NCBI RefSeq assembly: GCF_044704955.1
Contig: NC_091991.1
Location: forward strand, 148,366,001 to 148,430,000
Source: Pristiophorus japonicus
Lineage: Eukaryota
DNA length: 64,000 bases
Direction of reading: 5' to 3'
Shown here: positions 1 through 64,000 of the stretch, in pieces
Position numbering within the stretch: the stretch's first letter is position 1
How the letters are laid out: each line of letters opens with the position of its first letter
The notes under the pieces: model-generated
Told to the model about the DNA's origin: nothing
The model's input: only the letters and a program-made list of their open reading frames with translations
Databases searched by the model: none
Made by a program: the position numbers and the translations under genes

Positions 1-1156
1 ATTTGGATAGTCTGGGTAGAATTCCCTGAACAAATCTATGTGCTGGTTGGCCATTTTCCCAGCCCTTTATGGTCTGTTGCAATCACCTTGGCTACAACTG
101 TGCTCATCTGTTGGACTTAAATTCCCAATATCCACCAGATGATCTGATTTAAGCAGAAGTGAGGCAGAAATTCAATTTCAGCGGTGATGGACTTTACGCC
201 ACTGTGGAAATGCATGAGAGGAAGTGAATTAAACAAAAAAAAAACGTTGAAGGTTAAACTCTTTCCTTTCTTTTACTGTGAAGGTTGAAACGTACCATTC
301 ATTCCAACTGCAGGGCTTTATATTGGTGGTTTTTGGACAATAAACTCCATGGTGCCTTAGAACAGAAAACCGTGACAAACCCTGCAATGCTTTATTAATG
401 TGTATAGGAAAAAATGTATAAGCGATAGGTACAAAAAAACATATGGGGTAATAGTAAACAGATGGTGAGAGATGACATATCATGCGTGCATGATAGTCAG
501 TAATATTTCTGGTAGCATGTTGCTTTTAGTCAGCATTGAGAAGCACAATCCTTTCACTCTTCCGACATCTATCTTTCCTTTAACATTCATTTGAAATGTG
601 TTGTGAATTTTCACATCTGCACCACTCTGCATTTTTTAATTCCTGAAACAAGCATCTGGTAACTGTTAACCTATCTACTCAACACACAGAAGAAATCTGT
701 TTATACAAGTCGGCTAAAGAAAATATTTAACTCTTAAAGAACCTTCTTCTGCCGTTTTGTGTCTACTATCACATGTTTCTGTGAAGGGGAATTAACTCTT
801 AAAACCTTTGTTACTTAAAACCAGTCGGAAGTAATTATCAAGTCATTTATTTTTCATCCTTTTTTCATTTTAGTTCCCTTTCTGGGTTATCACACTTCAC
901 TTGTTACTGAAATAATAGTAGATCCACAGACACTGCCCTGGGCCTCACCGATATGGTTTCTTGTTGGTCACCAGGAGGCACATTTGAAGTTAATGGGTGC
1001 ACGGCCCAATTGATTGTCTCTTACTTCAGTTGCTAAGCATTACCCGACAACCTGGGTGAGATCAGGAGCTCGTTATCTTCGCTAGTCCAGCTGGATTTGT
1101 GAACTGAGTCTGGTACTCAGGCCTTGGCCTCCCCATCCACCTCATATTAACATACT

Positions 1157-1731
1157 GAATGTAGAAATTGGTTATTGGGTTTTTGTACACGTAACCAATG
1201 GCACGCAGACGATGCGCACCCCAAATGGGAGGCCCAAGACACACTCGAAATTGGACCTTGGGCCTCACTGCAATCATTTGGGTGAGCTGCTGGCAAATGA
1301 GGCACCAGCCCACTTCAAGTGGCTTGCTTCACCTGCAGCGGTCCTTAGGTAAGTCTTAGAAAGAGGGGGAGGAGGACAATAGGAGCAGAGTGGGGGAGGG
1401 AGAGGGGCGCGGATGAGGGAGCCTGCAGCGACCCTTTGGAGTGCTGTGGAGCTGGTAGGAGCATTCCCTGTCCCACATCAGGCTTAAAAAAAACCCTGCT
1501 TTTTCGTTGGCGGCTACTTCATAACCACAGTGACTGCTGGTGATTCCTGATTCCGCTCTGCGCCGGCCAATGTAGCAGAGGAGGCCTAAAATCGGCAGTG
1601 GGTCCATCATTTACATATGTAATAGGCGGTTGCAATGGACACCTGAAAAGCTGGCGGCGCATGGTAATGCCCCAAGAAATTGGTACTTTTTGCACTCGTT
1701 GTTCACCTGAATGATAACCAATTTATCCTCC
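1157..1731. mobile_element. Probable PIF/Harbinger-type MITE
   Basis: Inverted 11-mer AAATTGGTTAT (1165-1175) / ATAACCAATTT (1714-1724); ACT on both flanks as candidate 3-bp TSD; GC-rich interior resembling 53545-54253. Confidence 0.5.
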
Positions 1732-1949
1732 ACTGGGTCGCCTCCATCTTAAAATATTAAATCAATATGAAAGGTTCCATTTATATAGTGTCTCATCATG
1801 ACTTTCAGGAATGCCCCAAAATTTAGCGCATGCTATGAGTTACTTTGATTGTTCTTATGCATGTAGCTGTGCCAGCCATTTTATGCACAGTTGATCCCAC
1901 AAACAGAGCGATAAATGACTTGCTTCTTGGTAGAGTTGCTTGGACAGCT

Positions 1950-2190
1950 GAATAGAAAGAAGAGCAGGAGAATTCTCTTTGGTGTCCTGGCCAATATTGA
2001 TCCCTCAACCAACACCTAAAACAAAACAATGATCTGGCCATTATCACCTTACTGCTTGTGGGATATTGCTGTGCACAAATTGGTTGCTGCGTTTTCGACA
2101 TTACCACAGTGGCTACACTTCAAAAGTACTTCATTGGCTGTAAAGTGCTTTTGGAGATCGTGAGAGGTGCTATATAAATGCAAGTTTTTT
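1950..2190 (+). mobile_element. SacSINE1-like DeuSINE, 3' half
   Basis: GGTGTCCTGGCCAATATT...CAAAAGTACTTCATTGGCTGTAAAG...TATATAAATGCAAG shared with more than 10 copies in the window. Confidence 0.85.
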
Positions 2191-2924
2191 TTTATATTGG
2201 CAAAACTGCCAGCTCACACAGATGTGAGAAACAACTTCACGCAAGCATAAATATCAGTTTTAAATAATGGAATAGTCTATATAGTAAGCGGGAAAAACTC
2301 ATGTAATTATTTGGGTATTTATTATGAGAGACTCCTGCCCATACAATATAACAGAACCAATCGTTTATGGCCGTTGTCAATTTCTCCAAACCCGCAGTGT
2401 ACGAGCTCCAGCATTACATGGATTTTGTTTTATTATTTTTATAACCAATTACACAGCAATTTCAACCCAACATCATTATGAAGTATAGCTTTATATCCAG
2501 TTATTAAAATCAGATATTTCAGAGGTTTTATTGACTCAGTGTTGGCAGTACTGCGTGTGGTGCTGTACTGAGCTCTCTCTAGTCCAGAAGCCATGGAAAT
2601 AACACTATAAAATCTGGACATGGGATAGTGTTAATGTTGGGTTCAGTACAGAATTAAATTTGTGACCCAATTTAGGATGCAGTTGCCTAATGTCTGAATC
2701 TGGCCCAATTGGAACCCTGGAGACATGTGTGCCCCTTTAACAGAAAAAGAGTAATAAGTGTGAATTATGTTCTTTTGTGCAAGTGTAGTTGTATTTCTTC
2801 TGTTCCATTATAACAGCGTTCACATTCAGAAGTAGAACTGCCCATCCCAGCCCACACCTCATTATTTTCAATGGCTTAGCAGCATTGCCATCTGTGCCTT
2901 GCATTGTAGCACCAAACGTATGGG

Positions 2925-3352
2925 GCCTTCTCCAACACTGAATCAGAAGGTGGTGGATTCAAGTCCCATCTCCAGAGGCTTGAGCACAGAATCCAGGCTG
3001 GTACTTTAGTGCTGCACTGTTGGAGGTGCCATCTATCAGATGAGACGTTAAACCCAGGCCCCGTCTGCCCTCTCAGGTGGATGTAAAAGATCCCACTGTA
3101 CTATTTCAAAGAAGATCAGGGGAGTCATTCCCGGTGTCCTGGCCAACATACATCACTCAACCAACATCTAAAAACAGATGAACAGGTCATTTAGTTTATT
3201 GTTGTTTAATGGAGCTTGCCGTGCGCAAATTGGCTGCCGCATTTCCTGCATTACAATCGTGACTGCACGTCAAAAGTGCTTCATTGACTAGAGAGCACTT
3301 TGGGTTGTCCTGAGGTTGTGAAAGGTGCTATATAAATGCAAGTCTTTCTTTC
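2925..3352 (+). mobile_element. SacSINE1-like DeuSINE, near full length
   Basis: tRNA-derived head with B box (GATTCAAGTCCC), central Deu-like domain, TATATAAATGCAAGTCTTTC tail. Confidence 0.88.
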
Positions 3353-3777
3353 ATTTTTTACATGGTGTATATTAGTGGAAAATCCATCTATTTGCAAAAT
3401 AGCAGAGGGTTGACCAATTGCCACAGGGGTAGTGCTAATGCACTGTATGTATCTGGCCTGCAATTGCATGCCTTTCATTTTTTTTAAGGAACACGTTAAA
3501 ATGACTTTTGCTTTGAAAAGTTTCATTATTTTCCAGCTCTAGGTTTCTTGTTAAGTGAGTATTTTTGGTTCATGTTACATGTTTTCCTTTACTTATTTAC
3601 AGCCCAAATACACTGGTTGATTTCACATAAGGGAACATATAAAATAGATTTGCTCCTAAAAGTCTTTTCATAGGAGCTAAATGTAAACTTTAAATTATAT
3701 TGTAGTTCACTATAAAAGAATGAAGAATACCTGGGAGTGATTTACAAGGTCGATGCACCATTTAAAAGAAAGATCTA

Positions 3778-4316
3778 GGGGCCGATTTTCATCAAGGCCT
3801 CTGCCTGCCCAAGTGCCGCCGATGGCCGCTGAGGTATTGGACGGTACTTTGGCCAGGATATTCATGGCCGAGGTCGCTCTCATTCTCAGCGGCAGAGGCA
3901 CTTGCCGCCCAAGTGCCGCCGAGGATGGAGTCGAGCCCACGGAGGGTCGAAGACCTGAAAAAGAAAATCACCAATAAAAAATAAAAAACTATCCAAAGAC
4001 CTTCAGGGGACCCCATCCAGGTAAGTCGCTGTTGAAAAATGTTTTTTTTAAATGTTCACTTACCTTTTTTTCAGGTTCTTCAGACTTACCGTCGGAGACA
4101 GACCAGCCTGCAGTCCACCCCCATTCCGCCGCCAGGAATCTGGGAGCTCGGCAGGCGGGAGGTCAGTTGCGTTAGCGGGCGGTTTCCGACGTCTCTCTCC
4201 TCTCGCCCGCTCCAACCCGCTCCAGGTCACCTCCAAAGTGGCACTGGGCAGATCTTGACGAGGGATGTCAGCAGCAGTGGCCGGCAATGGGCGGTGAGGT
4301 GATGAATTTCGGCCCC
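3778..4316. mobile_element. PIF/Harbinger-type MITE (539 bp)
   Basis: TIRs GGGGCCGATTTTCATCA / TGATGAATTTCGGCCCC (15/17 match); 3-bp TSD CTA (3775-3777, 4317-4319). Confidence 0.8.
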
Positions 4317-4323
4317 CTAAAGT

Positions 4324-5030
4324 ATTACATTTATATAGCGCCTTTCACAATCTCAGGATGTCCCAAAGCGGTTTACAGCCAATGAAGTACTTTTTGAAAT
4401 GTAGTCACTGTTGTAATGTAGGAAATGCGGCAGGCAATTTGTGCACAGCAAGCTTCCACAAACAGCAATGTGATACTGACCAGATAATTTGTTTTTTTTT
4501 TAGTGATTTTGGTTGAGGGATAAACATTGTCCAGGATATCAGGGAGAACTCCCCTGCTCATCTTTGAATAGTACGATGGGATCTTTTACATCCACCCAAG
4601 AGAGCAGACGGGGCCTCATCTGAAAGACGGCAACTCTAACAGTGCAGCGCTCCCTCAGTACTGCACTGGAGTGTCAGCTGTAATGTATGCACCTAAGAGT
4701 ATGCTGACAGGTTTGTAGAACTGTTGCATTATGATTGACTTAACCAGTCACGTGATGTTCACAAGACCCAATAAAACCCCAGTCAGTTGGGTCTATGTCA
4801 TCCAAGATGAGGTATGCAGTTGTGAGCCAAGTGGATGAACTGGTAATGCGTAGTGTGATTGTTAAACCTTTGTTAATAAAACAACTAGTTCTTAATAGCA
4901 ATGTGTTGCTATGAATTCTTCAGCAAAGAACGTATGAAGCAAATACATTACATCAGCCTAGATTTTGTGCTCAAGTCTCTAGAGTGGGCCTTTGAACCCA
5001 CAACCTTCTGACTCATGAGCCATGGCTGAT
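4324..5030 (-). mobile_element. SacSINE1-like DeuSINE interrupted by a solo LTR
   Basis: Reverse-strand SINE that resumes exactly after the insertion (GTGTCAGC|CTAGATTTTGTGCTCAAG). Confidence 0.88.
4679..4952 (+). mobile_element. Solo LTR (274 bp, Gypsy-like)
   Basis: Perfect 10-bp inverted termini TGTAATGTAT...ATACATTACA; 5-bp TSD TCAGC; AATAAA inside; second copy at 23135-27044. Confidence 0.88.
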
Positions 5031-5322
5031 GCTTTTTGTTGACATCTTAAATCCCTCTTAGGTATAATGTGAATAATTCTTACATTGTAAGCACACTAGG
5101 GTGCTGATATGTGTTGGTGTTTGCTGTTGGTACTCCAATCATAAACCAAGCAAGAACTGCTGGACAGTTGCAATTTCAATCTTTCATGACACTTCCGCAG
5201 TTTAATGGCTTTGCTGAAGCAGGATTACATGTCAGTCGGTCTTGAGGGAAGGAATTTGGAAGGGCAACTGCAAATATTGCAACCCTGGAAAAGACCGTGC
5301 AGGAGCTGCTGAGGCCTAGTTT

Positions 5323-5745
5323 CTGTGTCAGCTGTGGCTCAGCGGTAGCCCTCTCACCTCTTAGTCAAACGGTTCAAGCCCCGCTCCAGAGGCTTGAGCA
5401 CATAATCCAGGCTGACACTCCAGTGCAGAACTGAGGGAGTGCTGCACTGTCCGAGGTGCCGTTTATCGGATGATACATTATCCGTTGACCCTCTCAGGTG
5501 GGTGTAAAAGATGCCACAATTTCAAAGAAGAGCTGGGGAGTTCTCCTCTGTGTCCTGGCTAATATTTATTCCTCAACCAACACTTAAAAATTGCTGCTTG
5601 TGGGACCTTACTGTGAGCAAATTAGCTGCAGCGTTTCCTATATTACAACAGTGATTACAATTCAGAAGTACTTCATTGGCTGTAATGTGCTTTGGGAGGT
5701 CCTGAGGTCATGAAAGGCGCTATACAAATGCAGGTTCATTCTTTT
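5323..5745 (+). mobile_element. SacSINE1-like DeuSINE, full length
   Basis: A box GTGGCTCAGCGG, B box GGTTCAAGCCC, Deu-like body, tail. Confidence 0.9.
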
Positions 5746-7494
5746 AGAGCTGGGCTTTACAAGTGGTGGTTGTGTTTGTGACTCAATAAATAGCTTCTGC
5801 AGATTGACTGAGAGGGACCAGTACTTTAGTGGTCCCTGAAAAGAAACAGGCACAAGAGATGCAGGACCAGATACTTAATACTCTGCTATCTGGTGAGGTA
5901 AGTCCTTGCCCTTTTCCCCAGAATTCAAATTTATCAATTCATGCCTATCTGTGACTGGAAATTCAAACAACTCCACTTCATGATCTTCACACTATCAAGG
6001 TTGCTCCGAGCAGGGACCCATTGCATTCAGAGAGCTGTGGCAGCTGTTGTACGTGAATGCCGAGTACTGAGCACATTCCAGTCAATCTGGTGTGTGAGCC
6101 ACGTCCCTATTTTTAAGCACATTACATAAATCAAAGCGGTATGTAAAAATATAGGCTGTTGCTTAAGTCACTCTACTATAATCAGGGGTTTCACAATCAA
6201 CCTTAAATATACCTCAGACTTCGTAGAAAATAATGGAGATCAGACTCGTGATCAAATCTCACTCAGTATGACAGAGTTTTTTTCTGATTTCAGGAATCTT
6301 AAAAATGTCCCAAATGCCACTAATTTCAATGGAAGTGTAACTGGGGAGAAATGTATAACGGGCGACTGATCCGATAATGTCCATTTCACACTGTCGCCCA
6401 AAGTCAAAATGATCCCCATTGAGTTACATAAGCTTTGCCATTTTGTGGATAATTACATAAGCTGGCATATTACTGCCACCAGCTTCTGCTCCTCATAGTC
6501 AAATGTTGCACTCAGTGCTGTCTTAAATCACTTCAAACTCATCCTGGGGATACTTGACCAAAAGTGGCAACTTAATACACTTCTAATACACTACATTAGA
6601 AGTGTATTACAGAGAGCAGCAATCATCTTGGAGTGAGTTAAAGATTATAAAACAATTTCTGAGTTAAGGTGGTGTTCTCAAACCAGTCAAGCCTTGGGCC
6701 TGTGGTTTATATCATCATCTAAATACCACTAATTCCAGACTTTTCTCACTCTTGGGGGGCCTCTTATTCTATATCCAGCTGCGTTTTTATTGAGGTTACA
6801 ATTGTCAAGAGGAAAGAGCTTCCCTGTTGTGTGCGCCCCGACTTCACTGAGGCAGCAGGGTGCGTCTCCATTGTAATAGGTTCCAGGCCCACGTGAGTAA
6901 AAGAATGAGTTAGATTGGCACAGTTCAGTCCTCGGTCATGTCGTTAGTCGTGCCAAAGACTGAGTTATGAACAAGCACTGTTCTAAGTGAGCATTAAGTA
7001 CCTACAAATGAATAGTGCAACAGCCCGCAACATGAGCTGGAATCCTGCCCTTTCTAGTCATTTGGCAGAAAATCCAGCCAAAGAGGTCAACAGCTGGAAG
7101 CAAAGAAAGTGCGAGTGCCAGAAAGTGGCCAAATTACTGTCCCACTCTGTCTCCACCATTATTTTATTTTTACCCTGTTGAATAAACTGGAACTCTTTGT
7201 GAGTTTGACAGCTCCAGCACTGACTAATGCTTCCCGTGATAATACAATAAATGCTGGGGGTTCTCGCCTGCTCTTATCTTCAAGGTGACTTTCTGTTCCC
7301 TGCTGGACTATAAAGGGAAGCATCAAATGGAGGGTACCCACTTGTACTTGTAAGAAACAGGAACGTCAAACAGCATTGTTCTCATATCCTCATGGACAGC
7401 TACGGCTGACATCTGACGCCATAAAAATGGGCCGGTCATAATTTTACAGTTCTTTTAAGCCTGCAAACAATAAGAGGCTCAAGCTATGCAGTAC

Positions 7495-7650
7495 ATACAT
7501 GGAATTTACAGCACGGAAAGAGGCCATTTGGCCCAACTATCTGTGCCGGTGTTTATGCTCCACACGAGCCAAACTACTTCACCTTACCCTGTCAGCATAT
7601 CCTTCTATTCATTCCTCGCTAATGTACATATCTAGCCTCCCCGTAAAGGC
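7495..7650 (-). mobile_element. CR1 LINE 3'-end fragment
   Basis: TTTACAGCACGGAAAGAGGCCATTTGGCCCAAC matches the reverse complement of the CR1 tail at 9460-9500. Confidence 0.65.
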
Positions 7651-9130
7651 ATCCATGATGCTTATTCTTATTTAGTGCAAGTTGGTGATAGTTTCCACAC
7701 ACAGGCTTGTGTGGCAGCATTTTAAACTGAGGATACCACATGAGCTAGTGGTTAATGAGATCATTATATAAGTGACGGCCAATGCAAAACTAAAACATGG
7801 TCAACCCAACATCAGTACTTTCATGGTACAGTAGCTGTGTGTCCTTTATATATCAAAATGAAAGCTTGTTCCTGGATATTCATTTTAACAGAGTAACAGT
7901 AGTTCCAGACCATAGGCCTGTAACATGATCCCCTCCCAGTCGTGCTGAGGTGCTCTTAGTGGCACTAAAAGTGAGATGTGGCCTCACGTACAACATTTTT
8001 ATTCTTACTACACCAATATTGTTTCAAGCAGCCCAACCTGTGCTTCCTATCAGCTAAAAAACATGGGATGCAAGATTGCTTGGCACCCGCTGTGCAACTA
8101 AAGTACTTCTGTGTAAATTACAAATTGGGAGAAGATTATTTTCCTACTGTTAAATGATCGAAAATAGGTTGTGAAAAGTGCAACGGAAATCAGTCCTGAA
8201 AGAGACATTCGTATAAGCAGCAATTGAATTCATACTTTCAAACTGACTCATTGAAGCTGACCAGTAAATGGAGCAAGCTCTGAGGAACCATCATTATCAA
8301 TTTCTTCCTTTTATGTCCCCTGCTCCCGTGTCATGATACTTATAACAATCTCTTTGAACACTAACCACTTTATAAAGTACTTTGGCAACGTGTCAACATT
8401 TCTCACTACGGGCTGAAGCTGTTTGGAATGAGAAGGGGCACTTTTTGTTACGTGCCTAAAAATGCCAATACCCCCCCACCCCACCCCTCATGTCCCCCCC
8501 TCCCTCCATCCCCATAGCTGCTCACAGCTCCCCCCACATCAAGCTCTGCATACGTGACACTCAACGTCTGATACTCATTACGTGCTATGGGCTGCACTAG
8601 TCATGTGGCAGCTTGCAGAGAATGTCAGCCACCAGCTATGTGCTGGAGGCTTTTTAAAAAAAAAATTTAACCTCCATATGGGCCGCTGATCCTGTCCAGA
8701 TGGAAAGCATTGCGCTGGATTCCTTCCAGTACTGGCTCACTGAGAGACAGGTGTAGGTTACAGTAAAAGAACACCACTGCAACCCCATGAGGTAACACAT
8801 TGCAGAGCGACGTTCGATGCCTCTCAAAAATAGAGCTGGACACCTTAGAAGCTGGTATTTCCTTCCTTGGATTTACAAATTTTTATTGGTTTCATCTGAA
8901 AGGATGTTAATTGTGTTAAATCTCTATTGCAGACAATCTTCTGATATGTGTTCTTTTTTCCTCCTCTAAACAGCCAACTTCCATTTCAGTCAGGTTTCAA
9001 TAGTCAGGACTCTGCTACTGATTTGCTGCAGCAACCAGTCTGAAATCTGTACCTCCCCCTCATAAACTGAGATATTTACAATTCGCATAAGGTTCAAGAA
9101 CAAAAACGGAATGTGCTGGGGCTCTCTCAC

Positions 9131-9514
9131 TAGAAAAGAAAAGACTGAGGGATAACCTAAAAGAGATCTGTAAGATTCTGAGAGTTCGATAGGGTAGACG
9201 TAGAGAAGATGTTTCCACTTGCGAGGGAGACCAACACTAGGGGTCATCAATATACAATAGTCATTAATAAATCCAATAAGGAATTCAAGAGAAACTTCTT
9301 TACCCAGAGAATGATTAGAATGTGGAACTTGCTACCGCATGGAGTAGTTGAGGCGAACAGTGTAGCTGCATTTAAGGGGAAGCTGGATAAGCATATGGAA
9401 GAGAAAGGGATAGAGGGTTATGTTGATGGGGTTAAATGAAGAGGAGCATAACACCAGTATAATCAGTTGGGCCGAATGGCGTGTTTCTGTGCCGTAAATA
9501 CTGTGTAATTCTGT
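9131..9514 (+). mobile_element. CR1 LINE 3' fragment
   Basis: ORF2 C-terminus MFPL..TRGH..RNFFTQR..MWNLLP..FKGKLD followed by CR1 3' UTR. Confidence 0.88.
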
Positions 9515-9827
9515 AGCAGCTTTTACAGAATGGAAACTTTAAATGTTTAATCAGATTTCTTTGCAGAAGTCTGTTAAACTGATTCTATCATGATCATCAA
9601 AAAGGTTATGATGTATTGAGTTCAGTTCGTGAGGCTAGGTATCGTTAGTTCTATAATGTATTTTAATTTTCTAATCTCCCACCTTCATTTTGCCCCTTCC
9701 ATTCAGGAAGGATTGGCCTCACTCTCTGTTGACATTGTTAACAGGGCTCTTTAGATTGAGCTGCTATTCTTTGCTGAAAAATCCCTCCCTGTCTAGTTTT
9801 CCTGATGACCTGGATGACACTCATCTG

Positions 9828-12482
9828 TGTCATGCATCTTACATTATTATATATAACTGTATCCTAACATGCTATACATGACTGCAGTAAGATGACCTGT
9901 AACTACCAGTATGCCATATTCCAGCGCAACATGGAGAGTCTGCTCAAGTCCATCCTGGGGACGGTTGTATTTCAAGACGACATACTTATCACGGGCAGGG
10001 ACACTGACTCCCATCTCCGTAATTTGGAGGAAGTACTAAAGCGGTTGAATCGGGTAGGCCTGCGAGTCAAGAAATCCAAGTGACTGTTTCTCGCACCCGA
10101 GGTTGAATTTTTGGGCAGAAGGATTGCCGCTGATGGAATTCGCCCAACAGAGTCCAAAACAGAAGCAATTCGTCTGGCGCCCAGGCCCCGGAATGTCTCA
10201 GAACTGCGCGCCTTTCTCGGGCTACTCAATTACTTTGGGAACTTTATGCAGAACTTAAGCACACTGCTGGAGCCTCTCCATGTGCTACTCAGGAAGGGGT
10301 GCGATTGGTTTTGGGGGGACGCCCAGGAACGCACCTTGAATAAGGCACGCAACCTTCTGTGTTCCAACAGTGTTTTGACTTTCTTTGACCCAGGTACAAA
10401 GCTAGTTCTCACATGCGATGCGTCAGCGTATGGGGTCGGGTTGTTTTGCAACATGTCAATAGTGCGGGCAAATTACAACCCATAGCTTATGTCTCCAGGT
10501 CACGGAATGGTAGAGAAGGAGGCGCTCGCGTGCGTGTATGGTGTCAAAAAGATGCACCAATACCTTTTCGGGGCCAAGTTCGCGTTAGAAACCGACCACA
10601 AGCCCCTCATGTCCCTCCTATCCTAGAGCAAGGCAATAAACGCCAACGCCTCAGCGCGAATTCAATGGTGGGCATTCATGCTGGTGTCCTACGACTATAC
10701 CATAAGGCACAGACCAGGCACAGACAACTGTGCCGACGCGCTCAGCAGGCTACCCCTGGCGACCACGGAAGGGTCTGACGAACAGGACTGTGAGATAGTC
10801 ATGGCAATCAATGCCTTTGAGTCGACAGGTTCGCCCATGACGGCTCGCCAAATCAGAGCCTGGACGGCCAGTGACCCCACGTTATCCTTAGTCAAATTAT
10901 GTGTCTTAACTGGTGACTGGGCAGAGGCTCGCGATGCCTGCCCCGAGGAATTAAAACCCTTTCACAGGCGCATGCATGATCTATCACTACAAGCAGACTG
11001 CCTGATGTGGGGCAGCCGAGTAGTCATGCCTCTGCGAGGCAGAGAGGCATTTGTCCGGGAGCTCCACCGCGAGCACCCGGGGATCGTTCTCATGAAGGCC
11101 ATAGCCAGATCCCACGTCTGGTGGCCTGGTATTGACGCGGACTTGGAGCTCTGCGTCCGAAGGTGCACCATTTGTGCCCAACTCAGCAATGCCCCCAGGG
11201 AGGCTCCACTGAGCCCCTGGCCCTGGCCTACCAAACCGTGGTCGCGGGTGCACGTAGACTATGTGGGCCCATTCATGGGCAAAATGTTCCTCGTAGTTGT
11301 AGATGCATTTTCAAAGTGGATCAAATGCACCATTTTAAACTCGAGCACAACCTCCACCACTGTGGAGAGCCTCGCAACCATGTTTGCAACGCACGGAATC
11401 CCTGACATATTGGTCAGTGACAATGGTCCGTGCTTCACCAGCGCAGAATTCCAAAACTTTATAACTGACCACGGCATAAATCACGTTAAGACGGCACCGT
11501 TCAAGCCGGCCTCCAACGGCCAGGCGGAGGGAGCAGTGCAAATCATTAAACAAGGCATGCTTAAAATCCAAGGTCCCACGCTGCAGGGTCGCCTGTCGCG
11601 ACTGCTGCTGGCATACAGATCTCGTCTGCACTCACTGACTGGGATCCCCCCCACGCAACTGTTGATGAAAAGGACTTTAAAAACAAGGCTCTCATTAATC
11701 CTCCCAGACATGCACAAAATCGTTGAGGCAAAGCGCCATAAGCTGACTGAGTACCATGACAGAAATTTGAGGGGGAGATGGAATGAGATAGGGGACAAAG
11801 TGTTTGTACTAAACTATGGCAGGGGTCCCAAATGGCTTGCAGGGACAGCAACAGGCAAGGAAGGAAACAGGCTACTGGTAGTACAAATGGACAATGGCAA
11901 AGCCTGCCGGAGGCATGTAGACAAAGTTAAAAGCAGATTTACCAACCACACTGCGGAACCAGAGGCAGACTACAATGTGGAACTCGCACCACACCTGGTG
12001 GACAGACAGAGGGAACAACCTGAGGAAAGGGCAATCCCAACAGACAGCCCAGGCGAGTCAACAACAATCACACCAATCGAAACAGACAGCCCAGGCGAGA
12101 TACCAGCAACCACACCCAAAGAAAAATAGACACCAAGGCAAACAACTGAACCACAACTCAGACGCTCCACGCGAGAGTGTAGACCACCTGAGAGACTGAA
12201 CCTATAAAGACAATAAGACCTTGGGGGAGGGTGATGTCATGTAGCTTACATTATTATATATAACTGTATCCTAACATGTTATACATGACTGTAATAAGAT
12301 ATGACTTGTAACCACTAGTATACCTTATCACCAGGGGTACACTTGCAAGAGACAGGTATATAAGGACAGGTCTCAGGCAAGTGCAGCATTCCAGAGCTGT
12401 GAAATAAAGGTGCAGGTCCAGAGTGACCTTGACTTCACTACATGCCTCGTGTGAGTCTGTACTGAGGGAACAGGACTTTACA
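9828..12482 (+). mobile_element. Gypsy/Ty3 LTR retrotransposon, internally deleted
   Basis: 5-bp TSD ATCTG; truncated 5' LTR 9828-9912 fused directly to RT; PPT GGGGGAGGGTGA; 3' LTR 12235-12482 (TG...CA). Confidence 0.93.
9913..12129 (+). pseudogene. Gypsy pol remnant: RT C-terminal half, RNase H, integrase
   Basis: VFQDD, LRAFLGLLNY, CDASAYGVG, TDHKP, HxxH..CxxC zinc finger, VHVDY/VSDNG/NGQAE DDE triad; stops and frameshifts upstream of the 483-aa ORF at 10678-12129. Confidence 0.93.
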
Positions 12483-12574
12483 ATCTGCACAGCGAATAAT
12501 GACAGATCCTGGGAGTGAGCTGCAAGACCATAACTAAAGCATGTGGTTCAAATCAATGACAAGATTATTACCTA

Positions 12575-12995
12575 GAATTTACAGCACAGAAACAGGCCAT
12601 TCGGCCCAACTGGTTCATGTCAGTGTTTATGCTCCACAAAAGCCTCCTCCTACCCTACTTCATTGTAGCCATGAACTTATCTAGTTTCCTCTTAAATGCA
12701 TCTATGCTATTCATCTCAATTACTCCATGTGGCCGCGAGTTCTAACCACTATCTGGGTAAAGATGTTTCTCCTGCATTCCCCATTGGATTTATAAGTGAC
12801 CATCTTATATTTATGGTCTCTAGTTTTGGTCTCGCCCACAAGTGGAAACATCTTCTCTACGTCTACCCTATCAAACCCCTTCATAATTTTAAAGACCTCT
12901 ATTTTAGGCTACCCCTCAGCCTTCTCTTTTCTAGATAAAAGAAAGCCCTTGCCTGTTCAACCTTCCTAATAGTTATAACCTCTCAGTTCTGATAT
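12575..12995 (-). mobile_element. CR1 LINE 3' fragment
   Basis: Reverse-complement homologue of 9131-9514. Confidence 0.85.
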
Positions 12996-13065
12996 CATGC
13001 TTATATTGAAATATAACATACCAAAGAAAAAAATTGTGTACAGTCTAAATGGTACCACAATTACA

Positions 13066-13280
13066 GTGTGTACAAGTGTGGAGTAGTATGATTATCATAT
13101 GTGCACGTGTGTGGCGTGTCATAATTACCATGTGTGCATGTGTGTAAAGTGTTAGGATTATTGTATGCACATGTGGGCAGTGCACGATTATCGTATGTGC
13201 AGTACTACGATGATCATGAGTGGAGTGCTACATTTATCAAGTGTGCATGTGTGCGGAAGGGCACGATTATTCTGCATGCA
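13066..13280. repeat. Degenerate minisatellite (~30-34 bp unit)
   Basis: About 6-7 imperfect TGTGCA(C/T)GTGTG...GATTATC units. Confidence 0.55.
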
Positions 13281-13611
13281 TAAGTCTTCCTGCAGTCGAA
13301 AAGGTCTTGGGAGAAATGGTACAGAGAACCTCACCAACTGTTTCTTCGGTCTCTGTCACTGTACTGTATAGTGAGGCAGCCATTTGATATGTTTGTAGTT
13401 ATTACAGGTCAGCAGTCCAGACGTCGAGTATAATGCTGTAGATCTTAGACTCCCAAGATACAAATTGTAAAACATAGAAATACCTCCAGTAATCTGTACT
13501 TTCCAATCAACTTCTAAGCCTGAACTCAAAGAAGGATTTAATTTGTTTACATTATTTAATGGTTTGCTATTTAGATTAGCAGAGCGCACTCATTGACATG
13601 TTTTTATATGG

Positions 13612-14100
13612 TAGGCTGGTTGATGCACTGAGCTAAAACATTGCTTTTTTCACCTCTGGGAACTGGGCAAATATCCAAGGTAGACATAGGAACATAGGAA
13701 CAGGAGTAGGCCATTCAGCCCCTAGAGCCTGTTCCGCCATTCAATGAGATTATGGCTGATCTGCGACCTAACTCCATATACTCACCTTTGCTCCATATCC
13801 CTTAATACCATTGGTTAACAAAAATCTATCAATCTTTATCAATCGGGACTTTATTAAATGCCTTCTGGAAGTCCATTTAAATAACATCCATAGACATTCC
13901 CCTGTCTACTACATTAACCAGACATTCCCCTGTCCACTACATTAGACTGACATTACCCTGTCCACTATGTTAGACAGATTCACCGAAACCTTATCTCCCT
14001 TGATGGCTGTGAAGATTCCTGAATGAAATGAGTCTGCGCAGCCCCAGTGTTCTTTCCCAGTACAAACATATGGACAACATAGACGTGTTCTTTAAATCCA
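13612..14100 (+). mobile_element. Ancient LF-SINE-like remnant split by a CR1 fragment
   Basis: TTTCACCTCTGGG..., then TGATGGCTGT...TGAAATGAGT resemble the LF-SINE 5' region as recalled; similar piece near 16050-16130. Confidence 0.45.
13684..13975 (-). mobile_element. CR1 3' end plus internal piece ending in three ~28-bp direct repeats
   Basis: CATAGGAACATAGGAACAGGAGTAGGCCATTC tail; GACATT(C/A)CCCTGTC(C/T)ACTA x3 at 13893-13968. Confidence 0.75.
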
Positions 14101-14159
14101 TCACCATATAGTTTAATAGGCAAATGTCAATCAAACAAACTCTAGGATGGACAATGGTT

Positions 14160-14308
14160 ACGTTTTTGGATATTAAGGGAATTAAGGAATATGGGGATAG
14201 TGCAGGAAGGTGGAGTTAAAGTAGAAGATCAGCCATGATTTTATTGAATGGTGGAGCAGGCTCGAAGGGCCGAATGTCCTATTTCTACTCCTATTTCTTA
14301 TGTTCTTA
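14160..14308 (+). mobile_element. CR1 3' end
   Basis: GATCAGCCATGA..TTGAATGGTGGAGCAGGCTCG..CTCCTATTTCTTATGTTCT. Confidence 0.85.
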
Positions 14309-14499
14309 AAGTTTCATTGGTGTACGTGTGCTGGAGACCAGTTTAACTAGGGACAAGGTTGTGAGTCATTTGGTGAGTAGCGCAGAGAGAAACCAATGGA
14401 ATGGGAGTATTGGAAGGATTCACTTTGGGAAAATAATCAAGAGTGGTCATAAAGTGTATAATGATACTCACAAGCTCCCAATAATGAATTGATTATTCA

Positions 14500-14662
14500 T
14501 TGTGTCGGCCATGGCTCAGTTGGTAGCACTCTCACCTCTGAGTCAGAAGGTTGTGGGGGTTCAAGACCCATTCCAGAGATGTGAGCACATAAAATATATG
14601 CTGACACTCCAGTGTAGTACTGAGGGAGCGCTGCACTGTCGAGAAGGTTCTGTCTTTCGGAC
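14500..14662 (+). mobile_element. SacSINE1-like 5' fragment
   Basis: A box TGGCTCAGTTGG, B box GGTTCAAGACC. Confidence 0.8.
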
Positions 14663-14699
14663 AAAATACCAGAAGGGACAGCTTGAACTAAGACACACT

Positions 14700-15382
14700 A
14701 TGTAGGTCAGAGAGAGACTGTGATTATTCAGGAAAATTGCTAGCCATACGTACCAGAAAGACAAGCCAGCGGGATGGTGAGATGTCTACCTGGAGCTAAG
14801 GCAGTGAGGAAAGGTTAGAAAGGATACTGAAGGTGTCACGGCCAGACTCTGTGATGGTAGCCGACCTAGGGGCAAATGACAAGAGGAAAAATAATCATAG
14901 AGGCCTTAAAAGGCACATAAGGATCGCCTTAAAACTCAAAAGATAGTGAATGTAAAGTAGTGTATACATTAAACCTAAATCTCTCCTCCTTTAAGATGCT
15001 CCTTAAAACCTTTCTCTTGGACCAAGTTTTTGGTCCTCTGTCCTGATATCTCCTTCTGTGGCTTGGTGTCAAAAATGTTTTTATTGATCTCACTCTTGTT
15101 AAGTGCCTTGGGATGATTTGCTACATTTAATGCACTATATAAATGTCAATTGTTGTTATACTTCCCCTGTTTGGGAAAGGGGCATTTACCAATAAAATTA
15201 ATAATGCAGATAAATGGATGGCAACCTGGTGTGAAAAAAACAATGTTGCCTTCATAAATAACCGGAAACACCATCAAAATAGAAAGGGCAGGTACTGGAG
15301 AGTTGAGCTGCACCTCAATCAACTAGGAACAATGAGGTTTGCAAGGAGCATTGAGGCATCAATTGAAAGTCATTTAAATTAG
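14700..15382 (+). pseudogene. Old CR1 ORF1 SGNH-esterase remnant, interrupted by an L2 tail (~14975-15158)
   Basis: MVRCLPGAK..ERLERIL..VMVADLGAND and WMATWC..F.NN..LHLNQLGT..FA parallel the ORF1 at 59954-60888. Confidence 0.6.
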
Positions 15383-16424
15383 ATAGGTGTGGAGGGTGAG
15401 AGGGAGATAACCAGAACCCATGCAAGATGGAACATAGAGCAGAAGGTAGTCAGCAGGTGGGCATGGACACTATGTGGTCTAACTTTAACATAGTTGTGCC
15501 CATTGTATGAGCCTAAAATGGGCACAACAATAACCAATTTAGCAGGGAAGAGGCCTCCACCCAATCTGCACATACATTCCAGCCACAGCTAAACTGGTCG
15601 GGGGCCTTTTTTTTTTAGGCGACCCTGGCTGCCACCCGGAATGAGTGCAGGCCTCATTTCAATAGGGTCATGTGGGAATCCCATAGAATACACTTTCCTT
15701 TGTAATGTGCGAACAATTAAATTTAATCGCACCCGGCCAGAGGGAGAACGTCATTAAATCTTCCAAATGGTATTTAGTATGCCTTCGTATGATTCATCGC
15801 CTAATTATATGGTAGGTGATGAGGCAGTCTGCGGAGGTGAGATTACAGTGAGAGGTTCTCCTGGTGGATCACTTTGTCCAAGAATGTCTATTCAAAAAAA
15901 TAAATTAGACTCGGGAAGAACAGGATCATTAGCGTTATTTGACGATCTCATTAATATTGTAATCATTTTATTATATGCAAGAGCGTTTGATGCTTAGTCA
16001 AGTTATCAATAATAGCATTTAGGTGGTACGGTTTATTAGAAGTGTGGTGCGAAGTACAATCCTTTCACATCTGGGACCTTAGTTTCAGATCTCTCTTATG
16101 GCTGTTATGGAACCCAAATAAAATGAGTTCTGGCATTCACACCTCAAGGACTACAGTAGCGTTTCCAAAAATAATACAGACTCAGAATTTGGACTTTTTC
16201 CTCAGACCAGATTGAAAAATTCAAGCCATGTTGATCCTTTGATATTTTATTCCTGTTGTAGTTTAAGCTTGAATTTTTTTCCAAAACATTGTTATTTTAA
16301 GCAAGCTGGTCTCGTAGTGGTTCATAGCGAGGGCCGCTTCTCTGGATCTCAGCCAGACCTCTACACATGCTCCCTCTTTCCCTCTCATCATCTTTGCAAC
16401 TTGTCTACTGCTCTGTATTCTCAA

Positions 16425-16820
16425 GCACTCTCACCTCTGCGCCAGAAGGTTCATATATAAAGGTTCAAGTCCCAATCCAGAGACTTGAGCACAAAATCTA
16501 GGCTGACACTCCAGTACAGTACAGAGGGAGCGCTGCACTGTCAGTGGTGCCATCTTTTGGACTGAGGCTCTGTCTGCTCTCTCAATTGGACGTAAAAGAT
16601 CCCCATGGCACTATTTCGAAGAAGAGCAGGAGAGTTCTCTCTGGTGTCCTGGCCAAAATGTGTTCCTCAATCAGCACCTAAAACAATCCCAGATTATCTG
16701 GCCATTATCACAGTGCTTGCTGTTTGTGGGAACTTCAACAAAGCACTTCATTGGCAGTACAGCACTGTAGAACGGCTTGAGGTCGTGAAAGGCACTTTAT
16801 ATAAGTCTTTCTATTTTTTC
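16425..16820 (+). mobile_element. SacSINE1-like DeuSINE with internal deletion
   Basis: Head, body and tail match other copies. Confidence 0.85.
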
Positions 16821-17114
16821 TTTGCATGTGGAACTCTATTCACCTTTCGTTTAATTGTCCTGTTCCCAAATGTAAAAACATTGCAGTTTGATCACCTCCA
16901 CACATACAGAAATTAGTTACCACACTATTGTAACTTTGCATTGACTGCTGCTCCCACTGCTACCCCACTGCTTCATATAGAATTAACACTTTATTCTAGA
17001 CTTTAAATGCATTAAGGTCACTGAAGTTGCTAACATAAATTCAGACCTTCATTTTATTTTTGTATTACCTATCCTGTTGGGCTTGACGCTTCAGGAGATG
17101 TACACAAAAAGTAG

Positions 17115-17252
17115 AAGATATCAAGATAAGATAGTAACTAATAAATCCAATAGGGAATTCAGGAGAAACTTCTTTACCCAGAGAGCGATTAGAATGTGGA
17201 ACATGTTACCACATGGGGTAATTAAAGCAAATAGCATTGATGCCTTTAAGGG
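17115..17252 (+). mobile_element. CR1 ORF2 C-terminal fragment
   Basis: KSNREFRRNFFTQRAIRMWNMLP. Confidence 0.8.
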
Positions 17253-18404
17253 TATGATGTCTTCATGGAATGATGTGTTCCTCTGCAACTTACATCATTG
17301 GATCACCTCAGTAAAACATTTTTTTTTAAGTTTACCAAACCTTGCACGTTAATCATTGCTTCAGCTTGCCTTCTCCTGGGCCTGATCAAGAAATGTTTTA
17401 TTCAGTGTCCATGGAAATACCACAGGGATGTATGTGAACCATTCAGCCTTTCTGGGCACGGGTACATAGCACAGATGCAGAGAGCTAATGAAAAGGAGAT
17501 GGATTACTCACATGAAATTTTAAAAATTCTATTATAGCTTTGGCCATGAATGGTAAATCACTGACGTACTCCTGTAGGGTTATGTTAGCAATGCCTCATG
17601 AAACTTTTAAATCGTGTCAGATAAGTTAATATGATATGTGGCTCAAATTGACCTGCTTTCTGCCTTGACATTTGAGCTCCATAAACAGACATCCCTGAAT
17701 TATGGATTCATTTTCATGATTAACAAACCTTTTGAGAGAAACAAATTGAATTTCTGGCAAAAAGGACTTTTTAGCTCCACATTTTCACAGAGGGTGGGTT
17801 GTTGTAATACTAAACAATGGAATATGGATATATTTCACCAATACATTTCTTCAAATCAATAATACTTTCAATGCACTATCGTCCTCGAATAAAGAAACTC
17901 ACTCTCCTCTTCCCGACCTTGCAATGAAATCCAATACGATGCCTCAAAGAGACTCTTTTAAAAAAAAATGTATGTTGATTTGAGAAACATGGCAGGTTGT
18001 GGTTGTTGAGTGATCATGACTAATCATATTATTCTTGTTGTTTCAGTCTCCTATCTTTTAATCTCTCATCTACAACCTCTGCCTCTTTCCTGCACTTTAA
18101 TCATTCCCTTTCCTGCCTAAAGCAGAATGGAGATTAAGTAGTCACTGCTGTGTGAAATACTGTACATGTGTGTATCAATAGAGCTGTGCAAATGCCTCAA
18201 TAAACCCATGCTTTATTGCGTTAGGGAATTTGTCTTAATCTATGCTGACCAGCAAATTATAAAAGTGCAATCATTAAATATGTAATGTTTTGGAAATATA
18301 GAAAATATTTTTTTTGAATTCTTGGCTCACTTTGGAGGGGGACCCAGGCTGTGCTGAGTTAGTTGATGCCAGAAAAAGGGGATGCTATGTTTTGCCTGAG
18401 TGGC

Positions 18405-18632
18405 CATAGAAACCTAGAAACATAGAAAGTAGGTGCAGGAGTAGGCCATTCGGCCCTTCGACCCTGCACCACCATTCAATATGATCATGGCTGATCATTT
18501 TTGCAACTTTAGTACCCCATTCCTGCTTTTTCTCCATAGCCGCAAGAGCCACATCTATCTCCCTTTTGAATATATCTAACGAACTGGCCTCAACAACTTT
18601 CTGTGGTGGAGAATTCCACAGGTTCACAATTC
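18405..18632 (-). mobile_element. CR1 3' end
   Basis: (CATAGAAA)n tail; NLWNSPPQKVVEASSLDIFKRE. Confidence 0.88.
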
Positions 18633-19059
18633 TGGCAGTGTGAGTGGACTTCAGGTGAGAATGTAATTGGTCTATTGGGCTGCATTGTGATGCTTCTTAT
18701 GGTTGAATAGCTGGCTGATGGTAGTGGCCAGGCTCATACATGAGTAATGAGCACTGAAACTGTTCCCAGTGTCTGTAAATCCTTATTTAGAACAAGTCAG
18801 CAATGTTGGAGAAGGGGTGGGGTAGGGTGGGGTGGGGTGAGGTGGGGTGGGGTGGAGGATGGGGAAATGTTGATGTTACGTTTTGCCACATACTGTGTCA
18901 CCATCTTGGCTGCATCTCCCATCACTGATTGCATTACAAAATATTTTTAAAGTTATTTTACTTTTAGAGAACAAAGCCATTCATCACGTTTTCCTTAGCT
19001 GCACTGTGGTAGAGCACAGTCACATCCTGCAGCTTATGTTGCCACAACAAATTTCCATC

Positions 19060-19507
19060 ATGTGTCAGCTGTGGATCGGTGGGCAGCACTCGTGCCTCTG
19101 AGTCAGAGGTTGTGGTTTCATAGTCCTACTCCAGAGAGTTGACCACATATTCTAGGTTGACACTCCAGTGCAGTACTGAGGGAGTGCTGCACTGTCGGAG
19201 GTGGTGTCTTTCGAAGGCGACATTAAATCAAGGCCTTGTCTGCCCTCTCAGGTGGACGTAAAAGATCCCATGCTGCTATTTTGAAAAAGAGTAGGGGAGT
19301 TCTCCCTGGTGTCCTGGCCAATATTTATCCCTCAACCAACACCATTAACTAAACAGATTGTCTGTGGGACCTTGTTATGTACAAATTGCTGTTTATTTCC
19401 TGCATTACGACAGTGACTACACTTCAAAAAGTACTTCATTGGTTGTAAAGCATTTGGGACATCCTGAGGTCATGAAGGGCCACTATCCAAATTCAAGTCT
19501 TTCTTTC
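19060..19507 (+). mobile_element. SacSINE1-like DeuSINE, full length
   Basis: Head, body and tail match other copies. Confidence 0.9.
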
Positions 19508-20697
19508 CATCCTATATATTGAAAAAGTTATAACTGGGATCATTGCAGAAATATGTTCAATAAACTGTCACCGGCAGCAGAAAATAAGGACTCATTTAAA
19601 GGCATTTATCACAAAGAACACCAGGCAAAATGATCTTAAAATAATATCTCAGTGCACCAAACTATTTCTGCTTGGCTCTTATTACATGAGATTCTTAAAT
19701 CAGATCTAAACACTTAAATGCACAAACTTCATTCAAGCTCAAATGTTTCCCTAATTACCTCAGTACCAAAGGAGATGAAGAGATTGGAAATAGTGATTCC
19801 ATCTGTCTGCACACATGATGGATTAAGAACACTTGTGGATTTCAACCAAACTTATTAGGTTCAATGCAAAGTGAATATTGCAGATTTTCTTCACCTGCCA
19901 CTCAGATAAACATCCTTTTGCCTAAACTAAATAATGATCAGAGAGTCCTAAACATTGCATTTAAAAACATTTTGCAATGTTTTAGTAAGATTTGCAGAGG
20001 CCCTATTGAACCTTTGCCATAATTATTTTTTAAATTCTGAAGAACATCTTCAAAATGGCAGTGTCGAGTTTGTAAGAGACAATTTTGCCCTATAATCATC
20101 TCACTGAAAGGATAAATGGAATGTTTTACTCTGGTAGAGGAGGAGAATTTGCAGGAGTTTAGTAGAAATTAAAGGTAGCCTCCTGACCCTATGTATATAT
20201 CATTAAGCATTTGAAGTATCATGCTATTCAATGAAGCTTCAATCTCTCATGTGTTGGTGTGACACATATATGGTCATTTGTAAATTGCCTACACAATGTG
20301 CACACATACATACGCTAAGAAAGAATAGGCTAGAAGTTCGTTATAGCCAAGGAATGGGCATTGTCAGGAGAAAAATTGGAGAATCAGCCTCAGGCTCAAC
20401 TGCTTTAGACTGCACGAGAAATTCATGCTCACAGCTCAATAAAATGAATGGAGTCTTAAATCAAGTCTTATAACCCAAGCTCATTGGCGTAACACATAAA
20501 GGGTGGACCAATATCGAGTGCAGTCTAATCGCAATTCATCATTGCCACAGGCTTTTTTCACTACTTAAAAGGGAGGTTCCCTGATGCTACAAAACTTCAT
20601 TCTCAGCATATCTGGCTGTGCTGCTGCATTGGCAAACAGCAACAGAAGCAGAAGCAGAACAAGAAGCAGGAGCCAGAGGACTGAGCCAGGTGTGCTC

Positions 20698-20925
20698 ATG
20701 TCAGGCCCACACCCCAGTGAGAGAGCCCGCAGATTCTCCGATGAAGCTTTGGAGGCATTGGTCTTCGCTGTGGAGAGATGGTGGGTGCAGCTCTACCCAG
20801 TAAGTGGCAGGAAGCTCTCACACCATGTGGAGGAAGGTAGTGCAGCACGTCTCGGGCAGCACTGTGGTCCCAGGACCCACAAATAGCGCAGGAAGAAATT
20901 TAACGACCTCACTCGGATGGTCAGG
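20698..20925 (+). pseudogene. Harbinger Myb/SANT-like DNA-binding protein, exon 1 remnant
   Basis: ERARRFSDEALEALV..MWRKV..RKKFNDLTRMVR followed by a GT donor; frameshifts and a stop. Confidence 0.8.
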
Positions 20926-21328
20926 GTGTGTGAATGCTTCATCAAATGATACATACCACCATCTTTACCACAGTCTTCACACGCTGCTCAAAGCACCACA
21001 CCCCCAGCACTCATCCACCAACAATCTCTACCTAGCAACAGTCACACCCACATCTCATACCTTGCACACAATGACAGCTATTCAACTATGGCAGGCACAA
21101 GGGTGATTAGTTATTAGAATTCGTGTGATATGTTTATAGATAAATGTATTAATAGTGTTTGGAATATTTTGCGGTCTCTTTCATTTCACCTTTGTACCCA
21201 GGAGGACGATGTGATATGCCATGAGGCAGGGATTGTATGATGGGGATGTGGTGAGCTATGGGGATCTGGGGTTTCATTCATGTGAATTGGAGTCTGATGA
21301 GCAGGTCACGGACAGCCCGTCTAGAAGT

Positions 21329-22345
21329 TCAATTGCCTCGCTGCCTCCTCCCTCGCCTCCTCATCCTTCTCCTCATCTTCTTCTGTCTCGTCCTCCTCCT
21401 GAGGAGGTCCCGTAACCCTGGAGGCAAGGGCTGCACCCTCATGATGGCCAAGTTGTGGAGCATGCAGCAGTTCACCACAAAATGGTACACCCCCTCTGGC
21501 GAGTGCTGGAGGGCTCCTCCCGAGTGGTCAAGGCATGTTCCTGGTGGCAGCATGGCTCTCATTATATGAGTGCTGGCAGGAGTGTTGGGGTTGTGGAGGG
21601 GAGTCATGAGCCAGGTGGAGAGCAGGTAGCCCTTGTCTCCAAGCAGCCACCTGCGAGCTTGACGTGGTGGCTGGAAGAGTCCTGGCACACCGGTCTGGCC
21701 CAGGATAATAGCATCGTGGCTGCTGCCAGGAGAGCGAGCATTGACATTAAGGATTCGCTGTCTGTGATCAGACACCAACTGCACATCAAGTGAGTGGTAG
21801 CCTTTGTGGTTGCAGAAGATCTTGGGATTGTTATGCAGTGTCTGCGAAGCCACGTGTGTGCGGTCAATGGTATCCTACACCATGGGGAAGCCTGCTATCC
21901 TGGCAAAGCCACATACATACTTGTCCTGCTTCTCTTTGGTGATCGGGAAGCCAACGTAGTCTCTTCTTCTTCTGAGAGCAGCGATGGATGGCAAACTGTG
22001 AGATGTTAGCTATGCCTCCTGCTGCAGACTAGAAGGATCTGCTGGCGAAGAAATTGAGGGCCACGGAGACCTGGCCTGCCACTGGGAGCAATGTAGTCGC
22101 CATGTTCTCAGGTTGTAGGTCTGGTTACAGGAGGTGGCAGAGTTCTGTGACCACCTCCTTGGTGAAGCGAAGCCTTCTAATACAGTGCTCCCTATTTAGG
22201 AGAAGTGCTCTCAGAATACACTCGGAGGGAACGGCCTCCTGTTGATGGTCCTCCTCCCCCCGCTGTGCACATGTTCCCATCTTTCTCGCTGCCTCCGCTC
22301 CCTCTGCCGTAGATTCTGGAGGGCAAGGTCGCATGTCAGTACAGC
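21329..22345 (-). pseudogene. HARBI1-like DDE transposase remnant
   Basis: CIRRLRFTKEVVTELC, AGFP.V..IDRTHVA, NHKGYHSLDVQLV, GSSHDA, LLGDKGY, CCMLHNLA. Confidence 0.9.
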
Positions 22346-23169
22346 CCCTATTAATGTAACCAAATGTAGTAGTTTGAATCTTTGAAGAATAAATGTAGCT
22401 ATCTTTTAGTGACCAGAAGACTCCTGATACAAAAGAACCTTGAAATTACTGAATGAATCAGTTGCAATGGTTGAAACAAAAAACCCCACTGAAATTGCAC
22501 TAACCTGACAGTGGTGAATTACTGATGATCCTTTTAAATAACGTCCCTGGAGCCGGCTTCCTGGTGCTGCATGCCAGCTCTGCCTGTCGGTGTTTTCTCA
22601 AGGCAGTGAGGTAAGTGGCGAGAGTTAATTTGCAAATCAGGCGGTAAGTGAGCGTTGCACGCTCACTGATGTCACGATCCACCTGCCGTTGATGTTCCAG
22701 GCGATACCTCTTACTGGCGGCGCTATGGAGGGTCAGATTTCACATGCGGTGATGGATTTGCCTCACCCTCGTGATACTGGCCTAGCTCCCCATTAGTGCC
22801 AACTACTGGCACTAACGGGAGTTCCTAAGGGGAGGAATGTTTCTCCCAAAGACTCGAATTTATGAGCTTCATACATGATTTTAGAATGTTCCAAAGTGCC
22901 TTACAGGCAATGAAGTACTTTTGAAGTATATTCACTCCTGTAATGTAGGAAATGCAGCAGAGAATTTGTGCACAGCAAGGTCCCACAAACATCAATGAGA
23001 TAATTGCCAGATAATTTGTTTTAGTGAACTTGGTTGAGGGATAAATATTGGCCAGGACAATGTGGAGAACTACCATGCTGGTTTTTCGAATAGTGTCATG
23101 GGAACTTTTACAATCCACCTGAGGAGGTAGACGGTGTAATGTATGCTGGCAGGTTTGTAGAGCTGTCGC

Positions 23170-23630
23170 CATCAGCCGGTCCAGGCAGCGGGCGGTCAAG
23201 GGGGTCGTTCAGCCCGACTGCCTGCCTCTCTTCTGCGGTTACATCCAAGCCAGGGTGTCCCTGGAGATGGAGCACACGGTGTCCACCATATGCTCGTGGC
23301 CTTCTGCGAGAGCTGGGCGCCGGAGGGACTGGAGTGCATCATCACCCCCGGCAACCAAATTTGGATTTGAATTGAGTTGATGTCCAAATTTAATTTGTTT
23401 ATTGTGTCGGTTTTAGTGCCCCCCCCCCCCCCGCCCCCACTTTTAGCCAGGGCAGGGGGCACTTGTATAATTTGTGTGTTGGTGTCCTCAAAAAAAACCA
23501 CAAAACCTCCCCAAAAAAAAAAAAAATCAAGGGGGCACTTGATTGAAAGTTTCTGTTTTAGTGCCCCCCCCCCCTTTAATCAGGGGCATTTGAGTTAACG
23601 ATTTATGTTTTACAGATTACAACAAAATAG
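23170..23630 (+). mobile_element. Tx1/L1-clade non-LTR element, 5'-truncated 3' end
   Basis: CLPLFCGYIQARVSLEMEHTVST..AFCESWAPEGLECII resembles Tx1 ORF2 C-terminus; 15-bp TSD TTGT(A/C)GAGCTGTCGC (23155-23169, 23631-23645). Confidence 0.75.
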
Positions 23631-23690
23631 TTGTCGAGCTGTCGCATTGTGAGTGGCTTAGCTAGTCACGTGATGTTCAAAAGAATCTAT

Positions 23691-26600
23691 GAGCTATAAT
23701 CCCCACTTTTTTTGCATGCTTAACGCCCACTTAACACCCATTTTACCGTTGAAATTATGTATAACGCACATATATCGCCCATTCTGGCACAAAATGGAAA
23801 CTGACGGGCTTTTTAAGGAGACTTATCTCCGAGCGTTATTTTCCCAATGGGATTAACACCAAGAAAAAACATCACCGCCCGCTCACTTTTTTTAGGCGGA
23901 ATCAGCAGAATGGACGAATTCAATGCCCATAATATCGCCCAGTGTTACTTTCCGCACGGAATTAACGCCGAGATTCAATATTAACAACCGGCGACTGTTT
24001 TTTGTTGTAAAGAGCATATTTACCCAAACTAGCGGCCAAGGAGATTGCCCCCCATCAATTTCACCACCTTGCACACATATCGTCCACAATATCGCTCTCT
24101 CAAAAAACCGCCCACAAAAAGTTGAACTAACCGGAACGAACGGCAATGGTATAGCTGGCATTTGTTAAATCCCACTCTTAAGTGAGGAGCTGATATCGGA
24201 AAGATTTGACTGAAAGAGCACTATTGTGAGTGACAACGCTGACACACTGCTGTGTTTGTGCAGCTCAGACATCAATGGTGCCCATCACCTTGGTGCCAGT
24301 TAAAGTTTACGTTGATTGATGTTAACTTGTATTTAACCCTTTCATGGTAAGGAATCACCAGTTTATAATGGTCCAGCTATCTGAGACAATGCACAACAAG
24401 GTTATGTTCAATAACAAAAGTTTAATACCAACATTGGTCTGAAATCATAAGTATCACAGCCAATAACACCCAACCCCGGCCCACATCCCACTTTTTCCAC
24501 CATTGATATCAATCACATGTTCAACATGTCCACCAACACAGAATACAAAGGCAAAGCAGGAGCGTGATCCCCGGCCCCCAAACATTGCAACAAATTGCAT
24601 ACACCCAGATGGAGATATAACACAGCCATCACTTGCGCACATGCACCTAACTTTTCTTCCCCTCCTCCTTCTTCTCCCCACCTCCACCCCTTCACCTCCT
24701 CGCTCCACGGCACCTGCCTGAGGAACTCCTCAGGCAGTGCCTCATTGGGGGGGATGAAGGCAGATGTGTTGGTTGGACGGGTATGGGAGCGGGGGGTGCC
24801 GAGGGGGCAACATTCTCTGATGCAGAAGCAGGATCTTGGTCCTTGCTCTCATCTGTCGTTCGCAGGGGTGGTATGGGACCTAGGGGTGGAGTGCCGTGCT
24901 CTGGGACCACTGGGAGGCCTGTGGCAGCAGTGTTCCTGGCTATCAGGTCCAGGGACTCCACCATGTGCAGAATGTGCTCGGTCACGGTGGCCAGGTGTCG
25001 GGATATGCCCCCCAATGCTTCGATGAGCTGGTCACCAATATCTACAGTCCTCCTGGACAACTGTACCATCTCTCCACTGTCATGTCGGCACTCGTGGAAC
25101 AGACCTGCTGTGTCCACGAGACCCCCGTGGGGTCGGCGCCGTCCTGGGGACAAATGGGATGTCCTGTGGAGAGGTGCTCTGGCACCTCCAGAGTGGAGGC
25201 GGGAATGACCGGAGGACCAATAGATGGTCTTGGGGTGGAATGGGTTCTGGAGCATGGCAAAACAGGTTCTTTGAAGTCCGTGCTCTCATCCATCGACCCA
25301 GCGGATTGATGGGCGACAATCGGAGCTCCTCAGCACCAGATGTAGTAGGATCATCCGCCGACTCCTGCCCCGCACCCCCATCTTCTGGCCTCTGTGGCCT
25401 TGCCTGTGGCCACGCTGCTGGCTGAGCTGCAAGACACAAATGAGGCTGTTAAAGGAGACAGGGGTGCTAGCGTGACAAGGTGAGTCCAGCACTACACACA
25501 GCATATGCATGAAAAAGTACCACCGCTCTCAAAATCATCGTAGACATCACATTTCATCACCATCAACACATTGTGCATTGCAATGATTTTCGTTAGGTCG
25601 GCATTATTTCTATGACACTTTTAGAAATCATCTACATATATGGTTGGTCGGATAGGAGTTGGTGTGGCATCTATTGACTTTACATCACGCAATGGTGTAA
25701 GCTTTACTCACGTGGCATCACTTCAGGGTCTGCAGATGCATCTGTGGCTGTCTGGGGGTGCTTCTCCATGAGTGCTAGCACTCGCTCCTCCATCTCTGTG
25801 ATGTCGCTGGGGACTGGTGACCCCCAACCCGTTCGCCTCTGCATGGACCTCATCATCAATAGCTTCTTCTGTGAAAGGTGACAGGACGACATGGCATGAG
25901 ATCATTGCTTGATATCGTTGCTAGATACTGTCACAGAGACTGATACAACACATAACCGACAGATGTAATTATGATTATTATCATTCTTTACCAAAAGATG
26001 TACACCGTGACCGCAGGCTTTGAGTAAAAGATTCACGGTAAAAATGCAAGACTGCACATCTGTTGATAGTCACTCATGACTGGTACAAATCAAATTATAT
26101 AAATATATAAGTACATGTAAATCAATATAATGCTCACTCTTGCAGATCCCACAAGGTCATTCCATCGTTTGCGGCATTGGTTGCCCTCACGCATCTCGTT
26201 GCTCGCCGACGAGACCAGCTCTGCTATCTCGGTCCATATCCTCTGGTAGGCCTTTGGGTGTGCTTCCCACGCCCTCCCTCTGTCAAATCACCCCAGCGTG
26301 ACTCGACCTCCTACAGGAGGGAGGCATTTGCCTCGTCCGAGAACCTCCTGGCTCTTTTGCGCCTCCAATCTGCTCCTCTCCCACCTCACTGCTCTCTCCA
26401 GCATCAGTCTCCACAGCATGCTGTGATCCCTCCTCCTCTCCCTCTATTATAGGGCAAATTCGGTCAAATATGTGGCTGGTAACAGCTACTTTTTATTTGC
26501 CTACTTGATGTGAAGCTCTAAAATCTCCCTCCTTCCTCCCAAAGCAGCCACACCACACCCAGCCACACCTTCAGAGCTCCCTCTCTCTTTGCCTCCTCTT

Positions 26601-26861
26601 CTGCACATGTCATGGTGACCCTTGACCTCCAGAATCGAGCATTGCCATGCCATTGCTAAGGACGGCCACACTTTACGGCAGAAGGTCAAAAAAATTTTAC
26701 ACTACCGTCCATTTGAGATCGCTCACGGTAATGCCCATTTTCAAAAATGTAAACTAGGTGTTTTGAGAATGGGCGAGAAGCTGGCGATCTCTTTTTTTAC
26801 CGCCCATGCGGAAATAATGCCCATTTTTGGGCGATAACCTCAAAAGTGGAGGTTCTAGCCC
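23691..26861. mobile_element. Non-autonomous PIF/Harbinger element (3.17 kb) with Myb gene only
   Basis: TIRs GAGCTATAATCCCCACTTTT / AAAAGTGGAGGTTCTAGCCC (16/20); degenerate AAT TSD (TAT/AAC); host LTR resumes on both sides. Confidence 0.85.
24692..26447 (-). pseudogene. Three-exon Myb/SANT-like (MSANTD-like) gene remnant
   Basis: Exon 1 ~26447-26138 (KRARRFSDE..IWTEIA..QCRKRWNDL), exon 2 25868-25712 (RRTGWG..ITEMEERVLALM), exon 3 from 25426; GT-AG sites with consistent phases; in-frame stop and frameshifts. Confidence 0.82.
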
Positions 26862-28059
26862 AACAAAACCCCAGTCAGTTGAGTCTAGGTCATCCACGAT
26901 GAGGTATGCAGTTGTGATCTCAGTGGATGAACTGGTAATGTGTAGTGTGATTGTTAAACCTTTGTTAATAAACCAATTAGTTCTTAACAGCAATGTGTTG
27001 CTATGAATTCTTAAGCAAAGAACCCATGAAGCAAATACACTACAGATGGGGCCTCATCCTCTGATGGTGCAGCTTAGATTTTTGTGCTCAAGTCTCTGGA
27101 ATGGGGCTTGAACACACAACCTTCCAACTCAGAGGCATGAGTGCGACCACTGAACAATGGCTGAACACCTTCATTACACTCTAAGCAGCAAGGTTCATGT
27201 TTATTTTGGGATCTAGCACATCAGAGGCCACTTTGACATTAGAGGATGCTAAAATAAACCCAGGCCAAGAGCGAGGTGAATGCCCATCTTTAAATCCATT
27301 ATGAGTACAGTTCATGTCAGTTCATGAATGCCATGATTGGGAGGAAGCAAGCTGTCTGTGGCTGCTTGAAATATGCATTTTCCTTTCAAATGATAGCTAT
27401 GCTTTATGCGTGCTCATTTCTCTTCGCTTTGTGTTAAGAACATCTTTGAGCGGGATACTGCAATGATAACAACCTCTTTAGCCATCCAGTCAGCTGAAAA
27501 CCTGAAATCTGCCGTATCTAGTTCTTTCCTAGAGTCTTGCCATAGTACTCCAGTATCTGTACCAGTGTAACCCTATGTGATCTTCAATATTACCATGCAA
27601 TTTGACATCATGAAAGTACCAAAATTAATAAAGCATGAGGTAATCACTTAAAACATGTGTGGAGCCTATTAATTACCATTCATTAAATGAGTCTTAGCAT
27701 GAAAAATTCCAAAGATTTAATCTGCCCCATAGATCTTAGATCACTTTAGAAAAAAATAGTTATGAGCTTTAGTTGCCCAAAATTATTTCAACATCTGCCA
27801 AGTTTCTGCTCCCAGCTGCTTACCATTAGATTTGAACATCATTATGCAAGGAGAATGAAGAACATCAGTAAATTCAACAAGCAGAATAATTAGCAGAAAA
27901 ACAAATAAGCATCTTGTAGGCATTTTTGGGCCTGCTCCGTGCTAATTTGTGAATCTACGTGTAGAGCAGTAACAGGTATGAAACTCAACTGGACTGTTGT
28001 GGTACAGCTAGATTTTGACAAACAGTTCTTGGTAATCCAATGTAGGAGTGTATCAGTTG

Positions 28060-28410
28060 TGTCTGACACTCCAGTACAGTACTGAAGGAGTGCTGCACTA
28101 CTGGAGGTGCCTTCATTCGGATGAGTTATTAAACCGAGGTCCTGTCTACCTTCTTGGGTGCATTCGAAAACCAGCAGGGGAGTTCTCCCCGTTGTCCTGG
28201 CCAATATTTATTCCTCAACTGACATCACTAAAAAACAGATTATCTGGTCATTATCACATTGCTGTTTGTGGGACCTTGCTGTGGGCAAATTGACTGCTGT
28301 GTTTCCTTCATTACAACCGTGACAAATTTCAAAAGTACTTCATTGGCTGTAAAGCACCTTGGCAGGCCCTGAGGTCATGAAAGGAGCTATATAAATGCAA
28401 GTTCTTTCTC
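28060..28410 (+). mobile_element. SacSINE1-like DeuSINE lacking head
   Basis: Body and tail match other copies. Confidence 0.85.
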
Positions 28411-28849
28411 TGTTTTACTAGGAAGTCACATTATTGGGAAGAGCATGTCATTGGAGGTGGTGAAAAGTGGGAGACCACTTCATAACACAATCTGAAGAGC
28501 AGCAGGAGAAGTGAACAGACTGCAATAACATGAAAAATAATTATGAAAGGGACATGGTGGCCATTGTGACAAAGAGGGAAGAAAATACTACCCGACCTGA
28601 GAGCAGGGAGCGAATGACGTCAGCAAAGGAGGACACAAAGTGCAATGCACAACAGAAAGAGAAAAGACCTTCGAGCCGACAAGAGCCATAGAAAGGCGCG
28701 TGAGAAGAGATATTAGTAGCGAAGCCAAACATCTCTTTGCGAGCAACTAAAAAGATGTAAAGCGGCTAAGCACATGCAGGCAGCTAAAGGGACAATTTAC
28801 AGTCCAGGATCAGCAGAAAGAATGGAAGAAAAATCCTTGTTATAGTCAT

Positions 28850-29016
28850 AGATGCATTTAAGGGGAATCGAGATAAACATACGAGGGAGAAAGGAATAAA
28901 AGGTTATGCTAATACAGTTATATGAAGTAGGCTGGGACGAGTCTTATGTGGAGGCATAGACCAGTTGGGCATAATGGTCTGTTTCTTTACTGCACTTTCT
29001 ATGTAATTCTATGTAT
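28850..29016 (+). mobile_element. CR1 3' fragment
   Basis: GATGCATTTAAGGGGAA..(TTCTATGT) tail. Confidence 0.75.
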
Positions 29017-29397
29017 GCTCTTTGGGCAGTATTAGAGCTGCAGACAGATATAGGGCAAGCTTAAGGACACTTGAGAAGTTTAGCAACATCATAGCAACTA
29101 TGCAATGGTTTGCAGGCATGAGAAGAGCTGATAAAGGAAAAGGGCAGAAAAAGTAGAGAGGCAATGTGGAAATAATTAACAGGATAGGAACATCACAAGA
29201 GATGTTTAATTATTTATTAGTGCACTGGGTATCATTACAGCATGTAGTCAAAATTTACTTGTAGCAAGAACAGATGTTTTATGAATTTGTCCCTAATGAT
29301 TAAATAGGTGCACCGAAAGGATTGGACACAATTGTACTAGGGTATCAACAGGTGTGCCATAACCATGTTCCAGGAGGCCGACTTCTGTTTAATGTTA

Positions 29398-30025
29398 GGC
29401 CAGAATTTGCTGTCAAAATAACGGTGAGGCTGATGGTGTTGCCATTATTTATGTGTAAATGGTACAGAAACTTCAGGTGAGGAGCAGATGTGTGGATAAA
29501 TTTAAAATTGCTGTCCAGTTCTGCCGCTCCGCCATTAGCTTTGAGAAAATGGCACCTCATTGTCTGCCTCACCATTGACATTGAACGTCATGAAGTTGTT
29601 GTATTTGCGCAGTAGATAAGAACTAAACGCAACACAGATATTGAGGGCTAATAATTAAGCATTATCATTGTTAATTACTGCAAGTAAACAATAAAATTAA
29701 TTATTACAAGTGTAGACTTTCATTCCTTCAGGTTTAGAATGGAGAGATTTTAAAAATGTCAAATTTTACATTACATTTTTTTTCTTACTTTTCCTATTGA
29801 TTTCTTTTTTCTGTCTTAAGCAATTCTTTCTTTCCATCTCTTTATTTCTAGTTCTGTACCTGATTTGACAATGAATTCACCCCTTTAATCCACCCTCCTT
29901 CTCAGTCCTTCCGTTGTTTATTTCCCAATCCTTAAATCTCATTGGTTGAGGAGATACCCTTTTGTTTTTCCTGTTCACTCAGGTCCCAGATGCTTGCAAT
30001 TTCAGCAACTTTGTGGACAAAACTT
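29398..30025. mobile_element. Possible truncated Harbinger-type MITE
   Basis: Begins GGCCAGAATTTGCTG, similar to the TIR at 51710-51726; no partner TIR seen. Confidence 0.35.
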
Positions 30026-30079
30026 TTTTGACCTGTGGCTTGGTGTCAAATTTTGTCTGATAACGCTTGTGTGAAGCAC

Positions 30080-30605
30080 ATCTCAAAGTGCTTCACAGGG
30101 GCGTTATGAGACAAAATGTGACACCAAGCCACATAAGAAGATGTTAGAGCAAGTGAAAGAAATATGTTTTAAGGAGTATCTTAAAGGAGGAATGAGAGGT
30201 AGAAAGGTGGAGAGGTTTAGGGAGGAAATTTCAGAACTTAGGGTCTAAGGCAGCTGAAGATACGGCCAGCAATGGTGGACTGATTAAAATCGGGGATAAA
30301 AAAAGGCCAGAATTGGAGAAGCACAAAGATCTCGAAGGGTTGTAGGGCTGGAGGAGGTTACAGAAATAAGGAGGGGTGAGGCCAAGGAGTGATTTGAAAA
30401 CATGGATGAGAATTTTAAAATCGAGGTACTGCTGGACTGGGAACCAATGTAGGTCAGCGAGCACAGGGTTGATAGGTGAACAGGACTTGGTGTGAGTTCG
30501 GATATGGGCAGCAGAGTTTTGGATGAGCTCAAGTTTACGGTAGGGTGCAAGGTGGGAGACGAACCAGGAGAGCGTTGCGATAGTCAAGTTTAGAGGTAAC
30601 AAAGG
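30080..30605 (-). mobile_element. L2 LINE 3' fragment
   Basis: FVTSKLDY.N, KLELIQNSAA, PINPVLADLHWFPV...DFKIL. Confidence 0.88.
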
Positions 30606-31039
30606 ACAGCAGAGAACTGTCAGTAATTTCTATAGTCGTATAGCAGAGATGGAAAAATCTGAAACAGTGGCAGAAAATTAGTGTGCCACGTACGCAGATC
30701 AAGTACGTGTAACTAAAGCACACAGATGTAGGTTCTGGAAATGATCTTACGAAGTTTATGGCTTGCAGCTGTAAGCTTGTGTTTGCAATGACTGTTATAC
30801 ACTTTTTTCCCCATGTAATTGACCAAAATACCATTGAGACTTGCTGCAGAGCAATGCGCACTCCTTATGCTCCTGATGCACCCACCCAAAGTATAAAATC
30901 ACCAATTGGCGCCCGTAGGATAATTATAATCAACAAATGCATCGAGTGCGGAATTAGATTTCCAATCACGATGTGGTCATCCTGGTCTTACTGCGAAAAT
31001 AAATTCAAATTAAATTATAGTGTCAAATTTATCTGTTTG

Positions 31040-31118
31040 TCTGTAACACTGTTGTGAAGCGCTTTGGAACATTTTACGATGTTAAAGACGCTATATAAAT
31101 AAAAGTTATTATTATTAA
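31040..31118 (+). mobile_element. L2-type tail fragment
   Basis: TGTGAAGCGCTTTGG..CGCTATATAAATAAAAGTTATTATTATTA. Confidence 0.65.
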
Positions 31119-31647
31119 AGTTATTATAAAGCATGCAATAAAAACAGTTGATCTGTCAATTGAATGCATCTGACCTAGTATAAATATATTCTTACACAAT
31201 GTAGGCACTTACGACATTTCTTTTGAACGTTACAAGGTTTGTTCATTTGTCCTAAAAGCATTTCAAACTCTAGAAATGTCAGTTCTCTTTCCTCTTGCCC
31301 ACCCCCACCCCCTTCCCATCCACCCCCTGCCCCCAGCTGGGTCTAGCCAGCGACTGTGCACCATCAATTTTTACAGCAGGTGGGCTCGGGCCCTCAGTCG
31401 GAAATTTGAGAGCCTGTGTGTGCAGCTCTTACAAACTGACGCTGGGCATTGCATTGCGTTCAGGCTCAGCAGAAGCAGGGCATCGACGTGCAAGGAACTG
31501 TCTTCCGAAGGGAGCATGCTAAAATCTGGCCTTTTAAATGACAACACTTTGTCATGTGGATATAGTTTTCATCACACAGATTTGAAAGTTGTCACCATTA
31601 AAAGGGCAAAGCAGCTAATTCAAAGCAATCACAACTTCTCCTCTTAA

Positions 31648-32120
31648 TGTCAGCTGTGGCTCAGTGGGTAGCACTCTTGCTTCTGAGTCAGAAGGTTATA
31701 GGTTCAAGGCCCACATCAAGCACTTGAACACACAATCTATGCTGACACGTCAGTGCAGTGCTGAAGTGAGTGCTGCAGTGTCAGAGGTGCCATCTTTCGA
31801 ATGAGACATTAAACCGAGGCTCCGACTGCCCTCTCAGGTGGATGTAAAAGATCCCATGGGACTGTTTGAAGAAGAGCAGGGGTATTCTCTCTGGTGTCCT
31901 GGCCAATATTTATCCCTCAACCAACATCACTAAAACGAATGATCTGGCCTTTAACTCATTGCTGTTTGTGGGAAATTGAAGTGCGCAAATTGGCAGCCGT
32001 GTTCCCTACATTACAACAGTGTCTACACTCCAAAAGTACTTCATTGGCTGTAAAGTGCTTTGTGCCGTCCAGAGATGGTGAAAGGTGCTAAATAAATGCA
32101 AGTCATTTTCCTTCGTTCTT
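31648..32120 (+). mobile_element. SacSINE1-like DeuSINE, full length
   Basis: A box GTGGCTCAGTGG, B box GGTTCAAGGCC, body, tail. Confidence 0.9.
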
Positions 32121-32699
32121 TCTTTCTTTGACTCTATACCTGGAACACTGCATTGTACCTCCAAGCACCACGAAAGAGGTGGAATTTGGAGAACTTAATT
32201 TTTTCACTTGATGATACTTTGGATTTTATTCCGATGTAATTTGTTAGCATTATTTTTGGTTGTTAAATGGGTGATGTTACACTGCCCATTTCTATTGCCC
32301 CTGTCCAATGAGATCAAGTCATCTTTCCCCCCCTTTATCTGTCTGGTCGGGTGGCTGGGATCCACTTTAGCTATTGAAATCCAGTTATGGTAGAATCGCG
32401 GATGATCGATTTCAAGTGTCTACTCTCCCTTGAACTAATGCCATGTTCACATTCCCACACGTTTGTGAGTTTATGATTCCATTTGTCCCTTAAGCATGGG
32501 GCCATTTATACCATGGAGTATAGCTGATAGTAAGAGACGCGTGTGTCTCCAGTCAGTTGCAATCCTGTAATATGAAAATACCTTTCGAGCAGTTAATGGG
32601 GCCCTTCTCAAACTCATGCAAGGGAAACAATTAGCTAGCCACAAACTAATTCCCTGTATATTTCAATAATAAAACATTGCTGAATATGAACAGCATATT

Positions 32700-34445
32700 T
32701 ATTGATTACAAGAGTTACGTTGAGGGATGAGGCCGATTAGGGACCAAAAAGAAGACTTATGCATGGCGGCAGAGGGTATGGCTAAGGTACTAAATGAATA
32801 CTTTACATCTGTCTTCACCAATGAAGAGGATGTTGCTATAGACATAGTGAAGCAGGAGGTAGTGGAGACACTTTATAGGATAAAAATTGATCGAGGTATT
32901 TGAAAGGCTGGCTGTACTTAAAGTAGATAAATCACCAAGAGCGGATGGGATGCATCCTAGGATGCAGAGGGAATTGAGGGCGGAAATTGTATAAAAACTG
33001 GCCATAATATTCCAATCCTCCATAGATATGGGGATGGTGCCAGAGGACTGGAGAATTGCAAATGTTACACCCTTGTTCAAAAAAAGGTGTAAAGGTAAAC
33101 CCAGCAACTACAGGCCAGTCAGTTTAATTTTGGTATTGGGGAAGCTTTTAAAAACAGTAATCAGGGACAAAATTAACAGTTACTTGGATAGGTGTGGATT
33201 AATTAAGGAAATCCAGCATGGATTTGTTAAAGGCAAATCATGTTTAACTAACGTGATCAAAATTTTTGATGAGATAACAGAGAGGGTTGATGAGGGTAAT
33301 GCGGTTGACGTAGTGCACATGGATTTCCAAAAGGCGTTCGACAAAGTGCCACATAATAGCAAAGTTGAAGCCCATGGAATAAAAGGGGCAGCATGGATAC
33401 AGAATTGGCTAAGTGATAGGAAACAGAGAGTAGTGGTGAACAGTTATTTTTCGGACTGAAGGAAGGTTTGCGGTGGTGTTCCCCAGGGGTCTGTTTTGGG
33501 ACCACTGCTTTTCTTGATATATATTAATGATTGGATGTGGTTGTACAGGGCACAATTTCAAAATTTGCAGATGACACAAAACTTGGAAGTATAGTAAACA
33601 GTGAGGAGGAGAGTGATAGACTTCAGGAAGACATAGACAAGCTGGTGAAATGGGTGGAAACGTGGTAGATGAAATTTAATGCAGAAAAGTGTGAAGTGAT
33701 ACATTTTGGTAGAAAAATGAGGAGAGGACATATAAACTAAATGGTATAATCCTAAAGGAGGTGCACGAACAGAAAGACCTGGGGGTATATGTGCACAAAT
33801 CGTTGAAGGTGGCAGGGCAGGTTGAGAAAGCAGTTAAAAAAGGCTTATGAGAGCCTGGGCTTCATATATAAAGGTATAGAGCATAAAAGTGTGGACATTA
33901 TAATAACCCTGTATAAAACACAGGTTCGACCCCAACTGAAATATTCTGTCCAAATCTGGGCACCACACTTTAGGAAGGATGTGAAAGCTTTCAAGAAAAT
34001 GAAGAAAAGATTTATGAGAATGATTCCAGAGATGAGGGACTTCAGTTATGTTGACAGACTGGAGAAGCTGGGGTTGATCTCCTTGGAGCAGAGAAGATTG
34101 AGAGGAGACTTGATAGAAGTATTTAAAATCAGGAGGGGTCTAGACAGAGTAGAGAGAAACTGTTCCCATTGGCAGAAGGATCCAGAACTAGAGGACACAG
34201 ATTTAAGGTGATTGGCAAAAGAACCAAAGGTGAAGCAAGTGGTTAAGATCTGGAATATACTACCTGAAAGGGTGGTGGAGACAGACTCAATCTTATCTTT
34301 CAAAAGGGAGTTGGATAAGTATCTGAAGGAAAAAAAATGGCAGAGCTATGGGGAAAGGGCGAGGAAGTGGGATTAGTTGAGAGCCGGCACGGGTTCAACG
34401 GGTCAAAATGCCTTCCGTGCTGTAACCCATCTATCATTCTATGAT
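32700..34445 (+). mobile_element. 5'-truncated CR1 LINE (RT region to 3' end)
   Basis: [63 protein letters not shown]. Confidence 0.95.
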
Positions 34446-35276
34446 GAGGTGAGCTGTGAATCGTTAGACATAAGAACATAAGAAATAAGAACATGAGTAG
34501 GCCATATGGTCCCTCAAGCCTGCTCCGCCATTCAATAAGATCATGGCTGATCCGACCATGGACTCAGATCCACTTCCCCGCCCGCTCCCCATAACTCCTT
34601 ATCCCCCTATCGTTTAAGAAACTGTCTATTTCTGTCTTAAATTTATTCAATGTCTCAGCTTCCACAGCTCTCCGAGGCAGTGAATTCCACAGATTTACAA
34701 CCCTCTGAGAGAAGAAATTCCTCCTCATCTCTGTTTTAAATGGGCAGCCCCTTATTCTAAGATCATGCCCTTTCGTTCTCATCTCCCTCATCAGTGGAAA
34801 CATCCTCTCTGCATCCATCTTGTCAAGCCCCCTCATAATCTTATACGGTTCAATAAGATCATCTCTCATTCTTCTGAATTTCAATGAGTAGAGGCCCAAC
34901 CTACTCAACCTTTCCTCATAAGTCAACCCCCTCATCCCCAGAATCAACCTAGTGAACCTTCGCTGAACTGCCTCCAAAGCAAGTATATCCTTTCATAAAT
35001 ATGGAAACTGTCATGTATCCTACATAGCTATTGTTGGTACTATCACAAGGTGTGCCACCAGAGGGCACAGCAGTGGGAGACTTGCAGGTTACCTGTACAG
35101 GTGTGCCTGGCCTAGTATAAAAGGCAGGCCACCAGCTGTAATCCTCACTCTGGAGTTAACAAATAAAGGACTAAGGTCACTACAGTTCAAGTACAACACA
35201 TTGCCTCGTGGAGTCATTATTAGAGCATCCAAGGACACAACAATTAGCGACGAGATTATGAACTTTCACGCAAAAA

Positions 35277-36095
35277 TGGCTACCCTTGTTATGTTGCAGC
35301 AGTTTGCCGATGGTGATGATTGGGACGCCTTTGTGGAGAGGCTCGACCATTTCTTCACAGCAAATGACCTGGCAGGAGATGACCCGGCCACACTGGCTGA
35401 TAAGCACAGAGCTATCCTGCTAACCAGTTGTGGGCCCACCGTCTATGGCCTCATCAGGGACTTGCTGGCACCAGCGAATACAATGACCAAGACATATGAG
35501 GAGCTCGTAAACCTGATCCATGAGCAATTCTAGCCCAAAGAAGAGCATCCTCACAGCCAGACACCAGTTCTACACCCACCGACGGCCTGAAGACCAGGAA
35601 ATCGTGAAATACACCGCAGACCTCAGGAGGCTGGCGGCACCATGTGATTTCGGCAACCACCTCAACGAAGCACTGCGGGACATTTTTGTCATTGGAATCG
35701 GCCCTGAGGGCCTTCTTCGTAAGCTATTGTCGGCGGATACCACAGTCACACTGCAAAAGGCCATCTCTGTGAGCCAGGCATTCACGACCTCGACCTGAGG
35801 CTCTAGGCAGATGACTCACCCTCAGGACTCAAACTCGGCAGGTACAGTGCACTGAGTGGCGCTTTTTAGAGGCTGGACTGTAGAACGCGAACCCTCTCAG
35901 GGGAGACAGAACAGGCTCCCGAGTCCCTTAACTCAGAATCCACCGAGGGGGGCTAATCGAGTAGCTCCATGCTGGCGTTGTGGAGGGAATCACAGGGCTC
36001 ACCAGTGCCGCTTTAAAGACTATGTATGCAAGGGCTGCAGCACAAAGGGCCACCTCCAGCGAATGTGTAAGAGAAATATGACACTGTGTCGATGA
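35277..36095 (+). pseudogene. gag remnant
   Basis: DWDAFVERLDHFF.AND, LRDIFVIGI, zinc knuckles CWRCGGNHRAHQC and CKGCSTKGHLQRMC; stops and frameshifts. Confidence 0.88.
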
Positions 36096-36209
36096 AGAGT
36101 CTGCAGATGGCCAGGAATCCAGCGCGGATTATGAAATAATAGGCAGAGGCAGCTCAACCCCACGATGAGGTATATAGCATGTTTACCTCCACTGCCAAGT
36201 GTTCCCTGT

Positions 36210-37488
36210 TGAGGATGGAAGGCGAGATAAATGGCGTTCCAGTCTCCATGGAAGTGGACACGGGGGTGAACCAGTCAGTAATGAATCAAGAAGCCTTTGA
36301 GAGGCTATGGGACAATCAAGCTGAACGATCCAGAGGGTCCCGATTCAGGCAAAACTGCGCATCTACACTGATGAACTTATCCCAGTCGTTGGTAGTGTGA
36401 ATGTAAAGGTACTCCATGATGACGCAGTGCACAAGTTACCTTTCTGGATTGTTGCAGGTGATGGACCAATGCTGCTCGGCTGAAGGTGGATGGAGAAGAT
36501 CCATTGGAAGTGGGAAGACTTCACCCCTCCAGCGATCGACGTCCTCCACGTTCGGAGGCACAGCAAGCCCTCACTTGAGGTTGGATCCGGCACCAGAGAG
36601 CAGACCAGCACAGCACCCGAGACACAGACCAATCAGCACGACTGCGTGGAGATGATCCAGCTGAGACGACCCGAACGCACCTTCCAGGCTCCAGCGGCAG
36701 GACTCCGGAGGAAGAAAATCGGATCCAAAGGTGACTTCCCAGCTTCGATGGCAGAACCCGGGGAGAAGAGAATCACAGCAGTCGACATCGTGGATGGAGG
36801 AAAGATGGCGCCCAAACCACAAGGTGAGGCGCAGAAGAAAAAGATGGCGGCGGCCAGACCATGAGGTGCAGAGCTGACACCAAACGGAGAAGCGGATTGG
36901 GATAAAGAAAGCAAGGCTCTCTTAAAGGAGGCCTGCAACCCACTACAATTAAAGGGACAGTTCCACACACTCAAGCAATGTAATAGCAACTGTAAGTTAG
37001 AGATAAAAAGTGTGACTGACGATCAGAGTTGTGTACATGCAATAAGCAAGGAAAAGTCATGCGATCATGTAAAATGTGTAAATGATGATCAGAATTGTGT
37101 ACATGCAACCAGCGAGGAAAAGTTGCGCGATCGTGATCGGAGCTACAGAGTATCCACAATAAGTAATGAAAAGTTGTGCGATGTAGGATTTCAACCACCA
37201 GCAGCCAATACACACAAGCTGCACAGCAAGCGATCTCAGGAGGGCAATGGCACCGGTATCGATACCCTGCCCCTGATCGGCTGCAGCTCTCAGGCACCCG
37301 ATGGCACCAACCACCACGAGCCTGAAAGAGCAAACTGTGCTAAGGCGCAGCCCCCATTGCCACCAAGGCCATATCCGGAAACAAAGGGTCACCCGCTACA
37401 GTCCCCCCAAAGGGAACCGGGAGCAGCCAGGATCCCAAACCAAACAACGCCCAGGCTAGCGAGTCAGCAGTTCCCTGTGCACTGCTAG
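36210..37488 (+). pseudogene. Aspartic protease remnant fused in-frame to an unknown region
   Basis: GVPVSMEVDTG; LPFWIVAGDGPMLLG*RW; the same frame runs 36361-37488 with only two internal TGA stops. Confidence 0.72.
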
Positions 37489-38656
37489 ACAACAGCCCCT
37501 CAGGGAGCAGCAGTGACCCAGGGCGCAAAGAAAGGACAGGGAGGTCACAGGCATCTGTGAACCTGCCCGACGCTAGGAACCACGGCAACAGCCCCAAGAG
37601 CAGGTAACTTGAGCCAACGGGGTTCCCACTGCCAGCACTGGGCACCGCGCCGCCATCAAAATGCAGGACACCATCCAGCAGCTCTGGAGCTAGTTTGTCC
37701 TTACGCATCGGTCACCGCATCGATAATGTATCTCACCAGTCTAACGTACTGGTCTCACAACGGAACCACAAATGTAATGCAAACTTGTTTTTCTGAACTT
37801 GAATGTGTATGAATGCAATAAGCCTCCAGCATAATCTATATGTGGGGGGGTGGGGAGAATGGAGTGGTCAGGGACACACACAAACAGCAACCACCAGCAC
37901 TCTACTGCACCAACCATTCACCCAAGATTGAAATAACCTGCCAAGGGTCAACCAAATAGAGCCCAGAGCACAGTCAATGCAGAGGCGATTTGCACTAAAG
38001 GCTTTGGGGAGAGTGATGTCATGTATCCTACATGGCTACTGTTGGTACTATCATAAGGTTTGCCACCAGAGGGAACAGCAGTGGGAGACTTGTAGGTTAC
38101 CAGTACAGGTGTGCCTGGCCTAGTATAAAAGGCAGGCCACCAGGTGTAATCCTCACTGTAGAGTTAACAAATAAAGTACTAAGGTCACTACAGTTCAAGT
38201 ACAACACATTGTCTCGTGGAGTCATTATTAGAGCATGCAAGGACACAACAGAAACCAAAACTGCACGCAGTATTCCAGATGTGGCCTCACCAATACCTTG
38301 TATAGCTGTAGCAAGACTTCCCTGCTCCTATACTTTATCCCCTTTGCAATAAAGGCCAAGATACTATCCTTTTGTGTTTCATGCACAAGTACCCCCAGGT
38401 CCCACTGTACTGTGGCACTTTGCAATCTCTCTCCATTTAAATAATAACTTGCTCTTTGATTTTTTTCTGCCAAAGTGCATGACCTCACACTTTCCAACAG
38501 TATACTCCATCTGCCAAATTTTTGCCCACTCATTTAGCCTGTCTATGTCATTTTGCAGATTGTTTGTGTCCTCCTCACACATTGCTTTTCCTCCCATCTT
38601 TATATCATCAGAAAACTTGGCTACGTTACACTCAGTCCCTTCTTCCAAGTCGTTAA

Positions 38657-39310
38657 AGTTATGTCTGTAATATACTTATGAATGACTCCACGTGCCAATG
38701 TGTTGTACTCAAACTGTAGTGACCTTGGTCCTTTATTTGTAACTCCAGAGTGAGGTAGCTGCATGGTGGCTACCCTTTTATACAGCCTCTGCCACCAGGA
38801 CAGGAACCCCCGGTCTCCACCAGTTGCACCCTCTAGTGGTGCAAGCATAGTATATACACACTGTAAACCTTATTGATAGTACATCAGGTAAACAAGTCTC
38901 CATCTTATGCAACTATACATTGACTACACAGAGACTATATAGTCTGCATATATAACATCACTCTCCCCCAAATCCTTTGTGCTCTGGCTTAGCTCTCTCC
39001 AGACTTACATGCCAATAGCCCTTGCATCTTGGCTGTTAACCCGCAAGTCCTTTTGCCACAACGTTGGGTAGTGGTTACCAGTTTGGATGGTTCAATGATG
39101 CAGTGGAAGTTCCAGTGTGATCCATGTGTGTGTCCATGGCTACATACATCCATTTCCCCCTCCATCGCCGTCCCCCCCACAGCGAGATCATGCAGCTGGC
39201 CCATTACATTAACATACAATGTTAAGTGCAAGTTTTTACAGTTTGTAACATGACACCTTGGTTCAGTGACTTATATTCGTTATGTTTTACGGTCGTGTAC
39301 CAGGATTGGG
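38657..39310 (-). mobile_element. 3' LTR (~38657-38957) plus adjacent internal remnant of a related Gypsy element
   Basis: Minus-strand PPT GGGGGAGAGTGA then TGTTATA; U5 AATAAAGGACCAAGGTCACTACAG..GTACAACACATTG resembles the 35009 LTR. Confidence 0.8.
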
Positions 39311-39979
39311 TAGGTTGCATTCATGGTTCAGTCATGGTCAGTACTGAGGTAGCAGTAAATGTGTCTAATTCAGAATGAAAATTGAAATGCTGAGCTGTTC
39401 GTACTCCAGGCTATTTAACAAGGACTTCGGACCAGGCGTTACAAATTTTGCCTGTCTTGGCTCTTCCCTCGATTTACCATTGCTGGTATCTCCTGCAATC
39501 GTACCCAGGTGCCTTACAATCGGGAGTTTACTTTTGCTGCCCAATATCTGAACTTGCGCTAGTGTAACCCAGGGAGGTGTAACAGTGAGACCCTCTTGGG
39601 ATAGCGCCATCCTTACACAAACGTTTCTGCAATCTTCTGAAAGATGAACTGATTCACACTTTAAAAATAAGATAATGCTGGAGGCAGTTCCACAAGCTAG
39701 CTCACTTTGCAATTGTTGAGTGAACAAATAGATAAACATTTGAAGTAATTCCCACTGCAATACAGTTTGGTCTTGGACCCCTTCTCGTAACATATAAAGT
39801 AATTTACGCTACACCGACCCTTTCAGTGGGCTAAGAAACATTGGCCTTTAAATCCCACAGGGGTTCTCCGATCTCCCCATAACTTCAGTGCATGACTGTG
39901 GAACCTCCCAGAGTAATGGTGTAAATGCTTAAAAACAGCCATTTAGCATTTTCTCCAAAGGTTCCTCCATTCTCCTGCT

Positions 39980-40285
39980 GAAGTGGGCAAGAGTACAACT
40001 AGAAGCAATAAATATAAGATATTTACTAATAAGATAGTCACTAATACATCCAATAGGGAATTCATGAGAAACTTCTTTATCCAGAGAGATTAGAATGTAG
40101 AACTCGCTACCACAGGGAGTAATTGAGGCGACTAGCATAGATGCATTCAAGGGGAAGTTAGATAAACATATGAAGGAGAAAGGAATCGAAGATTATGTTG
40201 ATGGGGTTAAATGAAGAGGAGTGGGAGAAGGCTTGTGTGGCCTGGACCTGGGGGGTTGAATGGCCTGTTTCTGTGCTGTAACTAC
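39980..40285 (+). mobile_element. CR1 3' fragment
   Basis: Same subfamily as 9131-9514. Confidence 0.8.
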
Positions 40286-40289
40286 TGAG

Positions 40290-40510
40290 TAGATGCCTGA
40301 AAGACTTCCTGCCCCCTGGGGATAGATAAAGGATGTCCCTCCTCCTCTCCACTGCCTCCAGTGCAGCATCGGAGAACCTTGATACCCGCTCGCTCCCTTC
40401 TTCAACCATATCTTCCTTAAGTTGTTCCACAGGCTCTGCAGCCAGAAGCATGCAGCCAATGAATAGTGTGAGTAGCGCTGGATACATGCATAAATGATTG
40501 TAATTAGCAG
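40290..40510 (-). pseudogene. Harbinger Myb/SANT exon-1 fragment
   Basis: ERVSRFSDAALEAVERRRDILY..GGRK parallels the 20698 and 26300 regions. Confidence 0.65.
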
Positions 40511-40534
40511 ACAGCTGCCTGTGTTGGTCATGAA

Positions 40535-42692
40535 GCCAAGTTTGCTGATGATACAAAGATGGGTGGGAAAGCAAATTGTGAGGAGGACACAACAAATCTA
40601 CAAAGGGATATAGACAGGCTAAGTGAGTGGGCAAACATTTGGCAGATGGAGTATAATGTGGGAAAATGTGAGGTTATCCACTTTGGCAGAAAACATTGTA
40701 AGGGGAGCTTTAGGTGTGGCTTCGAATCCACACTCCCCTGGGGTTCTGTACGTGCGATTTATGAGGATGGGTGAGTAATGAGACACCAGACACAGTGGGT
40801 AAGAGTACAAAATGGCTAATGTTGTTTATTTAGAATAGTAAACACCAAGATAGATGTCATAGGAAGAGGTCATAAATAGCAGTAATGACACAATCTCACT
40901 CAACAACACGAAAAATCTCGCAACAGGGAAGGGGAAAGTAAGAGGTTAAAACATTCCACTCACACACAACCACACCTCCCACTTCCACCCTTCTTACCAA
41001 TTCCTATCCTAAATTGAGTCTGTGAGAGGGTTTGGGCTATACTCATAAGTTCTGGGGGCACTTATTTCAGCTCGGGGTCCCTCTGGGGTGGGTTTTACAT
41101 TGTTGGTCGGTTCAGTTTTCCTACTTGATGTTGCGTCGGTTTCTTCTCTGCCTTTTGGTTGTCTCCTAAGCAAAAAGCTGCGGAGTTAAGCACACCTTCT
41201 CCAGAGCGAGGGCCCTGTGAAAAGCTGACTCAACTCCCACAAGCTGACTCCAACAACCAAAAGTTCACTCCAACTGCTTCCAAAAGCTCACTCCCACCTG
41301 CTCCAAAAGCTGACTCTCACTCCTTCCCCCTCTGCTGGTTCTGTAGGTCCTATCTTTGTATCCAATTTAGTTCTGGCCTTTTCGCGCTCAAACTCAGTTG
41401 GTGGTCCATTGTGTAAGTTTGGGCGGGGAAATAGCTTTGAATATTTAATCAGAAGATGTCACAGGTACAGGTAGGTGTGAGGACAGAAGTATTGTTTCAG
41501 TGCACATTGGTGCCTCAACGTCTGCTGGTCCATTGTAACAGTCCTGGGAGTCAATCGGTTTGGGCCTCCCCTTTGATGGGTCATTAGGTAGATGATGGTC
41601 CACACTCATTAGGGGTGAGTCATATTTTCAAACTGGGCTGGGTAGTCCCCATTGGTTGAGGATTTCCCCACTTCAGGCCCGACTCGACCCCTGATTGGCC
41701 TGCCAGAATGCACTGTTCCCCCATTGGCCAGTGCCTCTGTCTCGCTTGTGAGCCAGACTCCACAATGTCTGTATCCGCCCACACATTTCCCAGCCTGCCT
41801 GGTCTGAGGATTTTACTTGGCCAAAAATGTTCATTAAAATGTATAGGACGATTCCATGGTAGTTTTCTTGTCCTTAGGGTGTTCCAATGAAATGCGGCCG
41901 TGGATTTTCGAACCTAACAAAATACAAAAACAGATTATAATTTAAATGGAGAAAAATTGCAAAGTGCTGCAGTACAGAGGGACCTGGGGGTCCTTGTGCA
42001 CGAAACACAAAAAGTTAGTATGCAGGTACAGCAAGTGATCAGGAAGGCAAATGGAATGTTGGCCTTTATTGCAAGGAGGATAGAGTATAAAAGCAGAGAA
42101 GTCCTGCTACAACTGTATAGGGTATTGGTGAGGTCACCCTAGAGTACTGTGTACAGTTTTGGTCTCTGTATTTAGGAAGGATATGCTTGCATTGGAGGCA
42201 GTTCAGAGAAGGTTCACTAGGTTGATTCCTGAGATAAAGGGGTTGACTTATGAGGAAAGGTTGGGCCTATACTCATTGGAGTTTCGAAGAATGAGAATTG
42301 ATCTTTTTGAAACATAAGATACTGAGGGGGCTTGACAAGGTAGATGCAGAGAGGATGTTTTCCCTCGATGAGGAATCTAGAACTAGGGGGCATAATTTCA
42401 GAATAAAGGGTCGCCCATTTAAAACTGAGATGAGGAGGAATTTCTTCTCTCAGAAGGTTGTTAATCTATGGAATTCTCTGCCCCAAAGAGCTGTGGAGGC
42501 TGGGTCATTGAATATATTTAAGGCGGAGATAGACAGATTTTGGAGCGATAAGGGAGTAAAGGGTTATGGGGAGCGGGCAGGGAAGTGGAACTGAGTCCAT
42601 GATCAGATCAGCCATGACCTTATTGAATGGTGGAGCAGGCTCGAGGGGCCAGGTGGCCTACTCCTACTCCTATTTCTTATGTTCTTATGTTC
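40535..42692 (+). mobile_element. 5'-truncated CR1 interrupted by a 1.2-kb LTR
   Basis: KFADDTKMGG..CEVIHFGRK | resumes at 41920 Y.LNGE.LQSAAVQRDLG; (TTCTTATG)n tail. Confidence 0.93.
40697..41919 (-). mobile_element. ERV-like solo LTR (1223 bp)
   Basis: TGTAAGG...CCTAACA termini; 4-bp TSD ACAT/AAAT; minus-strand CCAAT boxes (41500-41730) and AATAAA (~40825); no ORF. Confidence 0.72.
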
Positions 42693-42855
42693 TTATCACA
42701 TTGCTGTTTGTGGGAGTTGCTGTGCACAAGTTGGCTGCCACGTTTCTTACATTACAACAGTAACAACACTTCAAAAATACTTCATTGGCTGTAAAGCACC
42801 ATGTGATGTCCGGTGGTTGTAAAAGGCGCTATATAAATGCAAGTCTTTATTTTCT
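42693..42855 (+). mobile_element. SacSINE1-like 3' fragment
   Basis: TTATCACATTGCTGTTTGTGGGA...TATATAAATGCAAGTCTTT. Confidence 0.85.
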
Positions 42856-43354
42856 TTCCTTTTCTCTTTTAGTTACTGACTGATCTGTTAGGCACTTCCA
42901 GCATTTTGATTTACTCTTAGTCACATGAAGACTCATATCAGTGAATCAAAACATCCTGGAACAATTTCTGCATTGCACCAAGTGCACTATGAAACCTCGG
43001 TATCTCAGGAAAATCAGTCTTAACATGCATGCCAATATATATATCCAATCACCTTATCACATCTCTCCAAAATATCTCATATTGCTTCACATAGAATGAA
43101 TTATAAAACTGGAGGGAATGATGAATGAAAAGCCGATTTCAAAAACATTTGGAAACATTAAGAATAACAAAACATGTATGTACATTTGCCAAGCGGGTGA
43201 AGGATTGCCTAAATGTTGTGCATGTTGTCTATGAAATACAGGACCAAGGTGCGAGTGAACTGCAGTTGGCATTTATTGTAATGCCAGGTACCTGAAGAAT
43301 ACCAAGTGTCAGTACACTTACCTTGGGCAACCTTCCCGAGTCCAGAAAATGTCT

Positions 43355-46057
43355 TAGAAACATAGAAACATAGAAAATAGGTGCAGGAGTAGGCCATGCG
43401 GCCCTTCGAGCCTGCACCACCATTCAATAAGATATGACTGATCATTCACCTCAGTACCCCTTTCCTGCTTTCTCTCCATACCCCTTGATCCCTTTAGCCG
43501 TAAGGGCTATATCTAACTCTCTCTTGAATATATCCAATGAACTGGCATCAACAACTCTCTGCCGTAGGGAATTCCACAGGTTAACAACTCACTGAGTGAA
43601 GAAGTTTCTCCTCATCTCAGTCCCTTATCCTTCGACTATGTCCCCTGGTTCTGGACTTCCCCAATATCGGAAATATTTTTCCTGCATCTAACCTGTCCAG
43701 TCCCGTCAGAATTTTATATATTTCTATGAGATCCCCTCTCATCCTTCTAAACTCCAGTGAATAGAGGCCCAGTCGATCCAGTCTCTCCTCATATGTCAGT
43801 CCTGCCATCCCGGGAATCAGTCTGGTGAACCTTGGCTGCACTCCCTCAATAGCAACAACGTCCTTCCTCAGATTAGGAGACCAAAACTGAACACAATATT
43901 CCAGGTGAGGCCTCATTATGGCCCTGTACAACTGCAGTAAGCTCTCCCTGCTCTTATACTCAAATCCCCTAGCTATGAAGGCCAACATACCATTTGCCTT
44001 CTTCACCGCCTGCTGTACCTGCATGCCAACTTTCAATGACTGATGTACCATGACACCCAGATCTCGTTGCACCTCCCCTTTCCCTAATCTGTTGCCATTC
44101 AGATAATATTCTGCCTTCGTGTTTTTGCCACCAAAGTGGATAACCTCACATTTATTCACATTATGCTGCATCTGCCATATGTTTGCCTACTCACCTAACC
44201 TGTCCAAGTCACCCTGCAGCCTCTTAGCATCCTCCTCACAGCTCACACTGCCACCCAGCTTAGTGTCATCTGCAAACTTGGAGATATTACACTCAATTCC
44301 TTCATCTAAATCATTAATGTATATTGTAAATAGCTGGGGTCCCAGCACTGAGCCCTGCGGAACCCCACTAGTCACTGCCTGCCATTCTGAAAAGGACCCG
44401 TTTATCCCGACTCTCTGCTTCCTGCCTGCCAAACAGTTCTCTATCCACGTCAGTACATTATCCCCATTACATGTGCTTTTATTTTTCACACTAATCTCTT
44501 GTGTGGGACCTTGTCAAAAGCCTTTTGAAAGTCCAAATACACCACATCCACTGGTTCTCCCTTGTCCCACTCTACCAGTTACATCCTCAAAAAATTCTAG
44601 AGGATATGTTAAGCATGATTTCCCTTTCATACATCCATGCTGAATTGGACCGATCCTGTCACTGCTTTCCAAATGCACTGCTATTTTATCTTTAATAATT
44701 GATTTCAAAATTTTCCCCACTACTGATGTCAGGCTAACGGGTCTATAATTCCCCGTTTTCTCTCTCCCTTCTTTCTTAAAAAGTGGTGTTACATTAGCTA
44801 CCCTCCAGTCCATAGGAACTGATCCAGAGTCGATAGACTGTTGGAAAATGATCATCAATGCATCCACTATTTCTAGGGCCACTTCCTTAAATACTCTGGG
44901 ATGCAGACTATCAACCCCGGAGATTTATCGGACTTCAATCCCATCAATTTCCTTAACACAATTTCCCGCCTAATAAGGATTTCCTTCAGTTCCTCCTTCT
45001 CACTAGACCCTCGGTCCCTTAGTATTTCCGGAAGGTTATTTGTGTCTTCCTTTGTGAAGACAGAATCAAAGTATTTGTTTAACTGTTCCGCCATTTCTTT
45101 GTTCCCCATTATAAATTCACCTGAATCTGATGCAAGGGACCTATGTTTATCTTCACTAATCTTTTTCTCTTCACATATCTATAGAAGCTTTTGCAGTCAG
45201 TTGTTATGTTCCCAGCAAGCTTCCTCTCATACTGTATTTTCCCCCTCCTAATTAAACCCTTTGTCCTCCTCTGCTGTATTCTAAAATTCTCCCAGTCCTC
45301 AGGTTTGCTGCTTTTTCTGGCCAATTTATATGCCTCTTCCTTGGATTGAACACTATCCTTAATTTCCCTTGTTAGCCACAGTTGAGCCACCTTCCCGTTT
45401 TATTTTTACTCCAGACAGGGATGTACAATTGTTGGAGTTCATCCATGTGATCTTTAAATGTTTGCCATTGCCTATCCACCGTCAACCCTTTAAGTATCAC
45501 TCGCCAGTCTATTCTAGTCAATTCACGTCTCATATCATCGAAGTTACCTTTCCTTAAGCTCAGGACCCTCGTCTCTGAATTAACTGTGTCACTCTTCATC
45601 GTAATGAAGAATTCTACCATATTATGGTCACTCTTCCCCAAGGGGCTTCACACAACAAGATTGCTAATTAGTCCTTTCTCATTACACATCATCCAGTCTA
45701 GGATGGCCAGCCCTCTAGTTGGTTCCTCGAAATATTGGTCTCGAAAACCATCCCTGATACACTCCAGGAAACCCTCCTCCACCGCATTGCTACCAGTTTG
45801 GTTAGCCCAATCAATATGTAGATTAAAGTCGCCCATGATAACTGCTGTACCTTTATTGTATGCATCCCTAATTTCTTGTTTGATGCTGTCCCTAACCTCA
45901 CTACTACTGTTTGGTGGTCTAGCGTTTTCTGCCCTTTGGTATTCCGTAGCTCCACCCATGTAGATTCCACATCATCCAAGCTAATGTCCTTCCTTACTAT
46001 TGTGATAATTTCCTCTTTAACCAGCAACGCCACCCCACCTCCTTTTTCTTTCTGTCT
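43355..46057 (-). mobile_element. CR1 LINE ORF2 (APE C-terminal part plus RT) to 3' tail
   Basis: [44 protein letters not shown], (CATAGAAA)n tail. Confidence 0.95.
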
Positions 46058-49000
46058 CCTGTACTTGCATGCTGTATGCACATACAATATGGCACAGAGA
46101 CCTTTACCCAGGGATTGCACATGCTCAATAGAATTGGAGGCGGTCCTGATCTCCAAACTGGGTCGTCCTCTGGCTGGGCTTTTATGGCACAAGACCAACA
46201 ATGTAGCAGTTCTGCTCCTTCTCCACTTCAATGCCTCTCTGAAACATTCAAAAGAGCTTCTCATATAATGATATACTTTGAAATGCAGTGCTTGTGGTCA
46301 TGTACCATTTTGCATACAGCAAGATCCCACAAAAGCTGCAGTAGAATCAGATTTGTGAAATTGAAGCGCTCACCCGTGAGGTAGAAAACCTGAGAACTCA
46401 CCCACGGATGAACAACAGAGTTCAACAGCCACAGAAAATCTCCCATTGGGAGTCTTAATCACCAAGGATCTCAAATGCAACCACATTTACACGTAAAAAA
46501 AGATGGAAAATGCACAGAAATGAATACGTACAATAAAAGGGAACAAATGGTGACATGCTGTTAGCTTCTTACCCTTCAATATGAACACTGTAATCTGCTT
46601 AAACATATTAATATTTTGTATTTATAATGAGCTACTTAGAAGAATCTACCATCCCTAAGGGGATAACAACTTCAGCAGAGATTTAGTGACGTTCACTGGA
46701 CCTAATAGGTAAAATGTAACTTGTGACCGACATCTTGACCATAATTGATTTTTCTTGCAAGCCAATGTCTTAACACAACATTTCTTAGGATTCAATGTAC
46801 ATGTTGAAGTATTCCAAATGTTGACAGCTTACAAAGGAAGCAGCAATACGTGATTTATACCTCAAAACCAATAAATGGGTTTTGTAACATTGACGGTTTT
46901 TTTGTTCATTGGTGACATTTGCTTTAAATCATGGTCAAAATGAATCATCCATCTTTATATTTTCAAACCTGGACTTTCCATTCTGGACTTAACCAATATC
47001 AAATTCAAGGAACATTGTGCTGGGATCCCCTGGCAAACAGTGGCACTGTTTCCTTGTGAACATGTGGCACTGCCACTAAAGCTGCATCCTTCAGCAAGCA
47101 ACCCAGTACTATAAATAGCATTCATTTCACTTGCAAATAAGCTGGCACCACCCCTGAAACTCAATCCCATTGGAACCAGAGTGACACTGCCAAGAACTGG
47201 TGAGCAATCAATTCACTGGGGGCCATTCGCGCCCATTAACATAAATCATGTGGGGAATGGTATGTGTCTGGGAATGATGAGAGATTCGATTGGCATGAGC
47301 AGAGCCTGAGCCCTTCATAACCTTAACCTCAATCCCAAATGAATTACAGTAATTCCCATGTGCCATTGTCATCCACCACTGTGTACACTCTGATGCTCAT
47401 AAAAGCACATTCAATGTTTTGTGAGCAGAATGAACACTGTGGTGGATGACACCAACAGCCACTGCTTGCAATCGAGTGTTGTTTGGTGAGCTGCACAATA
47501 ATGACTGAATTATTGTGAAGTAATTACTGTTTATTAAATGAAAAGGAGCAGGTAATTAACGGGAAGTAGGATCAGTATTGTAATATTTTAACTAATGTTT
47601 ATCAAGTAGCATTATATTAATAAAAACTGAGGCACCAGACATATTAACATCGAACAGATTGAGGCATGTGGACAGAATCAAAAGCACAGGTTTGCTGTCT
47701 ACAAAACCAGAGAGTTATCACTGCAGTTTCTGCCTGGTGACAGTCCATCAGTCCATCACATCTGCTACTTCCTCTATCTCTGAGCCCTGGGAGACGTGAG
47801 TCAACAAAGGGATGGGGCTCTGGCAGTTTTCATTCAGGACCTTATGAGAAAAGAGAAAGGGGAAATGAAAGGGGAGAGAAAAAAGAAAGGGAGAAAGAAG
47901 GAAAACAAGAAAGAAAACAAGAAAGAAAAAAAATGTAGTTCCATGAATCTAGTCAGGATTCAAACCCACACCCAAAGGCAAAAGCATAGCATCCTAACCT
48001 AGAGTACCATTCAGTTCCCGAGAACATTTCTCTAAAGGCATACTGCGCTTGCAATAGGGCTAAATTACATCTTGAGGTCTCCTGGTTTTCTTGTGATAGC
48101 ATCCCAGAATGTGCAAAATGAGCGGTTTTTTATGTAATCGGAATACATGGGAGAGTAGGAACTAAGGAACAACTGGACCTAAGGTTGCTACCATCAGCCT
48201 CCAAATCATCAACAGGGCACTGTGTAGCAAAGCAAGACTCAAAGCTGCTCAGCGTATTTGCCTACATAGCAGCTTAAAAGTAATTAATTTTATGAAATTC
48301 CTCATTATATTTCAACATGATAAAATTCTATACAAATACAAATATGATTTGTTATACGATTTTAATCGACATGGCAAACTGATACTATTTCCAAGCTTGC
48401 TTCGTTCCATCTAAGATTTGGAAGAAGTTAATCCAGCCTCCTCCATGCCCACCACTAAAGTGGCTTGTGTTGGGTGCCCGCTGATTCTGGGATTTTCCAG
48501 TAGCTTTGTTAATGGAGAAACCTCCCAACAGTCGCTTACAAGTCAATGACATCAGAGGGTGGCCGCAGGTGCAGAGTAAGGGTCGGGGAATCCCTACACT
48601 CAGGTGAGTGCAAATGGGCTCATGATGTACAATTATTTTTCTTGTGCAAAGGAGTTGGGGCCTGAGAAATCCCACTCCACCCCAATAGTGAGCAGACATC
48701 GGATTTTCCAGCTGCCTGGGCAGACAGGTGCCAGAGAGGCGCCCGTAGTGGCATGGGTGCCCATCAACCCCATGGAAGCTTTGTGCCCTCTTAATGATCC
48801 CCACAAACTCTGGCAGAACTAGTGGCTAAGGGAACCAGTGACGCCAAGATCATAGCCCACAGATTATTTGGGGCCCATTCTCTCACTCTCTACTTTTCTG
48901 TCACTGAAAAAGCTACCTCCCACTCCTAAATCAATTTCTCGTGCTCCATCACTGGTAGAACTCTCATTTTCAGATATTGTCTATTCAGGTGTGGTGGGCA

Positions 49001-49157
49001 TACCTTAACGTGTACGTTGTATGCACAGGATCCGCAATGGAGACCTATATGAATCGTACATACTACCAGATATGTTTGAATATACATGCATAATTAACCT
49101 CACAGTCATTAACATGTACAGTGGAGGCCAGGTGTGGACCATGACAGGCCTCTCCAC

Positions 49158-49533
49158 CAGGGTCGCCAACTCTGGCTGCACGTATTCCTGGAGGTTGCAT
49201 CACATGACTTCTTGCCTCCAACCACCCCGCCCCCACACTCCCGCTATTGGTCGCCTGACATGTCCATCCTCGCAGTGCCCCGCCTACCCACACCCATTAG
49301 GGGGCGAACAGACTCTTTGCTACCTGATTGGATGACTCTCGGTCAAACAACCTTTTTTTCCCCCTTCTCCAATATTTTTACAACTAATGAGAAAAAGTGT
49401 TCAAATAAAATGAAATGTTTTTTTCTTAAATGCCCCTATGATTTTTTCCCCTGGATTGCTCGCAGCAATGTCCAGGAGATTAATTTTAAATTCCTGGAGC
49501 CTCCAGGTCAATCCTGGAGGGTTGACAACCCTA
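49158..49533. mobile_element. hAT-superfamily MITE (376 bp)
   Basis: TIRs CAGGGTCGCCAAC / GTTGACAACCCTA; perfect 8-bp TSD CTCTCCAC. Confidence 0.88.
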
Positions 49534-50163
49534 CTCTCCACCCTGCTTCAGTCTGGGATTGCTCAGAACGTATCTGTCTCAAATGGAGGCCAAACTCCTC
49601 CTGCAGAGTGTCCTCCTTGGACCCCGATCAGTATTCTGTTGCTGCCTTTACTGCAAACACCATTGCTTTGGTCTGATGTTTACTGTACAAACACTCCAAC
49701 TTCTCAAATCTTTGAGCATCAGACTGGAAACCTTTGTCATATTAGGCAGTGTTCGGCTTCTCAGAGGCAACTCTTATCGTTTTATGTTTCCCCTAGAGAG
49801 CAGAAACAAAAATTCAGCATATTTCTGCACTTGGTTTTAGCTAATAGGAATTTGTAAGACATTTGAGCGTCACCCCTAAGGGCTATTCAGTAAAGTATAC
49901 TGGAGAGACCTTTGAAATCTGAACTGTGCTTGTGGAGAGCAATGCTTTTAACTACACATCTAATAAGAGTTTGCAGCCTCAGCTGAGCTGAATCAGAATA
50001 TTGCGAACTGGGACTGGAAGTAAAGTCTATTAATGGCATTAGTGCCTATCTGCTGAGTATGATAACCAACGGATTAGTCTTTCATCACAAGGACTTTCAA
50101 AGAAATTGAAATTAATGGCGAGAAAAATTAGGCGGGGTGTATAACTAGTAGCCAATCCACTAC

Positions 50164-50236
50164 GGATTCTGACGAAGGGTCATGGACCCGAAACATTAAC
50201 CTTACCTTCCTCTCCCCACAGCTGACACCTGATCTG
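50164..50236 (+). ncRNA. Minimal hammerhead-ribozyme core in a Penelope-like remnant
   Basis: CTGACGA (50169-50175), stem GGGTC/GACCC, GAAAC (50190-50194). Confidence 0.6.
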
Positions 50237-50612
50237 AAAGAAAAAAAGAAAGACTTGCATTTATATCGCGCCTTTAACAATCACCAGACGTCTCAAAGCG
50301 CCAATGATGTACTTTTTAGACTGTAGTCACTGTTGTAATATAGGAAATGCAGCAGGCAATTTGTGCACAGCTAGCTCCCACAAACAGCAATGTGATAATG
50401 ACCAGATGATCTGTTTTTGTTATGTTGATTGAGAGATAAATATTGGCCAGCACATCAGGGATAACTCTCCGGCTCTTCTTCGAAATAGTGTCATGGGATC
50501 TTTTACAACCACCTGAGAGAGCAGACAGGACCTCAGTTTAATGGCTCCTCCGAAAGACGGCACCTATGACAGTGCAGCACTTTCTCAGCACTGCACTGGA
50601 GTGTCAGCCTAG
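50237..50612 (-). mobile_element. SacSINE1-like DeuSINE lacking head
   Basis: Reverse complement of body and tail. Confidence 0.88.
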
Positions 50613-50682
50613 ACTTGCTTAGTGTCTCCGGCGGTTTCTGTACTTATTATCAATTGGAGGCCAATTCTTGTTAGTCGGTTGG

Positions 50683-50931
50683 AAATAGGAGGTGGGTGGG
50701 GTGGCTTGACCCATCCACCTCCACGGAGGTGTGTGGGGGGCCTGACCCATCCACCTCCATGGTACGAACCTGGTATTGCAGTACTTCCAGGAACGGTGCA
50801 GTGGCTCTCGGCCTTTTGGCTAAGAGCATTGGCGCAGTGATCCTTGATGTGTGCAAGGTGACCTCTGGTGTTTGTAATTTGACAAAGAATTGAAAAGATT
50901 GGCAACGAAAAATTTAATTTAAAAAAAAAAA
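50683..50931 (+). mobile_element. Poly(A) retroposon containing permuted U2 snRNA fragments
   Basis: 17-bp TSD TCTTGTTAGTCGGTTGG; A11 tail; U2 3' stem-loop IV at 50768-50800 followed by U2 5' stem-loop I at 50806-50825. Confidence 0.85.
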
Positions 50932-51000
50932 TCTTGTTAGTCGGTTGGTGGTGAATTGGATTATAACATTGTCCTGTTGCAAAACCCTTTTCACAAGACT

Positions 51001-51726
51001 GGCCTGGAATTTCCTGGTACGCATCAATGTAACTATGATGTAAGGGCTGAGTTGCACCTTTTCTTTCCACTAGGAAAGTTCGTACGTAACTGTTTTGCGC
51101 CGGTTTTACGCAGAAACATTGCTACATGCAAATTTCCTCAATTATTTGTGGCCTCCTGAATTAGGTCCCTCAGACCCTGCTTAGCTTATTAACATAGCTC
51201 CGCCTCCCCATGCAGAAGACCAGAGTTTCTTGCATTTGCACCAGTTCTGAACAGTTTACTTCAAAAATTTTTAGGTGCAGCAAAGACACTATTTCGAGCA
51301 TTTTATCGCGATTGTTTAGCAATTTTTTAATTTTCCCTTACTGAGACACGCGCTGTCTTTTCTATACCTTTGAATGTTTTTTTATGGCATCAGAATCTGT
51401 AACATTAAAAAGAGAAAAGCTTCAACAATTACATTTTCTTAAACGTGCTTAATGTGCACAAATGATAATTTGATGGATTCAAACTTTAATCTTCATGACA
51501 TCAGTAAGATAAAGAAGGGCTTAAAGAAGGAAGCTGGCGTGTGTTCTGCATTTTCCTCGGGGCCAATCGATTCCGCTGATTTCCACTTGCTTTACACCAG
51601 TTTTTACGCTCTAGCATGTGCTTAAGAGATTCTGAGGAAATTTCGGCGTAAGTTGCCAATGGCAAAATCGGCATTAAAAAAGGGCGGAAATTTCGGCGCT
51701 AGGTACGATCCAGGAAATTCTGGCCC
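51001..51726. mobile_element. PIF/Harbinger-type MITE (726 bp)
   Basis: TIRs GGCCTGGAATTTCCTGG / CCAGGAAATTCTGGCCC; flanks ACT/ACA. Confidence 0.75.
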
Positions 51727-52709
51727 ACATAGCATAGATGTTTGGAGAAAGGCTTTAAACCAAGGATTAAGACAAAAAAGTGCGTGAGGGGGGAATAGTA
51801 ACAAATCAGCGAGCATTGCCACAAATATTGAGAAGCTGCACTCTGTTGAGAGTAGCGACTATCTTGGATACCTGAAAACCTCTGTTGATTACTTGAAGGA
51901 AGTTAAAAGATGGCAATTGGATGGGGAGAAGCACACATGAGCATGGAAAGAAAGCGAAACATGTTTAAACACTTGGTACGGGGCCCTCCCATACCGGTTG
52001 GCCATTTTAACACTGTTAATGGCTCATTGCAATTATTTCAACAAAGGCGGCAATGTTGTCGGAAGGTGTCATCTCTTCAAGGAAAGGACTTGGCTTGGTG
52101 AAGTGACACCAAACTCAGAAGTTGCCCTCGATCTGGATCTTTAATTTCCCGAATCATGGCTATACAGTGCAAGCTTATTTCTGTGGCATTTAAAGGCAGA
52201 TGCAGTTGGTGGACACACCAGTACGACAGGTACTAATCCGTGGAATAAGATTTAATTTGAAGAGTTGCAGTGCATGTCTACCATGTGTTATTGTGTGCTG
52301 TGCAATGACAAAACACATAAGTGACATTCATTGCACTGTCAAGCAGTGTGGAGGCACATCACCTTCGAACAGATGATATAACTCACATGAGAGAGCTTAC
52401 TTCTGACAGTGAGTGCTTTGACCCCTTTCACTTTGAAGAGCAGCAAATTCACCTGTAAATTAAAAGGAACCCATTAAAAACTGCTCGATCTCCCCCTCCC
52501 TTTCTTTCCCTCTGCCCAAGTGTTGTCTGCTGCCTCATCGCCGCCCCCCCCCCCCTGCCACCCCCACCCTTTCAACTCTCATAATGGGCTAAACTCAGCA
52601 AAGGGCTCACAACCATTGGCTGACCAGAGGGCAGGCAGCTGAGAGAGCCAGCTATCAGTTTTATTTCTCTCAGTTAGAATAGGCAAGAGCAAAATTATAG
52701 ATCTTGATG

Positions 52710-53015
52710 TAGAATCATATAGCACAGACGGAGGCTATCCAATTAGTGCCGTTCCCCTGTTCTGTCCCCGTAGCCCTGTAATGTTTTTACCTTTTCAAGT
52801 ATTTATCCAATTCTCATCTGAAAGTTACTATTGACTCTGCTTGCACCACACTTTCAGGCAGTGCATTCCAGGTCATAACAGCTCGATGTGTAAAAAAATT
52901 ACTCCTCATCTCCCCTGCCTTTTATGCCAATTATTTTGAATCTGTGTCCTCTGATTGCCGACCCTCCTGCCAACGGAAACAGTTCCTCCTTCTCTATTTC
53001 TTTAAAACCCCTCAT
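52710..53015 (-). mobile_element. CR1 3' fragment
   Basis: MRGF..EELFPLAGGS.IRGHRFKI. Confidence 0.78.
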
Positions 53016-53249
53016 GTCAAGTGAGCTGGCGAAGCACGGGACCCCAGGAGTTTGAACACTCTCAGCGTATCGTGGGACCTGCTGGCCAAGTACCACAATC
53101 GTGCTCCGGACTATCGGAAATAAAGTGAAAACTGTGGTCTAAAGTTTTTTGCCTCTGATTTTTCTCACAAATTGCTCTGAGCACTTCTTGTTTAAAAGCT
53201 ACTGTAGCCAACGACTGATCAGTAAATGGGACACTGACGGCATCAACTT

Positions 53250-53473
53250 ACTCATCGTCGCCGAGAGCATGCAGAATCAAGCGCAGACAGCGGAAGGTGC
53301 GTGCGGCAAACCGGACTCCCCAACCACCCTTTCCTTCAACCACTCTCTGTCCCACTTGTGACAGAGACTGTAGTTCCAGTATTGGACTGTGCAGCTACCT
53401 GAGAACTCACTTTGAGAGTGGAAGCAAGTCTTCCTCGATTTCGAGGGACTGCCTACGATGATGATGATGATGA
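53250..53473 (+). mobile_element. RTE-clade LINE 3' end
   Basis: KRRQRK..CPTCDRDCSSSIGLCSYLRTH zinc-finger-like C-terminus, short UTR, (GAT)n tail. Confidence 0.72.
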
Positions 53474-53544
53474 CTCATGGAGCTCCATCTGAACTCCCAA
53501 GGGGGAACGCAGCAAAGCAAACAAGATGCCAGTCCAGGAGTGGC

Positions 53545-54253
53545 AGTCAGGAGGCCCAGCCTATTTTAACGGCTGGGCCTCATTAAGATGCCGCTTGCCA
53601 CTTCCTGCTAAAATCGAGCGTCAGGAAGTTGCCGCCAGGGCTCCAGGGGATTGGTCCCCAGCACAAGCCAAGTGCTCTGGGAGCAGAAAGCCGGTGGGGG
53701 AGCGGGGTAGGAAGCCCAGGCAGTTCAGGCCCAAGATTTCCTTGTAGGGCTTGGAGGAGTACTTCTGCCCCACCTAGACCACAAGCAAACATAACAAATA
53801 AAGAAAGGGCTTGCATTTATACAGGGACTTTCACAACCTCGGGACGCTTTACAAGCCAAGTACTTTTTTGAAGTGTAGTCGCTGTTGTAATGTAGGAAAC
53901 ACGGCCGCTAATTTGGGCACGGCAAGCTCCCACAAACAGCAATGAGATTATGACCTGATGATCTGTTTTTAGTGATGTTGATGCTGGCCCTCGATCCAGC
54001 TCCTGGCAGCTCTGGCCTGGCGGGGAAGCCACCACTGCTCCACCGCATCTCCCCCTACTCTCCCTCAGGCTCAGGCCTCCGGTTAAAATAGATCGGGGCC
54101 CGATGACATCATCAGAGCCCGATCTGCATATTTAAAAAGGCCGAGAAAGGAGTGGGCGAGTCCCCCTCTCTCCCCACTCCATTTTAACTGGCACCCTCCC
54201 CTCCCCCCACCACCTGGTTTCTGCCAAGCTAGAGGAGTTAAAATTGAGGGCCA
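53545..54253. mobile_element. GC-rich MITE-like remnant interrupted by a SINE 3' fragment (53798-53982, minus)
   Basis: Ends TTAAAATTGAGGGCC; interior resembles 1157-1731; embedded SINE tail. Confidence 0.45.
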
Positions 54254-55174
54254 ACTTTGCATCTTAGAGGATAAATCAAACGTTTATTCAGCTTTGTTTC
54301 ATGAACGTATTCTCATGGTTTTGAAGTCTGACTGCTTAATTGTCCTTGAATGTCACTTCTTTCTCTGCTAATAGCTGATATTTTATGTTTTCTTTTTGTT
54401 AAAATTTCCAGTCTAAGCCTACTGGTTTTCTGTGACTTTCATTAGCCAAAGTGCCACAGGAGTGTTGAATTACATTGATTGACCTAAAAAACGAAAGCTT
54501 TGGCATTGCAGTGAGGAATCAAGGGTAATGCGGTCATGGCTGTATTTTATTCAAACCTAAATATAGTGCTGGAAAGGAGTTAAACAAGATCCTTGAGCTG
54601 GAGAATGATCATTGAAGTGACAGCCTCACTGGACCTAAACCCTTTAATCTTTTTCTATTACAGAACAGCTGTAACTGTCCTCTGAGGTTTTCTGTGATTA
54701 AAAGTTAAATTTGCTTTTACTGTAAGCAGCTACAGTGCATTAGCGCAAACTTGGATTGCTTGTTCCTCATCGAGGCACTTCACCTTCAATGGCTACGGCT
54801 CAAATCACTTCCTTATTCCTCAGAGCAAAATCATAGAAGCAGAGGTCAGATGCCAAAATAACTCTTCCACGGAGAGACCTTTCCTTAACGTCGTCTCCAC
54901 AGATGTCGGAAGACCTTTCGCGGGTAAAGTGAGACTTGCTGCCGGATTCCTCAGGCTAATTTTGGCCAATGAAGCAGCGAAGTACAGTAAGGGAGACATC
55001 CCCATCCTCCTGCTCTTCCCCCACCCCTCCCCCGAACAGCCACTCGTGTTCCACATCAAGTTCCCCCCCACGTAGTTTGAAACTCTATTTGTGTTACGCG
55101 ACATGCCAACTGGTGAGCGCCCAGCTAATTGAAGTCATTTTTTAAAGGGAACGTTTAAACACAACCATTCACTA

Positions 55175-55623
55175 GAACATAAGAACTTAAGAATTAGGAG
55201 CAGGAGTAGGCCACTCAGCCCCTCGAGCCTGCTCCACCATTTAATAAGATCATGGCTGATCTTCTACCTCAACTCCACTTTCCTGCACGATCCCCATATC
55301 CTTTGATTCCCTTAATATCCAAAAATCTATCAATCTTTGTCTTGATTATAATCAAAGACTGAGCCTCCACAGCTCTCTGGGGTAGAGAATTCTTGAGATT
55401 CACCACCCTCTGCGTGAAGAAGTTTCTCCTCATCTCAGTCCTAAATGGCCGACCCCTTATTCTGAGACTGTGACCCCTGGTTCTAGACTCCCCAGCCAAG
55501 GGAAACATCCTCCCTGCATCTACCCTGTCAAGCTCTGTAAGAATGTTGTATGTTTCAATGAGATCATCTCTCATTCTTCTAAACTCTGGAGAATATAGGC
55601 CCAGTCTACTCAATCTCTCCTCA
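55175..55623 (-). mobile_element. CR1 3' end
   Basis: EERLSRLGLYS..RRNFFTQRVVNL plus tail. Confidence 0.92.
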
Positions 55624-55787
55624 ATCCCCAAACATTTCAGAGCCTCTACTTCCTAGGAGCAGTCGGAAAAAAGGAGAAGGGTGCTTAAGCTCAGAGCCAA
55701 GCACCGTATTCCCTTGGACCGTGAGTTAGTACGAGATGCGAGTGGAGGAAAGCAGCACTCACGGGAGGTGGAGGCTCTCCAGGGAAC

Positions 55788-56245
55788 ATAACAACAACAA
55801 CTTATATTTACATAGCGCCTTTAACGTAGTAAAATATTCCAAAGCGCTACACAGGAGCATTATCAAACAAAATTTGACATTGAGCCTGATAGAGATATTA
55901 GGGCAGATGAGGTAGGTTTTAAGGTATGTCTTAAAGGAGGAGAGAGAAGTGGAGAGGTGGAGAGGTTTAGGCAGGGAATTTCAGAGGTTAGGGCCTAGAC
56001 AGCTGAAAGCAAGGCCACCAATGGCGGAACGATTAAAATCAGGGATGCTCAAGAGGGCAGAATTAGAGGAGTGCAGATATCTCGGGGGGGGTTGTGGGGC
56101 TGGAGGAGGTTACAGAGATAGGCAGGGACGGGGCCATGGAGGGATTTGAAAAAAAGATCAAGAATTTTAAATTCCAGGCATTGCTTAATTGGGAGCCATT
56201 GTACGTCAGCGAGCAGAGGGGTGATTGGTGAACAGGACTTGTGGG
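55788..56245 (-). mobile_element. L2 LINE 3' end
   Basis: (TTG)n tail; SPITPLLADVQWLPIKQ..FKIL. Confidence 0.87.
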
Positions 56246-56721
56246 AGTTGTGGGGGAAAAGTCCCATCAGAGGGGCGGTAAAAAAAAATAGTTAGGGTGA
56301 AAAAGATAAAATATTTCACACATGTATTTACACCACAAAGAGGACGGGCCACATTGGGTGGATCAGTTTTCCCCAGTCGCTCAATGTTCCATTGACTATT
56401 TTCCAGGAAAATGTGTGTTTTGAAGAGTGATGGGGAGAAGCAGGAATTTCTTGACTTTAAACTTTTATTTGAAATTGAAATTTCCCTCCATACCCTAGAA
56501 CAGGGAGAATAATTTCATGTGCAAACACAGATTAAGCAATAATCTCACAGCTACGAAAACACAAAGGACTATGCTTTTGCCTTTGCTCATGATTACACCC
56601 ACATTCGTCAGTCCTTTCCTTACTGTGTTCCTCCCCATTTCCTCTTGGTTAAACCATAACTACAGTAGCACATTTGTTGAATTATCATTGAATATTGCTG
56701 TGTCGGGCATTTTAAAAGATC

Positions 56722-59620
56722 GGTATGGGTGGAGCTACCGAATACCAAAGGGCAGAAAACGCTAGCGGGAGTTGGGTACAGACCACTAAGCAGTAGTAGT
56801 GAGGTTGGGGACAGCATCAAACAAGAAATTAGGGATGCGTGCAATAAAGGTACAGCAGTTATCTGGGTGACTTTAATCTACATATTGATTGGGCTAACCA
56901 AACTGGTAGCAATGCGGTGGAGGAGGATTTCCTGGAGTGTATTCGGGATGGTTTTCTAGACCAATATTTCGAGGAACCAACTAGAGGGCTGGTCATCCTA
57001 GGCTGGGTGATGTGTAACGAGAAAGGACTAATTAGCAATCTTGTTGTGTGAGACCCCTTGGGGAAGAGTGACCATAATATGGTAGAATTCTTTATTAAGG
57101 TGGAGAGTGACACAGTTAATTCAGAGACGAGGGTCCTGAGCTTAAGGAAAGTTAACTTCAATGGTACGAGAGGTGAATTGGCTAGAATAGACTGGCGAGT
57201 GATACTTAAAGGGTTGACGGTGTATAGGCAATGGCAAACATTTAAAGATCACATGGATGAACTCCAACAATTGTACATCCCTGTCTGGAGTAAAAATGAA
57301 ACAGGGAAGGTGGCTCAACCGTGGCTAACAAGGGAAATTAGGGATAGTGTTAAATCCAAAGAAGAGGCATATAAATTGGCCAGAAAAAACAGCAAACCTG
57401 AGGACTGGGAGAATTTTAGAATACAGCAGAGGAGGACAAAGGGTTTAATTAGGAGGGGGAAAATACAGTATGAGAGGAAGCTTGCTGGGAACATAACAAC
57501 TGACTGCAAAAGCTTCTATAGATATGTGAAGAGAAAAAGATTAGTGAAAACAAACATAGGTCCCTTGTGAGAAGGAGGAACTGAAGGAAATCCTTATTAG
57601 GCGGGAAATTGTGTTAGGGAAATTGATGGGATTGAAGGCCGATGAATCCCCGGGGCCTGATAGTCTGCATCCCAGAGTACTTAAGGAAGTAACCCTCGAA
57701 ATAATGGATGCATTGGTGATCATTTTCCAACAGTCAATCGACTCTTTTTAAGAAAGGAGGGAGAGAGAAAATGGGGATTTATAGACTGGTTAGCCTGACA
57801 TCAGTAATGGGGAAAATGTTGGAATCAATGATTAAAGATGAAATAGCAGCACATTTGGAAAGCAGTGACGGGATCAGTCCAAGTCAGCATGGATTTATGA
57901 AAGGGAAATCCTGCTTGACAAATCTTCTAGAATTTTTTGAGGATGTAACTGGTAGAGTGGACAAGGGAGACCTAGTGGATGTGGTGTATTTGGACTTTCA
58001 AAAGGCTTTTGACAAGGTCCCATACAAGAGATTGGTGTGCAAAATTAAAGCACATGGTATTGGGGGTAATATACTGATGTGGATAGGGAATTGGTTGGCA
58101 GACAGGAAGTAGAGAGTCGGGATAAACAGGTCTTTTTCAGAATGGCAGGCAGTGACTATGGACTGGAGGGTAGCTAATGTAACAACACTTTTTAAGAAAG
58201 AAGGGAGAGAGAAAATGGGGAATTATAGACCCATTAGCCTGACATCAGTAGTGAGGAAAATGTTGGAATCAATTATTAAAGATGAAATAGCAGCGCATTT
58301 GGAAAGCAGTGACAGGATCGGTCCAAGTCAACATGGATTTATGAAAGGGAAATCATGTTTAACAAATCCTCTAGAATTTTTTGAGGATGTAACTGGTAGA
58401 GTGGATAAGGGAGAACCAGTGGATGTGTGTATTTGGACTTTCAAAAGGCTTTTGACAAGGTCTCACAAAAGAGATTAGTGTGCAAAATTAAAGCACATGG
58501 TATGGGGATAATGTACTGACATGGATAGAGAACTGGTTGGCAGGCAGGAAGCCGAGAGTCGGGATAAACGAGTCCTTTTCAGAATGACAGGCAGTGACTA
58601 GTGGGGTGCCGCAGGGCTCAGTGCTGGGACCCCAACTATTTACAATATACATTAATGATTTAGATGAAGGAATTGAGTGTATTATCTCCAAGTTTGCAGA
58701 TGACACTAAGCTGGGTGGCAGTGTGAGCTGTGAGGAGGACCCTAAAAGGCTGCAGGAGGACTTGGACAGGTTAGGTGAGTTGGCAAACGCATGGCAGATG
58801 TAGCATAATGTGGATAAATGTGAGGTTATCCATTTTGGTGGCAAAAACATGAAGGCAGAATATTATCTGAATGGCGGCAGATTAAGAAAAGGGGAGATGC
58901 AACGAGACCTGGGTGTCATGGTACATCAGTCATTGAAAGTTGGCATGCAGGCACAGCACGCAGTGAAGAAGGCAAATGGTATGTTGGCCTTCATAGCTTG
59001 GGGATTTGAGTATAGGAGCAGGGAGGTCTTACTGCAGTTGTACAGGGCCTTGGTGAGGCCTCACTTAGAATATTGTGTTCAGTTTTGGTCTCCTAATCTG
59101 AGGAAGGATGTTCTTGCTATTAAGGAAGTGCAGCGAAGGTTCACCAGACTGATTCCTGGGATGGCAGGATTGACATATGAGGAGAGACTGGATCGACTGG
59201 GCCTGTATTCACTGGAGTTTAGAAGGATGACAGGGGATCTCTTAGAAACATTTGACGGGACTGGACAGGTTAGATGCAGGAAGAATGTTCCCGATGTTGG
59301 GGAAGTCCAGAACCAGGGGACATAGTCTAAGGATAAGGGGTAAGCCATTTAGGACTGAGATGAGGAGAAACCTCTTCATTCAGAGAGTTGTTAACCTGTG
59401 GAATTCCCTACTGCAGAGAGTTGTTGATGCCAGTTCATCGGACATATTCAAGAGGGAGTTAGATATGGCCCTTACGGCTAAAGGGATCAAGGAGTATGGA
59501 GAGAAAGCAGGAAAGGGGTACTGAGGTGAATGATCAGCCATGATCTTATTGAATGGTGGTGCAGGCTCAAAGGACCGAATGGCCTACTCCTCCGCCTATT
59601 TTCTATGTTTCTATGTTTCT
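56722..59620 (+). mobile_element. 5'-truncated CR1 with deletions and an internal ~440-bp duplication
   Basis: APE C-terminal part, YRxxSLT..QHGF..KAFDKV block present twice, KFADDTKL, (TTCTATGT)n tail. Confidence 0.95.
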
Positions 59621-59953
59621 AAATAACCCTGGATGTTGAGTTCCCAGCCTTGGTCACCCTGGAACCATGTCTCCATGATCCCAATTATATCATATTCCTT
59701 AATAGCTGCCTGCACAGTTAATTCATCCACCTTATTACGAATACTCCTCGCATTGAGGCACAGAGCCTTCAGTGTTGTCTTCTTAACACACTTTGTCCCT
59801 TGAGAATTTTGCTGTAATGTGGCCCTTTTTGATTTTTGCCTTGGGTTTCTTTGCTCTCCACTTTTACTTTTCTTCTTTCTGTCTTTTGCTTCAGCCCCCA
59901 TTTTACTTCCCTCTGTCTCCCTGCATAGGTTCCCATCCCCCTGACATATTAGT

Positions 59954-60888
59954 TTAACCCCTCCCCAACAACACTAACAAACACTCCCCCTCAGATATTA
60001 GTTCTGGTCCTGCCCAGGTGCAGACCGTCCGGTTTGTACTGGTCCCACCTTCCCCAGAACCGGTTCCAATGTCCCAGGAATTTGAATCCCTCCCTGCTGC
60101 ACCACTGCTCAAGCCACATATTCATCTTAGCTATCCTGCTATTTCTACTCTGACTAGCACGTGGCACTGCCAGCAATCCTGAGATTACTACTTTTGAGGT
60201 CTTACTTTTTTATTTAACTCCTAGCTCCCTAAATTCAGCTTGTAGGACCTCATCCCGTTTTTTACGCATATCTTTGGTACCTATATGCACCACGACAACT
60301 GGATGTTCACCCTCCCCCTCCTGAATGCCCTGCAGCCGCTCCAAGACATCCTTCACCCTTGCACTCGGGAGGCAATATACCATCCTGGAGTCTCGGTTGC
60401 GACCGCAGAATCGCCTATCTATTTCCCTTACAATAGAATCCCCTACCACTATAGCTCTCCCATTCTTTTTCCTGCCCTCCTGTGCAGCAGAGCCACCCAC
60501 AGTGCCATGAACTTGGCTGCTGCTGCCTTCCCCTGATGAGCCATCTCCCCCAACAGTACCCAAAACGGTATATCTGTTTTGGAGGGAGATGACCCCATGG
60601 GACTCCTGCACTTGCTTCCCATTCCTGTTCTGCCATGGTCACCCATTCCGTATCTGCCTTTGTAACCTTTACCTGCGGTGTGACCAACTCACTAAACGTG
60701 CTATTCACGACATGCTCAGCATCGCGGATGCTCCAGAGTGTATCCATGCGCAGCTCCAGTGCCGCAATGGTGTCCGTCAACAGCTGCAGCTGGATACACT
60801 TCCTGCACACATAGTCATCAGGGACACTGTCCCTGATTGCCCACATAGCACAGAAGGAGCATGACATGGGACTGGGCTCTGCTGCCAT
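59954..60888 (-). pseudogene. CR1 ORF1 (zinc finger/leucine zipper plus SGNH esterase)
   Basis: CSFC..CRKC, LLTDTIAALELRM, VVGDSIV, VVHIGTKD, DGLHL; frameshift and stops. Confidence 0.88.
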
Positions 60889-60979
60889 GACTTAACCCTT
60901 AAATTAATTTAATTTGGCAACTATGCCAAAGGTTACTTACTGATAAGAAAAAGAAAAAGATAAAGATAAGGAAAAACTA

Positions 60980-61028
60980 CTCACCAATCACCAGCCAATC
61001 ACTTACCCCCTTGGCTGTGACGTCACCT
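60980..61028. promoter_or_regulatory. CCAAT x2 plus CRE motif in CR1 5' UTR
   Basis: CCAATCACCAGCCAATCAC and TGACGTCA (61018-61025). Confidence 0.5.
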
Positions 61029-61077
61029 TTCGATTTCTTTTTACTTCTTTTTTGCCCTTTCACCCTGCAGTAGCTTG

Positions 61078-61597
61078 CTGCTGGGCCATTAGTAGGCCTC
61101 TCACCTCTCACCGCTCACTGCTCCGCCTCCCGACACTGCTGGGCCATTAGTAGGCCTCTCACCTCTCACCGCTCACTGCTCCGCCTCCCGACACTGCTGG
61201 GCCATTAGTAGGCCTCTCACCTCTCACCGCTCACTGCTCCACCTCCCGACACTGCTGGGCCATTAGTAGGCCTCTCACCTCTCACCGCTCACTGCTCCGC
61301 CTCCCGACACTGCTGGGCCATTAGTAGGCCTCTCACCTCTCACCGCTCACTGCTCCACCTCCCGACACTGCTGGGCCATTAGTAGGCCTCTCACCTCTCA
61401 CCGCTCGCTGCTCGCTGCTCCGCCTCCCGGCACTGCTGGGCCATTAATAGGCCTCTCACCTCTCACCGCTCACTGCTCCACCTCCCGACACTGCTGGGCC
61501 ATTAGTAGGCCTCTCACCTCTCGCCGCTCGCTGCTCCGCCTCCCGGCACTGCTGGGCCATTAATAGGCCTCTCACCACTCGCTGCTCGGCCTCCCGT
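61078..61597. repeat. 58-bp tandem array (~9 copies) at CR1 5' end
   Basis: CTGCTGGGCCATTAGTAGGCCTCTCACCTCTCACCGCTCACTGCTCCGCCTCCCGACA at 61078, 61136, 61194, 61252, 61310, 61368... Confidence 0.95.
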
Positions 61598-61693
61598 TCT
61601 CATGTTAATTTTGTTCCCTTGAAATTGTTCTAATATTTTGTCTTTTCAAGCAATGCATAAAGAAAGACTTCCCAAAGAGCTTCACAACCAATG

Positions 61694-61795
61694 AAGTTCT
61701 GACGAAGGATCATTGACCTGAAACATTAACTCTGCTTCCTCTCCACAGATGTTGCCTTACCTGCTAAGATTTCCAGCATTTTCTGTTTTTATTAC
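61694..61795 (+). ncRNA. Second minimal hammerhead core in a Penelope-like remnant
   Basis: AGTT-CTGACGA-AGGATCATTGACCT-GAAAC-ATT-AACT. Confidence 0.55.
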
Positions 61796-64000
61796 TGTCA
61801 TGTATTCAACCAGCATTGTAACCCATGTATAATCTGACCTTAGTTGTACACTGTGAGAACACTGACCACTAGGTGGTGAACTTGTGGGAGACACTCCTAA
61901 CCTAGACCTTCAGATATAAAAGGGGAATCTCCACCCACTTCCATCACTTGAGTGCTATGAAATAAAGGACAGGTCACAGACTGACCTTCTCTCAAGCATG
62001 GGCTTCGTGTGCACTTATACTGTATAGTAAGGACGTATAAATGGCGACGAGAAACTGGGATTTAAACCTCGCGAGCATGGCCACTAGCAGAACAGATGAG
62101 AGGTACTGTGTTAAGGAATGGTTGGGACAGAGATTCAACATTGTTAAAGCAGCACACAGTTCTCCAGGCAGACAAGGGCAGTCGGGCATGCCCCAACATG
62201 TAGTCAAACCCAGAGGGGGAGTTCGACAGAGACAATGGCAAGCTGAACAGCAATTCACGCCATTGCAAGGGACAATGCGGCCAGTAATGGGGCCATCAAC
62301 ACCTGTTAATGGCGCACTCAAGGACAATAACAGGGGCAGTCGGGGATGATCGACTGGCAAGGGACCTTTTGTTTCAAATAGCAGCTCATGCTGGAGGCGT
62401 GGAGGCACACACTCAGCCGGAGTTTGCAGAGGTGAGCAAAATACCTGCAGAAATTGCAGAAATGAACGCTGGGGGAAATCGCTGGAAGCTGAAGTTCAGC
62501 GAGTTCATGTGGAGCACGTATACAGTTCATACACCAGGACGCCACCGATAATGATGAAAGTGCTCCTCAATGGCATCCCAGTATCAATGCAGTTAGACAC
62601 GGGGGCCAGCCAGTCCCTGATGGGTATCAAACAGTTCGAAAAGTTGTGGGCGTCCAAGGCCAGGAGGCCAAAATTATCGCTGATTGACGCACAGCTACGG
62701 ACTTACACAAAGCAGATCATTCCGGTGCTAGGCAGTGCCATGTTAGTCGTGACCCACAAAGATTCGGAGAACAGGTTGCCACTCTGGATTGTCCCAGGGG
62801 ACGGTCCCGCACTACTGGGGAGGAGTTGGCTTGCTGTCATGAACTGGAAATGGGGCGATGTCAATGCAATTTCCTCTGTGGAGCGAGTATCATGCTCACA
62901 GATCCTGGACAAATTTGACTCATTATTTCAACCCGGCATTGGCACTTTCATGGAGGCCAAGATAATGATTCACATAAACCCGGACGCCAGGCCAGTACAC
63001 CACAAGGCCAGAGTGGTGCCGTACGTGATGCGGGAAAAGATAGAAGGCGAATTGGACCGCCTACTGAGGGAAGGCATCATCTCGCCAGTCAAATTCAGTG
63101 ACTGGGCGAGCCCGATTGTGCCGGTACTCAAGGCGGATGGGTTGGTCAGGATATGTGGTGATTACAAGGCCACCATCAATCGGGTGTCACTCCAAGACCA
63201 GTACCCGCTACCGAGAGCGGAGGACCTCTTTGCGACGCAATCCGGTGGCAAACTTTTTTCAAAATTGGACCTGACCTCAGCTTACATGACCCAGGAGCTG
63301 GCGAGTGAGTCGAAGAAGCTGACCACCATCACGACACACAAGGGGTTGTTTGAGTACAACAGATGTCCGTTCGGGATTCGCTCGGCCGCCGCGATCTTCC
63401 AACAAAATATGGAAAGCCTCCTCAAGTCGATTCCAGGGACAGTGGTTTTTCAGGATGACATCCTCATTATCTGGAGGAGGTGCTATGAAGACTGGACCGG
63501 GTAAGGCTGCGACTGAAAAAGGTAAAGTGCGTCTTCCTAGTTCCAGAGGTAGAATTCCTGGGGATGAGCGTAGCAGGAGACGGGATCAGCCCTACTGCGT
63601 CCAAGACGGAAGCGATCCAGAGAGCACCCAGATCCCGTAACACGACGGAGCTGCGTTCGTTCCTGGGGCTCCTGAACTATTTTGGTAACTTTCTTCCCAA
63701 ATTGAGCACACTGCTAGAGCCGCTACATGTGCTCCTACGCAAAGGTCGCGAATGGGTCTGGGGGGACAGCCAGGAAAGGGCTTTTAATAGAGCATGCAAT
63801 TTGTTATGTTCCAACAATCTGTTAACGCTATATGACCCATGTAAGAAACTTGTGTTAACGTGCAATGCGTCGTTCTATGGTGTCGGGTGTGTTTTGCAGC
63901 ATGTCAATGCCAAGGGTCAGTTACAGCCGGTAGCCTATGTCTCCAGATGTCTGTCCCAGGCAGAAAGGGGCTACAGGATGGTAGAAAAGGAGGCACTCGC
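61796..64000 (+). mobile_element. Gypsy/Ty3 LTR retrotransposon (runs off the window end)
   Basis: 5' LTR 61796-62040 (TATAAAA, AATAAA); PBS TGGCGACGAG; gag largely deleted; pol follows. Confidence 0.93.
62509..64000 (+). pseudogene. Gypsy pol remnant: protease, RT, RNase H start
   Basis: MQLDTG, WASPIVPV.K.DG.VRICGDYK, FSKLDL, PFG, VFQDD, LRSFLGLLNY; deletion/frameshift after the RT motif. Confidence 0.93.

What the first reader, a model, noticed from the sequence alone, without database searches (positions are those of the whole stretch)
50683..50931. Retroposon built from circularly permuted U2 snRNA
Seen: exact 17-bp TSD, A11 tail; duplicated (G)CYTGACCCATCCACCTCCA, then ACCTGGTATTGCAGTACTTCCAGGAACGGTGCA, a short linker, TCTCGGCCTTTTGGCTAAGA, and ~95 bp of non-U2 tail. 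Known from recall of vertebrate U2: these are the stem-loop III 3' arm, stem-loop IV (U2B''/U2A' binding loop AUUGCAGU; 32/33 match) and 5' stem-loop I (20/20, U6-pairing region). The 3' end precedes the 5' end, and the branch-point sequence and Sm site are absent, so this is not an ordinary U2 pseudogene and not the U2-head layout of crocodilian SINEU. Inference: 3' end of an L1/Tx1-mobilised family that co-opted spliceosomal RNA modules, perhaps to recruit snRNP proteins.
Basis: partly seen in the sequence, partly recalled or inferred. Interest (0 to 1): 0.82.

Follow-up and report, generated by a model that had tools for sequence, protein, structure and literature searches.

The report
Truncated U2-snRNA-derived jumping element
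This is a real, fairly young jumping-DNA insertion built from pieces of the U2 splicing RNA; its back-to-front look most likely comes from two U2 pieces joined head-to-tail and then cut short at the front, a design described in crocodilians and here seen in what looks like a shark-type genome.

Summary
The retroposon is real: 249 bp, exact 17-bp target duplication, A11 tail. Against a printed U2 reference (by eye) it holds two copies of the whole stem-loop III (first copy 32/43 columns, remodelled into a 13-bp unbroken stem), stem-loop IV (33/33), U2 nt 1-29 (25/29; nt 7-26 20/20) and a 92-nt unrelated tail. The last 4 nt of the left duplication equal U2 103-106, the end of the Sm site: a typical 5'-truncation microhomology. 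So the copy is probably cut inside the Sm site, and the 'circular permutation' is better read as a head-to-tail U2-U2 fusion missing its front. That is how crocodilian SINEU-1 subfamilies grew (PMC4494074). Uneven divergence implies a pre-existing master element, but copy number is untested: no second copy in 64 kb, none in the prokaryotic or protein collections. The host looks chondrichthyan (inferred only), where my paper searches found no SINEU. Verdict: probable new SINEU-like family, likely Tx1-mobilised; snRNP-protein recruitment is plausible, not shown.

The parts
50666..50682 (+). Left target-site duplication (17 bp)
   Evidence: Exact repeat of 50932-50948
50679..50682 (+). 4-nt 5' junction microhomology: equals U2 nt 103-106 (end of Sm site); marks a 5' truncation
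   Evidence: By-eye comparison with printed U2; chance 1/256; reading as truncation is inference
50683..50725 (+). Remodelled U2 stem-loop III, copy 1 (U2 107-147); 13-bp unbroken stem 50688-50700/50710-50722, 9-nt loop
   Evidence: 32/43 columns to printed U2 (by eye); pair table; most stable of 9138 sampled 36-mers in the window
50725..50759 (+). Remodelled stem-loop III, copy 2 (tandem duplicate, 3 differences from copy 1)
   Evidence: TRF period 36, 2.0 copies, 91%
50760..50767 (+). Altered 5' strand of the lower stem of stem-loop IV; still forms 4 bp with 50796-50799
   Evidence: Fold of 50762-50800; Rfam alignment
50768..50800 (+). U2 nt 153-185: stem-loop IV hairpin (U2B''/U2A' site, U-U closing pair kept) and 3' strand; ends 2 nt short of the printed U2 3' end
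   Evidence: 33/33 human, 32/33 mouse reference; Rfam model 148-185; loop features
50801..50828 (+). U2 nt 1-29 head: stem-loop I, 20/20 over nt 7-26, 25/29 overall; flanking changes extend the stem to 5+4 bp
   Evidence: Rfam model 7-26; printed U2; folds
50829..50920 (+). 92-nt non-U2 tail, source unknown; candidate recognition site for the partner LINE
   Evidence: No snRNA match in Rfam; no homologue in the window; role inferred
50921..50931 (+). Poly(A) tail, 11 A
50932..50948 (+). Right target-site duplication (17 bp)

Best explanation
A 5'-truncated copy of a non-autonomous, SINEU-like retroposon. [quoted passage not shown] The copy has no promoter and is inert. The most likely role of the U2 parts is to make a compact, stable, snRNP-like nuclear RNA (U2B''/U2A' on stem-loop IV) that the partner enzyme can use, not to act in splicing. 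Shown: anatomy, TSD, matches, folds. Inferred: truncation, jump, family status, partner, protein binding.
For: TSD and poly(A). Junction falls 2 nt from the printed U2 3' end and at about U2 nt 1. Microhomology chance 1/256. The stem-loop III changes pre-date this insertion: 11/43 differences against 0/33 in stem-loop IV (Fisher p 0.002) and 17/17 identical TSDs (p about 4e-5 if the 26% were decay in place). All 7 substitutions and 1 insertion in the stem arms of copy 1 keep or make a pair (by eye). Kojima 2015 describes short U2 heads, repeated 5' addition of U1/U2 sequence by template switch, partial duplication, internal oligo-T, no internal promoter, frequent 5' truncation and Tx1 mobilisation. 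No A+B box pair here. The target is not a TT/AAAA L1-type site (consensus recalled).
Against: Only one copy seen: 0 further copies in 64 kb; none in GTDB contigs, plasmids or phages or by translation; none of these sets is the right genome, so family status is unproven. The reference is mammalian, not the host's U2, so part of the stem-loop III difference may be host-specific. The 'nt 1-6' reading rests on 3 of 5 letters. In the full-length minimum-energy fold stem-loop IV is opened by the tail (forcing it costs 6.6 kcal/mol); it forms only in local or partial-length folds. No L1/Tx1 fragment was recognised in the window (77 of 105 long ORFs scanned). Hairpin perfection can come from fold-back repair without selection.
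Confidence: 0.65

Rival explanations
1. The insert is the truncated 3' end of an autonomous Tx1/L1-type LINE whose 3' UTR captured U2 modules.
For: TSD, poly(A) and 5' truncation fit any LINE 3' end. Some crocodilian Tx1 families carry U1/U2 sequence. Keno is tied to U2 genes.
Against: The U1/U2 parts reported on Tx1 families are at their 5' ends, not 3'. A nt-1 U2 head followed by a short tail is the layout described for SINEU-1J. No coding remnant within the TSDs: + strand frames are stopped and the open minus-strand frame has no Pfam match.
Confidence: 0.15
2. A one-off chimeric retrocopy made by several template switches (LINE tail, U2 5' end, U2 3' half) in one event.
For: One copy only in 64 kb. 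snRNA chimeras, including triple ones, are known.
Against: A one-off made from cellular U2 should match U2 evenly; here stem-loop III is 26% changed and duplicated while stem-loop IV and the TSDs are perfect. Such chimeras are mostly U6/U6atac.
Confidence: 0.1
3. A true circular permutation: a circularised U2 RNA was reverse-transcribed across its 3'-5' join, and the element is near full length without Sm site.
For: The order 3' half then 5' end is real, and the join is close to the natural ends.
Against: The copy stops with a 4-nt microhomology to the Sm site end, so the template went further 5'. U2 is capped, which hinders end ligation (own knowledge). End-to-end addition onto SINEU 5' ends is documented and needs no circle. 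I read only the listing of a search on this theme, and no title there reports it.
Confidence: 0.05

Closest known systems
SINEU-1 (esp. SINEU-1J, -1F, -1E/-1G) of crocodilians, Kojima 2015, PMC4494074
   Same: Short U2-derived head on an unrelated tail with poly(A); further U2 sequence added 5'; partial duplications; internal T run; no internal promoter; TSDs; 5' truncation.
   Different: Host appears non-crocodilian (inferred); this copy looks young (TSD 17/17) whereas SINEU-1 is old (83-92% to consensus); no Mariner-N4 target evident. Fig. 1 and the supplement could not be seen, so which U2 parts SINEU-1F carries, and tail homology, are unchecked.
SINEU-3 and SINEU-2 (same paper)
   Same: Built almost wholly of snRNA fragments; SINEU-3 keeps a 32-bp 5' piece and an 83-bp further piece of U2 with a short foreign tail; SINEU-2 shows recent end additions and head replacement.
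   Different: SINEU-3 keeps its U2 pieces in gene order (internal deletion); here the 3' half precedes a second 5' end, and stem-loop III is remodelled and doubled.
Keno / Tx1-Mar (Tx1 clade) and Utopia non-LTR retrotransposons
   Same: Intimate link with U2 genes; Keno inserts 37 nt into U2, which would give transcripts a short U2 5' head; Tx1-Mar is the proposed SINEU partner.
   Different: No ORF here; this copy is not inside a U2 gene; partner not identified.
snRNA processed pseudogenes and U6/L1-type chimeras (PMC4476161)
   Same: Template switching joins snRNA to retroposed RNA within one TSD pair.
   Different: Uneven, structure-preserving divergence points to a replicating master, not a one-off.

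Membership tests
SINEU | 5' region derived from U1 or U2 snRNA | tested here: met
   All preserved sequence 5' of the tail is U2-derived; the true 5' end is missing
SINEU | Short, non-coding, 3' poly(A), TSD | tested here: met
   249 bp, A11, 17-bp TSD; no protein homologue
SINEU | No internal Pol III promoter; internal oligo-T | tested here: met
   One 1-mismatch A-box-like site with no downstream B box, at background frequency; T4 in the stem-loop I loop. Applies to the preserved part only
SINEU | Many copies sharing one structure (master-derived) | not testable with these tools
   No eukaryotic genome collection; 0 other copies in the window; indirect support only
SINEU | Mobilised by Tx1 (Tx1-Mar), shared target preference | tested here: inconclusive
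   Flanks are not repeated within the window; weak 8/11 likeness of the target to U2 45-55, p about 0.02 post hoc
SINEU-1/-2/-3 (named crocodilian families) | Sequence homology of the tail to their consensus; crocodilian host | not testable with these tools
   Repbase and the paper's figure and supplement unavailable; host inferred chondrichthyan, database checks uninformative
U2 snRNA gene / ordinary pseudogene (RF00004) | Colinear U2 reaching the Rfam gathering score | tested here: not met
   0 gathering hits; pieces out of order, 19.5 and 9.6 bits against 46
Autonomous Tx1/Keno LINE | ORF2 with endonuclease and RT; insertion in a U2 gene | tested here: not met
   No such ORF between the TSDs; flanks are not U2. 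A truncated 3' end cannot be excluded

The most novel reading that the evidence does not exclude
A cartilaginous-fish SINE family, independent of crocodilian SINEU, whose RNA is a selected snRNP mimic: it keeps the Sm site and an intact stem-loop IV to load Sm and U2B''/U2A' proteins, doubles and stiffens stem-loop III as a spacer, and has disabled U6 pairing so that it is stable and nuclear without poisoning splicing; its master is read from a captured U2 promoter. This would show what snRNA parts do for a retroposon, as SRP9/14 binding does for Alu (analogy recalled).
Probability: 0.25. Interest if true: 0.75.

Novelty: new variant of a known kind. Interest (0 to 1): 0.48.

Why it matters
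SINEU was reported only from crocodilians, with mostly old copies, and how it is transcribed and why it keeps snRNA pieces were left open (PMC4494074). A younger family in another vertebrate lineage would show that snRNA-headed SINEs arise repeatedly beside Tx1/Keno elements, and its sharp contrast between a perfect stem-loop IV and remodelled stem-loops I and III gives a direct test of selection for snRNP-protein binding. If the family is already in Repbase/Dfam or the copy is unique, it is a curiosity.

Tried and rejected
Other copies: window BLASTN, best non-self, non-TSD hit E 0.18; tail alignment to the window no better than 10 shuffles; GTDB exact 22-mer 0 hits and translated scan 0 of 359 candidate stretches confirmed; plasmids and phages no match; translated-frame protein searches 0 hits; HMMER over 1.84 billion proteins gave 3 hits, all internally repetitive proteins at 32-45% identity, rejected. 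Host identity: Atlas gave only broad eukaryote taxa; 0 of 10 ORFs found exactly; SINE tail motif in no paper. A U4-like start of the tail (13/15 by eye) rejected: no Rfam support, about 0.3 expected by chance. tRNA-like head in the tail rejected: 233 of 500 shuffles score as well; 0 tRNAs in the window. Rfam Prion_pknot and miRNA hits are below gathering and reflect the G/C-rich hairpins. The 170-aa minus-strand ORF 50609-51121 has no Pfam match. Utopia supplements held no stem-loop IV text (0 of 10 files). The bacterial promoter scan is irrelevant here. Supplements of PMC4494074 and PMC5499810 could not be read and bear on the SINEU and host comparisons.

Full report
Observation. The insert 50683-50931 is bounded by an exact 17-bp repeat, 50666-50682 and 50932-50948, and ends in 11 A. 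Of 17 exact repeats of 14 bp or more spaced 60-1500 bp apart (the 61.0-61.7 kb minisatellite left out of the print-out) it is the only one preceded by an A run, and 30 of 30 Markov shuffles held no such 17-mer. Rfam finds nothing at gathering level in the window but places two local U2 matches here: 50806-50825 on model 7-26 and 50762-50799 on model 148-185. A search on 50675-50805 did not align stem-loop III to the U2 model, so that assignment rests on the comparison below.

Anatomy against a real U2. A preprint prints human and mouse U2, U4 and U6 (bioRxiv 10.1101/2021.08.01.454689; passages). I compared by eye; no shark U2 was available. 50768-50800 equals nt 153-185 at 33/33 (human) and 32/33 (mouse). 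50801-50828 aligns to nt 1-29 at 25/29, with 20/20 over nt 7-26. 50683-50725 aligns to nt 107-147, the whole of stem-loop III, at 32/43 columns; TRF shows it as a 36-nt unit in 2.0 copies, and each unit folds alone (-27.9 and -22.8 kcal/mol). Copy 1 is a 13-bp unbroken stem, the most stable of 9138 sampled 36-mers; native stem-loop III is bulged, and all 7 substitutions and 1 insertion in the arms keep or create a pair. The two copies can also pair with each other, which the global fold prefers (z -5.8 against 200 shuffles). The remaining 92 nt match no snRNA and nothing else in the window.

The 5' end is a truncation. The insert starts at U2 nt 107, just after the Sm site (nt 99-105; position from own knowledge), and the last four bases of the left TSD equal U2 103-106. 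Chance is 1/256. Short microhomology at 5' junctions is typical of truncated non-LTR insertions (own knowledge).

The junction. The first U2 piece ends 2 nt before the printed 3' end and the second starts at about nt 1. That is an end-to-end join. Kojima 2015 (PMC4494074; parts 1-4 of 5 of the text read; figure and supplement not seen) describes SINEU-1J as a short U2 head on an unrelated tail, other subfamilies as arising by 5' addition of U1 or U2 sequence and partial duplication, 26 SINEU-2 copies with U1-like 5' extensions, frequent 5' truncation, no internal promoter and mobilisation by Keno-related Tx1-Mar. A U2-plus-core fusion cut at the front gives exactly '3' half before 5' end'. No circular template is needed.

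Family or one-off. No second copy could be found, but no searchable set holds the right genome. Indirect evidence favours a master: stem-loop III differs at 11/43 and stem-loop IV at 0/33 (Fisher p 0.002), and the TSDs are identical, which has p about 4e-5 if the 26% had accumulated in place. The insertion is probably younger than the neighbouring SINE family (p 0.009 for 17/17 at 76% pairwise identity). Caveat: the reference is mammalian; human and mouse differ at 2 of 41 positions in this stretch. From my own recall, from no call and unverified, a repeat with this tail occurs dispersed in shark assemblies with longer snRNA-like 5' ends; treat that only as a prediction.

What the parts may do. 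Stem-loop IV keeps the U-U closing pair, G7 and U8 that are described as conserved in vertebrates, with one change at loop position 11 shared with the printed human reference; binding of this protein family needs the stem (PMC4114683; 12 of 16 passages). Exact identity begins at the hairpin, while the adjacent lower-stem strand is altered but still pairs. That fits selection for U2B''/U2A' binding. Against it: in the full-length minimum-energy fold the tail opens stem-loop IV, at 6.6 kcal/mol advantage, though it forms in folds ending at 50800 or 50828 and in local folding; and recent replacement by fresh U2 sequence, as reported for SINEU-2 heads, would also give identity. In the 5' piece the changes at nt 3, 6 and 27 fall on positions complementary to the printed U6 (by eye; helix roles from own knowledge) and extend the hairpin (pair probabilities 0.73-1.0), so a role in U6 pairing is unlikely. 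There is no A+B box pair, so the master needs an outside promoter.

Partner. The target does not begin with the A-rich L1 consensus (consensus recalled). It resembles U2 45-55 at 8/11, beside the Keno target printed in PMC6136364 (passages); post hoc p about 0.02, a lead only. Keno and Utopia share that site (PMC4640811, passages). No Tx1/L1 fragment was recognised among 77 of 105 long ORFs scanned; 11 hit Gypsy-, Harbinger- or RT/endonuclease-type domains (clade labels are my reading).

Host. Not confirmed. The window holds 14 hits, query included, of an old SINE with a tRNA-like head covering 6.6%, which I read as SacSINE1-like (Deu and L2-tail labels recalled). Callorhinchus has 218,294 such copies (PMC5499810, part 2 of 6) in 0.77-1 Gb (PMC5381603, passages), or 14-18 per 64 kb; crocodilian SINEs total about 15 Mb. 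A cartilaginous fish is the likely host.

Novelty. Kojima found no SINEU outside crocodilians. Searches (listings and abstract starts) and passages of PMC5786205, PMC4758252, PMC7245038 and PMC5381603 showed no snRNA-derived SINE in sharks; PMC4476161 (12 of 26 passages) covers one-off chimeras; PMC3544641 and bioRxiv 10.1101/2025.11.08.687349 (passages) added nothing. The library omits Repbase Reports, Dfam and most subscription papers, so an existing entry is not excluded.

Verdict. A real element that works like SINEU; membership of the class is likely, of the named crocodilian families untested and improbable. The striking 'circular permutation' is most likely a truncation effect. What remains of interest is a probable second lineage of snRNA-built SINEs with module-specific conservation. 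Best explanation 0.65; novelty: new variant of a known kind; interest 0.48.

Noticed in passing
window 50666-50682 (target site): Target resembles U2 nt 45-55 at 8/11, all three mismatches transitions, next to the Keno target; may hint at a Keno-related endonuclease (post hoc p about 0.02).
   Followed up: partly
window 31640-32130 and 13 other places, incl. 50236-50613 (minus strand, about 50 bp left of the TSD): Old tRNA-headed SINE family, 72-84% to the query copy, 6.6% of the window; resembles SacSINE1 and points to a cartilaginous fish.
   Followed up: partly
window 43354-45959 and 56725-59622: Two CR1-like LINE copies in opposite orientation, 92-94% alike; the second carries a ~444-bp internal duplication at 57741-58600.
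   Followed up: no
window 10084-12129 and 62350-63504: Gypsy-type LTR retrotransposon ORFs: RNase H/integrase (500 aa open) and protease/RT (384 aa open).
   Followed up: no
window 21329-21874 (minus strand): DDE_Tnp_4 (Harbinger-like) transposase fragment, E 2.7e-15.
   Followed up: no
window 61078-61587: 58-bp minisatellite, 8.7 copies, 93% matches.
   Followed up: no
window 50826-50840: Start of the tail looks like the U4 5' end (13/15) and like a Pol III A box; both within chance.
   Followed up: yes
window 35009-35242 and 38017-38250: 234-bp direct repeat, 94% alike, 3 kb apart, around a gag-like region; possibly LTRs or part of them.
   Followed up: no
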